Origin: an uncultured Chlamydiae bacterium
Lineage (GTDB): Bacteria; Chlamydiota; Chlamydiia; Chlamydiales; SM23-39
Direction: 5' to 3'
DNA: 64,000 nucleotides
Assembly (NCBI GenBank): GCA_963828125.1
Contig: CAWHDP010000002.1
Coordinates: forward strand, 384,001-448,000
The position numbers and the translations under genes were made by a program. The notes beneath the pieces were generated by a model that was not told where the DNA came from, searched no databases, and saw only the letters and a list, made by a program, of their open reading frames with translations. Shown here piece after piece: positions 1-64,000 of this stretch (its first letter is position 1; every line of letters begins with the position of its first letter).

Positions 1-3
1 CGA

Positions 4-32
4 TTGCAAAAGGCGCTCAACTTTGCTACGAT
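4..32 (+). promoter_or_regulatory. sigma66/sigma70-type promoter
   Basis: TTGCAA (4-9), 17-nt spacer, TACGAT (27-32), upstream of the ATG at 77. Confidence 0.45.
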
Positions 33-76
33 TATGGCCCCGATTACTGGTCTAGACGGACAGCCCCCATTCTGTT

Positions 77-937
77 ATGAAAATTGTCTTTTTCTTTGTT
101 TTTACTGCGAGCCTCTTTGCCACGGTGAACGAGCCGCTTCGGTGTCAGCTTTTTTCGGGCTACCGGAATGACCGGATCCATTGGCACTTGGAGGAGCCCG
201 AGGGGGGGAGGCTCACCTACAGCGAAATCTATCGGGACGTTGAGTATTGGGAAAACGGCCTTGCCTTCAAAGTGATCTATCGGGATCTCACATTTTTCCT
301 CTCTGGCGCCTATGGAACCTTTGGGCGGGGGACCGTCTATCAGCGATATGCCGATTTCCCCTCCCGCTTCCATTTCAAGACCGATGGGTGGAGCGCCGAC
401 GGAACCGGCTATTTTGGCTACGCCGTCAATTTGACGGCAGACCGGACTTATAAAATACTCCTCACGCCTCTGATCGGCTACTCGGGCCATTTTGAAGACC
501 TCAGTAGAAAAGGGGGCTCTTTCGCCTCCAGTCTGCCTGGCGTTTTCCGCCTTGTATGGAATGGATTTTTATTCGGCGGGGGGCTGACTTTCGAACCGGG
601 AGGATCTCTGAACCTTCATATCGGCTACTCCTATCACAGGATCCATAATCGGATGCAAACAATGATCCAAAACGGGCTTGATGGCGCCTCTCTCCGGCAA
701 TCGGTCAAAACGAGTTCCGGCGGAAACAGCGGCCAAACGGGATGGGCCCAGCTCGATTGGCTGCTCAGCAGATTCTGGCGGCTGGGGGTCGGCGGCCAGA
801 TCCACTATTTTTCAACGCGGGTCGTCAATGCCGCCGTTCAAGAAAAGAGCGTAGAAGGGAAAGATCAATATCTGCAACGGTTCAAGCTCCGCTGGACCCC
901 GTTCTCCGCTTGGGCTCAGATTTCGAGGACGTTTTGA
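77..937 (+). CDS. Outer-membrane beta-barrel protein, Protochlamydia Pom/omptin-like
   Basis: Signal peptide, alternating aromatic beta-strands (GYRNDRIHW, LTPLIGYS, WNGFLFGGGL), C-terminal Phe. Confidence 0.55.
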   Translation: MKIVFFFVFTASLFATVNEPLRCQLFSGYRNDRIHWHLEEPEGGRLTYSEIYRDVEYWENGLAFKVIYRDLTFFLSGAYGTFGRGTVYQRYADFPSRFHFKTDGWSADGTGYFGYAVNLTADRTYKILLTPLIGYSGHFEDLSRKGGSFASSLPGVFRLVWNGFLFGGGLTFEPGGSLNLHIGYSYHRIHNRMQTMIQNGLDGASLRQSVKTSSGGNSGQTGWAQLDWLLSRFWRLGVGGQIHYFSTRVVNAAVQEKSVEGKDQYLQRFKLRWTPFSAWAQISRTF

Positions 938-1674
938 ATCCTATACCCAAAGACCAGCTCATCATGGGCGTGCATCCAATCGATGAACTGCTCCGCCATG
1001 CGCCAGAGAAGATCATCCGCATTTTCACCCTATCTTCTAAAAAATCGGACATTTTAAGACGGTGCGAGCAAAAAAATATCCCCATTTCTTCCGTCTCAGC
1101 CGATCAGCTCGGCAAAATGACCGGCTCGGACTCTCACCAAATGCTTGTGGCCCAGATTCAACGGCGCAATTATTTAGACGTCGCCGCCTTCCTCGAAGAG
1201 GCGGAGGAACATTCTTTGGTCCTGATGCTCGATCAGATCTTCGATCCCCAAAATTTTGGAGCCCTAATCCGAAGCGCAGAGTGTTTTGGCGCTGCAGCCA
1301 TTGCCTGGTCGAAAAATCGGGGATCCGATCTCACCCCCGTCGCCGCCAAAGCAAGCTGCGGCGCTAGCGAATGGATGCCCCTGATCCGGATCTCGAATCT
1401 AGCGAACGGGGTCGATCAATTCAAAAAGGGGGGATTTGAGGCGGTAGCGGCCGTTCTAGATCCATCTTCTGAATCAGCCTATACGTTTGCCTATGCGCCG
1501 AGAACAGTCCTCATCGTCGGATCGGAAGGGGAGGGGATTCAACCATTGTTGAGGAAAAAAGCCGACCGCTCCATCTATTTGCCGATGCAAGGGAAGATCG
1601 CCTCTCTCAACGTCGCCCAAGCCACCGCCGCCTTATTGGCGCTTAGGGGCCGGTCCCTTGGGCCACGGCAGTGA
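934..1674 (+). CDS. rlmB: SpoU/TrmH-family RNA 2'-O-methyltransferase (RlmB-like)
   Basis: Motifs LDQIFDPQNFGALIRSAECFG, GSEGEGI and SLNVAQA. Likely TTG start at 934, overlapping the upstream TGA. Confidence 0.8.
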   Translation: MNPIPKDQLIMGVHPIDELLRHAPEKIIRIFTLSSKKSDILRRCEQKNIPISSVSADQLGKMTGSDSHQMLVAQIQRRNYLDVAAFLEEAEEHSLVLMLDQIFDPQNFGALIRSAECFGAAAIAWSKNRGSDLTPVAAKASCGASEWMPLIRISNLANGVDQFKKGGFEAVAAVLDPSSESAYTFAYAPRTVLIVGSEGEGIQPLLRKKADRSIYLPMQGKIASLNVAQATAALLALRGRSLGPRQ

Positions 1675-1941
1675 AATACTCGTCTGTCCGTGCCCGGCAA
1701 GCCATGCAGCGATATCGATTTCTAAAATTTTTGCTTGGCTAACGATCTCCATCAGCTCGTCCCAATTTTTCGCAATTGAGGCGTCGTCGATTAAAACTAA
1801 AACTTGATTGTAATAAGCGTCCTCTAAATCTATCATCCCTTCATCCACGCAACGGGATAAATTAATGTTTATTGCTTTCAGGTTTTCAACAGTATCACCC
1901 TTAGCCTCAAGAAATTCGAGTAAATTTTCACCTTTTGCCAT
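1633..1941 (-). CDS. Hypothetical acidic helical protein (102 aa)
   Basis: Clean ORF with an AGAGG RBS-like sequence; convergent overlap with rlmB. Confidence 0.6.
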   Translation of the reverse strand: MAKGENLLEFLEAKGDTVENLKAININLSRCVDEGMIDLEDAYYNQVLVLIDDASIAKNWDELMEIVSQAKILEIDIAAWLAGHGQTSISLPWPKGPAPKRQ

Positions 1942-2064
1942 AGCGATTTTCCGCCTCTTAAACTCATCCTAACACGATAATATTTTTTTATGGTTAAAAT
2001 TAATGTCCGAAAGATGTATAATTCTCCTGAAACACGAAACAAAACACCAATTTTAGGAGACATT

Positions 2065-2424
2065 ATGTCAGCAATTAATAACAATAGCAGCTGGTTCACC
2101 CCGAAAACTGCAGCAGTGAGCGCAGGAGTGACCATAGCTGCTGTAGGCGTAGCAGCTCTTGCACACAAAGTTTATGACCTTGGCAGCGTTGCTAGCGGCG
2201 CATTCGCCACAGCTCAACAAACCTTTGGGATTGGTCATGCAATCAATGGAACAGCATGGGCAGCTTCTACCGCCTACTCATACGTTCCATCTGTGACGCT
2301 TGCCGGAATTGGATCTGGCCTTACATCTATCGCGCTCGGTTTGGCTTATACCTCAACAGCTGTGTGTCTGACTGCAGCCGTAGTTTTCGCCATGAAAGAT
2401 TGCTATAACAAATGCAAAGGATAA
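2065..2424 (+). CDS. Small Ala/Thr/Gly-rich membrane protein (Inc-like or other secreted candidate)
   Basis: AGGAGA RBS before the ATG at 2065; polar N-terminus MSAINNNSS; two hydrophobic segments; own terminator. Confidence 0.6.
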   Translation: MSAINNNSSWFTPKTAAVSAGVTIAAVGVAALAHKVYDLGSVASGAFATAQQTFGIGHAINGTAWAASTAYSYVPSVTLAGIGSGLTSIALGLAYTSTAVCLTAAVVFAMKDCYNKCKG

Positions 2425-2451
2425 CTCTCAAGAGCTGCGCTCTTAAGAGTC

Positions 2452-2484
2452 AAAAAACCTCGGGGCCTCCTCCGAGGTTTTTTT
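2452..2484. terminator. Bidirectional rho-independent terminator
   Basis: AAAAAACCTCGG-loop-CCGAGGTTTTTTT between convergent genes, preceded by a second hairpin at 2424-2450. Confidence 0.8.
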
Positions 2485-2535
2485 ATATATACAACATAAC
2501 ATGTATTATCAGACGTTGAATAGAGGGGCTCGACC

Positions 2536-3342
2536 CTACCAGTAATCAAAATTCTGCTCCGCGTCTTCCTCTTGCATCCGTTCAGCCTCTCGATTGATTT
2601 GATCCTTCCCTTTTATCTGATCGTAGTCGTCCTGCGTCGTCCCCACCAATGTTCCATTTTTAAACGTCAGGGGGATTTTCTTGACCAGGCCCTTCTTTTT
2701 TTTCGGAGCGACCTCATAGAACCAGAAGTCATATTGATCCCCTCCGATCGACAAGCTTTCTTGATCTTCAGTAGATCCGAGGAGTTTCGCTACCTCCTCT
2801 TCAGACATCCCCTTCCGGACTTGCATGAAATTTTTTTCGGTCACTCCGAGAGGCGTCTTCGGAATAGGGGCATTTAGGGAAGTTTCTTTAGGCAAGGTCT
2901 TTGTGGGGGTCGATTTCAACGCCTGCTCAAATTCTTGATCTTCCACCTCTTGGCTTTTTTTCTGCTCAGATTGCGATGCAGGGGCGGCAGATTCGGCGGC
3001 CTGCTCTTTCATCGCGTAGTAATACCAACTGTATCCTGTTCCAACCAAAATCCCATTTTTGAAGGTTAAAGGGGTCAGGTTCTGCGGGACCATCCGCGAT
3101 TGATCGAGAACTGAGGTGCGGGTGACATAAAACCAGACGTCGTAAATGTCGTCGCCTACCTGAAAAGACTCATAGCTATACGGTTTATGCATGATCTGAA
3201 TGACCTCTCGTTCATTCATCCCTTTTCGAATCCGGGCAAGATGGTATTGAGCGTTATAAGCAACCGATTCGTATTCCAAGCCGTTATTCGAGAGACAGCC
3301 AGTTGTGCAAACAGTCAATGGAATCAGCCAATAATGCTTCAT
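2536..3342 (-). CDS. Lipoprotein with two BamE/SmpA (DUF3192-like) domains
   Basis: MKHYWLIPLTVCTTGC lipoprotein signal; duplicated motif (I/V)RKGMxExEV...YDxWFY...PLTFKNGxLVG. Confidence 0.65.
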   Translation of the reverse strand: MKHYWLIPLTVCTTGCLSNNGLEYESVAYNAQYHLARIRKGMNEREVIQIMHKPYSYESFQVGDDIYDVWFYVTRTSVLDQSRMVPQNLTPLTFKNGILVGTGYSWYYYAMKEQAAESAAPASQSEQKKSQEVEDQEFEQALKSTPTKTLPKETSLNAPIPKTPLGVTEKNFMQVRKGMSEEEVAKLLGSTEDQESLSIGGDQYDFWFYEVAPKKKKGLVKKIPLTFKNGTLVGTTQDDYDQIKGKDQINREAERMQEEDAEQNFDYW

Positions 3343-3392
3343 AGAAGTCCCCACGCCATACACTTGATCCATACTGGAATGGAGAGCGGATG

Positions 3393-4319
3393 TCAAGACC
3401 CGTTTTGATCTTCTCTCTCTTTTTTAAACCAAAACCCCTTCCGTTTCTTTTTTCGGACCAAAATAGCGCGCCTTGGTTCCGGGGTGAACGGGATCCCTGG
3501 CAGCACGATCGATTCGACCCGTTTAGGGAGCAGCTTTTCCTCTTTTCCAGATCCAGGCCGCGATGCGCTGGGCTGAACCTCGGCCTCCATCCCAACCCCC
3601 TTTTTTTTCTCAGGGGGCCAATCTACTTTCTGAGACGTTGCGAGCAGCGGCTTTTTTTTCCTAAGGAGGAGGGGAGCGCTGGGGTGTGGCAAACGGGACG
3701 GGGGCCTCTCCGGCTCACATTTAGTAGATTGGAGTACGATCTCTTCGCGCATAGAGCGTGGAATAGCAGGTCGAATCGAAGGGGGGGCGAACTCCAAGCT
3801 TTGCGCAATCGATGCGATGATGCGATCGAGGCCGGGCCTCAACTTATTCAACACAATGCGGAGCGGGGTTGACTGGGGAGCTTGTAGATACGTTGAGTTG
3901 GCCAGCTCGCCAATGGCCTCCTGCACCTGGGCAATCAGTTTCTGCGCCTGGACAGGCAATTTCTGCGCCTGGGCAGCCAACCGATGTTCTTCCGGATGCG
4001 AGACAGGTTTTTCTAACTGGCCCTCGGGCGCTGTCACCGCGGCTGGCTGAATCCCCTCCCCCTCTTCCTGCGGCGGCAGCTCCAGCATCAACTCCTCCAC
4101 CTCCCTTTGCAATGCTTTGAGGATCCGTACCGGCTGTCGGATCGGCGATGGAGACAACCCATCTTGCGCTTCAGAGGGCGGGATAGTGAACCGGTTTTTT
4201 AAAAACAATGAAGCTGGCACTATCTTCAGATGAAGAGTGAGAGTGAGCGGAGCCAACGCGGCAACTAACCGAGTCAGAAGATCTTGCGCTTTGGCCCATT
4301 CAACAGGATTCAGGTTCAT
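3393..4319 (-). CDS. Hypothetical Pro-rich protein with a basic C-terminus
   Basis: 308-aa ORF, co-oriented with the lipoprotein gene. Confidence 0.55.
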   Translation of the reverse strand: MNLNPVEWAKAQDLLTRLVAALAPLTLTLHLKIVPASLFLKNRFTIPPSEAQDGLSPSPIRQPVRILKALQREVEELMLELPPQEEGEGIQPAAVTAPEGQLEKPVSHPEEHRLAAQAQKLPVQAQKLIAQVQEAIGELANSTYLQAPQSTPLRIVLNKLRPGLDRIIASIAQSLEFAPPSIRPAIPRSMREEIVLQSTKCEPERPPSRLPHPSAPLLLRKKKPLLATSQKVDWPPEKKKGVGMEAEVQPSASRPGSGKEEKLLPKRVESIVLPGIPFTPEPRRAILVRKKKRKGFWFKKEREDQNGS

Positions 4320-4386
4320 AAGTTAAAAAAATCGTAGTTGACAACATCGTAGAATAAGGAGACATTGAAAACAACATATTTGATTT

Positions 4387-5190
4387 TTGATGTCAATAGA
4401 GTTGATTGCGTTTATCTTTTTTTTTACCGGGCTTCTGAGCGGTTTACTTGGCGGCTTGCTGGGAATTGGGGGAGGGATGGTCACCGTCCCTATTCTCTAT
4501 TACACATTTTTACATGCCGGGATCGCTCCAGAAAAAATGATGCACCTCGCCGTCGGAACATCTCTTGCCGCCGCCTTTGTCACCTCGCTGACCTCCGCGC
4601 TGATTCAGATCAACAAAAAAGCGATCCGGCTCGCGACGTTCAGGCTGATGGTTCCCACTTTGATTTTGGGAGGGGTGGCTGGATCGGTCACTGCCCACGA
4701 TTTGTCGAGCCGTGTTTTGACAGTTGTTTTCGGATCGATGGCCCTTCTCCTCGGCTCCATTTTTTGTTTCCCTAAGATCCCAAACCTCCATATCGCTCAT
4801 GCCCCAAATCGGAGCCTGTCCCTATTTGCCCTACTCATTGGATTTCTCTCGAGCCTGCTTGGAATCGGCGGCGGGTCGATCGCCTTTCCGATCCTCCTCG
4901 GGTATCATCTTCCCCCTCAAAATGCGTCGGCCACCGCATCGGTTTCAACCGTCATCACAACCTTCATCGGATCGATCACGTTCCTCATCATCGCCTGGCA
5001 CACCCCGCATCATCCCCACACCTTCGGATATATCCAGCTCCCCGCCTTTTGCATCCTGAGCCTCGGCTCTATTTGCGCTTGCCCATTCGGAGTCAAGTTA
5101 TCGCGGATTCTTCCGACAGCCCATATCAAGCAGATCTTTGGAGGATGCCTATTGCTGGTTGGATTGGGAATGCTATACTGCGGCCAGTAG
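4387..5190 (+). CDS. TauE/SafE (TSUP) family sulfite/anion exporter
   Basis: Duplicated GLLGIGGG motifs, AVGTSLA, about 8 TM segments. Confidence 0.85.
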   Translation: MMSIELIAFIFFFTGLLSGLLGGLLGIGGGMVTVPILYYTFLHAGIAPEKMMHLAVGTSLAAAFVTSLTSALIQINKKAIRLATFRLMVPTLILGGVAGSVTAHDLSSRVLTVVFGSMALLLGSIFCFPKIPNLHIAHAPNRSLSLFALLIGFLSSLLGIGGGSIAFPILLGYHLPPQNASATASVSTVITTFIGSITFLIIAWHTPHHPHTFGYIQLPAFCILSLGSICACPFGVKLSRILPTAHIKQIFGGCLLLVGLGMLYCGQ

Positions 5191-5301
5191 TTCAGTCCCC
5201 TTCGGGGCCTGAACTACTGCGGCCACCCCCAAAGTGTGAATTTGGGGTGGCCGCAGTATATTTATTGAACTGGAAATGGGCCATTGGCGAAAGATGGCGT
5301 G
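5174..5301. repeat. Mosaic of palindromic repeats (B half 5174-5186, C 5187-5217, B 5215-5260, D-like 5269-5301)
   Basis: The units recur at 30531, 31521, 37272, 57092 and 59549. Confidence 0.85.
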
Positions 5302-5306
5302 GCGGA

Positions 5307-5504
5307 TTAATCCCAACGGCGAGATTTTTTTTTCTCCCTTGCCCGATTTTGCTTAATCTGGAAATCGACTTCCGCATCGTCGAGCCAAACAATCACCGCC
5401 CTATACAGATTTTTCCCCTGTTCAATGAGCATCCGGTCGTGGCCTGAAGTCATCGCCCACAGATATGCGCCGAAGAGGAGGATCGCCCAAAGCAATTTTC
5501 TCAT
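5307..5504 (-). CDS. Small membrane-anchored hypothetical protein (65 aa)
   Basis: N-terminal TM segment, basic C-terminus; divergent from the PKS gene. Confidence 0.55.
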   Translation of the reverse strand: MRKLLWAILLFGAYLWAMTSGHDRMLIEQGKNLYRAVIVWLDDAEVDFQIKQNRAREKKKSRRWD

Positions 5505-5573
5505 TCATCTGGAGCCTAACAAAAAATACGATTTTATTTGCTTATAAAATGAAGATCTGGGTAGCTTTGTCCT

Positions 5574-6671
5574 ATGTTTCTCACTGATTTTCAACTGATT
5601 CGGCCTCGCTTTGAATCGAAGCAGGAAGATACTCTCGATTGGCTCGTCGAAGCCCATGTGAAGGCTGAAGGGGATGAGGCGTTTCGCCCCGTTATCAAGG
5701 AGAAACTTTGGCATGTGGGATGCAAACCAGACCGGATTGCGAAAAGAGGTCATATCCTGCCCGATTTCAACCATTTGGACTGGGAGAAAATGGAGCTTTA
5801 TCGCCTTCACGAATCGCCGAGCGGCAAGGATCTCTCTGCCCGCACAAAAATCTTTCAGACCGAGGTAGATCAAATCTTCGAACAATATTATCCTGAAACA
5901 GCGGGCCAGCCAAACGATCTGATCCACGTGAGCTGTACGGGATATGTCTCGCCGAGCGGAGCGCAAAAAATCGTCTCGAAGAGGGGGTGGGGGCGATCGA
6001 CCCATGTGACTCATGCTTATCATATGGGCTGCTACGGTTCTATCCCCGCTATTCGGATGGGTTCCGGCTTTTTGTCTTCAGGCGTCGATAAAAAACAGGT
6101 TGATATTGTCCACACCGAACTCTGTTCCCTCCATTCCAATCCTGCGAACCATCAACTAGACCAGCTCGTCTCTCAGAGCCTCTTTGCCGACGGATTTATG
6201 AAATATTCGATGTTGCAAAGCCCCCATGGCCCTTCCATAAAAGTCTTAGCGCTGCGCGAAGAGATCATCCCCAATTCGACCCAAGCGATGACGTGGGACG
6301 TGATTGAATGGGGTTTCGAAATGAAATTGGCCAAGGAGGTCGCGGTATTGATCACCCGTCATTTAAAGGCTTATCTAAGCCGCCTCTGCACACATCCGAT
6401 TCCCCCCAACACCCTCTTCGCCGTCCATCCCGGAGGCCCAAAAATTCTCTTGCATGTGCAGGAGCTTCTTCAGCTTAGAGACGACCAGATGCGCTTCAGT
6501 TTTCAAGTATTGAAAGAATACGGGAATATGTCTTCAGCGACTCTCCCCCACATTTGGGATAAAATATTGCGGGATCCTTCGATCCCCTCACATACCCCCG
6601 TCATAAGCCTTGCCTTCGGGCCGGGCCTCACAATCGCAGGGGCGTTGATGGAGAAAATATGTGGCTCTTAG
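5574..6671 (+). CDS. Type III polyketide synthase (chalcone/stilbene synthase-like)
   Basis: Catalytic triad Cys (HMGCYG), His (VHPGGPKIL) and Asn (YGNMSSAT); also HVSCTG, LFADG and AFGPGLT. Confidence 0.92.
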   Translation: MFLTDFQLIRPRFESKQEDTLDWLVEAHVKAEGDEAFRPVIKEKLWHVGCKPDRIAKRGHILPDFNHLDWEKMELYRLHESPSGKDLSARTKIFQTEVDQIFEQYYPETAGQPNDLIHVSCTGYVSPSGAQKIVSKRGWGRSTHVTHAYHMGCYGSIPAIRMGSGFLSSGVDKKQVDIVHTELCSLHSNPANHQLDQLVSQSLFADGFMKYSMLQSPHGPSIKVLALREEIIPNSTQAMTWDVIEWGFEMKLAKEVAVLITRHLKAYLSRLCTHPIPPNTLFAVHPGGPKILLHVQELLQLRDDQMRFSFQVLKEYGNMSSATLPHIWDKILRDPSIPSHTPVISLAFGPGLTIAGALMEKICGS

Positions 6672-7165
6672 CCGTCCTCCCCTTCGCCCTGCAAGCTGTC
6701 GGGATGGTTTTCGATGAGGGCTATTTTCATATCCGGCGGGGGCTGCCCAGATGGGAGAGGATCGGCCATCCGATCGATACGGGCAGCGTCCTCATTTGCA
6801 TGGCGTTCGTCCTCTTCGTCCCTTTTTCCGCAACCGCTCTCGCCGTCTATATCGCGCTGGCTTCGTTTTCCTCGATCCTTGTCACCAAAGACGAGTTCGT
6901 TCACAAAGAACACTGCCCCGCGACTGAAAATTGGCTCCACGCTGTCTTATTCACCCTCCATCCGGTCGCTCTCTCCTCAGCTGGCTTCATGTGGCCCGTC
7001 GTGCAAAACATCGAGGTGGCCCCCTGGATCGCCAGATGGCTCGATCGTCCAGACGCGCTCCGCTTTTTTTTACAAATGCAATTTGGGACGATGTGCCTGT
7101 TCCTCGTCTATCAGATCTTTTTTTGGAATATAATATGGAAAAACAAACCGGTCGTCAAACAATAA
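6659..7165 (+). CDS. Integral membrane protein with paired DE..H / E...H motifs
   Basis: About 5 TM segments; DEGYFH...WERIGHP and KDEFVH...TENWLH; overlaps both the PKS and methyltransferase genes. Confidence 0.7.
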   Translation: MWLLAVLPFALQAVGMVFDEGYFHIRRGLPRWERIGHPIDTGSVLICMAFVLFVPFSATALAVYIALASFSSILVTKDEFVHKEHCPATENWLHAVLFTLHPVALSSAGFMWPVVQNIEVAPWIARWLDRPDALRFFLQMQFGTMCLFLVYQIFFWNIIWKNKPVVKQ

Positions 7166-7878
7166 ACAACGATTTTTACGAAGAACTTTCGGAGGGGTGG
7201 TATACAGCCTCCGACCATCCGATCGCCCTTCTCAGAGCCGAAAACAGGGTCCGCGTCCCCTGGATCATCGGTGAAATCGGCCGGAACAAAACTGTCTTAG
7301 ACGTCGGCTGCGGCGCTGGCATCCTCGCAAACGCCCTCTCTTTGGCAGGGCACCAAGTCTTTGCGATCGACCTCTCTGTTTCAAGTCTTGAAGCGGCCCA
7401 AAAACACGATGTGACCCATCGAGTCGCCTACCAGATCGCCAATGCCTATTCCCTCCCCTATCCAGACAGCTCTTTCGACGTGGTTTGCGCCATGGACGTC
7501 CTCGAACACGTCGAAGAACCGAATCTCCTCATCTCTGAAGCGAGCCGCGTTTTAAAGCCCGGCGGTCTTTTTTTCTTCCACACCTTCAATCGGAATGTTT
7601 TGAGCTATTTCCTCATCATCAAAGGGGTCGAATGGTGCGTGCCGAACACCCCTAAAAACATGCACATCTATCCCCTCTTCATCAAACCGGGCGAACTCAA
7701 AGAAATGTGCGCCGAAAAAGATCTTGAAATCGTCCAACTCAGAGGATTTACTCCTGAAATTTTCTCCCGCCCTTTTTGGAAAATGGTGACGCAGAGAAAA
7801 GTCCCCCCCGATTTTACCTTTCGCTTTTCAAAAAATCTGGCAACAGGCTATTGTGGATATGCAAAAAAGTTAACTTGA
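7135..7878 (+). CDS. ubiG: UbiG-like SAM-dependent O-methyltransferase
   Basis: VLDVGCGAG, FDVVCAMDVLEHV, LKPGGLFFFHTFNRN, H..xFIKPxEL. Start placed at the ATG at 7135. Confidence 0.75.
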   Translation: MEKQTGRQTINNDFYEELSEGWYTASDHPIALLRAENRVRVPWIIGEIGRNKTVLDVGCGAGILANALSLAGHQVFAIDLSVSSLEAAQKHDVTHRVAYQIANAYSLPYPDSSFDVVCAMDVLEHVEEPNLLISEASRVLKPGGLFFFHTFNRNVLSYFLIIKGVEWCVPNTPKNMHIYPLFIKPGELKEMCAEKDLEIVQLRGFTPEIFSRPFWKMVTQRKVPPDFTFRFSKNLATGYCGYAKKLT

Positions 7879-7885
7879 GGATCGA

Positions 7886-8395
7886 ATGGCCCAAACCAAT
7901 TTTAAAGGACAACCTGTCCACACCGAAGGGAACCTTCCCCCTATCCACACTAAAGTCCCCGATTTTAGGCTCATCGACCGAGACCTCAAAGAGAGAACCC
8001 TCCACGAATTCCAAGGGAAAAGGAAGCTCGTAGCGACCGTTCCGAGTTTAGACACCCCCCTCTGCAGCACGATGACCAAGCACGTGAACGATTTCGCCAA
8101 AAAACATAGCGATTTTGTCTTCCTCACCATTTCTGCCGATTTGCCGTTTGCCCAAAAACGGTTTTGCGAGCAAGAGGCGGTTCATAATGTGATCATCCTC
8201 TCGATGATGCGAAACAAAGACTTTGGCAAGGCTTACGGCCTTTTAATCCAAGACGGGCCGCTCGCCGGATTGCTCGCTAGATCGCTTTTTGTACTCGACG
8301 AAAAAGATCATCTTCTCTATTTCGAGCTTGTCCCTGAGATCTCTCAAGAGCCCAACTACCACAAAGCGTTTGAATTTTTACAAGGACATCGATAA
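7886..8395 (+). CDS. tpx: Thiol peroxidase (atypical 2-Cys peroxiredoxin)
   Basis: VPSLDTPLCS, ISADLPFAQKRFC, GPLAGLLARS, EPNY. Confidence 0.92.
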   Translation: MAQTNFKGQPVHTEGNLPPIHTKVPDFRLIDRDLKERTLHEFQGKRKLVATVPSLDTPLCSTMTKHVNDFAKKHSDFVFLTISADLPFAQKRFCEQEAVHNVIILSMMRNKDFGKAYGLLIQDGPLAGLLARSLFVLDEKDHLLYFELVPEISQEPNYHKAFEFLQGHR

Positions 8396-8435
8396 TCGTT
8401 TTCGGAAAAGGGGAGATATGGCATCATGACGGACT

Positions 8436-9971
8436 ATGAAGACTGAAGGCTTCGGTAGGTGGAGATCGTTTTTTTGGCCCATACACCGCGCCGAGCTGAA
8501 AAAATTCCTTCCGATGTTCTTCATTTTCTTCTTGATAGCCTTTAACTACAACATTCTCCGCTCCTATAAAGACTCGATCGTCGTCACCGCCTCTGATTCT
8601 GGCGCTGAGACGCTCCCCTTTATCAAACTCTGGGCGGTTCTCCCAAGCGCTCTCCTTTTCACCTATCTTTTTACCCGCCTATCGAATTGGTATAGTAGAG
8701 AGAAGCTCTTTTATGTTGTCTTTTCGATCTTTCTTGTTTTTTTTCTCCTTTTTGCTTTCGTCCTCTATCCGTGCCGCAGTTGGCTCCATCCCCATGGTTT
8801 GGCGAACCAGCTCCAACAGATTCTCCCCATCGGATTTAAAGGATTTATTGCCATTTTTCGCAATTGGACCTTCACCCTCTTTTACGTGATGGCAGAACTC
8901 TGGTCGACAGCGATTTTCAGCGTCCTTTTTTGGAGCTTTGCGAACGAAATCACCTCAGTTCAAGAGGCGCGCCGCTACTACGGCCTCATCACATTTGGCG
9001 GAAGCCTGGCCGGCATGTTGTCCGGCTGCACTGCCATCTATTTTTCAAGGAATGTCTATATTCCTTGGCTTCCCTACGGCGACAATGCATGGGATCAGTC
9101 TATTTTTTTTCTGATCTCTGCCCTCGTTGTCTCTGGCCTTGCCACAATGGCTCTCTTCCGCTGGCTCACCGTCTGGGTCATCTCTCCCGCTGAAAAGGAG
9201 GCTCCGCCCAAAGAAAAAATTCAGATGTCGATGCGAGCCAATTTTGCTTACCTTGCCCGCTCGAAGTATCTCCTATACATCGCCTTGATTGTCTTCGCCT
9301 ACAATATAGCCATGAATCTCGTTGAGATTGTTTGGAAAGATCAAATTAGGGCTCTCTACCCCGACCCAGGCGACTACAATCATTACATGGGTCAGGTGAT
9401 TTTTGTGATGGCGATCATAGCGAGTCTGACTGGACTCATGACGACCACCAAAGTGATCCAGAGGTATTCTTGGACCGCCTCAGCCCTAATCTCTCCCGTG
9501 ATCGTCGGCATAACGGGGATTATTTTTTTCCATTTTATTTTTTTCCCGAATCAAGGGATGTCCTGGGTTCTCGGATTCTTGCACATGTCCTCGCCGCTGG
9601 CCCTTTCGGTCGCTCTTGGATCGGCGCAGAACTGTCTCAGCAGAGCCTCCAAATATACGTTCTTCGACGCCACCAAAGAGATCGCCTTTATCCCCCTTAG
9701 CTCCGAATCAAAACTCAAAGGCAAGGCCGCCATCGACGGCGTGGGTTCCCGCCTTGGCAAATCGGGCGGCTCAGTGATCTATCAAGGGCTGATTATCTTG
9801 TTTTCATCGGTGGCCGGAAGCATCCCCTGGGTGGCCGCCCTTTTCCTCGCGGTCATTTTAATTTGGGTATTGGCCGTAGTAGCCCTCGGCAAACGGTTTG
9901 ATCAACTTGTCCCAAAGGCGCCCAAACCGAAAGAGCCGATGACCCCCGCCGAAAAGTTAACAGTTCTATAG
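8436..9971 (+). CDS. NTT/TLC-family nucleotide transporter (Npt1/Npt2-like ATP/ADP translocase family)
   Basis: WPIHRAELKKFLPM, YVMAELWS, FWSFANEIT, SKYTFFDATKEIAFIPL, KGKAAIDGVGSRLGKSGGS. Confidence 0.93.
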   Translation: MKTEGFGRWRSFFWPIHRAELKKFLPMFFIFFLIAFNYNILRSYKDSIVVTASDSGAETLPFIKLWAVLPSALLFTYLFTRLSNWYSREKLFYVVFSIFLVFFLLFAFVLYPCRSWLHPHGLANQLQQILPIGFKGFIAIFRNWTFTLFYVMAELWSTAIFSVLFWSFANEITSVQEARRYYGLITFGGSLAGMLSGCTAIYFSRNVYIPWLPYGDNAWDQSIFFLISALVVSGLATMALFRWLTVWVISPAEKEAPPKEKIQMSMRANFAYLARSKYLLYIALIVFAYNIAMNLVEIVWKDQIRALYPDPGDYNHYMGQVIFVMAIIASLTGLMTTTKVIQRYSWTASALISPVIVGITGIIFFHFIFFPNQGMSWVLGFLHMSSPLALSVALGSAQNCLSRASKYTFFDATKEIAFIPLSSESKLKGKAAIDGVGSRLGKSGGSVIYQGLIILFSSVAGSIPWVAALFLAVILIWVLAVVALGKRFDQLVPKAPKPKEPMTPAEKLTVL

Positions 9972-11195
9972 TTGTACAGGAACGCCCTCCTTCTTGCGGA
10001 AAAGGATGGCCACAACAGCGATCCATCCGATGAAAAAGCCGATCGATACATAGCTCGTGATTTTCAGAAGAGATCCTCCGAGAGTAAACTGCAAAGCAAG
10101 CAGCCCCACTGAAATGAGAGCTTTAGAGGTTCGGTAAGCAAAGACGTCGATGATCGCCTTCGAACGGAATTTGGCGTCGAGCGGCAGTGGGATATAGAGC
10201 ATCTCGCGGATCACCCCGAACAGGGAGAAATCGACCGCTTTGAGAAGAACGTAGGAAAAAGAGAGAACGTGAAAGGTCGGGAAGGCGATCGAAAAGAGGG
10301 CCGATGAGCAGAGGAGAATCGGAACCGCGAAATGACTTCTTCGGAGACCGAGAGTCTGAATCATGAGGAACCCAGCGAGAAATTGTAGACATAAGCTCGA
10401 CGCATTGACAAGCCCCATGAGCTTGCCGCAATAGGCGGTGCGGAGATCTTTTTCCAAAATATTCAATTCTAAATGAGCGTTGAACTGGTATTCCATCAAA
10501 CCGACCGACACCTGCATAAAGATCACTAGAAAAAGAACTGTGGTCAGAATGGGCGAGCGGCGAATCAGCGAAAAGGCTTCGCTCGGACGGGGATTGAGTG
10601 TGAGATCGGTGGAAAAAGTTTTTTCAGAAAGCTGCGAGCGTTTCAGGGCCATCGTATAAGAAAACAGGAGGAGAAGATAGACCGGTATGGTCATGAAAAG
10701 GATCTTTTCCGAGCCAAAAAATTCAGCAAAAAATCCAGGAATTACGCTGCCAAGAACCGATCCAATCATCCCCACCCCGTAGATTGTGCCGTAGAGGTAT
10801 TTCGCTCCCGAGGCGGGGATCGTGCTGTGGATCATCGACCAAAGTTGCTTGAGCATGAGCAGGATGTAAATATCTTTCCAAGCGTATTGAAAAAAGATGA
10901 GAAACGGCGCGTTGAAGTAGAAGCAGCCAGACAACGCATTGATAGCGGCTGTGGCCGCGGCAAAGATCCAGAGGATCCGGAGCGGACCTAATTTAGGCAA
11001 AAACCGATTGTAGAGATAAATAACCCCCAAATTGAGGGGAACTGTCGCAAGCCAAACCCAAGGATACCCCTTTGAGGAAAAAACGGTGAGAAAGAGGGCG
11101 TTGCTCGTCGGGCGGGTGATCGCGTATTCACCGCAAATGGCAAACGCTGAGAGCATTGAGAAAAAGATAAAGAGCTTTTCCCTCTTGATTGCCAC
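9966..11195 (-). CDS. Divergent NTT-like MFS transporter
   Basis: About 12 TM segments; REMLYIPLP...KFRSKAIIDVFAYR matches the NTT C-terminal motif; GTG start overlaps the HD gene stop. Confidence 0.75.
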   Translation of the reverse strand: MAIKREKLFIFFSMLSAFAICGEYAITRPTSNALFLTVFSSKGYPWVWLATVPLNLGVIYLYNRFLPKLGPLRILWIFAAATAAINALSGCFYFNAPFLIFFQYAWKDIYILLMLKQLWSMIHSTIPASGAKYLYGTIYGVGMIGSVLGSVIPGFFAEFFGSEKILFMTIPVYLLLLFSYTMALKRSQLSEKTFSTDLTLNPRPSEAFSLIRRSPILTTVLFLVIFMQVSVGLMEYQFNAHLELNILEKDLRTAYCGKLMGLVNASSLCLQFLAGFLMIQTLGLRRSHFAVPILLCSSALFSIAFPTFHVLSFSYVLLKAVDFSLFGVIREMLYIPLPLDAKFRSKAIIDVFAYRTSKALISVGLLALQFTLGGSLLKITSYVSIGFFIGWIAVVAILFRKKEGVPVQL

Positions 11196-12499
11196 TAGCT
11201 GCTCTCAAGGAAGCGGATGAGTTCTAGATCGGATTCGGGAGAGATGTAGACCCAATTATCCTTTTTAGACGGCACTTTCAGAAGAAGATCGGAACAATCC
11301 CGCGCCTTTTGGATCATAAAATGGCGGCGCGACACGGGAAAACAGAGCCGATCTGGGGGCGGGGGCTCGTTTTTATGGAATTCCCAATCGATTTCCGAAT
11401 CCCCGAACCCCTTCTCTTTTTTGAATTTCTGCAGATCCTGAGGCGTAATGTGATCGGGTAAGGCGATGGCCCTAAAGCGGTGCTTTCGAAAAATCACACA
11501 TTTCGCATCGGAATGGCCAGCCAGTTGGGGGTCTTTAGCCGCTTTATTGAGCGCGGAGATGACATCGGTGTCGCTCAAAGACAAAAAGTCGTCAACGCTC
11601 TCGATTTTTTTCGCATAATTAGCAACCATGTATCTGCGGAGGTGGAAATTATAGGCCTTGACAGAAGAATATTGGTAGATCCTCCGGTGCATAAAATGGC
11701 GGGCCAGGAGGAGCGCCTCGCTCGACTCGAGCCCTTTTTCATCGATCCCCAACTGGAGCTCATCGGCTCCCCGATCCACACTTGGCAAAATGCGGAGACT
11801 TTCGATCAGCTGATGATAATCGAAAAGTCCGTAAGCGACCCCCGTACTCTGAGCGTCCCGAATCAGATAGTCGATCCGATCGGCCCCAAAAAAATCTCCG
11901 GTGATCACCTCGGATACGATCCTCTCCCAAGAGCTAAATCCTTGGCCGCCCGCCTCCTTCCATCGCCGTTCGCCGACCGAGATCTTCTTGATGTCTTCAA
12001 CCACACTCCTCTCTACCAATTCCTCCATGCAGTTAGGGCACTGCCGGAGTTTCTCCCAAATAGGGGCCATATAAGCGCTATCGATCACTTTGAGAGTCCA
12101 CTGCTCATGACCGGAAGCGCCAAGCAGATCTTTTTCGGCCACATGAGAAAAGGGTAAATGACCCAGATCATGGCAAAGGGCCGCCATTCTAATGACCCTT
12201 CGCCAATACAAAAAATCGGCAGAGCCTTTCCTCGGGACAAAGTGGAATACGTCAGGCCGCACCGACCTACAGATCATTTCGAACATGAGGGTTGCGAGCG
12301 ACATGACGCCGAGAGAGTGCTCAAAACGGGTGTGGGTAGCGCCTGGATAGACGAGATAGGCGATCCCCAGCTGGTGAATGTAGTGGAGCCGCTGAAAAGG
12401 GAGCGAATCGATCAACGCTGTTTCGTATCCATCAAAAGAGATGAAGCCATGTACAGGGTCATAAACTTTTTTTTCCCCGTCAAAAAAATCTTTTGTCAT
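11195..12499 (-). CDS. HD-domain phosphohydrolase, SAMHD1/dNTP triphosphohydrolase-like
   Basis: DPVHG, FQRLHYIHQLG, YPGATHTRFEHSLG, ALCHDLGHLPFSH, ADRIDYLIRD. Start at 12499 with a GAGGGG RBS. Confidence 0.88.
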   Translation of the reverse strand: MTKDFFDGEKKVYDPVHGFISFDGYETALIDSLPFQRLHYIHQLGIAYLVYPGATHTRFEHSLGVMSLATLMFEMICRSVRPDVFHFVPRKGSADFLYWRRVIRMAALCHDLGHLPFSHVAEKDLLGASGHEQWTLKVIDSAYMAPIWEKLRQCPNCMEELVERSVVEDIKKISVGERRWKEAGGQGFSSWERIVSEVITGDFFGADRIDYLIRDAQSTGVAYGLFDYHQLIESLRILPSVDRGADELQLGIDEKGLESSEALLLARHFMHRRIYQYSSVKAYNFHLRRYMVANYAKKIESVDDFLSLSDTDVISALNKAAKDPQLAGHSDAKCVIFRKHRFRAIALPDHITPQDLQKFKKEKGFGDSEIDWEFHKNEPPPPDRLCFPVSRRHFMIQKARDCSDLLLKVPSKKDNWVYISPESDLELIRFLESS

Positions 12500-12547
12500 A
12501 ACCCCTCGTTTGACGATGATTATCGCCCAAAGGACCATTCTGGGCAA

Positions 12548-13558
12548 TCAATCGGGCCTTGGCTTACTTTCGTGGATATAGGAAGCGCTCACCTGAACAA
12601 ACTCGGCCTTTCTTTGTAATTCTTTGAGATTTCGGGCGCCCCCATAGGTCATACCACTCCGGATACCCCCTAAAAGATTTGCAATGAGCTGTTCAGCAGA
12701 GCCTGAGACAGGCCCCCAGAAATCGATCCCCTCAGCCACAGTCTTTGCTTTGAGTCCCCCATAAAATTCATTTTGGAAGTCAGCCGACGCCTGGCCGCGG
12801 AACTTCGCCTCCAATCCTGATGGGTAAAGGTCTGATTTCCGCTTTGGAGCCGCCGATTCTGCAGTCTGGCTGAAGAGTTTACCCACCATCACGGTGCTAG
12901 CGCCTGCAGCCAGAGCCAAGACGACGTCGCGGCTTGTCCGAATTCCCCCATCTGCAATGAGTGGGACTCGGAGCTTTTCAGCGATTCGGGCACAATCTTG
13001 AACGGCGGTAAATTGGGGAATTCCAAAGCCAGTCACCATCCGTGTCGTGCATGCGGCTCCAGGACCCACCCCCACCTTGACCGCATCGGCCCCTGCATTG
13101 ACTAAGTCGTGATAGGCCATAGCGGTGCAGACGTTGCCGGCGATGATCTCTTTATCGGGGTGGGTTTTTTTCAGCTCTTCAATATGTTTAAACATCCGGT
13201 CAGAGTGCCCATGCGCCACATCGATGCAAACTCCCAGCGCGCCTAGATCGAGGAGTCTCCTCGTATCATCCAGTTTGAGGATGCCGCAGGAAACAAAGGT
13301 TTTACCTTTGAATTTTTTCACCCATTTTTCCTGCTCCTCGATCGGAGTGAACCGGTGGAAGATCGGAATGGAGCCCTCAGCGATCAAGATCTCAGCCAGT
13401 TCCTCGCTGATGACCGTATCCATATTCGCCGCAAGTAACGGAATCGCTACTTTCAAATTTTTCGTCATCCAGCTCTCTAAAGAGGGCTCCGTCCTTGAGG
13501 GGATATTGTTAAATTGGGGCACCAAGGCCACATCGTCATAAGTAAAAGCATGTCGCAT
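12548..13558 (-). CDS. IMPDH/GMP reductase family enzyme lacking CBS domains (probably GMP reductase-like)
   Basis: [40 protein letters not shown]; the flap lacks the IMPDH Arg-Tyr dyad. Confidence 0.85.
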
Positions 13559-13604
13559 ACGACCATGCTATGCGAAATTCCCCCTTTTCCGCTATCCTTT
13601 TGGC

Positions 13605-14369
13605 ATGATCTCCGTATGTATTCTCACCAAAAATTCGGCCTCCACTCTCCAGGCAACCCTCGAATCGGTTCGCCCGTTTTCTGAGATCATTATCCTCGAC
13701 AATGGATCGACCGACGAAACGAGGAGTATCGCCGAAAACTGTCCGAATGTCCGGTGGTTCGAATCGCCCTTCATCGGATTCGGCCCGCTCCGCAACAAGG
13801 CGGCAGCCCTTGCAACTCATGATTGGATTTTAGCGCTCGACAGCGATGAAATCGCCTCCCCTTCTCTCATCAAAGAACTGGCCAACATCTCCCTTGATCC
13901 TCAGTGCGTCTACTTTCTCCCTCGTCATAATTTTTACCGTGGAAAACGGATCCGGGGATGTGGCTGGGATCGGGAACAAGTGGGCAGGCTCTATCACCGT
14001 CCAGCGATCTGCTACTCAAACGATCTTGTCCACGAATCGCTCCCCGCCCATAAAAAGACCCTCCTCAAATCCCCCCTCCTCCACACCCCATACCGGACAA
14101 CGGCCGACTTCCTTTTAAAAATGGAGCGCTACTCAACCCTTTTTGCCGAACAGAACCGAGGCCGCAAAACGTCGTCCTTCACCAAAGCCCTGATGCACGC
14201 GCTGTTTGCTTTTTGCCGCAGCTACTTGATCCAGAGGGGCCTCTTTTGCGGCGCTGAAGGATTCATCATCTCCGCCTACAATGCCAACACCACTTTTTAT
14301 AAGTACTTAAAATTAGCCGAATGCAATTTATTTTTTGATCAGAGAAAAAAAAGAACGGGAAAGGGCTAG
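13605..14369 (+). CDS. GT2 glycosyltransferase (WaaE/KdtX-like LPS glucosyltransferase)
   Basis: ISVCILTKN, LDNGSTDET, GFGPLRN, WILALDSDE, VHE. Confidence 0.85.
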   Translation: MISVCILTKNSASTLQATLESVRPFSEIIILDNGSTDETRSIAENCPNVRWFESPFIGFGPLRNKAAALATHDWILALDSDEIASPSLIKELANISLDPQCVYFLPRHNFYRGKRIRGCGWDREQVGRLYHRPAICYSNDLVHESLPAHKKTLLKSPLLHTPYRTTADFLLKMERYSTLFAEQNRGRKTSSFTKALMHALFAFCRSYLIQRGLFCGAEGFIISAYNANTTFYKYLKLAECNLFFDQRKKRTGKG

Positions 14370-14428
14370 AAGGCTTGAAAAAGCTCAGAAAAACTCTTCA
14401 GAACCTAATCCTTAAAGGATAAGCTTAA

Positions 14429-14770
14429 ATGTTAAAACAAGAAATCAAAGAAAAAATTACTCAAAAGTCCATCTCTTTAGAAGGATATGGCATTAATGAT
14501 CTAGGTTGGAATAAAGAAGATGCCAAAAGGCTCATTAATGAGATTATGAAAGACAAAATCGGTATTCTGGGGGGAGATGTTTATAAACTGACATCCACGC
14601 GCCTAGAACCTCTTTCCGATAATTGGTCGTGCGAACCAAGAGAGGAAGAATCAGAAGAAGACTACTATGCCCGAAGCAAGTCTGAATCTTTAAAGTATAT
14701 TGACAATTATCCAGTGGAACCAGGGGAAAAAGTTATATTTTCAATAACTTTTACAGAAAGAATCGAATAG
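14429..14770 (+). CDS. Imm40-like polymorphic-toxin immunity protein (orphan)
   Basis: LGW...ILGGDVY...DNW signature; AT-rich. Confidence 0.65.
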   Translation: MLKQEIKEKITQKSISLEGYGINDLGWNKEDAKRLINEIMKDKIGILGGDVYKLTSTRLEPLSDNWSCEPREEESEEDYYARSKSESLKYIDNYPVEPGEKVIFSITFTERIE

Positions 14771-14926
14771 TTATGCAATGGCATGCTAATTCCGAGTCTC
14801 TTCAACCTTTGTTTTATAAAAAGGACTTGGCATAGTTTGGCTGGTATTGTAGGATCTTCTGACAAATGTTCTGACACAAAGGAGGGAAAAAGGCTTTGTC
14901 CAAGCACAAAGGCTTGAATTTGAAAG

Positions 14927-15000
14927 TGACGGTAGCCGGATTCGAACCAGCGACACGTGGATTATGATTCCACTGCTCTAACCAACTGAGCTATACCGCC
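14927..15000 (-). tRNA. tRNA-Met (CAT), elongator type
   Basis: Cloverleaf GGCGGTA...GTGGA-ATCATAA-TCCAC...GGTTCGAATCC...TACCGTCA. Ile2 cannot be fully excluded by eye. Confidence 0.9.
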
Positions 15001-15048
15001 AAATGATTTTCTAAATCGCCAGCCGCACGGCCTTCCGTTTTGATAAAT

Positions 15049-15121
15049 TAGCGGGGGTAGGACTCGAACCTACGGCCTTTGGGTTATGAGCCCAACGAGC
15101 TAACCACTGCTCCACCCCGCG
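15049..15121 (-). tRNA. tRNA-fMet (CAT), initiator
   Basis: CGCGGGG acceptor with a 1:72 mismatch; three consecutive G:C pairs in the anticodon stem (TTGGG-CTCATAA-CCCAA). Confidence 0.95.
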
Positions 15122-15139
15122 TCATGAGAAAGGATGAGC

Positions 15140-16363
15140 TTAACACGCAGACGTATTTTTCGCAAAACCTTTTTTCTGAAGGAGTATTTCCATCGTCCGG
15201 AATGTAGCGCCGCGCGCCTCTTCCAGAGCGGTGTGCGTAGAGCGTCTCATCGTCTCTTCACGGCTCTTGTCGGAAAAAAAGGCGACGACGGCTCCGCGGA
15301 TCTCTGCAAGAGAGACTTGGATCCCTACTCCTGCATCAATCGCCCGTTTTGCAAATTCGGTTTGGGCATGCATGTAGGGGCCGAAGAGGACGGGAGTGCC
15401 ATACAGGCAGGGCTCGAGGACGTTGTGTCCGCCGATGCGATCGACAAAACTCCCCCCTAAAATCGCGAGTCTGCTGTGAGCGTAGCAGGAAGGGAGCTGG
15501 CCCATGGCGTCGACCAATAGAACCTTCTTTCCCCTTTCGGGAGCGCCCCAGCGAGCAAAGGGGATCTTCTTCTTCGTTAACATTTCAGCTACATCGTTAA
15601 ACCTCTCTGGATGGCGGGGGGCAAGGATAAAAAACCACTCTCCGTCTTTTAGCGCGTCAAGGAGAAGTTCTTCTTCCGGGGCATGGGTGCAGCTAATGGT
15701 GATGGCGGGGTCGGGGATGTCGAGAATGTGGGTGATGGGCTCCGATATCAAATCGAGTTTGAGGTTGCCGGTCACATGGATCTGGCCTGGGGCGGCGAAG
15801 GGCAAAAACCGGTCTCTGTGTTCGGTATTTTGGACGCAAATGGAGTCGAAGTGGGCAAAGAGTTTTCTAGCAAAGCGGGGAAAAATTCCAAATCTACGGG
15901 CCGATCTTTCGGAAAGCTTGCCGCTCACTAGGGAAATTTGGGTCCCGTTTTTTCTCAGTGCAGAGAGGAGATTCCACCAAAAATCGCTTTCGATGAGGAT
16001 AAAACGGCGGGGATTCAATTGCTTGACCCACCGTTTGACAATCCAGGAGAAGTCGATCGGGAGATAGGCGAAGGCGTCGGCTTCAGGGAGAGAACGTTTG
16101 GCCTCCGCTTGGCCAGTGGCTGATGTGGTGGTGATCAGGAAAAAGACCCCGCTCTCTTTTTGCTTGAGGGCGCGGAAAAGGGTCTGGGCCGATTTCACCT
16201 CGCCGACAGAGACGGCGTGGATCCAAATGACAGGACGGTCTGCTTTTGGAATGATCCAGCCGCACCGCTGCAAAAACCCAGGGTGCCGTTTCCCTTTTAA
16301 TAAACGGTCTAACAACAGTTTCGGGGCGATGATAAAAAGGTACAGAAAAACGAGAACATTCAC
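15140..16363 (-). CDS. waaA: Kdo transferase
   Basis: IWIHAVSVGEV, YLPIDF, GNLKLD, APRHPERF, GGHNVLEP. Confidence 0.95.
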   Translation of the reverse strand: MNVLVFLYLFIIAPKLLLDRLLKGKRHPGFLQRCGWIIPKADRPVIWIHAVSVGEVKSAQTLFRALKQKESGVFFLITTTSATGQAEAKRSLPEADAFAYLPIDFSWIVKRWVKQLNPRRFILIESDFWWNLLSALRKNGTQISLVSGKLSERSARRFGIFPRFARKLFAHFDSICVQNTEHRDRFLPFAAPGQIHVTGNLKLDLISEPITHILDIPDPAITISCTHAPEEELLLDALKDGEWFFILAPRHPERFNDVAEMLTKKKIPFARWGAPERGKKVLLVDAMGQLPSCYAHSRLAILGGSFVDRIGGHNVLEPCLYGTPVLFGPYMHAQTEFAKRAIDAGVGIQVSLAEIRGAVVAFFSDKSREETMRRSTHTALEEARGATFRTMEILLQKKGFAKNTSAC

Positions 16364-18864
16364 TTCATCACAATATTGAGCAGCTTATTAGGGACAAATA
16401 TCGTCTTCACGATCTCCCCTGTCAAGTGCTTTTCCATTTCGGGCTGGCTCCGGATGAGCGCCATCAACTCCCCCTCCGTTCGATCTTTCGGAAGTTCCAA
16501 TCTGCCGCGGAGTTTGCCATTGATCTGAATGACGTAGGTCGCTGTCTCATCGATGAGATACTCAGGCAAGGCGACAGGGGTGGGAGCATAAGCGATCGTC
16601 CCCTTCTCCCCCAGTTCCTCCCATAACTCTTCGGCGATATGGGGGGCAAACGGATAGAGCATCTGGACGGCCATTTTCAAGCAGCTCTTGGGGTAGGCGT
16701 CTAGCGGGATGAACGCATTTAAAAATTCCATCATCCGGGCAATCGCTGTATTAAACTGCATCGCCTCAATATCTTTTGTGACCGTATCGACGAGTCTATG
16801 GGCAAGTCTCAGCGCTGAAATATTGGGCGCGTCCACTACTTTATCGGAATAGACCGTGTCGTAAAACCGGTTTAAAAATCTCCGGCAACCGTTCACTGCA
16901 TCGGTATTCCAAAGCTTTTCTCTCTCAAACGGCCCCATAAACATCTCGTAGAGGCGGAGAGCGTCGGCGCCGAACTCTTCGATGATCTCATCGGGAGAGA
17001 CGCCGTTGAGTTTCGACTTCGACATCTTTTCCATCTGAACAGTCAGCTCTTCTCCCGTTTTCCTCGAGTAGAATTTCTCCCCCTTTTCATCGACCTCTTC
17101 GGGAGAGAGATAACCTCCCTGAGCCATTTTGAACGAACGGGCGGTCACAAGCCCTTGATTGCGGAGGGTCATGAACGGCTCGACTGTATGGACAAGGCCG
17201 CAGTCGAATAACACCTTATGCCAAAAACGGGAGTAGAGAAGGTGGAGGACTGCATGCTCGACGCCGCCGACATACATATCGACTGGCATCCAGTAGCGAT
17301 CCGCTTCAGAGCTCCACGCCTCATCTCCATTTTTCGGATCGCAAAACCTGAGATAATACCAGCAGGAGCCAGCCCATTGCGGCATGGTGTTTGTCTCACG
17401 GAGAGCCTTTTTTCCCGTCTTCGGATCGCTCACCTCAACCCAGCGTCTCATCTTGGCGAGCGGGCTCTGGCCAGTCCCCGCTGGCTTATAATCGTCCATC
17501 GCGGGGGGGACAAGGGGTAGCTCATCGAGTTCCAAAGCCCGCATCGTCCCATCTCCGAAATGGAGAATGGGGATCGGCTCGCCCCAATAGCGCTGCCTCG
17601 AAAAAAGCCAATCGCGGAGTTTGTAGCTGACCGTCCTTTTCCCCTTCGCATGTTCTTCAAGCCACCCGATCACCCTCTCTTTGGCAGCATCCAACTGCAA
17701 TCCATTTAAAAACGAGCTGTTAATGACCGTTCCGTCCCCCACCCAACATTTTTTCCCTTGAAGAACCGCTTCTCTCTCTTCCGATGAACCCGGATCGTAG
17801 ACAGGGACGACCGGAAGGCCAAATTTCTCAGCAAATTCAAAATCCCTCTCATCGCAAGCAGGGACTCCCATCACAGCGCCCGTTCCATAGCCCATGAGAA
17901 CATAATCGGCGATCCAGACGGGAATTTTATGGCCTGTGATCGGGTGATGGACAAAGCCGCCCGTCCAAACCCCCGTTTTTTCTTTAGCGAGATCGGTCCG
18001 ATCTAGATCGTTTTTGACAGCGGTCGCGTGAGAGTATTTCTCCACAGCCCCCTTCTGGGCTTCGGTCACCATCCGACCGACCCAAGGGTGCTCGGGGGCA
18101 AGGACTAAATAAGTGACCCCAAAGAGGGTATCCGGCCGCGTTGTAAATACGGTGATTCCGTCAAAGGAGACCATGGCCCCTTCGCTCCGGCCAATCCAAT
18201 TCGATTGCAGTTTTTTCAAATGGTCGGGCCAGTCGAGGAGGTCGAGATCGGCCAGGAGCCGATCCGCATAAGCAGTGATCTTCAAAACCCACTGCTTCAG
18301 CGGACGCCGCTCGACCGGGTAGCCCCCCTCTTTGGCACGGCCGTTTTCGACCTCTTCATTGGCGAGAACAGTCCCTAACGCAGGGCAAAAATTGACGTTG
18401 ATCTCCGCCTCGTAAGCGAGCCCTTTCTCAAAGAGTTTAGTAAAAATCCATTGGGTCCATTTGTAATAAAATGGGTCGCTGGTGGAAATTTCTCGATCCC
18501 AATCATAGCTAAACCCTAACGATTCGAGCTGCCGCCGATAGGTATCGATATTGGTTTTGGTCGTTATGGCTGGATGGGTGCCGGTTCGAATCGCGAATTG
18601 CTCTGCGGGCAGCCCAAAACTGTCCCATCCCATCGGATGGAGGACGTTAAACCCTTTTTGCCGCTTATAGCGGGCCAAAATATCGGTTCCCGTATAGCCG
18701 GTCACATGCCCGACATGAAGACCGGCGCCCGAAGGATAAGGAAACATATCGAGAATATAGTATTTCGGCCGGCTTGGGTCGATTTCAGATCGGAACGTCC
18801 GATTCTCTTTCCAGAATTTCTGCCACTTTTTTTCTATGGACTTAGGATCGTATTTAGGCTTCAT
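16360..18864 (-). CDS. leuS: Leucyl-tRNA synthetase
   Basis: MFPYPSGAGLHVGH, KMSKS, RDWLFSRQRYWGEP. Confidence 0.98.
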   Translation of the reverse strand: MKPKYDPKSIEKKWQKFWKENRTFRSEIDPSRPKYYILDMFPYPSGAGLHVGHVTGYTGTDILARYKRQKGFNVLHPMGWDSFGLPAEQFAIRTGTHPAITTKTNIDTYRRQLESLGFSYDWDREISTSDPFYYKWTQWIFTKLFEKGLAYEAEINVNFCPALGTVLANEEVENGRAKEGGYPVERRPLKQWVLKITAYADRLLADLDLLDWPDHLKKLQSNWIGRSEGAMVSFDGITVFTTRPDTLFGVTYLVLAPEHPWVGRMVTEAQKGAVEKYSHATAVKNDLDRTDLAKEKTGVWTGGFVHHPITGHKIPVWIADYVLMGYGTGAVMGVPACDERDFEFAEKFGLPVVPVYDPGSSEEREAVLQGKKCWVGDGTVINSSFLNGLQLDAAKERVIGWLEEHAKGKRTVSYKLRDWLFSRQRYWGEPIPILHFGDGTMRALELDELPLVPPAMDDYKPAGTGQSPLAKMRRWVEVSDPKTGKKALRETNTMPQWAGSCWYYLRFCDPKNGDEAWSSEADRYWMPVDMYVGGVEHAVLHLLYSRFWHKVLFDCGLVHTVEPFMTLRNQGLVTARSFKMAQGGYLSPEEVDEKGEKFYSRKTGEELTVQMEKMSKSKLNGVSPDEIIEEFGADALRLYEMFMGPFEREKLWNTDAVNGCRRFLNRFYDTVYSDKVVDAPNISALRLAHRLVDTVTKDIEAMQFNTAIARMMEFLNAFIPLDAYPKSCLKMAVQMLYPFAPHIAEELWEELGEKGTIAYAPTPVALPEYLIDETATYVIQINGKLRGRLELPKDRTEGELMALIRSQPEMEKHLTGEIVKTIFVPNKLLNIVMK

Positions 18865-20360
18865 GATAGAGCATTATAGGCTACGTGCCGAAAATGATCA
18901 ACCTGCCATTTTTTGTTTTGGAAAGATCCGATTTTCAGACCTTGCTCGATGGCTGTTCTGCTATCTGCGATCCAACGGATAAATTGGCGTAAGAGCCTGA
19001 GAAAACAGGCAAAGATTGGACCTAGAGTAGAGCGAATCCGCTCTCCGATATTTCCCTTGTGATAGAATTCCCGGTCTCTTTGTTTCGGAGGGATTCCCCC
19101 TTCAATCCCATACAAATAGGGCTCCTTACCCCAGACGGTGATATGCGGGTGCTGTCCTAAATTGGTCTTAGGCCCATGATATTTGATGAAATCGACATTG
19201 ACATTTTCTGGGGCGTTGTACCCAACTTGAATTTCCCCCAGATGGCTCCAATTGTCCCCTTCCGATGCGCGGATCACTAAATCAACCGGCTTTGTTTTTT
19301 TGTTGAATTTCTCTACCTCGCTCTCCGGGATGCCGGGCCCGCAGTAGAGGTAAGCCTTTTCGATATGATTCGTGTTAGCCAAGCGCCACTGGACGATGGT
19401 CGATCCCATGCTGTGGCCCGCCTCGATTTTAGGCTCAGCGAGCTTTGTCCGAATGATCGGATCATACCCCTTCCCCGATTCAAAAGCCGATTTCCCCAAA
19501 TGTTCCTCAAGATCGGTAATCACAGTAGAGATCGCGTCGATATCGCTATTGCGCGGCGAGGTGCCTCTGAACAGCCGGATCGGTTTCAGGTCGGTATCCT
19601 CTGTCGCCGGATGGAGCAGATAACTCACCATCCCTCCGCCAGACACCACCTTGGCAGAGACATAATAAAATTGCGCCATTCCATCGGAGCGCTTGGGAGC
19701 CGGAATCAAAGCCCCCACCTCCATTTCCCGTTTGATCACCCGTGCCACCATATTGTGGACAAACGTTTCGAAGGAATCGTCTGGATGCTCTTCGACCAAC
19801 GCAAGCCGCTCCCGATCGGCCAAAAACGGATCGAAGAAAAAGCGGGAGAGCCACTCGGTAGGACGCCCCGAAATAGTCCCCTCAATTTTTTTGACGTGGA
19901 ACTGATCGCCGAACGGCCGCTTTAGTTTTTCAACAGCTGCTGAGAAAATCTTCCCCGTCTCTTCTTTGCTAAAAATCGACGCCAACCACCCTTTTGGCGG
20001 GATTTTTTGAACAACTTCATTGACGTCTGCTATTGAGACGCACTCTGCCCCGATGACGATTTTCGCCACATCGCGGGAAAGGAGAGGACTCCCCTTTTTT
20101 CTCATCTGGTCGAGGTCAATCGAATAGCGCGAACAAATTCGTTGAAGGCGCTCTTCGCCGAGCGAGTCAACTAAATATTTTTTAAAACAGTCGATCGTAC
20201 GCCGGTTTTCGTCTGAATAAGAGGCGGGAGACCAGATCCAAGAGATCACCCTCAAACACCAATCCCAGAAGGAATGGGCGATGCGAAAGAGTTTATTTGG
20301 CGTAGGATGAGAATTTAAAACAAATCGGTCGCTTAAAAATCTATTTATATTCAGCTGCAT
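18861..20360 (-). CDS. Alpha/beta-hydrolase (lipase-like) domain protein with a unique N-terminal domain
   Basis: LFRGT and the GHSMG nucleophile elbow, with a later His; overlaps both ispG and leuS. Confidence 0.55.
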   Translation of the reverse strand: MQLNINRFLSDRFVLNSHPTPNKLFRIAHSFWDWCLRVISWIWSPASYSDENRRTIDCFKKYLVDSLGEERLQRICSRYSIDLDQMRKKGSPLLSRDVAKIVIGAECVSIADVNEVVQKIPPKGWLASIFSKEETGKIFSAAVEKLKRPFGDQFHVKKIEGTISGRPTEWLSRFFFDPFLADRERLALVEEHPDDSFETFVHNMVARVIKREMEVGALIPAPKRSDGMAQFYYVSAKVVSGGGMVSYLLHPATEDTDLKPIRLFRGTSPRNSDIDAISTVITDLEEHLGKSAFESGKGYDPIIRTKLAEPKIEAGHSMGSTIVQWRLANTNHIEKAYLYCGPGIPESEVEKFNKKTKPVDLVIRASEGDNWSHLGEIQVGYNAPENVNVDFIKYHGPKTNLGQHPHITVWGKEPYLYGIEGGIPPKQRDREFYHKGNIGERIRSTLGPIFACFLRLLRQFIRWIADSRTAIEQGLKIGSFQNKKWQVDHFRHVAYNALS

Positions 20361-21955
20361 GGAGACATTATATCACAACCATCGACCCATTTTCCATCCG
20401 ATTTAATCAGATCGATTAATTTTGAATCAGCATCGGCAAAGGAGATATCCCGTTCAACACAATTTTTCCCTATATATAGATCGATTTTGCCCGGTTTAGA
20501 GCCCACATAGCCGAAATCGGCGTCGGCCATTTCGCCAGGTCCGTTGACGATACAACCCATGATAGCGATTTTGACGCCCGGCAAATGGGCCGTTTTTTCC
20601 CGAATGCGGCGCGAAACGTCTTGTAGATCGAAGAGCGTCCTTCCGCAACCCGGGCACGAGATGAAGTCGGTTCGGGTCATCCGCATCCGGGCCGACTGGA
20701 GCAAATTGAGCCCGAACCGTTCCTCTTGGACGCAAACCCCCTCGGCAAGGCCGTCGCAAAGGATCGCCCCATACTCAGATCCGGCATAGATCGGAAGATC
20801 CTCCGGAGAGACCCCCTCGAAACCGATATCGACGATGAGGGGGAGAGTGACGCCATCCTGTTGGAGACGTTGGACGAGCCGCCGCGTCTCATGGACGGGA
20901 GAGATCGTTGGGCGAAAGAGGATGCATTCGTTGGGCCCGATCGGGATCCCCTCGCAATAGTACTGTCCCCCTTGTTTGATCACCACGCTCCCTTTTTCGT
21001 TGAATGGGTGCGGATAGATCACCCTCCTCTTTTCGCGCCCCTTTTCTTCAAAGGGTTCTACCCCCCTCCCCCAAGCGGTTGCCGCAAACTCAGCAAGCCG
21101 CCGACAAGGATCGATTTCGGCCCACGGATCTTCCGTCAGAGAGATCCGGATCGTATCGCCCAACCCATCTAGGAGCAAAGCCCCGATCCCCATTGCAGAC
21201 TTGAGCCGTCCATCTTCCCCCTCCCCCGCTTCAGTCACCCCCAAATGGAGCGGGTAATCCCAGCCGAGTCCAATCATCTCCGCAGAGAGCAACCGGTAAG
21301 CTTCGATCATGACCACCGGATTGCTCGCCTTCATCGAAAAACAAAAATCGTGAAACTCATACTTCCTACAGACCCTCGCAAATTCAAGAGCCGATTCCAC
21401 CATCCCTCGCGGGCTATCGCCATACCGATTCATAATCCGATCGGACAAAGAGCCGTGATTCGTCCCGATCCGGATCGCTTTTTTAAGCCTTTTGCACTTT
21501 TCGACAAGAGGGGCGAAACCCTCCTCAATTTTGACCAACTCCCTCTCATAGGCCGCCTCGTCGTATTCGATCACCTTGAAAGAGGCCCGCTTATCAATGA
21601 AATTGCCCGGATTGACCCGCACCTTGTCGGCAAACTCCGTCACTAAAAGGGCGGCCGGCGGGTAAAAATGGATATCGGCCACAAGCGGAATCGAATAGCC
21701 CCGTTTGAGAAGTCCGTTTTTGATCCCCTCGCAGCTTTCCGCCTCTTTTTTCCCCTGGACAGTAACCCGAGCGATTTCACACCCCGCATCGGCCAGCCGG
21801 ACGATCTGGTCAATTGTCGCCTCGACGTCGCGCGTATTGGAGGTGGTCATCGATTGGATCCGGATCGGGTTAGCCCCGCCAATCCCAATGGGGCCAATTT
21901 TCACCTCGCGCGTCCTCAACCGTTGGGTTCTGTAAATCGATTCGCAATATTTCAT
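20351..21955 (-). CDS. ispG: HMBPP synthase with a central insertion domain
   Basis: IQSMTT, LVADIHF, RIGTNHGSLS, LHLGVTEAG, SCPGCGR, IMGCIVNGPGE. Confidence 0.96.
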   Translation of the reverse strand: MKYCESIYRTQRLRTREVKIGPIGIGGANPIRIQSMTTSNTRDVEATIDQIVRLADAGCEIARVTVQGKKEAESCEGIKNGLLKRGYSIPLVADIHFYPPAALLVTEFADKVRVNPGNFIDKRASFKVIEYDEAAYERELVKIEEGFAPLVEKCKRLKKAIRIGTNHGSLSDRIMNRYGDSPRGMVESALEFARVCRKYEFHDFCFSMKASNPVVMIEAYRLLSAEMIGLGWDYPLHLGVTEAGEGEDGRLKSAMGIGALLLDGLGDTIRISLTEDPWAEIDPCRRLAEFAATAWGRGVEPFEEKGREKRRVIYPHPFNEKGSVVIKQGGQYYCEGIPIGPNECILFRPTISPVHETRRLVQRLQQDGVTLPLIVDIGFEGVSPEDLPIYAGSEYGAILCDGLAEGVCVQEERFGLNLLQSARMRMTRTDFISCPGCGRTLFDLQDVSRRIREKTAHLPGVKIAIMGCIVNGPGEMADADFGYVGSKPGKIDLYIGKNCVERDISFADADSKLIDLIKSDGKWVDGCDIMSPCS

Positions 21956-22198
21956 TGAGGCCAGTATACAAGATGGCTGAAAAAAGAGAAAATATTCACT
22001 TTTCCCTTGCGATGATTCCGTACAAGACATAGAATTCTCCGGAAAAAAATCGGAGTATGAATATCATGCAGTTAAATTCCCCTTAAATAATTGTTCGCGA
22101 GCTCCCGCTTTTCGCGGGAGCTGCTGTTCTTTCAGCAGCTCCCTTGACAGTTGTGCATCGAATCCTTTATTTTTGCTTGAAATGTGAGGTATGTCTTT

Positions 22199-23338
22199 AT
22201 GAAAGCGGTCATTTCCAAAATCGATCTCGTCCACCTAATCGGTAAAATCCAAAGCATTGTTGCTGTGAAGCCTGCCATTCCGATCCTTGCCAATCTCCTG
22301 CTCGAAGCCATCGACGATCAGCTCATCGTCAGCGGAACCGATTTCACCGTCAGTATGCGGATGTATGTCGATGCAAAAGTGATCGAAGAGGGCGCCATTG
22401 CCCTCCCCGCCCGCCGCTTTTTTCAACTCGTCCGGGAACTCACCTCTCCGCAAGTAAAGATCAGCGCCCAGACGAACGAAATCGCCGAAATCACAACCGG
22501 AACCTCGGTGTTTAAAATCAACGGAATGAACAAAGCCGAGTTCCCTGCCCTCCCCGATCTAACAGGCTCTCCTGAAATTGTCCTCCCAAGCTCCAATTTA
22601 AAAGAGATGCTCTCAAAAACCGCTTTTTCAGCCGCGCGGGAGGACAGTCGCTATATGCTCAATGGAGTCCAAGTCCAAATCAACGCTCAGAAAGCTACAT
22701 TCATCGGCACGGATGGAAAGCGGCTCGCTAAGGCGTCGGCCTCTGTGGCCATCGATCCATCGATCGGAGGAGCCTACGTCATCCCCCTCAAAGCGGTCGA
22801 AGAAATGATCAAAATGCTCGACGATAGCGACACGGCAGTCCACTTAAGCCTCGCTCACGATAAGATCTCTCTCGAATCGGGTTCCCTCACTTTGATCGCC
22901 AAACTCCTCTCGGGCCAGTACCCAGATGTCGAACGGGTTATTCCTGCAAGCGTCTCCCAAAGCTTCTCGATCCACCGCGAAGAGCTGATGTCCCTTTTAA
23001 GACAAGTCTCCCTATTCACCTCGGAAAATAGCAGCTCTGTCCGCTTTAGTTTCGAAACAGGGCAGCTTTTCCTCGCAGCCATGAGCAGCGAAATCGGAGA
23101 GGGACGCGTCAGCATGCCAGTCGATTACGCAGGACCCAAACTCGAGATCGCCTTCAACCCCTATTTTTTCCTGGACATCTTACGCCACACCAAAGACGAG
23201 ACATTCCGTTTTGGACTCAACGATGCTCACAATCCAGGCCTGATCACCGATTCGACGCAAGCCCTCTTTGTGATCATGCCAATGCGCCTCAACGACGCTC
23301 CGGCGCCCCGCAAAGAAGCTGCCGCCAGTGTTTCTTAA
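22199..23338 (+). CDS. dnaN: DNA polymerase III beta sliding clamp
   Basis: PAIPILAN, GTDGKRLA, YPDVERVIP, IAFNP, VIMPMRL. Confidence 0.97.
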   Translation: MKAVISKIDLVHLIGKIQSIVAVKPAIPILANLLLEAIDDQLIVSGTDFTVSMRMYVDAKVIEEGAIALPARRFFQLVRELTSPQVKISAQTNEIAEITTGTSVFKINGMNKAEFPALPDLTGSPEIVLPSSNLKEMLSKTAFSAAREDSRYMLNGVQVQINAQKATFIGTDGKRLAKASASVAIDPSIGGAYVIPLKAVEEMIKMLDDSDTAVHLSLAHDKISLESGSLTLIAKLLSGQYPDVERVIPASVSQSFSIHREELMSLLRQVSLFTSENSSSVRFSFETGQLFLAAMSSEIGEGRVSMPVDYAGPKLEIAFNPYFFLDILRHTKDETFRFGLNDAHNPGLITDSTQALFVIMPMRLNDAPAPRKEAAASVS

Positions 23339-24386
23339 GAGTCTTTATTTGCGCAACTTCCGCAATTACCAAGAAGCGGAGGTTCACTTTAGCGAAAAGC
23401 TAAACGTCTTATACGGCGACAATGCGCAAGGGAAAACCAACCTGCTCGAAGCGATCTACCTGATCGCAACGGGAAGATCGTTCCGGAGCCAATCTCTCTC
23501 CGAGCTGATCCGCGCAGGCGAGTCGTTCTTTTTCCTCGAGGCTGAAATCGTCCGAGACGGGGTGCTGCAGAGGATTCAGATCTCGTTCGATGAGGAACGC
23601 CGGCGCGTCCAGTTGGACTCCAACAGCTACCCCTCCTTCCATCCCCTCCTCGGCATCCTCCCCTCCGTTTTATACACCCCTTACGACATCGAACTCATCG
23701 CCGGCTCCCCCAGTGAACGGCGTCGCTTCCTCAACCTCCACTTGGCCCAAAGCGATCCGCTCTACGTGCATCATCTCACTCGCTTCTGGCGAGCCATGAA
23801 ACAGCGGAACTGCCTCCTCAAAGCCAAGCAGAAAGAGAGCCTCGATTGCTGGGAAAGGGAAATGGCTGGCTCCGCCGAATACATCGGCAAGGCGCGGCAA
23901 GAGATGATTGGGGAACTGAAAGCGCCCCTGGAGAGGCAAAGTAAACGTTTGACAACCGAAAAAGAGACGCACGAAATTCAGCTCCATGTGTCGGCAGGCA
24001 AAAATTACCTGCAACAGCTGCAAAAAAATCGGAACCGCGAAATGGAGCTCGGAGTCACTCTCACCGGCCCGCACCGCGACGACCTCTCGATTTTAATCGA
24101 CGGGAAGCAGGCGCGCCTATTTGCAAGCGAAGGACAAAAGAAAACGGCTATCGCCGCACTCCGGCTCGCCGAATGGGAACGGCTCTCCCAACGGATCGAG
24201 ACTCTCCCGCTCATGAGCTTCGATGATCTGGGGCCGCATTTAGACGATACAAGACAAAAATGGCTCCGCAACTCACTCGATGCGCTCGGCCAAGTCTTCA
24301 TCACCACGCCCCACATCCCTAAAGATGAGGGGCGGCATATTCATATTCATAAGGGAAACGTGACCTCGACTGCGTACATTTTTTGA
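23328..24386 (+). CDS. recF: DNA replication/repair protein RecF
   Basis: NFRNY, GDNAQGKTNLLEA, GPHRDDL, SEGQKK. Confidence 0.96.
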   Translation: MFLKSLYLRNFRNYQEAEVHFSEKLNVLYGDNAQGKTNLLEAIYLIATGRSFRSQSLSELIRAGESFFFLEAEIVRDGVLQRIQISFDEERRRVQLDSNSYPSFHPLLGILPSVLYTPYDIELIAGSPSERRRFLNLHLAQSDPLYVHHLTRFWRAMKQRNCLLKAKQKESLDCWEREMAGSAEYIGKARQEMIGELKAPLERQSKRLTTEKETHEIQLHVSAGKNYLQQLQKNRNREMELGVTLTGPHRDDLSILIDGKQARLFASEGQKKTAIAALRLAEWERLSQRIETLPLMSFDDLGPHLDDTRQKWLRNSLDALGQVFITTPHIPKDEGRHIHIHKGNVTSTAYIF

Positions 24387-24397
24387 CGGCGCCTCCC

Positions 24398-24769
24398 TCA
24401 GATCTGAGCCTCCGCACAATTTCTTAGCATCCTTTTCAATATGGGTTGTGAATTTCTCATGCGCGCGATCTGCGCATCTCCGAGGATACGTAGCGCCTGA
24501 CCGGATTGTAAAAAGAACGGATCCACCGATTTATAGTCATCTTCCTTGCCAATTCCATGCCGATGCATAAGGTTCTCCCAATGTGCAATCTGTCCGTCCA
24601 CGAAGGTTCCCACTTGTCGATCAAGCAGAGATAGCTGTATTTGTTGATTCGCAAAATGTTCAGCTACGAGCTCAGCAATCGCGCCGAAATCAACATTCCA
24701 CTGTCCGCTGTTGCGAAAATGATTACATATTTCTATTCCTGCTGGAAAATATCGTATTTTTTCTATCAT
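24398..24769 (-). CDS. Hypothetical protein (123 aa)
   Basis: Strong AGGAGG RBS; lower GC than the flanking genes. Confidence 0.5.
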   Translation of the reverse strand: MIEKIRYFPAGIEICNHFRNSGQWNVDFGAIAELVAEHFANQQIQLSLLDRQVGTFVDGQIAHWENLMHRHGIGKEDDYKSVDPFFLQSGQALRILGDAQIARMRNSQPILKRMLRNCAEAQI

Positions 24770-24868
24770 AAAATATCCCTCCTATTGTCTTCCAAACGGC
24801 CAATATCCAGTTGGAAGAGCGAAGAGTCTATCAAAAAAAGTGAATTTATACAACCATCGGCCAATCAT

Positions 24869-26419
24869 TCACCTATGCAACATCCTCAAATAGGCTTCAC
24901 CGAGAGGGAAATCCTCTTTTTTCCCAGCGAAAAGCCCTAGCATTTTGCTTGCAAGCTGCTTCCCTAGCTGAACCCCCTCTTGATCAAAAGAATTAATCCC
25001 CCAAATAAATCCCTGAAACGCCACTTTATTCTCATAGTAAGAGAGGAGGGCTCCGAGGCTATAGGGATCGAGCCGTTTTCCGAGAAGAATCCGATTGGGC
25101 CGGTTGCCGGGAAAAAATCGATTGGGGTTGCCGTTTTTTTGACCGACTGCGAGGGCAATCGATTGAGCAAAGAGATTGGAGAGGAGCTTTTGTTGGGAAG
25201 TGGTTCCTTGAATTTGGAGGTCATGCCCATATTGGTTATCGCAAAATCCGATGAATTCCAGGGGGGTGACGTCGGTCCCTTGGTGAATCCACTGATAGAA
25301 CGAATGTTGGCCGTTGGTGCCAGGTTCTCCCCAAATCAACGGGCCGGTAGAGAAGGGGACGGGATGGCCGCTTTGATCGATCCTTTTACCGTTCGACTCC
25401 ATATCGAGCTGCTGGAGATGGGCGGGAAAGCGGATGAGGGCTTGGGAATAGGGGATGATCGCGACGCTCGGATATTTAAGAAAATTTCGATTCCAGATGC
25501 CGAGAAGGGCCGATATGAGGGGGAGATTGTTTTCTGGCTTTACCGTGAGAGCGTGTAGATCCATGTCATGGGCTCCGCGGAGAATCTCTTTAAAGCCGTT
25601 GAGTCCGAGGGCAAAACCGAGCATCACGCCGCCCACCATCGAGGTTGCCGAATATCTGCCGCCGACAAAATCCCACATGTAGAAGCTCGCCAAATAGCGG
25701 GCCGGATTGTCCATGGGACTCTTCTCCCCGGTGACGGCAACAAAGCGCTCTTTCGGATCGAGTCCCCTCTCCGCCATCCGAGCCCGGACAAATTCCTCGT
25801 TCGTTAGAGTCTCGAGGGTCGATCCCGATTTGGAGACGACGACGACAAGGGTTTTTTTTAAATCCAAACCGGCGAGAACTCCGTTGGCGTCGTCGGGGTC
25901 GATGTTGGAGATGAAATGGACCCGGCGGCCGGGGCGCTGGAAAGGCTGCAGCGCTAAGGCAAGGGCTCTCGGGCCAAGATCCGAACCGCCGATTCCTATT
26001 TGGATGAGATCGGTGAATGTCCCTTCGATCTTGGCTAAAAATTTCTCGAGCTTTTGGAGTTCCTTCCCCGCCATCCGAGCTGCCTCAGAGGCTGTTTTCC
26101 CCTTCTGAGGAGTGCCGAATTGGTCGCGCATGGCCGTGTGGAGCACAGACCTATTTTCGCTCTCAACCCCCTCAATCCGGTTGATCACATCCCCCCTTTG
26201 CATCGCGGCCATCTTCTCCATCGCCCCCGCCTCTTTGGCTAGACTCAATAGATCCGCGAGGATTTGGCTATCCACCCGTTCCATGCCGTAGAGGAGACGG
26301 AAACCGACCGCCTCGATCGCCATTTTTTCAATCCGATCCGGAGTGACCGTTTGGGCCATCTCAAGGGGGCGGCCCGCTAGTGCAGTTAAAGCTTGATACG
26401 AGGGGAGTTTTTGAAACAT
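24869..26419 (-). CDS. pgi: Glucose-6-phosphate isomerase
   Basis: IGIGGSDLGP, VVSKSGSTLET, DFVGGRYS, QQLDMESNGK, INSFDQEGVQLGK. Confidence 0.97.
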   Translation of the reverse strand: MFQKLPSYQALTALAGRPLEMAQTVTPDRIEKMAIEAVGFRLLYGMERVDSQILADLLSLAKEAGAMEKMAAMQRGDVINRIEGVESENRSVLHTAMRDQFGTPQKGKTASEAARMAGKELQKLEKFLAKIEGTFTDLIQIGIGGSDLGPRALALALQPFQRPGRRVHFISNIDPDDANGVLAGLDLKKTLVVVVSKSGSTLETLTNEEFVRARMAERGLDPKERFVAVTGEKSPMDNPARYLASFYMWDFVGGRYSATSMVGGVMLGFALGLNGFKEILRGAHDMDLHALTVKPENNLPLISALLGIWNRNFLKYPSVAIIPYSQALIRFPAHLQQLDMESNGKRIDQSGHPVPFSTGPLIWGEPGTNGQHSFYQWIHQGTDVTPLEFIGFCDNQYGHDLQIQGTTSQQKLLSNLFAQSIALAVGQKNGNPNRFFPGNRPNRILLGKRLDPYSLGALLSYYENKVAFQGFIWGINSFDQEGVQLGKQLASKMLGLFAGKKEDFPLGEAYLRMLHR

Positions 26420-26493
26420 AGATCTCTCACTTTTTTCTTTTCACCATCGCAAAAAAGTTTTCGGATGACAAGTATTAATCGAATCTGCTAGAG

Positions 26494-27309
26494 TTAATCC
26501 TCTGATTTATCGGGGCATAGCGCAGTTTGGCTAGCGCGACTGGTTTGGGACCAGTAGGTCGGGGGTTCAAATCCCTCTGCCCCGAATTCCTTCACCTTTC
26601 CTCCAGCTGCCTCAAACCCCGTTAATTTCCGCCTCCCGCTCGAAGTTAAGGCGTCCGGCAATATATAAATCTCATCTAAGCCGTCCCACTGTTCTGTGAG
26701 CAGCGGCTCGTACACTGGTTTAAAGGACGGCAGCGCGCAGATGAGGGCGTTCAACCGCTCTAAAACCGTCCGGCTGCATTTTGAGTCGGGAGGAAAACAG
26801 ACCCCAACCGTCGAATGGAGGCGAACAGCGGTTTCGATCTGAAAGTGTTCGAACCGTTCGGGCGACAAAAGATGGAGCGTCTCAGCCAAGGTGCCGGTAT
26901 GGGCCAGATCTAAAACCAAGCTCAGCGGCAGTTCATCGGGAAGCCGATGGGCGAGCATCTGAAAGTAGGAGACAAACGCCTCAGCGCAAAAGAGCCTCTT
27001 GAGGTGAGCCTCGTCCCCCTCAGCCCGATCCTCTTTCCAGAGAGCGTAATTGCCCTCCTGAGCCTCGCTCCAACAAAAAAAGGCGCTAAAATCGGCCCTC
27101 CCTCTATAGAGGATCGCTTTGGATTCGGGAAATCGGGGCCACACTTCTTTCGCAAAATGGGTGAGAGCTGCCGCAAGCGCATTGAAATAGAGCTCATCTT
27201 CCAGGGGAAAGAAGGGTTCATGGAGGCCTAAATCGAATTCAAAAATAGAGGGACTCCCCTCTATTTTCCAATGGAGATCGTCGTGAGGTTTTGCAGATAA
27301 TTTCATCAT
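26494..27309 (-). CDS. Hypothetical protein downstream of trmB; its 3' end runs antisense through tRNA-Pro
   Basis: ATGA overlap with the trmB stop; 271-aa ORF. Confidence 0.65.
   Translation of the reverse strand: MMKLSAKPHDDLHWKIEGSPSIFEFDLGLHEPFFPLEDELYFNALAAALTHFAKEVWPRFPESKAILYRGRADFSAFFCWSEAQEGNYALWKEDRAEGDEAHLKRLFCAEAFVSYFQMLAHRLPDELPLSLVLDLAHTGTLAETLHLLSPERFEHFQIETAVRLHSTVGVCFPPDSKCSRTVLERLNALICALPSFKPVYEPLLTEQWDGLDEIYILPDALTSSGRRKLTGFEAAGGKVKEFGAEGFEPPTYWSQTSRASQTALCPDKSED
26511..26585 (+). tRNA. tRNA-Pro (TGG)
   Basis: CGGGGCA...ACTGG-TTTGGGA-CCAGT...GGTTCAAATCC...TGCCCCGA. Confidence 0.95.
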
Positions 27310-27947
27310 ATTCTCTCATAAGACAAATAGTGGATGGAGCGGCCTCGCCTTTTCCAAAGGTCATTGAAGAACGAGCCTCCGTAATCGGACAACTCCCCTA
27401 CGTGAAACAGGGATTTCCACTCAGGACAGCTCCCAAATTCCCTCGCGATTTGACTGGCGTAATTGGAGTCGTCGGTGACGCAAGTGGCCCGTCCGCCACT
27501 TGAAACGACCTTCAGCAGCTCCCTGACAAATTCGGATCGAATCAACCGGTGCTTGGCATGGCGCAGCTTGGGCCAAGGATCGGGAAAATTGACAAAAATT
27601 TCCTCCGTCTTAGGGGCGTAGTAACGGGTGAAAATCAGCCCTTCTGCACAGGCCACCGCCAAATTCGGCAAGTTCTCCCGGTGGCTCTTCAGCCAAATCA
27701 GCCGCGCCCTTTCAAATCTTTTTTCAACAGCCAGAAAGTTTCGCTCCGGATTTTGTTTCGCCTTCTCCCCGATCCACTGCCCATTGCCGCTGCAGTATTC
27801 AATCACAATCGGCTGCTCTTTCTCAAAAAACGGCACTGTTTCAATCCCGTAGGGGTAACTCGCCGGAACATAAAAAAATCGATCCAGCCAAACGGGGCGC
27901 CGATCTGCCCAAACGAAGGGAATAATTAAATCTTTTGCCGTTTTCAC
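27306..27947 (-). CDS. trmB: tRNA (guanine-N7)-methyltransferase
   Basis: EYCSGNG, VNFPDPWPKLRHAKHRL, TD; likely GTG start. Confidence 0.93.
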   Translation of the reverse strand: MKTAKDLIIPFVWADRRPVWLDRFFYVPASYPYGIETVPFFEKEQPIVIEYCSGNGQWIGEKAKQNPERNFLAVEKRFERARLIWLKSHRENLPNLAVACAEGLIFTRYYAPKTEEIFVNFPDPWPKLRHAKHRLIRSEFVRELLKVVSSGGRATCVTDDSNYASQIAREFGSCPEWKSLFHVGELSDYGGSFFNDLWKRRGRSIHYLSYERI

Positions 27948-27997
27948 GCGAATTCGATTATAGTCGAAACGGACCATTTATTCATCCAGGAGTTTCC

Positions 27998-28633
27998 ATG
28001 CATATCCTTTTGATGAGCGCCCAGCCGCTTCTCGACGTCAAGACTGTTTTTAATTCTGCCCCGGTGATCTATTCTCTCCTCTCATTGATGTCGGTCGCCT
28101 CGATGGGCGTCTGGCTCTACAGCCTCATCACCTTTAGGGCTAAGGACATTATGCCAGAAAACTTCCGGAAAGAGCTCCGCTCGCTCCTTGAGAAAGAGGA
28201 ATACGACCAAGCCCATAAGCTCTGCTCCGCCAAGGAAAATCTTCTCTCGGCGCTTTTGAAGTCGGGTCTGACGACCCGCAGCCTGGGACCCCAGGTCATG
28301 ATCGACGCGATGAAATCCGAAGGAAAGAGGGCCTCCACCGCCTTCTGGCAGCGCCTCTCGCTCCTCAACGATATCGTCATTATCGCTCCGATGCTCGGAC
28401 TCCTCGGCACTGTAGTCGGGATGTTTTATGCCTTTTACGACGTCAACCGCTCGATTGAGAGCATCAATGCGCTCTTCGACGGATTGGGCATCGCTGTCGG
28501 CACTACGGTCGTTGGACTCATTGTTGCGATTTTGGCCATGATTTTTCATACGACTCTCAAATATCGGGTCGTCCGGACATTGAGCCTTGTCGAGAATGAG
28601 GCGTTTACCTTAAGCGCCCTGATCCGGAGGTAA
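27998..28633 (+). CDS. exbB: MotA/TolQ/ExbB proton channel
   Basis: APMLGLLGTVVGM...GLGIAVGTTVVGL. Confidence 0.88.
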   Translation: MHILLMSAQPLLDVKTVFNSAPVIYSLLSLMSVASMGVWLYSLITFRAKDIMPENFRKELRSLLEKEEYDQAHKLCSAKENLLSALLKSGLTTRSLGPQVMIDAMKSEGKRASTAFWQRLSLLNDIVIIAPMLGLLGTVVGMFYAFYDVNRSIESINALFDGLGIAVGTTVVGLIVAILAMIFHTTLKYRVVRTLSLVENEAFTLSALIRR

Positions 28634-28635
28634 TT

Positions 28636-29094
28636 TTGGAGCTGATTCCCCACGATGAGCTAAAGCCGGCGAACCATTTCAATTTCGCCCCCATGATCGA
28701 CTTTCTTTTTTTAATGCTCGCCCTGTTTGCCACCCTCGCCGTCTCTAGAGCCGCTCTCTATGATTCCGAAGTAGAACTGGTGGAACTCAAACCTGAAAAA
28801 GGGGCTGCTTCTCTGAGAGCTAAAGAGGTGCAACAAATTCATTTAAGCATCACGGCAACCGGAGGGTATAAATGGCTGACCGAGTTTCAAGAATACCCGA
28901 TGGAAACGGTTCGGGCGATCCAAGAGGAACTCGCTCGCCAATATCAGATGGGGGCTCTGCCCGAAGATAAAACCAGGACCGAAGTTCTGTTGCATATTGA
29001 TCGGAAAGCCCCCTGGGATCCGATCGCAAAGGCCATTTTTGCCATCCGAGAACTCGGCTTTAACGCGCGGCCCGTCTACGATGCGGAAAAATAA
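28636..29094 (+). CDS. exbD: ExbD/TolR family protein
   Basis: NFAPMIDFLFLML TM segment with the conserved Asp. Confidence 0.85.
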   Translation: MELIPHDELKPANHFNFAPMIDFLFLMLALFATLAVSRAALYDSEVELVELKPEKGAASLRAKEVQQIHLSITATGGYKWLTEFQEYPMETVRAIQEELARQYQMGALPEDKTRTEVLLHIDRKAPWDPIAKAIFAIRELGFNARPVYDAEK

Positions 29095-29095
29095 T

Positions 29096-29190
29096 TAGCC
29101 CGCATTTGTCACACAGACGCGAGAAAAGGGGCTCAAGATGTTACGCCAGATTGAGCAGATTTTCCGCGGATGTGTGAGAAATGCGGGTTA
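29096..29190. repeat. Full 95-bp palindromic repeat (family A, MITE/REP-like)
   Basis: Arms TAGCCCGCATTTGTCACACA...TGTGTGAGAAATGCGGGTTA; partial copies at 31504, 35008, 37292, 53925 and 59582. Confidence 0.9.
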
Positions 29191-30246
29191 AGGCGGCGAC
29201 TGTCTTTGAGCTGCCTGCACAGCCTCCATTATTTCTTGTTGAATGGGTATTGGCAGTGCGCTTACAGCTCTCTCAAATTGGGCAACGTCCCCTTGATTTT
29301 GTAAATTGAGCCCGAGTTCCTGAGCAATTGTACCTATATAGATAAGTCTGCATCGTAGGTCGTCCCAACTCGCATTCGGCTGGCCGTTGATTGTTTTTTT
29401 CTCTATAATTTTTGTCTGAAGCTTCGCTGCAAGCTCTGGCAGGTTGCTCCCTTGAGCGGGTAACGAGGGAATTGAGGCGTTTGATGAGTATTTGGAGCCG
29501 ACACGTTTGGTGTGTCTCAATGAAAGCTGCATAGAGTCCATGGACAGATGTCGGAATAATTCCTGGGGGGGCGTTTGGACTGTAAAAAATTGTCCTCTTG
29601 GCTGTCCCTCAGGAGTCTGCTGTGTCTTCGACACTGTACTAGACCCTACATACAGAGGATCGACCACTATTTGTTCAGTAGGTTTATCGCGAAGAGTTTC
29701 AGCATGAACGATCTGTCGTTCAAGAACACCTTCTTGCTTTGCGAGATCTTCAAGCTGAGCTTCAAAGACATCAATCTGTTGCCCAGTTTTCCCTATTTCT
29801 TCTAATAACCTAATTTTTTGTAAGTCGACATTTTCCTGAGATTTATAACATGCCGCAATCTCTAGATCTAACTCATTTCGTATTTTTTCGCATTCAAGCG
29901 GATCTAATCGCTTCCAGAGGCCCCAAACAGAGGGTGTGGGCTTTTGCTTTTGGAGATCTCGAATCTTTCCGGCCGTTTGATTGAGCATATTATCTGATTC
30001 ATTCACCCCTTGCGTCAGATCTGTAATTTTTTTAACCGATAATTGAATCTGTGTTTGGATATTCATTTTCTGCGCTGCGAGACCATTTTTCTGTTCCCGC
30101 AATTTTATGATGATCTGAATAACTTGCTGTATTACCAGTCTCTTTTCCGCCGCCCGTTGCTGCTCTACCAACAGATCGCGAGGATTTTTTTTGCGACAAC
30201 CCAAACATCCTCGAATGAGGATAGAGCAACAAGACAACATAAACAT
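29188..30246 (-). CDS. AT-rich coiled-coil hypothetical protein with a Cys-rich N-terminus
   Basis: 352-aa ORF with Q/E/K heptads; stop codon supplied by repeat A. Confidence 0.6.
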   Translation of the reverse strand: MFMLSCCSILIRGCLGCRKKNPRDLLVEQQRAAEKRLVIQQVIQIIIKLREQKNGLAAQKMNIQTQIQLSVKKITDLTQGVNESDNMLNQTAGKIRDLQKQKPTPSVWGLWKRLDPLECEKIRNELDLEIAACYKSQENVDLQKIRLLEEIGKTGQQIDVFEAQLEDLAKQEGVLERQIVHAETLRDKPTEQIVVDPLYVGSSTVSKTQQTPEGQPRGQFFTVQTPPQELFRHLSMDSMQLSLRHTKRVGSKYSSNASIPSLPAQGSNLPELAAKLQTKIIEKKTINGQPNASWDDLRCRLIYIGTIAQELGLNLQNQGDVAQFERAVSALPIPIQQEIMEAVQAAQRQSPP

Positions 30247-30358
30247 ACATCTACTTACGTTAAGTAATAACGGACATTATACAACAAAAATGATATTAAT
30301 TGTTATAAAATTATCTCGTTATTGTTGGCATTTCGTTTTCTATACCGAAAATGAATAT

Positions 30359-30531
30359 GAGCATATCTTTAGATAGAACATAAAATCTTTATATGACATC
30401 ATGTCCACTCATCCTACTCATCATGCCACGTGTGATCATGCAGATCCTGTTCCTTTTTGAGGACACAAGCCGCTGTGCGCGGCTAAAGGATTCCAATCAT
30501 GCTCACTTTATTAAGTAATTGAAGATAGGTT
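30359..30531 (+). mobile_element. MITE-sized internal-deletion derivative of the IS5-like element at 58266-59353
   Basis: 30357-30409 is the exact reverse complement of 59303-59355; 30410-30531 is the reverse complement of 58267-58388 with one mismatch. Confidence 0.9.
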
Positions 30532-30653
30532 ATACTGCGGCCACCCAAAAAGTGTGAATTTGGGGTGGCCGCAGTATATTGTTGGACGACCCCTTAGGGG
30601 TCATCCAATACTTTACTTTATTCCTTAACAGCCCTTAAACTGGGCATTGGCCA
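30531..30653. repeat. Mosaic palindromic repeats B (30531-30578), E (30582-30608) and D half (30639-30653)
   Basis: TATACTGCGGCCACC...GGTGGCCGCAGTATA; TTGGACGACCCCT-TAGGGGTCATCCAA; ACTGGGCATTGGCCA. Confidence 0.85.
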
Positions 30654-30711
30654 CTTAAAAAGGGGATATGGGGAGAAAAAGCATTTGGATCGTAGTCCTT
30701 AGGGGGATGAA

Positions 30712-31506
30712 ATGAATCCCCTCGATTCCCCTTCCTGGATATTCTCCTCGCTCTTTATCGTAGTCCCCTCGATTCTCATCTGCTTGGCCCTCCTTTGGGT
30801 GGTGAGAAAGTGCATTTCGGTCGAGGAGTTGAAGGCCAACCACGATGTGGCGGGCTTCACTTTGGGCATTGTAGGGGTTCTCTATAGCGTCATTCTTGGA
30901 TTCACCGTCGTCAACGTGCAGAGCCGCTCGAATGAAGTACTCCAAACAATCCACACAGAGGCGGTCTCAATCGCCAATCTCTATCGCGACGCCTCCTTTT
31001 TCCCCCCTTCCGGACGAGATGCGATCCGTTCTGCTTTGCGCACTTACGTCCAGTATGTGATTGAAAAGGAGTGGGAGAATCCGAACAACCGAAAAATTAA
31101 TATTCAGGCCCACAAGATCATGGAGAAGATCTGGAATAGCTACTATTGGGTCGAAATCCCCGATGAAAAAACAGCCCTTTGGTATGAGGAGTCGATCTCG
31201 AAATTGGACGCCTTTATGAACGCGAGGCTCTCCAGACAGTTCAACTCGTGGGAGCATTTGGGGAGCATGATGTGGACGATTTTGATCCTCGGCGGAATTA
31301 TCACGATCTGCTTTATGTATTTTTTCGGTCTCGAAAGGCTCCACGCCCAGATGATGATGACCGCGCTGCTCGCAGGCTACATTTCACTGATGCTCTACCT
31401 CGTCTTTTGCTTAGATAACGTCTTCAAAGGACCCCAAGGGATCACCCCAGCAGCTTTTGAACAGATTGTCACCCTTTTTGACTACTGGGATGGCTCGTCT
31501 CATTAG
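30712..31506 (+). CDS. DUF4239-like membrane protein
   Basis: NHDVAGF...GVLYSVILGFTVV, EA...LYRD, ARLSR; 4 TM segments. Confidence 0.7.
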   Translation: MNPLDSPSWIFSSLFIVVPSILICLALLWVVRKCISVEELKANHDVAGFTLGIVGVLYSVILGFTVVNVQSRSNEVLQTIHTEAVSIANLYRDASFFPPSGRDAIRSALRTYVQYVIEKEWENPNNRKINIQAHKIMEKIWNSYYWVEIPDEKTALWYEESISKLDAFMNARLSRQFNSWEHLGSMMWTILILGGIITICFMYFFGLERLHAQMMMTALLAGYISLMLYLVFCLDNVFKGPQGITPAAFEQIVTLFDYWDGSSH

Positions 31507-31559
31507 CCCGCATTTCTCACACGTAAGTTCAGTCCCCTTCGGGGACTGAACTTTTACGT
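31504..31559. repeat. Repeat A left arm plus repeat C hairpin between convergent genes
   Basis: TAGCCCGCATTTCTCACAC then AGTTCAGTCCCC-TTC-GGGGACTGAACT. Confidence 0.85.
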
Positions 31560-31560
31560 T

Positions 31561-32691
31561 CTAGAAGCTCAGTTCTAGAGCCAGTTTGAGTCCATTTAAG
31601 CTCAGGTTCGCGCCGCCGGTGTAGATGCTTGTCCGTAGCTGAGGCATAAACCACATATGGCTCTCCCAAGCGGCGTTGACGCCACAGTCCACGCCACATA
31701 GCATCCGATGCCAGCCAAGCCCGAGCAAGAGCTGAAGGTTTGCTACAGCGCCCCACTCTCTGGGGGTGTTATACATCGCCCCGCCAAATAAACTGGGTAC
31801 GCTCAGAGCCAGTCCGTTCAGGGTCACCGTTTCTTTCCCAAAAATCGGGCCATAAAGGAGCGCTGTCGAAACTTGAGCAAAGAATTTCATCGAGGCAGAC
31901 GACCAAGAAAGCTCGTCGTAGAGCCCTACGCGAGGACCCAATCCCCAAAAATTCAACTTGCCCTTATAAAAACCATTGGCAAACCCGTTCGTTGGAGGCA
32001 CTCCCGTAAGAAGACTTCCTAAATTTGTATAGCTGGAATAGTCGGCGCGGGCCGTTCTGTCTATCAGCGCGCCGCGGAGGCCGAATAAAAACCGGAGCGC
32101 ATTGAGGTTAGTTTGGTAGGTGTATCCAGTCTCGGCGTCGATGGTATCGTAGTTTAGTTTAAAAGTGGAATGGGCTGAAGCAAAGGGGCCCGGGTAGACG
32201 AGCTGAGAGGGAACATCGAAGGCGGTGGAGACATTCGACGGAATCCACTCACCTAGCCATACGCCGTAGATCCCGAGTCCATTTTCCGTGCCGGCGAATC
32301 CTGTATTGATACTCGTAACCACTTGGGGGGAGGCTTGAAGATATTTGGCCGATTGATTAAAAAACCATTGCCAATCACATTTCACATCCCAGCCGTCCCC
32401 CTTCCATCCCATCGCCACGCTAAATCCAGGACTCCATTCCAAACTTTGAAACTTCCTAGAGAGAGTGGGTTGACCCGAAGTAGCAGCCGCCACTCCCACG
32501 ACATTTTGCCCGGTCACAACGTCTGCGAACTCAATGGCAGAATCTATAGGTTGCCACCAAAGAAATGCGACCTCTCCAAAAAAACGGGAGGAACAATCAG
32601 AAACACAAGGTTGATTGAAAGGCTCTGGACACCCAGCAAAAAGGACAAGGGAGGGAACGATTGTTAGCATCGCGATAGGAACTCGACCCAT
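31561..32691 (-). CDS. Lpg1974/MOMP-like outer-membrane porin
   Basis: FLWWQP, WSPGF, YDTIDAETG, FWGLGPRVG, NLSLNGLKLALELSF (terminal Phe). Confidence 0.7.
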   Translation of the reverse strand: MGRVPIAMLTIVPSLVLFAGCPEPFNQPCVSDCSSRFFGEVAFLWWQPIDSAIEFADVVTGQNVVGVAAATSGQPTLSRKFQSLEWSPGFSVAMGWKGDGWDVKCDWQWFFNQSAKYLQASPQVVTSINTGFAGTENGLGIYGVWLGEWIPSNVSTAFDVPSQLVYPGPFASAHSTFKLNYDTIDAETGYTYQTNLNALRFLFGLRGALIDRTARADYSSYTNLGSLLTGVPPTNGFANGFYKGKLNFWGLGPRVGLYDELSWSSASMKFFAQVSTALLYGPIFGKETVTLNGLALSVPSLFGGAMYNTPREWGAVANLQLLLGLGWHRMLCGVDCGVNAAWESHMWFMPQLRTSIYTGGANLSLNGLKLALELSF

Positions 32692-32746
32692 TTACCTCTC
32701 CTAAAAAAAAATTGTACAAAACGGATGGTAGCAGTACAATATTTAC

Positions 32747-34972
32747 ATGTCTATGGACAAATGGAAAAATTTGCTGACGGCCCTTTGCGTAGTATTTGCG
32801 ATCGCAATTGAGGCGGCGAATACGATTTATGATAACCAAAATGCGGCGGCGGCGGCGCTCGTTGCGAATTTGACGCTTCCCCAGAAAATTGGGCAGATGT
32901 TGCTTCCAGCCAATAATGCTCTCACCGCCAATTACGCTCCCGGGGGCCTTGCGGGCGCTCAGGCGGCCTGGGCTGCGGCAGACAACGTCCCCTCCTTCAC
33001 TTTGGGAGACGCCTTAGGTTTTCAAGCGATTACCACCTACAACATTGGCGCCATATTAACAGCAGGAGGACCCATCGAGTACTCGGGTTCATTACCTGAA
33101 GATCAACGGCTCGTACAATGGCAATGCCTTGCCGATACATTGCAACTCTACGCGGCTACCACGACCCCAGATCTCCCTCTCCTTCTCGGCACAGATGCGG
33201 TTCACGGCAATCAACACGTCGTAGGCTCGGTTCTCTTCCCCCAAAATATTGGCCTAGGGGCGACGCACGATCCGAATCTCATCAATCTCGTCGGCGCTTG
33301 GACCGCTTATAATGTGAAAACAAGCCACTGGAACTGGGCCTATGCGCCCACGCTCGCTGTGGGCCACGATTACCGTTGGGGAAGATTCTACGAGTCTTTC
33401 ACCTCGAATGCCGATGTCATGCAAGTCCTTGCGCAATACTATATCGCAGGGCTTCAAGGGATCACAAACGGGACAACGGGACAAATACTCGGGGTGCTCG
33501 GTACGGCAAAGCATTTTCTGGCTGACGGCAATACTCAAGCAGGATACGATGAAGGGTTCTCCTACGCCCCTGATTTAAACACTGTTTGGGCGCAAAATGG
33601 AGCTGGCTATCAGGGCGCCGTCTCCCAAACCGTTTTTGCCCCTGCCGTCGGCACGGTTGCCGAAGTAGGGAGTGCGATGGCCTCTTACAGCAGCCTAAAC
33701 GGCGTCCCGATGCATTTTGGCGGCGACTTTAATATTTTGAGCCAATTCCGCAATACGGGAATCACGTACCAAAACGAGACCTATCAACTCTCCGGATTTG
33801 TCGTTTCCGATTACGACGGCATAGCAAGGGCCGCATGGAAATATAATACCCTGCATGGGAATACCCTGAGTTTGGCAGAGGCGATGGCGATGAGCGTCAA
33901 TGCGGGCGTGGACATGATTATGATGTCTCAATCGGCCTATACAAATTACATCGACCCAGGGACGTTTATCCCTCCGACTTTTCAAAACCTAAGCCCCCCC
34001 TATTACCTAAATCTCGCCGACGTCGTCAATGCCATTACGACGGCTGTGAGTACAGGGCTGATTTCTCAGGCACGGATCGACGATGCGGTCACGCGCATTT
34101 TGCGGACCAAATTGGCAATGAACTCTGCCGTCCCTGCCACACCCCCAGGGGCGTCGGAAGCGGACGTTGCGTTACAAGCTGCAAGCGAGTCCCTGGTTCT
34201 CCTAAAAAACGGGGCTGTTATTCCCGTAACGGCAGGAAATACCGAGTTTGTATTCTTGATGGGCGACTATAACGACGTCGGCGTGCAAAACGGGGGCTGG
34301 TCTGTGAATTGGCAAGGGCAAAAAGGGAATTATTACTGGACGGGGCTCGATAAAACCACCTCCAATGCGACCACCATCCTCGATGGGATCAATAATACGG
34401 CTCTTGCGCCAGAGGCCCAAATAATCACAGGGGAAACGGCCGTTTTAAACTACCCGCTGGGCGGCATGGGCGGGCCGACGGGGGCAAATAGCATTGCTGT
34501 CATTGCCATCTCCGAGTTTCCCTATGCTGAGGTCATGGGCGACGTCGAAAATCAAAGTCCTCTCTATAAGCAAGGCGCTGTCCAGGGATTCAACGCCTAT
34601 GCTCCTCTTGTTCAAAATTGCGATTTGAGCCTGATGTTCACAGCTCAGCAGATACAGGCCATCCAATATTTGCAAAATGGGGGGATCCCTGTCATAACGG
34701 TCGCATTTTCCGGCAGACCCATTGTTGTCACGGGAACCTCCACATCCCCCCTCACCCTGAGCAATGCCTTCATCGCCGCCTTCTTACCCGGCACCTCGGG
34801 AGGGCAGGCCATTGCAGACCTCATTTTTGGCGCTTTTACAACCAAATCTGTCTCCAACGTCATCAACGGAAGCACTTATTACTCTAACACGCTTCCCTTT
34901 GCTTGGCCCGCATCCATGGCAGAAGTGATTGAGGAAACGCCCACCCTTTTCCCAGCAGGATATGGGTTGTAA
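32747..34972 (+). CDS. Secreted GH3 beta-glucosidase/exo-beta-glucanase
   Basis: Signal peptide; KIGQM, DAVHG, FPQNIGLGAT, RWGRFYES, KHF, nucleophile in VVSDY, SLVLLKN. Confidence 0.9.
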   Translation: MSMDKWKNLLTALCVVFAIAIEAANTIYDNQNAAAAALVANLTLPQKIGQMLLPANNALTANYAPGGLAGAQAAWAAADNVPSFTLGDALGFQAITTYNIGAILTAGGPIEYSGSLPEDQRLVQWQCLADTLQLYAATTTPDLPLLLGTDAVHGNQHVVGSVLFPQNIGLGATHDPNLINLVGAWTAYNVKTSHWNWAYAPTLAVGHDYRWGRFYESFTSNADVMQVLAQYYIAGLQGITNGTTGQILGVLGTAKHFLADGNTQAGYDEGFSYAPDLNTVWAQNGAGYQGAVSQTVFAPAVGTVAEVGSAMASYSSLNGVPMHFGGDFNILSQFRNTGITYQNETYQLSGFVVSDYDGIARAAWKYNTLHGNTLSLAEAMAMSVNAGVDMIMMSQSAYTNYIDPGTFIPPTFQNLSPPYYLNLADVVNAITTAVSTGLISQARIDDAVTRILRTKLAMNSAVPATPPGASEADVALQAASESLVLLKNGAVIPVTAGNTEFVFLMGDYNDVGVQNGGWSVNWQGQKGNYYWTGLDKTTSNATTILDGINNTALAPEAQIITGETAVLNYPLGGMGGPTGANSIAVIAISEFPYAEVMGDVENQSPLYKQGAVQGFNAYAPLVQNCDLSLMFTAQQIQAIQYLQNGGIPVITVAFSGRPIVVTGTSTSPLTLSNAFIAAFLPGTSGGQAIADLIFGAFTTKSVSNVINGSTYYSNTLPFAWPASMAEVIEETPTLFPAGYGL

Positions 34973-34973
34973 T

Positions 34974-35091
34974 CTGGACATTGGCCATTGATCAGCGCTG
35001 CGCGCTCTAGCCCGCATTTCTCACACAGACGCGAGAAAAGGTGCTCAAGATGTTACGCCAGATTGAGCAGATTTTCCGCGGATGTATGAGA
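34974..35091. repeat. Repeat D half (34974-35006) plus a near-complete repeat A (35008-35091)
   Basis: Near-identical to 57092 and 29096. Confidence 0.85.
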
Positions 35092-35104
35092 TTTGAGAGT
35101 GTAA

Positions 35105-36001
35105 TCAAGCGTTATAGAGATTTTCGATATAGGCGCCCCAGGCCTTATCGGCAAAATCTTGGGATCCCGACTGGTCCCAGATCGCTGTGCTAAACCCATT
35201 TTCACGGGCAAATCGGATCCATTCTGCCAAACCGGTGCTGGGAGTAGTTTGTGGGTCATTGGGGTCGACGCCGCAACTGATTTGCGAGGCTGACATACCG
35301 CAATTTTGCTCGAGCCAACTCTTCCACTGAGTCATGAAACTTTCATTTTGCTGCAGCGTACATGAATCGTAGTAAGACATAACATAGGCCCGGTCGATCG
35401 CACATGCGCCAGAGGTTGTCACTGCGTTTTGTAAAAATACTTGATCCACCGCATGCCAAGGACTGCCGTAGCCAATTCCAGCATATAGACAAAAGCTCGT
35501 CTCTAAGTTCGGATTTAGATCTTTGAAATCTCCAGCCAATTTCCCCGCCAGGGCCGCAACGCCCGTATCTTCTAATTCATCGTCAAAATCGACTCCATCG
35601 GCCCCTGTCTTTGCGCAAAAACTGGATAACGCCTGCGCAAACCCCTCTACATTGGCATTGGTCAGTTTAGTCCAAGAATCCCCGAATGTCGTCCCATTTT
35701 GCCCGCCAAGAGATAATTTCACATGAATCCCTTTCGCGTGACACTGCTTGATAAAATCGACTAATTCAGCCTCATTTTTAAAAACCCCTGTCCCCAACGG
35801 CTGGCCCGGCGTATCCTCCGAGAACCCGTCAATCATCGGATTGCCCTGGGCGTCGAAATCCAACTGTCCCACAAAAATGTTGATCGTATCAACGTGCTGG
35901 GACAACAATTTATCCAAATATTGCGGATTATCTAAATCCTGGCTCCAATCTTCCAGCCACGTGCTATTTTCATATCCCTTTGAAACAGGTTCAACCGACA
36001 T
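35105..36001 (-). CDS. GH18 chitinase-like glycoside hydrolase
   Basis: VKLSLGG and the DxxDxDxE motif GADGVDFDDE; VMSY; IWD. Confidence 0.8.
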   Translation of the reverse strand: MSVEPVSKGYENSTWLEDWSQDLDNPQYLDKLLSQHVDTINIFVGQLDFDAQGNPMIDGFSEDTPGQPLGTGVFKNEAELVDFIKQCHAKGIHVKLSLGGQNGTTFGDSWTKLTNANVEGFAQALSSFCAKTGADGVDFDDELEDTGVAALAGKLAGDFKDLNPNLETSFCLYAGIGYGSPWHAVDQVFLQNAVTTSGACAIDRAYVMSYYDSCTLQQNESFMTQWKSWLEQNCGMSASQISCGVDPNDPQTTPSTGLAEWIRFARENGFSTAIWDQSGSQDFADKAWGAYIENLYNA

Positions 36002-36085
36002 ATTACCTCATTTGTTATATATAATATATTATAATTTAATATTAAATATGTAAATAATAATTTTTAATATATAATAAAAATCCAT

Positions 36086-37198
36086 TTATAAAAGCACCTT
36101 GAGAGGAGGGTAATATTCATAGCCTAGATCTTTAGCTACGAAAGGGTTTGTCACTTTTCCGAAGTGTACGTTGAGCCCTTCCATCAACCCCTTGTCCTCT
36201 CGCATGGCTTTTTTATAGCCTAAAGAGGCCAGTTTGAGGGCATAAGGGAGAGTTGCATTCGCAAGTCCTTGAGTGGAGGTCCTCGCGCACGCAGCGGGCA
36301 TATTTGTGACGCCGTAATGGACCACGCCATCCACGATAAATGTCGGATTGGAATGGGTCGTCGGGTGAATCGTTTCAACGCAGCCCCCCTGGTCGATTGC
36401 GATATCGATGATCACCGAGCCGGGCGCCATTTTTTTTACCATCGCCCTGGTGACGAGCTTTGGCGCAGTGGCCCCTGGAATGAGTACCGCCCCGACCACG
36501 AGATCGGCCTCGAGAACCGCAGATTCGATTGCAGCCGGAGTGGAGAAAACCGTCTTTAGAGCCGGCGCATAGAGCCGGTCGAGCTCCCTTAAGCGGGGTA
36601 AACTCCGATCGAAAATCGTCACATCGGCCCCAAGCCCAAGGGCCATCCGCATCGCCTCAGTCCCTGCGACTCCCCCGCCGAGTACGACCACCTTGCCCCG
36701 CTTCACTCCCGGAATCCCCCCAAGGAGGACCCCCCTTCCCCCATTGATCATTTGAAGGGCATTGGCCCCTGCTTGAATCGCAAGACGTCCTGCGATTTCG
36801 CTCATCGGCACCAAAAGAGGGAGCCTCCCTTGCTCATCGGTCACTGTTTCGAACGCTATCCCTACAACCTTTTTTTCCAAAAGGTGCTGGGTCTGTTCAG
36901 GATCAGGAGCCAAGTGGAGGTAGCAAAAAAGGAGCTGTCCCTCGTACATCAACGGAAATTCGGATTTTTGGGGCTCTTTTACTTTGATGATCATTTCGTT
37001 TCGATATATCTCACCTGCCGAATCGACCAGATGGGCCCCAGCGCTCTTGTACATCTCGTCTGTGAAGCCGATGTTGCTCCCCGCCCCTCTTTGGACTTCG
37101 ACTGCATGTCCCGCCTCTATCAGCGAACGGACCGATTCGGGCGTCGCTCCGACCCGATACTCATCTTTTTTGATCTCCTTCGGCACGCCAATCTTCAT
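36086..37198 (-). CDS. ald: Alanine dehydrogenase
   Basis: [38 protein letters not shown]. Confidence 0.96.
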
Positions 37199-37417
37199 CT
37201 GTGACTCCCTTTTTTCTCCTACATAAACGATTTGGAAGGAAAAAGGGAAGTTTTCCTATTAGCGACGAGCGATTGGCGAAAGATGGCGTGACAGATTGAG
37301 CAGATTTTTCGCGAATGAAGCGCCGGCCTCACCAAAAAGAGAAAAAGATTTTTCACAGTTGTGGCACTGAAAATCACAATTCTGTTACTACTATGATCCT
37401 ACGATTAGGAGAGTGAA

Positions 37418-38758
37418 ATGCAGATTTTGATGGTCGGAACGGGTTATGTCGGATTAGTCACGGGAGCTTGCTTTGCTGAAATGGGCCACACTGTCACCTG
37501 TCTCGATATCGACGCCGAAAAAATTCAGCTCCTCGAACAGGGGATGATCCCCATCTATGAGCCAGGGCTCGAAGAGATCGTCAAGCGCAACGTCAAGCAG
37601 CGGCGCCTTTTTTTTACCACCGATTATGCGAAAGGGGTTGCGTCGGCCTCTGTCTGCTTCATTGCGGTGCCGACCCCATCCCGCGAAGATGGCTCTTGCG
37701 ACACTCGCTTCGTCGAAGCGGCTGCCAAGCAAATCGCAGAGCACATGAATGGCTACAAAATCATCGTCAATAAATCGACAGTTCCTGTCGGAACGGCCCA
37801 CCGGGTTGCAGCGGCGATCCGCGAGGTCAATCCAGATCTTTTGTTCGACGTCGTCTCCAATCCCGAATTTTTAAAAGAGGGGGCCGCCGTCCAAGATTGT
37901 TTGAAGCCCGACCGGATCATCATCGGCTCAGATCAGCCGAAGCCGGCCGAAATTCTCAGGGAAATCTACGCTCCGTTTACAATCAACCACGAGCGGATTA
38001 TGCTCATGGACACGTTGTCTGCTGAGATGACCAAATATGCAGCCAATGCGATGCTCGCGGCCCGGATTTCGTTCATGAACGAGATCGCCGATATCTGCAA
38101 GCGGGTGGGGGCCAATGTGAACGAAGTGCGGAAAGGGATCGGTTCCGATAGCCGGATCGGATATAGCTTCCTCTATCCAGGAGTTGGCTATGGGGGATCT
38201 TGCTTTCCAAAAGACATTAGGGCTCTGATCGCCATCGCGAGAGCCATCGGAGCTGAGCCGCTTCTCCTCGAGGCGGCAGATGCGGTCAACAACCGGCAAA
38301 AAAAATATTTAAGCCAGATGATGAATCGCTACTTTTCAAAAAAAGGGGGGCTTCAGGGCAAGACGATTGGGATCTGGGGTCTGGCGTTTAAACCCGATAC
38401 GGATGATATGCGGGAGGCCCCCGCCCTCTCTCTCATCGACGATCTGCTGAAGCAAGGGGCAAAACTCAGGGTCTTTGATCCAGTGGCTATGCCCAATGCG
38501 AAAAAAATCCTCGAGGGGGTCCCCAATATCGAATGGTGCGCTGATGAATTCGATGCGGCTCAAGGGGCCGATGCGATCGCCCTCATCACCGAATGGAAGC
38601 AGTTCCGGCTCGTCGATTTCAAGCCTGTTCGGGACAAAATGAGAGGATTGGCCTTTTTCGATGGGCGGAACCAGTACAAACCTCTGGACATGAAAAGCAA
38701 AGGGTTTGATTATATGTCTATAGGCGTACCAGATGTCCTCAATGATAGAAAAAATTGA
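37418..38758 (+). CDS. ugd: UDP-glucose 6-dehydrogenase
   Basis: GTGYVGL, KSTVPVGT, SNPEFLKEG, GYGGSCFPKD. Confidence 0.95.
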   Translation: MQILMVGTGYVGLVTGACFAEMGHTVTCLDIDAEKIQLLEQGMIPIYEPGLEEIVKRNVKQRRLFFTTDYAKGVASASVCFIAVPTPSREDGSCDTRFVEAAAKQIAEHMNGYKIIVNKSTVPVGTAHRVAAAIREVNPDLLFDVVSNPEFLKEGAAVQDCLKPDRIIIGSDQPKPAEILREIYAPFTINHERIMLMDTLSAEMTKYAANAMLAARISFMNEIADICKRVGANVNEVRKGIGSDSRIGYSFLYPGVGYGGSCFPKDIRALIAIARAIGAEPLLLEAADAVNNRQKKYLSQMMNRYFSKKGGLQGKTIGIWGLAFKPDTDDMREAPALSLIDDLLKQGAKLRVFDPVAMPNAKKILEGVPNIEWCADEFDAAQGADAIALITEWKQFRLVDFKPVRDKMRGLAFFDGRNQYKPLDMKSKGFDYMSIGVPDVLNDRKN

Positions 38759-39581
38759 ACTCCGCTTAAGAGAGCTGATCCCGTCCAGAGATGAGACGAT
38801 CTTCGAATCGGCCCGCTATTTGCTCCTTTCTACCGGCAAACGGATCCGGCCGCTCTTAACTCTTGCTGCAGCTGCTGTTTTCGGGGCCGACCCATTGACG
38901 GTTCTCGACGCCGCCTGCGCTATCGAGATGATCCACACCTATTCGCTCATCCACGACGATCTCCCCTGCATGGACAATGACGATCTCCGCCGCGGCAAAC
39001 CGACCCTCCACAAAGTCTATGGAGAGGCGATGGCGGTCCTCGCCGGCGATTACCTCCTCACCTTTGCCTTCGAGGTGATCGGAAACTGCCAAGCCCTCGG
39101 GAGGGAACAAAGGCTCCAAATGATCACAGCGATCGCCCGGCGTGCCGGCGCGCCAGGTTTGATCGGCGGACAGGCTCTCGATATCGAGTCGAAAGGGAAA
39201 GAGATCGATGAGGAGACCCTCTTGCAAATGCACTATGGAAAAACATCGGCCCTCTTCACCGCTTCCTTGGAATGCGGCAGCCTTGCGGCAGGCTTCCTCC
39301 CCACTCCCCTCCTCCAATCGATCGGAAGAGATCTCGGCCTTGCCTACCAATTGCAAGACGATTTATTAGACGCCACCTCGACGACAGCTGTCCTCGGAAA
39401 AACAGTCGGCTCCGACTCTGTTCAGCAAAAGCCGACGGCTGTCTCCATCTATGGGCTGGCAGCTCTAGAGGCCAAGCTGAAGGGATTAGAGGGGTCCCTT
39501 TTTCAATCTTTAGATCAGCTTCCGAATCAAGGGATCCCTCTGAGGGTCTTATTCAAACAAATCTTTCAAAGAAAGTCTTGA
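38733..39581 (+). CDS. ispA: Polyprenyl (farnesyl/geranylgeranyl) diphosphate synthase
   Basis: GKRIRP, SLIHDDLPCMDNDDLRRGKPT, YQLQDDLLD. Confidence 0.92.
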   Translation: MSSMIEKIELRLRELIPSRDETIFESARYLLLSTGKRIRPLLTLAAAAVFGADPLTVLDAACAIEMIHTYSLIHDDLPCMDNDDLRRGKPTLHKVYGEAMAVLAGDYLLTFAFEVIGNCQALGREQRLQMITAIARRAGAPGLIGGQALDIESKGKEIDEETLLQMHYGKTSALFTASLECGSLAAGFLPTPLLQSIGRDLGLAYQLQDDLLDATSTTAVLGKTVGSDSVQQKPTAVSIYGLAALEAKLKGLEGSLFQSLDQLPNQGIPLRVLFKQIFQRKS

Positions 39582-39582
39582 T

Positions 39583-40581
39583 ATGAGTGAAGCGATTCTT
39601 GTAACCGGCGGCGCGGGCTACATCGGGAGCCATACATGCAAAACTCTCGCGCGAGCGGGGTATCTCCCTGTCGTATACGATAATTTGTCTACCGGCCACG
39701 CCTATGCGGTCAAGTGGGGCCCTTTTCTGCAGGGCGATTTGAACAATCGGGTGAAACTGAATGAGGCGTTCGAACTCTATCAGCCCAAAGCAGTGATCCA
39801 CTTTGCGGCCGACGCCATTGTGACCGAATCGATGAAAGATCCAGGCAAATACTACCGGAACAATGTAGGGAGTACGGTCGCCCTCTTGGAGGCGATGCAG
39901 GCCCACGGAGTGAAAAAATTGGTCTTTTCAAGCACCTGCGCACTCTACGGCCACCCTGAGTTCATACCCATTACCGAGAAGCATCCTGTCCTCCCGATCA
40001 ATCCGTACGGGAGATCTAAGTGGATGGATGAGATGATCCTTGCCGATTTTGGGATGGCTCATGGTATCGAGCCGGTCGTACTCCGTTACTTCAATGCCGC
40101 TGGGGCCGATTTGGAGACGGAGATCGGCGAACACCACAGCCCAGAGACCCACCTCATCCCTGCGGTGATTCAGGCGGCCCTCGGCCTAAGAGAGGAGATC
40201 GTCGTCTATGGAACAGACTTTCAATCAAAAGACGGAAGCGCAGTCCGAGATTTCATCCATGTCCAAGATTTGGCAGAGGCGCACGTCGCAGCTTTAAAGG
40301 CGAAGAGCGAGACGATCAACCTCGGAACGGGAACCGGCTACTCGGTTTTGGAAATCATCGATGCAGTCCAAACGTTTTGCGGCCAAAAAATCCAAGTGCG
40401 CCTCGAAAACCGGCGGCCTGGCGAGCCAGGGGTGTTGACGGCCGATCACACACTCGCCAAACATCATCTCGGCTGGACGCCCCGCTGCTCAGATCTCCCC
40501 ACGCTCATCGAATCGGCTTGGAAGTGGCATCAACTCCTCTTTGAAAACGCCCATTTAGTCCGCTCGGTTTTAAAATGTTGA
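39583..40581 (+). CDS. galE: UDP-glucose 4-epimerase
   Basis: VTGGAGYIGSH, FSSTCA, YGRSK, LRYFNAAGA. Confidence 0.95.
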   Translation: MSEAILVTGGAGYIGSHTCKTLARAGYLPVVYDNLSTGHAYAVKWGPFLQGDLNNRVKLNEAFELYQPKAVIHFAADAIVTESMKDPGKYYRNNVGSTVALLEAMQAHGVKKLVFSSTCALYGHPEFIPITEKHPVLPINPYGRSKWMDEMILADFGMAHGIEPVVLRYFNAAGADLETEIGEHHSPETHLIPAVIQAALGLREEIVVYGTDFQSKDGSAVRDFIHVQDLAEAHVAALKAKSETINLGTGTGYSVLEIIDAVQTFCGQKIQVRLENRRPGEPGVLTADHTLAKHHLGWTPRCSDLPTLIESAWKWHQLLFENAHLVRSVLKC

Positions 40582-41096
40582 TCCTCGCCTTCTTCCTTGG
40601 CCTGGCTGCACTCATACTCCAAGGGATTTTGCTCCCTCGGCTCCCCATTTTGGCGCTCGCCCCATTTCTTTGCCTTGCCATGATCCGCTGCAAAAAAGAA
40701 AAAGCGCTCTGGCTCTCCGCTTTAGGAGGAGCGATCGTCGATTTACTATCGGACGATCCAATCGGACTGCACGCTCTGAATTATACTTTGGTCTCAGCTC
40801 TTTTATTTCGATTCAAAAACTATTTTTCGGACGATCAGCCATTCCACTTGTCCCTCTTCACAATGATCACCTCTTCCCTTTCGACCCTTTTACAACTCAT
40901 TCTCCTTTTTCTTTTTGACAGAAGAGTGCCCTTTGACGGAAGATGGATTTTTGCCGATCTGATCGGTATGCCAGCGATCGATGCGCTCTACGCCTTTGTT
41001 TGGTTTGCAGCTCCTCTTTCGCTCTACGATAAACTGAAAAAAATGTGGGTGGTATTTTGGCTGAGAAAAAAGAGTCTCTCTCGCACGTCACCTTGA
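40575..41096 (+). CDS. mreD: MreD-like membrane protein
   Basis: About 5 TM segments; GxxxDLLS..PIGLHAL motif. Confidence 0.6.
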   Translation: MLILAFFLGLAALILQGILLPRLPILALAPFLCLAMIRCKKEKALWLSALGGAIVDLLSDDPIGLHALNYTLVSALLFRFKNYFSDDQPFHLSLFTMITSSLSTLLQLILLFLFDRRVPFDGRWIFADLIGMPAIDALYAFVWFAAPLSLYDKLKKMWVVFWLRKKSLSRTSP

Positions 41097-41863
41097 CCGC
41101 CATTGAAGCGGCCCTACTCGCTGGAGAGATCCTCCGGCAAGGATTTGGAACCCATTTTGCGATCTCTTCCAAAGAGGGGAAACACAACCTCGTTACGGAA
41201 TACGATCACCACTCCGAAAAAGCGATTCTCGATTTTCTCGGCCAAAATGTCAAAGACTCCTCCTTCCTCGCTGAAGAGGGAGGACGGACGGGGAACAAAG
41301 AGAGCGAAGTGTTTTGGATTGTCGATCCGCTCGACGGCACAGTCAATTTCGCCCACCAAATCCCCGTCTTTTCCGTCAGCATCGCTGCCCAAAAAGGGGG
41401 GGAAACCGTCAGCGGGGTCGTCTATCAGCCGATCACTCACGAACTCTTCGTCGCCGAAATCGGCAAGGGGGCTTTTCTCAATGGGAAAAAACTAAAAGTC
41501 TCCGATGTGATGAGCATCGATCAGGCTATCTTAGCTACCGGCTTCCCCTATAATCTCGCAAAAAACCCGTTCCATTGCATCGACCATTTTGTCGAAATAT
41601 TGAAACTCGGCATCCCCATCCGCCGAATGGGATCGGCCGCCATCGACTTAGCCTATACGGCCGCAGGGCGTTTCGAGGGGTATTTTGAGGTGGAACTGGC
41701 CCCGTGGGATCTAGCTGCTGGAAAACTCCTCGTCGAAGAGGCTGGAGGGAAAATGACCCACTGGGATAAAAGGCCCTTCGACATCCATTCGCGCGAGCCG
41801 GTCTTCGCCTCAAACGGCCACATCCACGACGCCGGTTGCGCGATCCTCAGCCGGGCTGTTTGA
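41045..41863 (+). CDS. suhB: Inositol monophosphatase family protein
   Basis: LVTEYD, LAEE, WIVDPLDGTVNF, RRMGSAA, PWDLAAG. Confidence 0.92.
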   Translation: MGGILAEKKESLSHVTLTAIEAALLAGEILRQGFGTHFAISSKEGKHNLVTEYDHHSEKAILDFLGQNVKDSSFLAEEGGRTGNKESEVFWIVDPLDGTVNFAHQIPVFSVSIAAQKGGETVSGVVYQPITHELFVAEIGKGAFLNGKKLKVSDVMSIDQAILATGFPYNLAKNPFHCIDHFVEILKLGIPIRRMGSAAIDLAYTAAGRFEGYFEVELAPWDLAAGKLLVEEAGGKMTHWDKRPFDIHSREPVFASNGHIHDAGCAILSRAV

Positions 41864-43627
41864 ATGAAGCTGCTCGACGGAAAGAAGATCGGCGCCGAAA
41901 TTCAGGCGAGCATCGGGGAGAAGATCTCTAGAATCGAAGGGCGCAAACCTGGATTGGCTTTTATACTCATCGGAAATCATCCGGCCTCTGAATCCTATGT
42001 GAGGTCGAAAAAAAAAGCGTGCGGCGGGGTTGGCATCGTCTCAACGACGATTTTACTACCGGAAACAATCGGAGAATCCGATGTACTCAAAGAGATCGAT
42101 CAGCTCAATCGGAACCCTGCGATCGATGGGATCTTGGTCCAGCTCCCCTTACCCAAACACATCGATGAGCGGCTCATCACCGCCGCCATCGATCCCATGA
42201 AAGACGTCGACGGCTTCCACCCGCTCAATGTCGGAAAAATGCTCCTCGGCGAAAAGTGCCTCCTCCCCTGTACGCCCCACGGCATCCAGGTTCTCTTGGA
42301 GAGGGCAAAAATCGCAGTGGAGGGGGAGCATGTAGTTATCCTCGGCAGAAGCAATATCGTAGGAAAGCCGCTCGCCGCCATCCTGATGCAAAAAAAACAC
42401 CACTGCAACGCCACCGTGACGATCGGACACAGTCAGTCAAAACACTTGGTAGAGATCGCCCGCTCAGCCGATATTCTCGTCGCCGCCACGGGGCAACCCC
42501 GCTTCGTCAAAAAAGAGATGGTGAAACCGGGCGCTACGGTCATCGATGTGGGAATCAACCGGATGGAAGACGGCAAACTCGTCGGCGACGTCGATTTTGA
42601 AGAGGTCTCTAAAATCGCTGGCGCCATGACGCCCGTTCCCGGCGGCATCGGCCCCATGACGATCGCCATGCTGCTTCAGAATACCCTCTCCTGTTTTTTA
42701 AAGCTTTTTTTCCTTTTATTTGTAGTTGTCTCATGCCAACCTTCAGAAAAAAAAGACTCGTGCACCCATTTCGAAGGGCGGGCCATGACGATGCCCTATC
42801 ATGTCACTATAGGCAAAGAGCTGACAGCCAAAGAGCACAAAACGGTTTTCGCGGTGATTGAGAAAATTTTTACCGAAGTGCATGAACGGTTTGACAACTG
42901 GAATCCCCATTCGGAAGTCTCCCAGATCAACGCCGCTCTGAAAGAGACCCTGATTCCCCTATCGCCCCCTATGCAAAATATCTTGACCCTCTGCGATAAG
43001 ATCGTCCATTTAAGCGGCGGGAGATTCGATCCAACGATTGAACCGCTTGGAACCCTTTGGCGAGAAGAGGGGAAAAGCCCAAATATAGAGACGCTCCAAA
43101 AAGCATGCGACGCCGTCGGCTGGAACCACCTCGCCATTCACAACGGCATTCTTAAAAAAGGGCGCGACGGCACCCGCCTCGATCTTTGCGCGATTGCCAA
43201 AGGACAAGGAATCGATTGGATCGTCGAAGCGCTCCACCAACTGGGTATTGAAGATTTAATGGTCGAATGGGCCGGTGAAATCCGGGCGATGGGCCATCAT
43301 CCCGAAAATCGAGATTGGCTCGTCCCCATCAATCCGGCCCTCATGATCGGCCAAAAACCGATGGCCCCCATCCCGCTCCGCAATAGCGCCATCGCAACCA
43401 GCGGCGTCTGCCGCCATCAGATCATCGACCCCTCCACAGCAGCCCCCTTGGAACAAACCGAATACTCCGTCGCTTATGCCGCTGTCATTGCGCCAACAGC
43501 CGCTCTCGCCGACGCCCTATCGACCACCGCCCTCCTCTTCGCCACTCGCAAAGAAGCCGAAAGCTGGGCTCAAGAAGTCGTAGAACTCTATCCCGACGTC
43601 CGTTTTTGGATTTTGAGTCGTAAATAG
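41864..43627 (+). CDS. folD: In-frame fusion of FolD (methylene-THF dehydrogenase/cyclohydrolase) and ApbE (FAD:protein FMN transferase)
   Basis: N-terminal FolD motifs DGILVQLPLP, KDVDGFHP and TPVPGGIGPMTIAMLL; hydrophobic lipobox FVVVSC; then ApbE motifs FDPTI, LDLCAIAKG, AIATSG and ADALST. Confidence 0.9.
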   Translation: MKLLDGKKIGAEIQASIGEKISRIEGRKPGLAFILIGNHPASESYVRSKKKACGGVGIVSTTILLPETIGESDVLKEIDQLNRNPAIDGILVQLPLPKHIDERLITAAIDPMKDVDGFHPLNVGKMLLGEKCLLPCTPHGIQVLLERAKIAVEGEHVVILGRSNIVGKPLAAILMQKKHHCNATVTIGHSQSKHLVEIARSADILVAATGQPRFVKKEMVKPGATVIDVGINRMEDGKLVGDVDFEEVSKIAGAMTPVPGGIGPMTIAMLLQNTLSCFLKLFFLLFVVVSCQPSEKKDSCTHFEGRAMTMPYHVTIGKELTAKEHKTVFAVIEKIFTEVHERFDNWNPHSEVSQINAALKETLIPLSPPMQNILTLCDKIVHLSGGRFDPTIEPLGTLWREEGKSPNIETLQKACDAVGWNHLAIHNGILKKGRDGTRLDLCAIAKGQGIDWIVEALHQLGIEDLMVEWAGEIRAMGHHPENRDWLVPINPALMIGQKPMAPIPLRNSAIATSGVCRHQIIDPSTAAPLEQTEYSVAYAAVIAPTAALADALSTTALLFATRKEAESWAQEVVELYPDVRFWILSRK

Positions 43628-43720
43628 ATCTGAACGCGGAGCTGAGAAATGGCCGAAGCCCAGTTTTACAGGCTATATAAATCTCTTGTAGCATAACTGT
43701 TCCTCTTTTATCATGGGGCC

Positions 43721-45856
43721 ATGACCTCAAAAAAACGGAGAGGGGGGGCCAAGAAAACGAAGATCGCCTCAAATCTAGCCAGAACCCTCGAACAATTCAT
43801 ACGCGGAAAGCGCTATAGCCCATCTACACTATCGGAGCTCACCCACCAACTAGACGTCCACGACGTCCATAGACCCCTTTTCAAAGAAATCCTTGACGAT
43901 CTTGTGGATCGAGGGGAACTGGCCATCCAAAGGGAAAAATATACTCTTCCTTCCTCCGCTCAATTGATCACCGGTACGATCAGCGTCCACCCAAAAGGGT
44001 TCGGATTCGTCCGATGTGCAGAGGGCCCCGATGTCTTTATCCCCAAACAATCGCTTATGGGTGCGGTCGATGGCGATACCGTCGAAGCGGAAGTCAATCC
44101 GGCGGTCTCGGCGAAGGGGCCTGAGGGGATTGTCATCGCTATTTTAAGGCGGAGCCGAACCCACTTGGCTGGAACGGTTCTCCAAAAAGCGGGCGGCCAC
44201 TACATCGCCTATGCTCCGCTTCTGGGCGTCGAAAAACCGATTAAGGTGACGTCCAAAACCGCCTTAAATCAGGGCGATCGGATCATTTGTAAAGTGATCA
44301 CTTGGCATAGCGAAGGGGATCTCGTCGAGGCGGAAATGACCCGCTGTATCGGCCATATTTCCGACCCGTCGATCGATATCCAGGCGGCGATCGAAGAGTT
44401 CGAGCTGCCCGATGGCTTTAGTCTGGAGGCGCTCAACGAGGCGAAAAGCTACGGCACAAAGGTGAGTACAAAGGGGAGATATGATTTGTCCGAGTGGGAA
44501 ATCGTGACGATCGATCCAGACACAGCCAAAGATTACGATGATGCGATTTCCCTCAGCCGCGATGAACGGGGCCACTTCCTTTTGGGGGTCCATATCGCCG
44601 ATGTGAGTCACTACGTCAAGGCGGGGAGCCATCTCGATCGGGAGGCTTATTTGCGCTGCAATTCCACCTACTTTCCGGGCCAGTGCGTCCCTATGCTCCC
44701 TGAAGAGCTGTCCAATGAGCTTTGCAGCTTGAAACCCAAAGTGTTAAGACTCACTCAATCGGTCTTCGCCGAATTTAGCCCAGAGGGAGATCTGATCGAT
44801 TATCAGATTGTCCGAGCCTGTATCAAAAGCCAAAAGCGGTTCACTTATAAAGAGGCTTTGGCTGTGATCGAGGGGAAGAAAAAAAGCCCTCATGCCGCCC
44901 TTTTGGCGCGGATGGTCGATTTTTGCCATGTGCTGAAAAAAAAGCGGACCGAGCGGGGGAGCATCGATTTTTCTATGCCTGACGATGTAATCCAGGTCGA
45001 CGACAAAGGGGTTCCGCAAAAAATCGAGCGGGTCGAATACGATATCACTCACCAAATGATCGAAGAGTTCATGCTCAAGGCAAATGAAATCGTGGCGACC
45101 CATTTGGCCAAACAGGGCAAAAGCCTCATCTACAGAGTTCATGACCAGCCGTCGCCAGAATCGTATCAAGATTTCTACACTTTTGCCCGCTCTCTTGGCT
45201 TCCAACTCCCTGCAGAACCGTCGCGCCGCGATCTGCAAAAACTGTTTGAAGAGGCGAAGGACTCCCCCCTTTTGCCTCAACTCTCTGTGAGCTTCATCCG
45301 GAGCATGCGCCTGGCCGCCTATTCTCCAGAAAATTTGGGCCATTTTGGACTTGCTTTAGAACACTATTGCCATTTCACAAGCCCAATCCGCCGCTACACC
45401 GACCTGATCATTCAGCGGCTCCTCTTCGATGAGCTGCCCGAAACAGCCAATATAGAGGCGATTTCAACCGCTTGCTCCGAAAAAGAGAGGGTCTCCTTCC
45501 GCGCCGAAAGCTCGGTCGTCCTCTTGAAAAAGCTCCGCTTAGCGGGTACCTATTTCGAGGCAGATCCCACCAGAATCTATCCGGCCATCGTCACCCGGAT
45601 CAAGCCGTTCGCCCTTTTTTTCGAGGTCCCCCTTTTCGATCTCGAAGGAAATATCCACGTCTCTAAGCTCGGCAACGACTACTTTGAATACAATGCGGGA
45701 AAAATGTCTTTCCGCGGCAGCCGGAGCGGAAAATCGTACATCGGCGGCCAGCAGATCTTCGTCCGGCTCGACCGGATCGATTATATTTTAGCCCAATCTG
45801 AATGGACTCTGGTCTCTGAACCGGCGACGCTGCCCAAAAAAAAGAGAGGAAAATGA
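43721..45856 (+). CDS. rnr: Ribonuclease R
   Basis: HPKGFGF, TIDPDTAKDYDDAIS, IEEFML, HFTSPIRRYTDL, C-terminal S1 domain. Confidence 0.95.
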   Translation: MTSKKRRGGAKKTKIASNLARTLEQFIRGKRYSPSTLSELTHQLDVHDVHRPLFKEILDDLVDRGELAIQREKYTLPSSAQLITGTISVHPKGFGFVRCAEGPDVFIPKQSLMGAVDGDTVEAEVNPAVSAKGPEGIVIAILRRSRTHLAGTVLQKAGGHYIAYAPLLGVEKPIKVTSKTALNQGDRIICKVITWHSEGDLVEAEMTRCIGHISDPSIDIQAAIEEFELPDGFSLEALNEAKSYGTKVSTKGRYDLSEWEIVTIDPDTAKDYDDAISLSRDERGHFLLGVHIADVSHYVKAGSHLDREAYLRCNSTYFPGQCVPMLPEELSNELCSLKPKVLRLTQSVFAEFSPEGDLIDYQIVRACIKSQKRFTYKEALAVIEGKKKSPHAALLARMVDFCHVLKKKRTERGSIDFSMPDDVIQVDDKGVPQKIERVEYDITHQMIEEFMLKANEIVATHLAKQGKSLIYRVHDQPSPESYQDFYTFARSLGFQLPAEPSRRDLQKLFEEAKDSPLLPQLSVSFIRSMRLAAYSPENLGHFGLALEHYCHFTSPIRRYTDLIIQRLLFDELPETANIEAISTACSEKERVSFRAESSVVLLKKLRLAGTYFEADPTRIYPAIVTRIKPFALFFEVPLFDLEGNIHVSKLGNDYFEYNAGKMSFRGSRSGKSYIGGQQIFVRLDRIDYILAQSEWTLVSEPATLPKKKRGK

Positions 45857-46470
45857 AGAGGTACTTTCTCACCGGGCTTGTCACGCTTCTCCCTCTCGCT
45901 GTGACAATCTGGGTGGTCCATTTTTTGGTCAATTTTTTAACCAAACCTTTTATCGGCATTGTCGCAATTTTGACAGATAGGCTCCCCATCGCCTCACCTC
46001 AACTCATCCGAACCCTCAGCCAAATCTTTATTCTAATCGGAATCTTTTTTCTCACCCTTTTTCTCGGCTTCGTCGCCCGAAAGTTTTTCTTCAATCAGAT
46101 GATCCGCCTCGGGGATCGATTCCTCGACCAAATTCCGCTCGTCGGCAAAGTCTACAAAACCTCAAAAGAGATCGTTAAATCGATTTTTGGCTCCAAAGAG
46201 AGATCTTTCAGCCAGGTCGTCATGGTCCCCTTCCCCTACGCCGGATCTTACTGTATCGGACTCATTGCAAAAGCCGCCCCCCGCACCTGTTCCGAGGCCG
46301 AACAGCATGAACTCATCTCCATTTTCATCCCGACCACCCCCAATCCGTCTACCGGCTACTTAGTCATGTGCCAAAAATCGGAATTAGTCTACCTGGATAT
46401 GAAAACAGAGGAGGCAATTAAGTATGTCGTCTCTTGCGCTGTCATCCAACCGGAGGGAAAACAGAGATGA
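45853..46470 (+). CDS. DUF502 family membrane protein (copy 1)
   Basis: FLTGL..LLPL, IPLVGKVY, FIPTTPNPSTGYL. Confidence 0.85.
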   Translation: MKRYFLTGLVTLLPLAVTIWVVHFLVNFLTKPFIGIVAILTDRLPIASPQLIRTLSQIFILIGIFFLTLFLGFVARKFFFNQMIRLGDRFLDQIPLVGKVYKTSKEIVKSIFGSKERSFSQVVMVPFPYAGSYCIGLIAKAAPRTCSEAEQHELISIFIPTTPNPSTGYLVMCQKSELVYLDMKTEEAIKYVVSCAVIQPEGKQR

Positions 46471-47120
46471 AAAAACATCTTCTCACAGGTCTTGTCATCC
46501 TCTTGCCTGTCGCCCTCACTCTGATGATCATATTTTTTCTCTTCGATTTCTTCACCGAACCCTTCGTCTCAATCGTAGGGCCCCTGGTCGAATGGATCCA
46601 GCACAAAGCCCACATCGTCCTCCCCCACGGCCTAACCCTCTTCCTCTCCCGCCTATTATCCCTCCTTTTCCTCTCCGCCTTTATTTTTTTCCTCGGCCTC
46701 TTCACACAACTCTTTTTAGTCAAAATTTTGATCAATTGGGGCAATCTCATCCTCTTCCGTATCCCGTTCATTAATACTGTATACAAAGTGAGCCGAGACA
46801 TTTTCGCCGCCCTCTTCTCTTCAGAGGGGAAAAAAGCGTTTAAGCGCCCAGTGATGATCCCGTTCCCTTCAAAACCGAACCACTGCCTCGGCTTCGAAGC
46901 CGGAGAGGTCGCCAGAGAGTGCAAAGAAAAAATCAAAACGCCCCTCGTCTCCGTCTTCGTCCCCACAGCCCCGCACCCCATCTCCGGTTTTTTGTTTCTC
47001 GTCCCAAAAGACCAGGTATACGACATCGATATGACCAATGAAGAGGTAGTCAAATTCCTCGTCTCCTGCGGCATGATCCTTCCCGAATCTGAACACCATG
47101 AGTCCGATGAACCCTTCTAA
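46467..47120 (+). CDS. DUF502 family membrane protein (copy 2)
   Basis: LLTGLVILLP, IPFINTVY, FVPTAPHPISGFL; ATGA overlap with copy 1. Confidence 0.85.
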   Translation: MKKHLLTGLVILLPVALTLMIIFFLFDFFTEPFVSIVGPLVEWIQHKAHIVLPHGLTLFLSRLLSLLFLSAFIFFLGLFTQLFLVKILINWGNLILFRIPFINTVYKVSRDIFAALFSSEGKKAFKRPVMIPFPSKPNHCLGFEAGEVARECKEKIKTPLVSVFVPTAPHPISGFLFLVPKDQVYDIDMTNEEVVKFLVSCGMILPESEHHESDEPF

Positions 47121-47538
47121 CCCAACGCCCACTCGCGTCATCTTCTTTCAAGTGAGCGACAACGGAACAAAACTTAAAAAAATTGTTGAAACGGCCCATC
47201 ACCACTTTGAGAAAAAGGAGCCAATCTTGATTTTGGTAGATGACGAGAAGTCACAAAAATTTGTCGACGAACTCCTCTGGAAACTCCCCGCGACAAGCTT
47301 TCTCCCTCATAGCGCCTCAGACGAACCTACCTCCGAATTCGTGGCGGTTGCCAAAGTCAAAAAAAATGTGAATGGCGCCCGGATCGCCTTCAACCTTTGC
47401 GCCAGCTCACTGCTCATGGAGGGCCCATTCCGGATCATCTATGAGTTTGAAGATTTAACGACCCCCAATAAAAAAAATCTTTCCTCTCAAAGATTCGACT
47501 CTTATAAACAAACAGGCTTTTTAATCGAGGCCCGGTAA
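47098..47538 (+). CDS. holC: DNA polymerase III chi subunit-like protein
   Basis: DELLWKLPATSFLPH; R...YK..G at the C-terminus. Confidence 0.7.
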   Translation: MSPMNPSNPTPTRVIFFQVSDNGTKLKKIVETAHHHFEKKEPILILVDDEKSQKFVDELLWKLPATSFLPHSASDEPTSEFVAVAKVKKNVNGARIAFNLCASSLLMEGPFRIIYEFEDLTTPNKKNLSSQRFDSYKQTGFLIEAR

Positions 47539-47544
47539 CCCCCC

Positions 47545-47574
47545 TTGCCTGATAAGTCCCTTTTGAGCTATAAT
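47545..47574 (+). promoter_or_regulatory. sigma66-type promoter for the small-protein/ybeY operon
   Basis: TTGCCT, 18-nt spacer, TATAAT. Confidence 0.5.
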
Positions 47575-47605
47575 CCACCGCTTTGTAAGCTATTGGAGTA
47601 GATCT

Positions 47606-47779
47606 ATGACACGGATGAGCAAACAGGGAAAGGTACGGCACACTTCTCCCCGCAAACCACGCCTCGGAGGCCCGAAGACAGGCCCTAAAAAAGACGCCCT
47701 TGAATTCGGCTATAAGCCCCACCCGAATGCGGTTGTCGTCGATTCTACACCCAACCGATTCATACCTAAAATTGGATAG
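47606..47779 (+). CDS. Small basic chlamydial protein (CT421.1-like, 57 aa; absent from the ORF track)
   Basis: Manual translation MTRMSKQGKVRHTSPRKPRL...YKPHPNAVVVDSTPNRFIPKIG; GGAG RBS. Confidence 0.8.
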   Translation: MTRMSKQGKVRHTSPRKPRLGGPKTGPKKDALEFGYKPHPNAVVVDSTPNRFIPKIG

Positions 47780-47784
47780 ATACA

Positions 47785-47943
47785 ATGACCAGACACGGCA
47801 GTTACGGAAAAAGCAGCAAAGGCGCTAAAAAGCGCAATGTCCTCAAACGATTTGAAAGAATCGACGTCCTTCGCAAATTGGGCAGATGGGTCGACGGCCA
47901 AAATAAACAGGTGACTGGCCTCCCTAAAACCCCCTCTGTGTAG
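47785..47943 (+). CDS. PVC-superphylum small basic signature protein (CT421.2-like, 52 aa; absent from the ORF track)
   Basis: Manual translation MTRHGSYGKSSKGAKKRNVLKRFERIDVLRKLGRWVDGQNKQVTGLPKTPSV; its stop overlaps the ybeY GTG. Confidence 0.9.
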   Translation: MTRHGSYGKSSKGAKKRNVLKRFERIDVLRKLGRWVDGQNKQVTGLPKTPSV

Positions 47944-48371
47944 TGACAGTCGCCATCTACAATCGGCAAAAAGACCTCAAAATAAACAAGAGCTCGGCAA
48001 GGGTTCTTGTTTTGTCTGTTTTGTCCTTTTTGAAAATTCCCTTTGACGAAGTGACGCTCTATTTCGTTGGAGAGGAGCGGATCTCCGCAATGCACGCCGA
48101 ATTCTTCCAAGACCCCACTCCAACCGACTGCATCTCTTTTCCGATCGACGAGAGCCACCTAGGCGAAATTTTCGTCTGCCCCGCGGCAGCCGTTCGATAT
48201 GCAGCCAAAAAAAAAGGCGACCCCTATAGCGAAACAGCCCTCTATATGATTCACGGTCTCCTTCACCTCATCGGCTATGGCGATTTGGAGCCCGAAGAGA
48301 AAAGAGAGATGCGGAAAAAAGAAAAAAGTTGTATGCGTCATCTTGACAGACTAAAGATAACCCTGAAATGA
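47943..48371 (+). CDS. ybeY: rRNA maturation endoribonuclease YbeY
   Basis: PTDCISF, LGEIFVC, HGLLHLIGY (the third His position reads Gly-Asp). Confidence 0.88.
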   Translation: MTVAIYNRQKDLKINKSSARVLVLSVLSFLKIPFDEVTLYFVGEERISAMHAEFFQDPTPTDCISFPIDESHLGEIFVCPAAAVRYAAKKKGDPYSETALYMIHGLLHLIGYGDLEPEEKREMRKKEKSCMRHLDRLKITLK

Positions 48372-49708
48372 TTTCGCTATTTGTAGAAAGCCCGATCGCC
48401 CCCCTTTTACTTCTATTAGGTTCTCTCTTTTTGACCACTTGCAATAGCGCCCTCCTCCACCTCGGCAAATTCAAATCGAAAGAGCTCCTCCGCGCCGAAG
48501 GGGGCCCCCTCCTTTTTTTCCGGCCGATCCTAAAAAAATTCTTCCACCAGCACGATTGGGAAAATCTCTATTTTTGCATTTCGATCACCAAACATATCTA
48601 CGAACTTGCCTATGCGATCCTCGCCTTCTTCTACCTGATTTATGCCCTCCCCACGCTGCACCATCTCGTCGATCAATCTCCGTCGCAAGGCGACTGGCCC
48701 CCCCTATTTCTCGTCGGCGGCTCTATCATCGCCCTGTCAGTGCTTCTCGACTTCGTTATGCGCCTCCTCAGCAACCTGTGGAGCCGCCCCCTCCTCAAAA
48801 TCGCCGCCCCCTTCGCCTCCGTCTACCTCCTCATCCTCTTCCCCCTCGTCGGCCTCCTCCTCAAACTCACCCGCACCCTGATCCGCAAGATCCACATTGA
48901 AGATGAAGGCGAAGTCGTTACCGACCGCTCTAAAATCCGCGAGATCATCCGCGAATCGGAACTCCAACAACACCTCGATCCGAGCGATCAGAAATTGATT
49001 AGCTCTTTCGTCAACTTTAAAGAACGGGTTGCCAAGGAAGTGATGGTCCCTCGAGTAGATGTATTCAGTCTAACTGGCGAGACTCCGATCAACGAAGCTG
49101 CCGTCCTCTTCGCTGCCGAAGGCTATAGCCGCATTCCGATTTACAAAGAGAGCCTCGATGAGATCAGCGGCGTCGTCCTCTACAAAGACCTCCTCCGCTG
49201 CTTTGTCAAACAGAACCAAAACCTCAGAGCCCCCATTCAAACCATTGCAAAGCCGGTCCTCTACGCCCCCGAGAACAAGAAAATCGCCTTGATGCTCCAA
49301 GAATTTCGGAATAAACAGATCCACATGGCCATCATCGTCGATGAATACGGCGGCACCGAAGGGATCGTAACCATCGAAGACATTCTAGAAGAACTCGTCG
49401 GCGAGATTGAAGATGAATACGATATCGGCGAAGACAAAGATTTTTGGGAACTCCCCGGGGGCAGCTGGGTGGTCGATGCGAAAATGACCCTCATCGACAT
49501 AGAGAACCAAATCGGCATCCGGATCCCCGAAAATCCCGACTACGAAACGATCGGGGGATACGTCTTCCATTGCGCAGGAACAATCCCCTCGAAAGGCTGG
49601 CGATTGTCCCACGACGAATTCGATCTAGAGGTACTTAGCTCAGATGAGCGGTCGCTCAAAAAAATCAAACTGATTCCTCGCCCCGCGTCTCCGCCAACCG
49701 AAGAGTAA
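48368..49708 (+). CDS. CNNM/HlyC-CorC family CBS-domain transporter (TlyC-like)
   Basis: TM domain, VMVPR, GYSRIPIY, VDEYGGTEGIVTIEDILEELVGEI, CorC domain. Confidence 0.9.
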   Translation: MISLFVESPIAPLLLLLGSLFLTTCNSALLHLGKFKSKELLRAEGGPLLFFRPILKKFFHQHDWENLYFCISITKHIYELAYAILAFFYLIYALPTLHHLVDQSPSQGDWPPLFLVGGSIIALSVLLDFVMRLLSNLWSRPLLKIAAPFASVYLLILFPLVGLLLKLTRTLIRKIHIEDEGEVVTDRSKIREIIRESELQQHLDPSDQKLISSFVNFKERVAKEVMVPRVDVFSLTGETPINEAAVLFAAEGYSRIPIYKESLDEISGVVLYKDLLRCFVKQNQNLRAPIQTIAKPVLYAPENKKIALMLQEFRNKQIHMAIIVDEYGGTEGIVTIEDILEELVGEIEDEYDIGEDKDFWELPGGSWVVDAKMTLIDIENQIGIRIPENPDYETIGGYVFHCAGTIPSKGWRLSHDEFDLEVLSSDERSLKKIKLIPRPASPPTEE

Positions 49709-49715
49709 AATGCAC

Positions 49716-49744
49716 TTGCAAAAGATTCACAGGACGGGTAGAAT
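49716..49744 (+). promoter_or_regulatory. sigma66-type promoter
   Basis: TTGCAA, 17-nt spacer, TAGAAT, upstream of a GGGAG RBS. Confidence 0.6.
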
Positions 49745-49770
49745 GAGATCCTTATTTTGGGGAGTTTTCA

Positions 49771-51663
49771 ATGCGCCGTTCGATTTGTTTTTGCGAGCCT
49801 GGTAATGCCTTAGCCGGAGGCCTATTCACTTGGAAATTTATCTATACGACAGCGGGACATTTACCGAAAGGAGCCAAGCTCCGTTTTGATCTGGACAGCA
49901 AGGGTAGACCGATCGACTGGCAGATTCCCGAGACCCATCCCAAAGAAGGAGCCAATACCATTTGGGCAGAGCTTTCTGGAGGCAAAACGGTCGCCGCCTC
50001 GCGCGTTGGCAACCCTCAGAATGCAACCGCCTCATTTGAGTTCACCCTCCCTCTCGAATTGAAGCCCGGGGATACCTTCACAATTGTTATGAAAGACAAT
50101 GAAGCCCAAAAAAGCATCCAGAGACGGAGGCCTTTTCATCTCTTTATCGATCCGAAAGGAAAAGGGGATTACAAAGAGAGCGAGACCTTTTTTCTCGACG
50201 TCCGGGGAAACAATCTCACGACCTTAAGAATTATCGCCCCCTCCCTCGTCTGCCGCAATAAGCGGTTCGACGTGATTGTCCGTTTTGAGGATAGATTTGG
50301 AAATTTGACTTCGAATGCGCCCGAAGGAACTCTGATCGATTTGAGCCACCAACACCTTAGAGAAAATTTGAGCTGGAAGTTATTTGTCCCCGAGACCGGT
50401 TTTATCGCCCTCCCCAATCTCTATTTTAATGAGCCAGGCATCTACAAAATCCAACTCAAAAATCTACAGACAAAAGAACCCTTTTTCTCCCCTCCCATCA
50501 AGTGCCTCCCCGAAGGGGCGCTCAGCCTTTATTGGGGGATGTTGCATGGGGAGTCCGAAAGGATCGATTCCTCCGACAACATCGAATCGTTTTTAAGGCA
50601 TATGCGCGATGACAAGGCTTTGCAATTCTTCGCCTCCTCCCCCTTCGATAGCGAAGAGGAGACCTCTAATGACGCATGGAAAGGGATGACTCAGCAAGTG
50701 GCCGAATTCAATGAGGACGACCGTTTTGTCGCGATGCTCGGATTTCAGTGGTTTGGCGAGCCGAAGGAAGAGGGGATCAGGCAATTCGTCTATTCAAAAG
50801 ATATGAAGCCGATCATGCGCCGCAAAGACACCAAAAATAACTCATTAAAAAAGATCTACAAAACAAACAATCCGAAAGAGATGATCGCCATCCCCTCTTT
50901 TTCAATGGGGAAATCGACCTGTTACAATTTTGAGGATTACAACGCCGAATTTGAGCGGGTGGTCGAAATCTATAATGCCTGGGGCTCATCTGAATGTACA
51001 GCCAAAGAGGGGAACCTCCGTCCCATCCAAAGTGGGAATAAAAATGGAATTGCCGAGGCTGGAGAGGGTTCTGTCCAACAAGCTCTGAATGTCGGCTGTC
51101 GGTTTGGGTTTGTCGCTGGAGGATACGACGATCGGGGGCCCTATAGCGACCTCTTCAATGCAGCCCAAACACAGTACACCCCTGGTCTCACAGCCATTCT
51201 ATCGAAAGAGCACTCGAGGAGTTCGCTCTTCGAAGCGCTCCAAGCCCGCTCCTGCTACGCCACGACTGGAGAACGGATGATTCTGGGACTCCACATTGCC
51301 GGTTTTGGCATGGGCTCCGAACTCGACACCAAGTCGCGACCTGGCCTCGAGTACAATCGGCACATCACTGGCTATTGCATCGGCACTCGGCCGGTTAGCG
51401 AGGCGTTATTGATCCGGAACGGCCAGACGTTCCGCTCCATCCCTGTCAAGGAGGGTATTGTCGAATTCGAAATCGACGATACCGATCTCTTAGGAGAGAT
51501 TACGCTTGACGCCAAAGAAGATCGCCCTCCGTTTGTCTATTATTACTTACGCGTCGTACAAGAAGATGGACACATTGCATGGAGTTCGCCCATTTGGATC
51601 GATCTCTCTTCGCGGACGGCTCCCGTCTCAAGCGGAAAAAAAGTGAAGAAAAAGATCATTTGA
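49771..51663 (+). CDS. Conserved chlamydial DUF3604/PHP-like protein (CT425-like)
   Basis: MRRSIC start, WGMLHGES, VEIYNAWGSSE, YATTG, YYYLRV, AWSSPIW. Confidence 0.75.
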   Translation: MRRSICFCEPGNALAGGLFTWKFIYTTAGHLPKGAKLRFDLDSKGRPIDWQIPETHPKEGANTIWAELSGGKTVAASRVGNPQNATASFEFTLPLELKPGDTFTIVMKDNEAQKSIQRRRPFHLFIDPKGKGDYKESETFFLDVRGNNLTTLRIIAPSLVCRNKRFDVIVRFEDRFGNLTSNAPEGTLIDLSHQHLRENLSWKLFVPETGFIALPNLYFNEPGIYKIQLKNLQTKEPFFSPPIKCLPEGALSLYWGMLHGESERIDSSDNIESFLRHMRDDKALQFFASSPFDSEEETSNDAWKGMTQQVAEFNEDDRFVAMLGFQWFGEPKEEGIRQFVYSKDMKPIMRRKDTKNNSLKKIYKTNNPKEMIAIPSFSMGKSTCYNFEDYNAEFERVVEIYNAWGSSECTAKEGNLRPIQSGNKNGIAEAGEGSVQQALNVGCRFGFVAGGYDDRGPYSDLFNAAQTQYTPGLTAILSKEHSRSSLFEALQARSCYATTGERMILGLHIAGFGMGSELDTKSRPGLEYNRHITGYCIGTRPVSEALLIRNGQTFRSIPVKEGIVEFEIDDTDLLGEITLDAKEDRPPFVYYYLRVVQEDGHIAWSSPIWIDLSSRTAPVSSGKKVKKKII

Positions 51664-52159
51664 GGGGGGAAGTAGGGAGAAATGGACGTAGAGCTTGGGG
51701 GTTCTCTTGAACCGTCTGTCTTCCAATCGTCTCTAAATCTCTACGATCGAACCATCCTCTATGTTCTTTTCCAATCCTAGCATAGACTATTTTTTGGGTC
51801 TGTTCAGGCAACCGGCCAAATTCGTTCATCACAGCCACATCTGCCTGGATATCAGACGGCAGCTGAAAGCCAGGCGGTTCAGACTGCGGCTGCTGCGGCG
51901 GAGGCGGAGATTTTACGAACCAAGAATAAATCCAAGAAAAAAAGCCGGTCACTATATTGATCATTCCCCCCACAAAGGAGGCTACAAACCCCTTTTCTGC
52001 CCACGCTTTAAAAGTCTCTGACCACGTCTTTGGTTCAGCAGCCTGGACGCTCGTCGGCGCAGCGCCCATCCCGCCGGGGAGTGGAGGTTTTGGGACGGCG
52101 GAAGGCGGCGGGTCAGAGGACAATACAGGGGGCTGATGATTAGAAATTTGGGCAGTCAT
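51656..52159 (-). CDS. Pro-rich single-TM hypothetical protein (secreted/Inc-like candidate)
   Basis: AGGAG RBS before the ATG at 52159; Pro-rich N-terminus; one hydrophobic helix. Confidence 0.55.
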   Translation of the reverse strand: MTAQISNHQPPVLSSDPPPSAVPKPPLPGGMGAAPTSVQAAEPKTWSETFKAWAEKGFVASFVGGMINIVTGFFSWIYSWFVKSPPPPQQPQSEPPGFQLPSDIQADVAVMNEFGRLPEQTQKIVYARIGKEHRGWFDRRDLETIGRQTVQENPQALRPFLPTSPLK

Positions 52160-52256
52160 AGACATCTCCTGGGCCAGGATGGTACCATAGGCGGGGATAT
52201 GATTGCCAAAAGAATCGAAGGATGCTATGACCACTCATAAAGGCAGGGATCGATCT

Positions 52257-53927
52257 ATGAGACTGTTTCAACCTATTTTTTTACTCGCCGCAAGTGTTCT
52301 TAGCGCCGGCGAATTCGATGAAATCAAGCTTCATTCCCTGTATCTTATGCAGCAAAACCAGGTCGAAGAGTCGATCCAAAAATACCGAGAATTCGCCGAT
52401 TTATCCGGCCGCCACGATTTTGAGACGCTCCAACAGATGGGACTCATCCTATTACAAAAAGGGATCCAGAGCGAAGATAGCCAGACATTTATGATGACCC
52501 TCTTTGGAGCCGGTCTTTCCGGATCGGCCAACGCCATCGAGATCCTCGAAAAAGGGATCAGCCACCCCGATCCGCAAGTGCAACTTTTATCGCTCCATTT
52601 CATCGCAAAATTCGACGATGACCGAACCTCTGAAATCTTTAACCGGGCCATGGGCTCCGATTTTCTCGCCATCCGGATGGAGGCAGCCTTTTATATGGCG
52701 CAAACCAAACACCCCCATGCGGTGGGCCAAATCGAAGGGCTCATGGTCCGGCTCCCCCCCGCCTTTAAGCCGTTCTTCCCCTCCCTATTTGCCCTCTTGG
52801 GAACAAGCGATGCGACCCACGCCCTTCGCCGGTTGATCGAAGACACCGATCCACAAACCCGCATCGAATCGATCCTTCATGTGGCCAGGTTAGGCAGAGA
52901 CGACTTTCTCCCGATGCTCCGGAAACGGCTGACCCATAGCCATGTAGCGGAAGTGGAAGCAGCCATTTTTGCCATGGGAGCGCTAAAAGATAGTTACTCA
53001 GTCCCCAGGCTGAAAAAATTGACCCAATCGCCCACAGACGCCATTCGGTTAGCTGCCAGCTTAGCCCTCTTTCAGCTAGGCGATCGATCCCACGTCCCGA
53101 TCATCCAAGATTTGGCCCTACAATCGAATTTATTCGCGATCTCAGCCCTCGGCGCCATCTCAGAAACAGAGGAGACTCTCGCATCCCTTCTCGGATCTGA
53201 AGATCTCCAAGTCCGGATGAATGGGGCCATTGCGCTTTTGCAAAGGCGCGATCCCCGCTGCCTCCCCGTCCTATCGGAAATTTTAATCGACGACGCGCGC
53301 GATCTCGCCTTCCATCCATTTCATTCGGTCGGTAGGACCCTCTCCGCCATGAAAGCAGTCCCCTCTGCCGAGCTCCGCTCAAAAGACCCGACGCTCGATC
53401 TCAGCTATTCGCTCGCCATGCGCGAACATTTCTTGCGAGAGGCGATCCATCTGCCCGAAGAAGATTTTATCAAATTGGCACGGCAGATTTTCACCCGTTC
53501 ACAGAGCGATCTCGTCCCAACGACCATTGGACTTCTTGAAAATCTCCAAACCGAAAAAGCGATCGGACTGCTGAAAGAGGGGACAGAAAAAATTGCCTCG
53601 CCGCTCATCCGCGATTACTGCCATCTCGCTCTCTACCGGCTGAAGCAAGAAGGGCCCTATGAAGAATACATCAATCACTGGGTCATGAATCAGAGGGAAG
53701 CCGAACTCATCCAACTGAAACAGCTACTCCCCTGGAAATACCGGCTAGAACAATCCGATTATTCGCTAACCCCCGAAGAGACTTCCCGTCTGCTCATCGA
53801 GGCATTCGTCTCCATCGCAAGCCAAAGAGACGAAAAAAGCATCGCATTTCTCCTCGAGGCCATTCAGCGCGGCAATCCCAAAAACCGCTACGCCCTCATG
53901 GGACTCCTCATGAAGGCAACCGAATAG
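52257..53927 (+). CDS. Exported HEAT-repeat protein (conserved chlamydial)
   Basis: Signal peptide; repeats DPQVQ / IRMEAA / DPQTR / IRLAA / VRMNGA. Confidence 0.75.
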   Translation: MRLFQPIFLLAASVLSAGEFDEIKLHSLYLMQQNQVEESIQKYREFADLSGRHDFETLQQMGLILLQKGIQSEDSQTFMMTLFGAGLSGSANAIEILEKGISHPDPQVQLLSLHFIAKFDDDRTSEIFNRAMGSDFLAIRMEAAFYMAQTKHPHAVGQIEGLMVRLPPAFKPFFPSLFALLGTSDATHALRRLIEDTDPQTRIESILHVARLGRDDFLPMLRKRLTHSHVAEVEAAIFAMGALKDSYSVPRLKKLTQSPTDAIRLAASLALFQLGDRSHVPIIQDLALQSNLFAISALGAISETEETLASLLGSEDLQVRMNGAIALLQRRDPRCLPVLSEILIDDARDLAFHPFHSVGRTLSAMKAVPSAELRSKDPTLDLSYSLAMREHFLREAIHLPEEDFIKLARQIFTRSQSDLVPTTIGLLENLQTEKAIGLLKEGTEKIASPLIRDYCHLALYRLKQEGPYEEYINHWVMNQREAELIQLKQLLPWKYRLEQSDYSLTPEETSRLLIEAFVSIASQRDEKSIAFLLEAIQRGNPKNRYALMGLLMKATE

Positions 53928-53959
53928 CCCGCATTTCTCACACATCCGCCCAGTCCAAT
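53925..53959. repeat. Repeat A arm plus the end of repeat D
   Basis: TAGCCCGCATTTCTCACACATCCGC supplies the HEAT gene stop, followed by CCAGTCCAAT. Confidence 0.75.
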
Positions 53960-54006
53960 TAAATATTTTTCTTGAATTGGTTCCGTGAAGATCGTAACAT
54001 ATCGAG

Positions 54007-54945
54007 ATGTTCAGTAAATATTTGGATCCCAAGAACGATTTGGCTTTTAAGAAAATTTTTGGGGAGGAGAAACACAAAAATATTCCCATCAGTTTTCTCA
54101 ATGCCGCACTCCATTTGGAGAAAGAAGACCAAATTCTCGATCTGGAATTCATCAACACAGTCCAGCCGCCCGCTATTCAGTGCCAAAAAGAGAGCATCGT
54201 CGACGTCTTAGTCAAAGACCAAAAAGGGAATCGCTACATTGTTGAAATGCAAGTGTCAAAAACTCCAGGTTTTGAAAAACGGGCCCAGTACTATGCTGCC
54301 AAAACATATAGTTCATCCCTGAATGAAGGAGCCCCATACCGCCATCTAAAAGAAATTGTCTTTTTGGCAATCACCTCTTATATCGTGTTTCCAAACAAAC
54401 CCGATTATAAATCTGAACATGTGATCTTAGACAAAAAAACATATGAACAGGATTTGAAAGACTTCTCCTTTACATTTGTGGAGTTGCCCAAATTTACCAA
54501 AAAAGAAGAAGAACTAAAGACGATTGAAGATCAGTGGTACTATTTTTTCAAACATGCGAAAGAGAGCAACCAGATCATTCCCGCCCTTGCATCTACAGCC
54601 GAAATTTGCGACGCCTATGACATTGTAGAGCGTTTCAGCTGGACAGAGCAAGAACTCAGATCCTACGACAACAACATGATGGCCCTGATGGACGCCCGAT
54701 CCCGTTTCGAAGGCGCCCGCGAGGAAGGTCTTGAAGAGGGTCTCAAGAAAGGACTCGAAGAGGGTCTCAAGAAAGGTCTTGAGGAAGGGCTCAAGAAAGG
54801 TCTTGAAGAAGGGCTCCAGAAAGGGCGCGAGGAAGAGCGTAAAAAACTCATTCAAAGTCTGCTTGCCCAAAATTTCCCCCTTGCGACCATTTCTGAAATG
54901 ACCGGTTGCACTGAAAAAGAACTCGCCCCCACACAATATCGGTGA
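54007..54945 (+). CDS. Rpn family recombination-promoting nuclease / PD-(D/E)XK putative transposase
   Basis: LDPKNDLAFKKIFG, VDVLV, IVEMQV, RAQYYAAK, FVELPKF, W.YFF, EEGL repeats. Confidence 0.92.
   Translation: MFSKYLDPKNDLAFKKIFGEEKHKNIPISFLNAALHLEKEDQILDLEFINTVQPPAIQCQKESIVDVLVKDQKGNRYIVEMQVSKTPGFEKRAQYYAAKTYSSSLNEGAPYRHLKEIVFLAITSYIVFPNKPDYKSEHVILDKKTYEQDLKDFSFTFVELPKFTKKEEELKTIEDQWYYFFKHAKESNQIIPALASTAEICDAYDIVERFSWTEQELRSYDNNMMALMDARSRFEGAREEGLEEGLKKGLEEGLKKGLEEGLKKGLEEGLQKGREEERKKLIQSLLAQNFPLATISEMTGCTEKELAPTQYR
54721..54837 (+). repeat. Coding tandem repeat (12/24-bp period, EEGL/KKGL) in the Rpn C-terminus
   Basis: GAAGAGGGTCTCAAGAAAGG-type units repeated about 4-5 times. Confidence 0.85.
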
Positions 54946-54992
54946 GAATCGCTGTTCTGTAAATACTTGCAGATCGTATCATCTCCCTGAAT

Positions 54993-57068
54993 ATGAGACC
55001 GCTCCCCTTCCTTTTTTTAGCGATTGCCTATTTGTCTGCTGAGGACGTCCACGTCCATCTCAAAAATCCGGTCTACACCAACGGAATCGTCTACACAAGC
55101 CAGGGCGGCGTCATCCAAAATAAAGAGATCCGGATCCAGGCCATGAATATTCAATATTTCCACCGGATGGAAGAGGGAAAAATGGTCCAAAAAATCGAGG
55201 CGGAGGGCGATCTTTTGATCCAGTACAAAGGGAGAGTCTTTGTCGGGAGCGAACTCGAATTCGATTTTAACAAAATGACAGGGATCGTCTATGACGGCAA
55301 AACATACTCTTCAATGTGGTATGTCGGAGGAGACAAGATCCAACTCTCTTCCGATGGGAGCTATCGGGTCTCAAACGCTTTCGTCACTACGTGCGAAAAC
55401 AAAGAAAGCACATGGGATTTAAGGGCTAAAAAAATCGATGTGATCAAAGACCAGTTTTTCCAGGCAAAAAAAGTCCGTTTCCGGTTATTTAAACTCCCCG
55501 CTTTATGGCTCCCCTCTTTTAAACTGAACCTCAAGCGGTTCAAAGAACCGATTTTGCGCTACTACGCCAATTGGAACAAAGGGCCCAAGGTCGGATTTCG
55601 CTACCAGCTCTACTCTTGGCACGATCTGGCCTTTTATGGCAGGCTCGAATACCGGTGGAAAAAAGGGTGGGGCGGAGCGCTGGAGAGCGAATATTTTCCC
55701 GAACATGGCCTCACCACGTTCACAACGCGCAACTACCTGGGGAAGGATAGACTCTTCAACGGAGAAGACGTCGAACAAAGATACCGGGTGCAAGGGGCGC
55801 TCCATTCGGAGAGCGAGAGCGGCAAGACCCACACAACGCTGACATGGGATAAGTATAGCGACGTCCGGATGCCGGGCGATTTCAAAAGCGAAGACTTCGA
55901 AGTCGATACAGCCATGAAGACGGTATTCTACGTCCACCATCGGGAAAACGAGTGCATCGCATGGTTCAAAACAAGGCCAAGAGTCAATCCGTTCGAATCG
56001 ATTCAACAAGACCTTCCGACCGGCTATGCGATGACACGGCCTCTCGGGATTAAAAATACAGGGATCATCTCCACGAGTCTGATCAAAGCCTCCTATTTAA
56101 ATTTCCAATATTCAGATCAATTGGTGCATTCACTGAAAAATTTCCACTCGCCGCGGATCGAACTGTTTCAGAGTCTCTATCGGCCCATCCATTGGAAAGG
56201 GGCTACTGTAACCCCCCATTTAGGAGGACGGACAATTTTTTACGGCACAAGCCCCTCCCATGAGGCAAAATGGCTTGGACTACTCGATTATGGGGCGAAG
56301 CTCCACCTCCACGGCAGTAGGCAGTTCCATCGATATAAGCATGTGCTCGAGCCCTATATTGAATATACCGCCCTCACAAGGCCCACTGTAGCACCCGACG
56401 ACCATTACATCTTTTCCATGCAAGACGGCTACCAAAAAATCCAACAGATCTCTATCGGCGCCCGTCATCTCCTGTTCTCGACTCAACGGCCCGGGAAAGA
56501 GGCGAGCTTCACCGCCGATCTGTATGCAAATGCCTTTTTTTCCGATCCGACAATCCCCCAAATCATGCCGCGCGCTTACCTTAAGCTCGAATGGCGCCTC
56601 CCTTCCGTATTCGCCACATGGCATAATTGCTACAATTTCCGGAACCACGTTTGCGACTTTTCCAACGCTCTCCTCAAATGGACGGCAAATGAACATGTGG
56701 CCATGAGCTTGGAAACCCGCTATCGCTCAAAATACGATTGGCGAAAAAGCGATCACGAAAATTTCATCTTAGATGTATCGAGACTTCAGCGAGAATTATT
56801 AGAATCCCCCCTTTCCGATCGGAGAATCACCCTGTTGTCGAACGTGTTCATCCGGTTGAATCCATTTTGGGAACTCCAATTCGAATCGCACCACGGTTTT
56901 TATAGATTATACAAAAATCACATCCACGAAAACCCTTACAATGAATTCAAAATCCACCTCTATACCTGGCTCAGCTCCGCATGGAAACTCCATTTCTACT
57001 ATGGCTATACGTTAAATAACCATTTCGATTGGAATATCAGCGTCCAATGGGTGAAAAAAACTTTTTAG
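54993..57068 (+). CDS. lptD: LptD/OstA-like LPS-assembly outer-membrane protein
   Basis: Signal peptide, N-terminal jellyroll with FVTTCE, aromatic beta-strands, terminal Phe; normally adjacent to the HEAT gene in chlamydiae. Confidence 0.6.
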   Translation: MRPLPFLFLAIAYLSAEDVHVHLKNPVYTNGIVYTSQGGVIQNKEIRIQAMNIQYFHRMEEGKMVQKIEAEGDLLIQYKGRVFVGSELEFDFNKMTGIVYDGKTYSSMWYVGGDKIQLSSDGSYRVSNAFVTTCENKESTWDLRAKKIDVIKDQFFQAKKVRFRLFKLPALWLPSFKLNLKRFKEPILRYYANWNKGPKVGFRYQLYSWHDLAFYGRLEYRWKKGWGGALESEYFPEHGLTTFTTRNYLGKDRLFNGEDVEQRYRVQGALHSESESGKTHTTLTWDKYSDVRMPGDFKSEDFEVDTAMKTVFYVHHRENECIAWFKTRPRVNPFESIQQDLPTGYAMTRPLGIKNTGIISTSLIKASYLNFQYSDQLVHSLKNFHSPRIELFQSLYRPIHWKGATVTPHLGGRTIFYGTSPSHEAKWLGLLDYGAKLHLHGSRQFHRYKHVLEPYIEYTALTRPTVAPDDHYIFSMQDGYQKIQQISIGARHLLFSTQRPGKEASFTADLYANAFFSDPTIPQIMPRAYLKLEWRLPSVFATWHNCYNFRNHVCDFSNALLKWTANEHVAMSLETRYRSKYDWRKSDHENFILDVSRLQRELLESPLSDRRITLLSNVFIRLNPFWELQFESHHGFYRLYKNHIHENPYNEFKIHLYTWLSSAWKLHFYYGYTLNNHFDWNISVQWVKKTF

Positions 57069-57079
57069 AGAAGCCTGAA

Positions 57080-57149
57080 AGGGGTCGTCCAACTGGACAT
57101 TGGCCATTGATCGGCGCAGCGCTTGAGAAGGGCCAATGTCCAGTCCAAT
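57080..57149. repeat. Repeat E right arm plus a full repeat D hairpin
   Basis: AGGGGTCGTCCAA then ACTGGACATTGGCC...GGCCAATGTCCAGT (57092-57144). Confidence 0.85.
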
Positions 57150-57232
57150 CATACGTTTTGGATCCTCAACAAAATGAATAGACTTGCAAGATGGATATCT
57201 GATACATTCGTTTTTCAAACCGGGGGATTGTT

Positions 57233-58267
57233 ATGGCTGCAGTAAGTAATGGTTGGGATACAGGTGCGAAAATAGCCGCACAACCACAGAATCTACAGGA
57301 ATCAAAGACGCCAATGATAGCTTCCACTCCTCACCAATGTCCACCTCGCAGGGGGAGTCCATCGAACACACCCCAGATGTCAAGAGAACAACGGAGAGAG
57401 AGCCTAAAACAAAAATGGGAGCAGCGGATATTCTACGCAAACGAACACATAAAGGCTGTACAAAAACGAGCATGCAAGGTTCCACATCCATCTGACCCGT
57501 CTTATCAGGCAAAGTTATCTGCGCATCTTGATGAGACAGATAAGGCGTTATTGCAACTACAAGTAGAGCAAGCGCGACTATGGACTTGCCTTCAGCCAAG
57601 GCCTCAAAACGATCAAATATTTAGACAAGCCGAATTATTTATTACTGGAAAAAAAGGATCAATAACGGAACTTCGTATACCTCCGACATTTTATAAAGAG
57701 CAGTGCAACCTAGATAAGATCGAAACTCTACCTAAGGATGAATTGGATCGGATCATAGCTGACTATAGTCAAAGACTTCAAACATCGGACATCACATATG
57801 AAGTCACCAAGGAAAATTTGTGGTTTGCCGATCTACTCCTACAGACGATTCATAATTTAAATGCCCTGACTTTCCGGTTAAGAGAGCTAGCAGGAAAATA
57901 TGAATCTTTAGATTTAAGCGGGTTAGACCTTTATTTTCTACCGGAGACGATTGTTAGGAACCAGGATTTTTCTATTACCAAGGATTTGAATTTGGACGGA
58001 AATCAATTGCAACAAATTCCATTTTTATCTAGCATGGATGACCTAGAAACATTGAGCATCCGCAATAACAAATGCCATTTCTTTTTTGTAGACAAGATAT
58101 TGAGTGGTAACATACGGCAGGGAGGGGCCAAACCACTCAAGATAAAGACCGACTCCCAAAACTTCGTCCCAAAAAGGTGTGATACATCATGTCTGCCCAT
58201 TTCTCCTCGAGAAGGGGACTTTATTTTCAATAACAAATCCCCTTTCTTTTTTATAAACAAGATATGA
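57233..58267 (+). CDS. Leucine-rich-repeat effector-like protein
   Basis: Disordered N-terminus; LDLSGLDL, LNLDGNQL and LSIRNN LRRs; AT-rich. Confidence 0.7.
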   Translation: MAAVSNGWDTGAKIAAQPQNLQESKTPMIASTPHQCPPRRGSPSNTPQMSREQRRESLKQKWEQRIFYANEHIKAVQKRACKVPHPSDPSYQAKLSAHLDETDKALLQLQVEQARLWTCLQPRPQNDQIFRQAELFITGKKGSITELRIPPTFYKEQCNLDKIETLPKDELDRIIADYSQRLQTSDITYEVTKENLWFADLLLQTIHNLNALTFRLRELAGKYESLDLSGLDLYFLPETIVRNQDFSITKDLNLDGNQLQQIPFLSSMDDLETLSIRNNKCHFFFVDKILSGNIRQGGAKPLKIKTDSQNFVPKRCDTSCLPISPREGDFIFNNKSPFFFINKI

Positions 58268-58337
58268 ACCTATCTTCAGTTACTTAATAAAGTGAGCATG
58301 ATTGGAATCCTTTAGCCGCGCACAGCGGCTTGTGTCC

Positions 58338-58799
58338 TCAAAAAGGAACAGGATCTGCATGATCACACGTGGCATGATGAGTAGGATGATAGGCTATTCT
58401 GTATTCCAATTTCCTTTTCCCAAAGTTTACCAATCATCCTATCGACAAATTCGTCACCGCCAGATAATTGATCAACTGCGCTTGGTGCTCTCCAGTAAGA
58501 TATTCGCAACTTTTTAGCTCGACGACCACCTGTTTTGCCACTATAAGATCCGGCACGAATATCCCGATCTTTCTCCCTCGAAAATGTACCTCAAATCCTC
58601 GCTCAGCTGAAACTTCTAGCCGACTGTCATTGAGTGCAATCACTAGGGCATTGCGATAAATCGATTCAACGAAACCACTGCCAAGAGTATTTATTACATC
58701 GAAACAGCACCCTAAAATCGCCCTTGTGATGTCACTGAATTTATCTTGTTTATCATGCCACGTGTGATCATGCAAATCCTGTTCTTGTCCCTTCTCCAC
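58338..58799 (-). pseudogene. GxxExxY family PD-(D/E)XK protein with an internal TGA at 58434-58436
   Basis: GSGFVESIY, PDLIV, VVVELKS, HQAQLINYL, then G*LVNFG; the frame continues to a TGA at 58338. Confidence 0.85.
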
Positions 58800-58826
58800 A
58801 AACTCCCCATTTAATGAGTTCTCGTA

Positions 58827-59282
58827 GCGTTCGTCGCCAGAGGCCCCCGTACTCGTAGCCTTAAGAGGTTGCCCAAGACCGTCAACAAGGAGATGAGTAG
58901 TCATTCCCTTCCCCTTGTATCCATAGTCTACTTTTTCTCCACCTCCTTTCCCGGGAGAGAAAAATCCATCGATCGCCAATCGAGTTAAATCAACCATTTT
59001 CCATTCGACGCAAACCCCCTCTAATGCAGTAAGAATGCGTTCTAAAATTCCGTTTTTTTTCCACTCTCCCAAGTATTTATGAGCGCAGGCTCTGGAAGCC
59101 CATTGATCACCGACTGGCACATCACACCAGCGGGCCCCCGTCGTCAATATCCAAATCAGGGTGTTCAGAATTTTTCTTGGATGAAGCGGTTGCTTACCTC
59201 TGAAAGTAATCCCCCATTTATAGGGTATGAATGGCTCTACAACAGCCCATTCTTGATCGTTCAGTCCTATAAATTTACCCAT
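58827..59282 (-). pseudogene. Truncated IS5-family transposase (N-terminal DUF4096-like region plus the first catalytic Asp only)
   Basis: LNDQEW..., ILTTGARWCDVP, AIDG, KGKG...HLLVDGLGQPL; ends at GDER before the remaining DDE residues. Confidence 0.85.
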
Positions 59283-59353
59283 AGCCCACCTCCTGTAAAG
59301 TAAGTGGACATGATGTCATATAAAGATTTTATGTTCTATCTAAAGATATGCTC

Positions 59354-59491
59354 ATTGAGTGGTAACAGACGGAACTGAGGGGTCACACCACTCCGGATAA
59401 AGACCGACTCCCAAAACTTCCCCCCCAAAAAGAGGTAATACATCATGTCTGTCCATTTCTCCTCGAGAAACGGACTTTTTTTTCAGTTAAC
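59354..59491 (+). repeat. Diverged duplicate of the 3' end of the LRR gene (58099-58234)
   Basis: Shared blocks TGAGTGGTAAC, GATAAAGACCGACTCCCAAAACTTC, ATACATCATGTCTG and CCATTTCTCCTCGAGAA. Confidence 0.85.
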
Positions 59492-59548
59492 TTGTAAAGT
59501 CAGGCTAGGCACGTTAGGATCGTCGATTTGTTGGCAGCTTTGACCCTG

Positions 59549-59622
59549 CCCAAATTCACACTTTTGAGGTGGCCGCAGTTATAACCCGCATTTCTCACAC
59601 AGACGCGAGAAAAGGGGCTCAA
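59549..59622. repeat. Repeat B arm plus the left half of repeat A
   Basis: CCCAAATTCACACTTTTGAGGTGGCCGCAGT then TAACCCGCATTTCTCACACAGACGCGAGAAAAGGGGCTCAA. Confidence 0.85.
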
Positions 59623-59909
59623 TATCTTTGTTTCCTGAATCCGGGATGGAATGTGCCGACTTTTGTGAAATTCGACCTCTGCCGCGGCAGATCTCCTCGT
59701 CATTGCCCCATGAACGAGAAGGCGCTTGCCATAGGCCCAAATTCCAATGAGAAGAGCTGTACAAACACTCTCAATCCTCTTCCCCTGCCAATGAGCTTGC
59801 CTCCCCATTCCTTTGCCCCGAAAAACAGAAGCAGGTATCCTAACGCTTTTAGGAACACCGCATAGATCAGCTTCGCCGGGGCGAGGCGGGTGAATAAGGA
59901 GCAGCTGAT

Positions 59910-60674
59910 ATGGATTTCGGAAAAGTAGGCGTCATCGGACTCGGACTCATCGGCGGTTCAATCGCCAAAGCATTGAAGCAGAAAGGATGTTTTGTCGCCA
60001 CTGTTCAATCCAAATCTCCTGATGTTGCTCTAGCAAAAAAATGGATCGACCAGATCTTCCCCACACTCAAGGCTCTCCTGGCAGAGATCGATCTTCTCGT
60101 CATCGCCACTCCCCTCTCAGCCATCCTCCCAATCGCCCGAAAAATTAAGGCGGATCATAAACTCCTTGTCATCGACGTCGGCAGCGTTAAAGGATTGATT
60201 GTTAAGGAGTTCGAAAAATTAACCAAAGGCAATATCGAATTTTTGTCGACTCATCCAATGGCAGGGACAGAAAAAAAAGGATTCGAGGCCGCAGATGCCG
60301 AGTTATTTCAAAATGCCCCCTGGATCATCGTCCCTCATAAAAAAAATCGAACCCATATCGAACCGTGGATCCGGTCGTTGGGAGCCAAACCAATCAAAAT
60401 GAGCGCCGATGACCACGACCAGAAAACTGCCCTCGTCTCCCACCTGCCCGCTATGATCTCAAAGGCCCTCCTCCGCTTTGTCAAAGCGCAAGATCCCAGC
60501 AGCCTCCACATCGCCGGCCCCGGCTTCCAGTCTATGACCCGGTTAGCCAAAGGAAATCCCCAATTAATGACGGAGATCCAGAGGTTCAATAAAAAAAATC
60601 TCGAACTCGTCTGGAAGAAATGGGTGGCCTCTCTTTCAGAGAGGAACCAAAAAAAGCTTCAAATTAAAGATTGA
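59910..60674 (+). CDS. tyrA: Prephenate/arogenate dehydrogenase
   Basis: GLGLIGGSIA, DVGSVK, HPMAGTE, HD...VSHLP, GPGF.SMTRLA. Confidence 0.9.
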   Translation: MDFGKVGVIGLGLIGGSIAKALKQKGCFVATVQSKSPDVALAKKWIDQIFPTLKALLAEIDLLVIATPLSAILPIARKIKADHKLLVIDVGSVKGLIVKEFEKLTKGNIEFLSTHPMAGTEKKGFEAADAELFQNAPWIIVPHKKNRTHIEPWIRSLGAKPIKMSADDHDQKTALVSHLPAMISKALLRFVKAQDPSSLHIAGPGFQSMTRLAKGNPQLMTEIQRFNKKNLELVWKKWVASLSERNQKKLQIKD

Positions 60675-60710
60675 TATCAGATAAACTCTCCGTCTTAACA
60701 AGGAGAGTAT

Positions 60711-63522
60711 ATGGCTAAAATTACAAACCCGCACGGTCAACACCATAGGTCGCGTACACCTGCTGATAGCCGGTTGGAAAACAAAGAATGGGAGACATCG
60801 TCGCCATCAACGTCCCGAGCAAATCAGGTGGCCCGAGACAGACTATTAAATCAACAGCGCCATAGTGACGGATGGGGGAGATCTAGAACTATGTCAACTT
60901 TACAGTTACCCCGACAAAACGAATCACCCCCAATGTCAGTATCGGAGAGTCTAAGCGACACAGCCTCTACTACATCAGATCTATCAATAGCCTCTCAACC
61001 TCTTCCCTTAAACCCCTCAAAAGAAAAACAATGGGCTCAAGAAATCCTCAAGCAACAGCAAATACGAGCAAAGGCGATAGAGCGGCGTCAATACCGGCAG
61101 CAGACCCCCAGACAGTCCCAAGCGGTCTATGAAAGTGTAAAGGCCGGGATTCAGCAGCTAAAAGAAGTCACAGGCAAGAAACTTGAGAGCAAACAAAAGC
61201 AGCACGCAGCAAAAGTAGACGAATTAACTCAAAAGATAGAAGAAATTCAAAAAACTATATCAGAAAAAGAATCGCAATTAAAAACAATTCAAAAAAACAA
61301 CGATACATTACAAGTAGAAAACATTCAACTAACACAAGAACAACAGACACATCAAAAACAGATAGAAGACTTGCAACAGCAGATAAATAACAGTCAACAA
61401 GTCTTAAACATACATGAGGCAGAGCTATTAACTGTACAAAATAAATACAAAGAGTTAGCTAGAGAGAGTCTGGAGCTTGCACAAGACCAAATACGTTCTC
61501 AGCAGCCCATTCCACTGGATCCCGAGGTAGCGACGCCGGACACGGAAAACATGCAAGCAAACATAGAGGAATTTCTGCAGTGGAGTGAGAAGATACGACA
61601 GCAGGAGCTAAGCCACCTATCAACGGTTCAACAGAATCAAGACCAAATCGATCTTGCAATAGAGGTCCAAGCTCAAGATGACTGTCCACAGGAAACAGAG
61701 CCGCCAACTGACTCCATTCCACCACATCAAAATGAGATATCGGCTCCAAAAGGAGAATCGCAACCAGATCCACAGAATCAAGACCAACCCCAGCTACTAG
61801 AATTACAAGACAAAATACTCGCGGACACCCTGGAGCTAAGGAGCCAGGAAGAACCAATGCGAACTTGTAGTAGAGCTCGAAGCTCAAGATGACTGTCAAG
61901 AGAAAATAGAGCCGCTAACTGACGTCATTCCACCACATCAAAATGAGATATCGGCTCCAAAAGGAGAACCGCAACAAGATCCACAGAATCAAGACCAACC
62001 CCGTACAGAGGACAGAATAGTAGAATTAGAGAGCCAAATACAGGAGAATAACCGACTGCTAACGCTCCAGAGGAAGCAACTCAGATCGATAACAGACGAC
62101 TCGATAACAGACGACTCACGGCGCATTGAATGTCAACAGGAAATAGATTTGCTAACTGCCTCCATTCAAAGAGCGCAAAATCAGATATTGGCTCTACAAC
62201 AAGCATCGCAACAAGATCTACAGCATCGAGAGAAACCCAGCGTGTCAAACATCGGAACCGAGGACATGCTCGACCGCAATCATCCTATAGTGATAGAGGC
62301 ACCTGTGGCACAAGCATCTTCTGGTCATGCATCAGATGAACGCCCGGCATCCCCCCCACTCTATTCAGCCCCTTTAGCGATAACACTAGACACAATAGGG
62401 AGCCGGGAGAACCAAGGCGCACTTGTAGCAGAGTCCGCAGCACAAAGTGGCTTGCCACAGAAAATAGAGCCGTTAATTGCCTCCATTGAACCAGATCAAC
62501 ATGCGAGATCGGCTCTACAACAAGCATCGCATCCAGAGAAACTCGGTGCAGTCTGGAAGACAGCAACCCGATTAAGTCAAGAACGACTACGACCACAAAA
62601 ATTGTATTTTCTTTTACAAATCTGTCCTCGGCTTCAAGTAGATGAATTTTGTTTGGTAAAAAACGTCCAGCAGTTGGATGACATAAACTGGATCATAACG
62701 ATGTATCAGGAGTGTCTTAAGAAACAACAATGTGATATTGTGGTCAACAAAGAAAATTTATGGATAGCTGATCTAATGCTTCAAGTTCTCTCTAATATAG
62801 CTTATCCGCTTCGAGAAATTGAAGCTTTCATGAGCCGAGCGCCGCAACGACAACTTCGTATTCTTGAAGAAATAGATCCACAATGCAGCCAGTTATTAAA
62901 AAGGTGTCCCACTTACCAAGACATTAAAGGCCAGGCAAAGCTACCTCAGTGGATCGTTGAGTATTCTAAAAAACTTGATGCGGCAGGAATGAAATACACA
63001 CCGACCCCTAGTAATCTGTGGTTAGTCGACTTACTGCTCCAGGTCGACCATAACCGAAAAGCAATGATACCAGTGTTATCAAAGTTATGGGCTCAGCTTC
63101 CTGCTCCAAAGGGAGGTGCGGAGCCACGGACATATGAAGAACTATCTGAGGCTCTACAGGACATTTCAAAGCATATTAATGAACTTGATTTAAGGAATTT
63201 AGACTTGTATTGGATACCAGAAATAATGCATGACTGCAGATGGAGACATATCGAGGTGTTGCATTTAGATGGAAATCGAATCAGCCACATCCGATCAGAG
63301 TCACTCAAGGGTATGCCCCGCTTAAGAACATTGAGTATTCTCAACAACAAATGCCCTTTCTCCGCACCCAAGGATTTCTTCGAATTCTTACCAGCGTTGT
63401 CGGATGTGCAGAAGGACAAGCAATGGCTAAAATACGACTCACGTATCGTTCCCGTATGGGGCAAGTTGACGTATAAAAGCATCACTAACCCCCCCGAACA
63501 GCCAGACAGCAAAGAAGACTGA
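60711..63522 (+). pseudogene. Large coiled-coil / repeat / LRR effector-like gene split by a +1 frameshift near 61849
   Basis: ORF 60711-61892 joins the frame of ORF 62149-63522, which is open from about 61852; C-terminal LRRs LDLRNLDL, LHLDGNRI and LSILNN. Confidence 0.75.
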
Positions 63523-63530
63523 ATGCAAAA

Positions 63531-63554
63531 GGCCCCATGAAGGTTCATGGGGCC
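63531..63554 (-). terminator. Rho-independent terminator for the minus-strand porin gene
   Basis: GGCCCCATGAA-GG-TTCATGGGGCC with a T-run on the minus strand. Confidence 0.75.
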
Positions 63555-63577
63555 GCGGAATATAAAGAGGAAATTGT

Positions 63578-64000
63578 TTAGTAGTGAAGAGCAAACTGGA
63601 TGTTCAACCCTTGCAGATAGAGGTTCCCTGCCGCAGTGACGCTGTTGCCAACCATCACTTCGTCTCCATATCTGCGGAACATGTTCTGATCGAAAAAGAC
63701 TTGGAAATCATAGCCTGCAGAACAGTCCAGATACCACTTGTTGCAATCGAGATAGGTGCTCCACCCAAATCCTAACTCAAGGTCAAGGTGGGGTCTGAGA
63801 CAACCAAGGCCGCTCTGTCTGTTATTGAAGGGCAAGGTCGTTGTAACCCCGGCGTCTGTGGTCGCAGAACTCTCTACTGTCTTCGCTTGTCTGTAACGAG
63901 TGTAGAGAATATCGCCCGACCCGCAGCCGTACAGTCTGATCCCTTCGCCCAACATCCAAGACATATCAAGGCCTGTTTTAAAACCAACGGCCCACGAGTT
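63578..64000 (-). CDS. Lpg1974/MOMP-like porin, 3' part (gene continues beyond the window)
   Basis: LDLELGFGW, GYDFQVFFDQN, GNLYLQGLNIQFALHY. Confidence 0.7.
   Translation of the reverse strand, partial: NSWAVGFKTGLDMSWMLGEGIRLYGCGSGDILYTRYRQAKTVESSATTDAGVTTTLPFNNRQSGLGCLRPHLDLELGFGWSTYLDCNKWYLDCSAGYDFQVFFDQNMFRRYGDEVMVGNSVTAAGNLYLQGLNIQFALHY

Follow-up and report, generated by a model that had tools for sequence, protein, structure and literature searches.

A conserved chlamydial operon for a type III polyketide synthase, a small membrane protein and a UbiG-like methyltransferase, with a predicted polyketide-quinone product

In Mycobacterium smegmatis and Streptomyces sp. MNU77 (PkqABC) and in Streptomyces griseus (SrsABC), a type III polyketide synthase (PKS) with a tryptophan at position 281, a methyltransferase and an oxidising enzyme together yield alkyl-methoxy-hydroquinones and the corresponding quinones (PMC9927152). 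These polyketide quinones are made alongside menaquinone and are increased in dormant cells, and on the route to them methylation precedes hydroxylation (metabolites III and then IV) (PMC9927152). A similar three-gene alkylresorcinol operon, HidABC of Cyanobium, is linked to hierridin B, which is C4-hydroxylated and O-methylated, but no role could be assigned to the FAD oxidoreductase of the hierridin-type operon (PMC10896814). The chlamydial locus described here shares with PkqABC and SrsABC a type III PKS and a linked SAM-dependent methyltransferase. It differs in that the Pkq/Srs oxidase is a flavoprotein whereas the trio of genes studied here contains none, in that its methyltransferase is of the UbiG type, and in that the order of hydroxylation and methylation is predicted to be reversed. 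SrsB and PkqB, for their part, resemble isoprenylcysteine methyltransferases. HidABC and a planctomycete methyltransferase–FAD oxidoreductase–PKS operon likewise have an FAD oxidoreductase where the trio has a membrane protein. Compared with ArsB and ArsC of Azotobacter vinelandii (3VS8, 3VS9), the trio PKS has the same catalytic triad and, like ArsB, a tryptophan at the product switch. However, the locus has a single PKS, lacks the dedicated type I fatty acid synthase of the ars operon and has two tailoring genes, whereas the described ArsB and ArsC products involve none. The biosynthetic logic is known from SrsABC, PkqABC and HidABC; the parts are new.

Chlamydial type III PKS genes have been noted before. 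As far as the parts of Dharamshi et al. 2022 (PMC9666466) available to us go, antiSMASH T3PKS clusters were found there in CC-III/Sororchlamydiaceae, Rhabdochlamydiaceae and Parachlamydiaceae, among them the genomes of two loci from our trio search (L006 and L067), and HidABC was the top MIBiG match for most of these clusters (Data S10B). Those parts, including 30 of the 47 T3PKS table rows, do not tell apart the two operon types that we distinguish below, nor do they discuss the membrane protein or a quinone product. Our own literature search, mostly outside subscription papers, returned no paper on a PKS–membrane protein–UbiG operon.

The window, a 64,000-nucleotide stretch from an uncultured chlamydia, contains three overlapping genes on the forward strand: the PKS gene (5574..6671, 365 aa), a gene for a predicted helical-bundle membrane protein (6659..7165, 168 aa) and a gene for a UbiG-like class I SAM O-methyltransferase (7135..7878, 247 aa). 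The sequence bears out the layout originally described, with overlaps of 13 and 31 nt and a gap of 7 nt before the co-oriented thiol peroxidase gene tpx (7886..8395, 169 aa; PRK00522, 203 bits against a cut-off of 123). An ORF finder starts the methyltransferase further upstream, at a TTG (6931), but the start at 7135 is the better one because homologues align from the ATG there. Upstream, also on the forward strand, lies a gene for a TauE/SafE-family membrane protein (4387..5190; PF01925, E 3e-44). A scan of the locus for promoters and terminators gave signal at chance level. The surrounding gene content is chlamydial (an ATP/ADP translocase and a Pom outer-membrane protein), as are the closest loci.

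The three genes travel together. Among 250 scored Chlamydiota genomes, the PKS of this clade (43% identity or more) and the membrane gene have an identical distribution of 69 genomes, as judged by comparing the two sets by eye, and the methyltransferase is present in 68 of these and in four others. The PKS gene adjoins the membrane gene in 67/67 GTDB loci and the methyltransferase gene follows in 65, the other two running into a contig end. In metagenome loci the PKS lies upstream of the membrane gene in 68/71 cases and the methyltransferase downstream in 66/69; in loci from the Bdellovibrionota phylum the figures are 25/25 and 17/25, the remaining eight cases having a methyltransferase orthologue (49–52%) elsewhere. 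The trio is found in environmental chlamydiae and also in predatory bacteria. Among the matches listed, moreover, 119 of 120 long membrane-protein homologues carry methyltransferase domains, and we saw in-frame membrane–methyltransferase fusions on the DNA at three loci (L007, L074 and L209). Two apparent PKS–membrane fusions were rejected, one (G113) for a stop between the two genes and the other (P0251) for a garbled PKS C-terminus that is likely a frameshift. Loss of linkage, which the original prediction had named as evidence against itself, is therefore not what synteny across phyla reveals, and the trio is a conserved biosynthetic unit beyond chance. In 3 of the 69 genomes (G069, G116 and G147) the PKS match is split or has a stop, so that some carriers can evidently do without the unit. 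The flanking genes are not part of it. In chlamydiae a TauE/SafE gene often precedes the trio, with a match in 28/67 GTDB loci (flanks of unequal length, counted by eye). We rejected tpx as a core partner: in the 60 GTDB loci with room for it, tpx is directly next to the trio in 24, further off in 15 and absent from 21, and it is absent from all 25 Bdellovibrionota loci, which are short. The proposed antioxidant partnership with Tpx is correspondingly weakened.

We turn to the individual proteins. The PKS has the chalcone synthase N- and C-terminal domains (PF00195 and PF02797, the latter at 72.7 bits against a cut-off of 27), and its Cys-His-Asn triad is intact as predicted (C153, codon 6030–6032; H285; N318) and invariant among homologues. 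Its best PDB matches are 3VS9 (E 1.4e-65) and 3VS8 (9.1e-64), followed by one at 1.5e-27; Azotobacter ArsC is thus the nearest solved relative by some 38 orders of magnitude, with the G284W mutant scoring highest. W241 aligns with the column that is Trp or Gly in 3VS9/3VS8, the ArsB W281/ArsC G284 site, at which Trp switches the product from pyrone to resorcinol (PMC6274091). Among PKSs long enough to align, this Trp is as invariant as the triad: 61/61 from GTDB, 25/25 from the Bdellovibrionota phylum and 57/57 from metagenomes (143/143 in total). Because the ArsB-type Trp is kept and the nearest solved relative is ArsC, the enzyme can be assigned by sequence to the resorcinol type, and its predicted product is very probably an alkylresorcinol. 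Some Trp-bearing PKSs nevertheless make pyrones. An improbable alternative is that it forms alkylpyrones or a shorter polyketide which, once methylated, would be released to serve the host in defence or signalling. ArsC, the closest enzyme of solved structure, is indeed a pyrone synthase, and chlamydial T3PKS clusters stand among possible defence genes in the available parts of two papers (PMC9666466, PMC13229535). Yet the switch site is without exception Trp, not Gly, the unit has no conserved exporter, and the methyltransferase, as we now describe, has a feature pointing to a lipid substrate.

The methyltransferase scores 142 bits against TIGR01983 (UbiG; cut-off 102.95) and is the only protein in the genome above that cut-off. 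It resembles E. coli UbiG/Coq3 in this score, in its SAM motifs, in the equivalents of R44, D85, H134 and P182, and in the membrane-binding insertion, across which (E. coli residues 165–187) the alignment is ungapped; retention of the insertion points to a lipid substrate. It differs from UbiG/Coq3 in lacking a ubiA/ubiB context and in its linkage, or fusion, to the membrane protein. A search of the 95%-complete genome for UbiA, UbiB, UbiD, UbiH/F/I and Coq7 detected none of them; the PF01040 matches are CyoE and MenA, and the ABC1 matches are not UbiB. The enzyme is thus an orphan, and the complete ubiquinone pathway that could have undone the original prediction was not found in this genome. 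Could it nonetheless be a true UbiG that acts on prenylated quinone intermediates, its own or host-derived, with incidental neighbours? It passes the TIGR01983 cut-off and is named UbiG in databases, 4/250 chlamydial genomes hold the methyltransferase without the PKS or membrane gene, and this genome has two bo3-type quinol oxidases. But UbiA and UbiB are each absent from all 69 trio genomes, 68 of the 72 methyltransferase carriers also have the PKS and membrane gene, the enzyme is frequently fused to the membrane domain, and it is only 32% identical to E. coli UbiG as against 45–79% within the trio clade. We therefore regard a true UbiG as very improbable; in all likelihood the methyltransferase acts on a PKS-derived product.

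The middle gene encodes the least familiar of the three proteins. Its product has no match in Pfam, NCBIfam or PDB sequences, belongs to a nameless family of 281 representative clusters, and shows no flavoprotein domain in family searches. It carries an invariant set of five His and seven carboxylates (D19 E20 H24/E33 H37 D40/D78 E79 H82/E90 H94 H101), each kept in 146–148 of the 148 sequences, the most distant of which are 32% identical. In an AlphaFold2 model (pLDDT 97.7), helices are predicted at residues 2–27, 31–53, 58–85 and 88–115, and the motifs E20xxxH24, E33xxxH37, D78/E79..H82 and E90xxxH94 would lie near two short loops on one side. Ferritin-like di-iron oxygenases such as Coq7 and alternative oxidase have paired acid-x2/3-His motifs on four helices that form one site. 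In the membrane protein, candidate acid/His motifs stand on four predicted helices; sequence and fold searches matched no known oxygenase. Foldseek returned no match at E 0.001 or better; the best VIA match was bestrophin (Z 8.9, rmsd 4.4 over 144 residues), in the range of generic bundles; and the ESM Atlas yielded only unnamed clusters (0.98, 0.95 and 0.90), with one 0.75 row among named ones. This absence of matches does not show a new fold. An internal two-fold repeat is weakly indicated (hhalign E 0.016, probability 2.8%). PlqH was rejected as a model, being a flavoenzyme. Of the original proposal of a putative membrane di-metal enzyme, then, the His/carboxylate set stands firm, while no oxygenase was matched by sequence or fold. 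We put at about evens the chance that the protein is a ring hydroxylase with a putative di-metal site.

A somewhat unlikely alternative is that the end product is an O-methylated alkylresorcinol without redox function, a phenolic lipid like the BpsAB/SrsAB or ArsB cyst-coat products. The membrane protein, instead of hydroxylating, would then use its polar site to decarboxylate alkylresorcylic acid, to assist cyclisation or release of the product, or to extract the lipid and pass it from PKS to methyltransferase. In its favour, the membrane protein has no oxygenase homology, and a gene for an electron donor (ferredoxin, reductase or cytochrome b5) is absent from the operon. Furthermore, no gene accompanies the PKS more faithfully than the membrane gene (25/25; the same 69 genomes), the membrane gene fuses to the methyltransferase as expected of a scaffold, and the alkylresorcinols of Azotobacter are structural cyst lipids. 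On the other hand, twelve buried His/Asp/Glu residues so strictly kept exceed the needs of a scaffold, ArsB-type enzymes need no partner for decarboxylation, and both natural UbiG substrates are ortho-dihydroxy rings, which a resorcinol is not. Also against it, in an alternative chlamydial operon a flavoenzyme gene takes the place of the membrane gene.

This second operon is headed by a distant PKS found in 29 other chlamydial genomes, none of which has the trio. In 11 of 13 fetched genomes the PKS is followed by a methyltransferase and a cluster of ~350-aa genes, of which three of three scanned members are FAD-dependent oxidoreductases, below curated cut-offs. The layout is that of HidABC/PkqABC, and the FAD enzymes presumably act as hydroxylases. 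In a quick, midpoint-drawn tree of 50 rows the second-clade PKSs occupy a far branch from those of the trio, yet Trp is present at the switch site in 13/13, indicating that it marks the product class rather than the trio pathway specifically. Neither the 147 trio loci nor the present genome contain a match to the FAD gene of this clade. Because the distant PKS and the trio never co-occur (0/29), the findings suggest that the membrane protein replaces the flavin hydroxylase.

A ring hydroxylase in the middle position would complete the following pathway. The PKS would condense a long-chain acyl-ACP or acyl-CoA with three malonyl units to a 5-alkylresorcinol. Ring C4 of this compound would be hydroxylated by the membrane protein, at its putative His/carboxylate di-metal site, to give 2-alkyl-6-hydroxy-1,4-benzenediol, a catechol that the UbiG-like enzyme would then O-methylate. 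The hydroxylated intermediate would share the 2-tail-6-hydroxyphenol head of UbiG's natural substrate, and hence after methylation it would have the same ubiquinone-like head as 2-methoxy-6-polyprenyl-1,4-benzoquinol, an intermediate of ubiquinone synthesis, with a fatty-acid-derived alkyl tail in place of the isoprenoid tail. We give an even chance that the product is such a 2-alkyl-6-methoxy-1,4-hydroquinone/quinone membrane lipid. The idea that this "UbiG" methylates a polyketide ring has thus gained from the orphan status of the enzyme, the conserved linkage and the resorcinol-type PKS; the hydroxylation and the product itself remain predicted.

What might such a lipid do? A menaquinone marker (menB or MqnA/D) is kept in 66/69 trio genomes, and on this ground we rejected the product as a menaquinone replacement. 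A menA frameshift in the present assembly is absent from the short-read contig of a sequencing run (X1) from which this DNA may derive; that contig has one more base there. The bo3-type oxidases occur in 162/251 chlamydial genomes. CyoB is present in 57 of the 69 trio genomes and in 105 of the 181 others, a hint of a respiratory role, against which stand the 12 trio genomes without CyoB and the 105 genomes with CyoB but no trio. At the CyoB quinol site, 23/23 chlamydial copies have K71, D75 and H98, with Q or E at position 101; E101 is what we take to be the menaquinol-type state, and neither residue tracks the trio, both occurring in carriers and non-carriers. Further hints come from gene order: NDH-2 lies directly upstream of the PKS and membrane genes in 7/8 Bdellovibrionota loci, which group in the tree, and in two loci of one genus (L075 and L076) cyoABCDE directly follows the second operon; each adjacency is probably one event. 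Flanks of 147 trio loci contain cyoA in one case and NDH-2 in none. We tentatively suggest an accessory redox lipid made beside menaquinone. That it serves as an alternate respiratory carrier, for which the polyketide quinones of dormant cells are a precedent (PMC9927152), is somewhat less likely than not; a place in the envelope of the dormant elementary body, or an antioxidant function there, is about as likely, and a part in chemical defence appears unlikely.

Finally, we note a broader reading, which we hold to be doubtful: that the middle gene is the founder of a new family of small aromatic hydroxylases, integral to the membrane and with a di-metal site; that environmental chlamydiae and Bdellovibrionota use it together with a repurposed UbiG to produce a high-potential mimic of ubiquinone, free of prenyl groups, for their bo3-type oxidases; that the trio and an unrelated flavin-based trio were recruited, mutually exclusively, to supply it in ~40% of sampled Chlamydiota; and that this enzyme accounts for hundreds of database entries named "UbiG". 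The labelling of the trio methyltransferase as UbiG in databases is probably a common mis-annotation. The trio may also bear on Bdellovibrio, in which, according to work cited in PMC13386864, ubiquinone is reported but just three homologues of its pathway were detected. If the proposed pathway is true, polyketide quinones would gain a route that needs no flavoenzyme, and it would explain orphan "ubiG" genes in lineages unable to make ubiquinone. It would also bear on which quinol the widespread chlamydial bo3-type oxidases use and on the lipids that protect the dormant elementary body.

ORF calls placed the trio where it had been predicted, on the forward strand: a type III polyketide synthase (PKS) gene at 5574–6671, a membrane-protein gene at 6659–7165 and a UbiG-like methyltransferase gene at 7135–7878, followed by tpx at 7886–8395. 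The overlaps of 13 nt (PKS and membrane gene) and 31 nt (membrane gene and methyltransferase) and the 7-nt gap to tpx were likewise confirmed on the sequence. The PKS matches the Pfam chalcone-synthase domains and has the Cys-His-Asn triad (C153, H285 and N318), the third gene product scores above the NCBIfam cut-off for UbiG, and a family search identified the fourth as a thiol peroxidase; the membrane protein matched no Pfam or NCBIfam family. The window (G000:C2:384001–448000) belongs to a 2.37-Mb genome in two contigs that is 95.4% complete. The loci closest to it carry Chlamydiota labels, and because one close relative (L006, whose membrane protein is 76% identical) is placed in CC-III (PMC9666466), the host likely belongs to CC-III. 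The region 8436–11195 holds an ATP/ADP translocase gene (PF03219, 593 bits) convergent with a divergent 409-aa translocase-like MFS gene, beyond which lie an HD-domain gene and then an IMPDH/GMP reductase gene.

The trio is real and conserved. With the membrane protein as query we recovered 67 GTDB loci, and the synteny held: the PKS gene adjoins the membrane gene in all 67 (upstream in 66, downstream on the opposite strand in one), and the methyltransferase gene lies downstream in 65, the remaining two being at contig ends. Among 250 scored genomes of an evenly drawn sample of 251 Chlamydiota, 69 have the membrane gene, the same 69 have the PKS at at least 43% identity, and 72 have the methyltransferase (68 of the 69 carriers and four others); family f4, whose genomes are close to 1 Mb, contains no carrier (0 of 29). 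In four chlamydial genomes (L088–L091) the methyltransferase is kept while the PKS and membrane genes are absent; at L089 it directly follows tauE, as though those two had been deleted. The metagenome loci (n = 80) with enough flank have the PKS upstream in 68 of 71 and the methyltransferase downstream in 66 of 69. The tpx gene is adjacent to the trio at 24 of 60 GTDB loci, further off at 15 and absent at 21. Chlamydia-type tauE–trio–tpx loci also occur in several records whose titles give Verrucomicrobiae, Acidobacteria, Bacteroidetes or Chlamydia trachomatis (among L036–L047, L052 and L057); those in the tree cluster with Rhabdochlamydia, and the titles are probably wrong, so that phylum counts by title overstate the range.

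Outside the Chlamydiota, 32 of 151 genomes from the phylum to which a Bdellovibrionales record belongs have a homologue of the membrane gene. The best 25 of these loci all have the PKS upstream, and 17 have the methyltransferase downstream; in the other eight it is located elsewhere (49%–52% identity). The seven weak matches are stand-alone and mostly without several ligands; L198–L203 are such diverged homologues, without a PKS and with several ligands changed. In a quick, unrooted tree the chlamydial trio PKSs form one group (SH-aLRT 96) amid Bdellovibrionota.

What might the trio make? The nearest solved relatives of the PKS are Azotobacter ArsC G284W (3VS9, E = 1.4e-65) and wild-type ArsC (3VS8, 9.1e-64); the next-best PDB match is at 1.5e-27 and mycobacterial Pks11 at 1.8e-18. 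ArsB and ArsC take long-chain acyl-CoA or acyl-ACP starters, and position 284 of ArsC is a product switch, Gly giving pyrone and Trp alkylresorcinol (PMC6274091). The window PKS has Trp (W241) there, as do all PKSs of alignable length: 61 of 61 from GTDB, 25 of 25 from the Bdellovibrionota phylum and 57 of 57 from metagenomes (6 of 67 GTDB and 23 of 80 metagenome loci were too short to align at the site). Given the relationship to ArsC and this Trp, the predicted product is likely an alkylresorcinol.

The methyltransferase is an orphan UbiG. Our search for ubiquinone genes in the window genome found UbiA-family matches that are heme O synthase, encoded within a cyo operon, and MenA, encoded within menD-H-B-A-C-E; the ABC1 matches are a Ser/Thr kinase and a weak, unclassified hit, the hydroxylase match is SdhA, and MenG/UbiE is present. 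No UbiD, Coq7 or MqnA/D was found in this 95.4%-complete genome. UbiB and proteobacterial UbiA were each found in 0 of the 69 trio genomes, with controls detected. Markers of menaquinone synthesis are nevertheless retained: 58 of these genomes have menB, and 8 of the remaining 11 have MqnA/D. In this assembly the genome's menA, which lies outside the window, is split by a frameshift (L068:9044–9948; G000:C2 about 347100–347900), likely an assembly error since run X1's short-read contig carries an extra base at that point. The methyltransferase shares 32% identity with E. coli UbiG, and the alignment is ungapped over residues 165–187, the membrane-binding insertion unique to UbiG (PMC4796655); its retention points to a lipid substrate.

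The membrane-protein family comprises 281 representatives at E ≤ 0.001. Eight residues (D19, H24, R27, E33, D40, K77, D78 and E90) are invariant in 148 aligned sequences of 32%–85% identity, and E20, H37, E79, H82, H94 and H101 are kept in 146–147. A confident AlphaFold2 model (pLDDT 97.7, pTM 0.91) predicts helices at 2–27, 31–53, 58–85, 88–115, 122–127 and 131–159. The conserved motifs, spaced i, i+4, i+7, lie at helix ends adjoining loops 28–30 and 86–87 and so would share one face, which from the topology would also bear the basic loop and the C-terminus, the point of fusion to the methyltransferase. Such fusions are common: methyltransferase domains occur in 119 of the 120 listed among 148 long homologues, six fusions among the representatives score above the UbiG cut-off, and three (L007, L074 and L209) were confirmed as in-frame on the DNA. 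Family, PDB sequence and fold searches yielded no assignable family or fold; a metal site is likely.

A second chlamydial operon offers a parallel. A distant PKS (26%–34% identity) occurs in 29 further chlamydial genomes, none with the trio. Of 13 such loci fetched, 11 run PKS, methyltransferase and a gene of about 350 codons, one has the PKS alone, and one (L078, in G001) has a third layout, in which the PKS is accompanied by YceI, an MMPL transporter, an FAD monooxygenase and a UbiE-like methyltransferase. The three ~350-aa products scanned are FAD-dependent oxidoreductases, with scores below curated cut-offs, and all 13 PKSs have Trp at the switch site. The layout matches HidABC and a planctomycete operon, and hierridin B is an alkylresorcinol that is C4-hydroxylated and O-methylated (PMC8086630, PMC10896814). 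The mutual exclusion would put the membrane protein in the slot of the oxidizing enzyme, but it is no more than suggestive because lineage accounts for part of it (19 of the 29 carriers belong to family f6). At L087 (3840–5252, in G115) a vanadium-haloperoxidase-like gene (PF21167 and PF22778) lies between methyltransferase and oxidoreductase; the alkylresorcinol made there could be halogenated, as is hierridin C, to which no chlorinating enzyme has been assigned.

By our proposal for the trio, the PKS would make a 5-alkylresorcinol, hydroxylation at C4 would follow, and O-methylation of the new catechol would give a 2-alkyl-6-methoxy-1,4-hydroquinone, a pathway to which we assign about an even chance. 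Its head group would be that of the ubiquinone intermediate methylated by UbiE, and the molecule would closely resemble the polyketide quinol that Streptomyces MNU77 and M. smegmatis use as an alternate electron carrier in spores and hypoxic biofilms (PMC9927152). For a respiratory role, a flavin trio lies directly upstream of cyoABCDE, co-oriented, at L075:5241–12854 (G089) and L076 (G123), both of one genus; NDH-2 lies directly upstream of PKS and membrane gene in seven of eight related Bdellovibrionota (the group of L206:4077–7020 and L208, with the methyltransferase relocated); and CyoB is in excess among carriers, at 57 of 69 versus 105 of 181 other Chlamydiota and at 13 of 14 versus 8 of 21 in the window's family, although kin are not independent samples and that family includes genomes that lack menB as well as cyoB. 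Against it, 105 of the genomes with CyoB lack the trio, cyoA is in the flank of only 1 of 147 trio loci, and the CyoB site residues do not track the trio. The window genome has two bo3-type oxidase operons (L069 and L220; G000:C1 331 kb and C2 888 kb), with E in one and Q in the other at E. coli position 101; of the quinol-site residues D75, R71 and H98 (PMC13022660), Arg71 is replaced by Lys in all 23 chlamydial CyoB examined. The product might instead be a methylated resorcinol without redox activity, the membrane protein having another role, which we consider less likely.

Finally, we note that T3PKS clusters are reported to be common across the Chlamydiae, with the Chlamydiaceae lacking them, and that the top MIBiG matches in Data S10B include, among those listed, hierridin, 'entotheonella', and alkylresorcinol or alkyl-methoxyhydroquinone clusters (PMC9666466). 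Endochlamydia hydrae has a T3PKS cluster beside a full menaquinone pathway (PMC13229535); a term search of PMC13386864 returned no mention of chlamydiae or polyketides. Our literature search found no description of the trio or of the membrane-protein family. The membrane protein is an undescribed candidate enzyme in a PKS–oxidase–methyltransferase type of unit.
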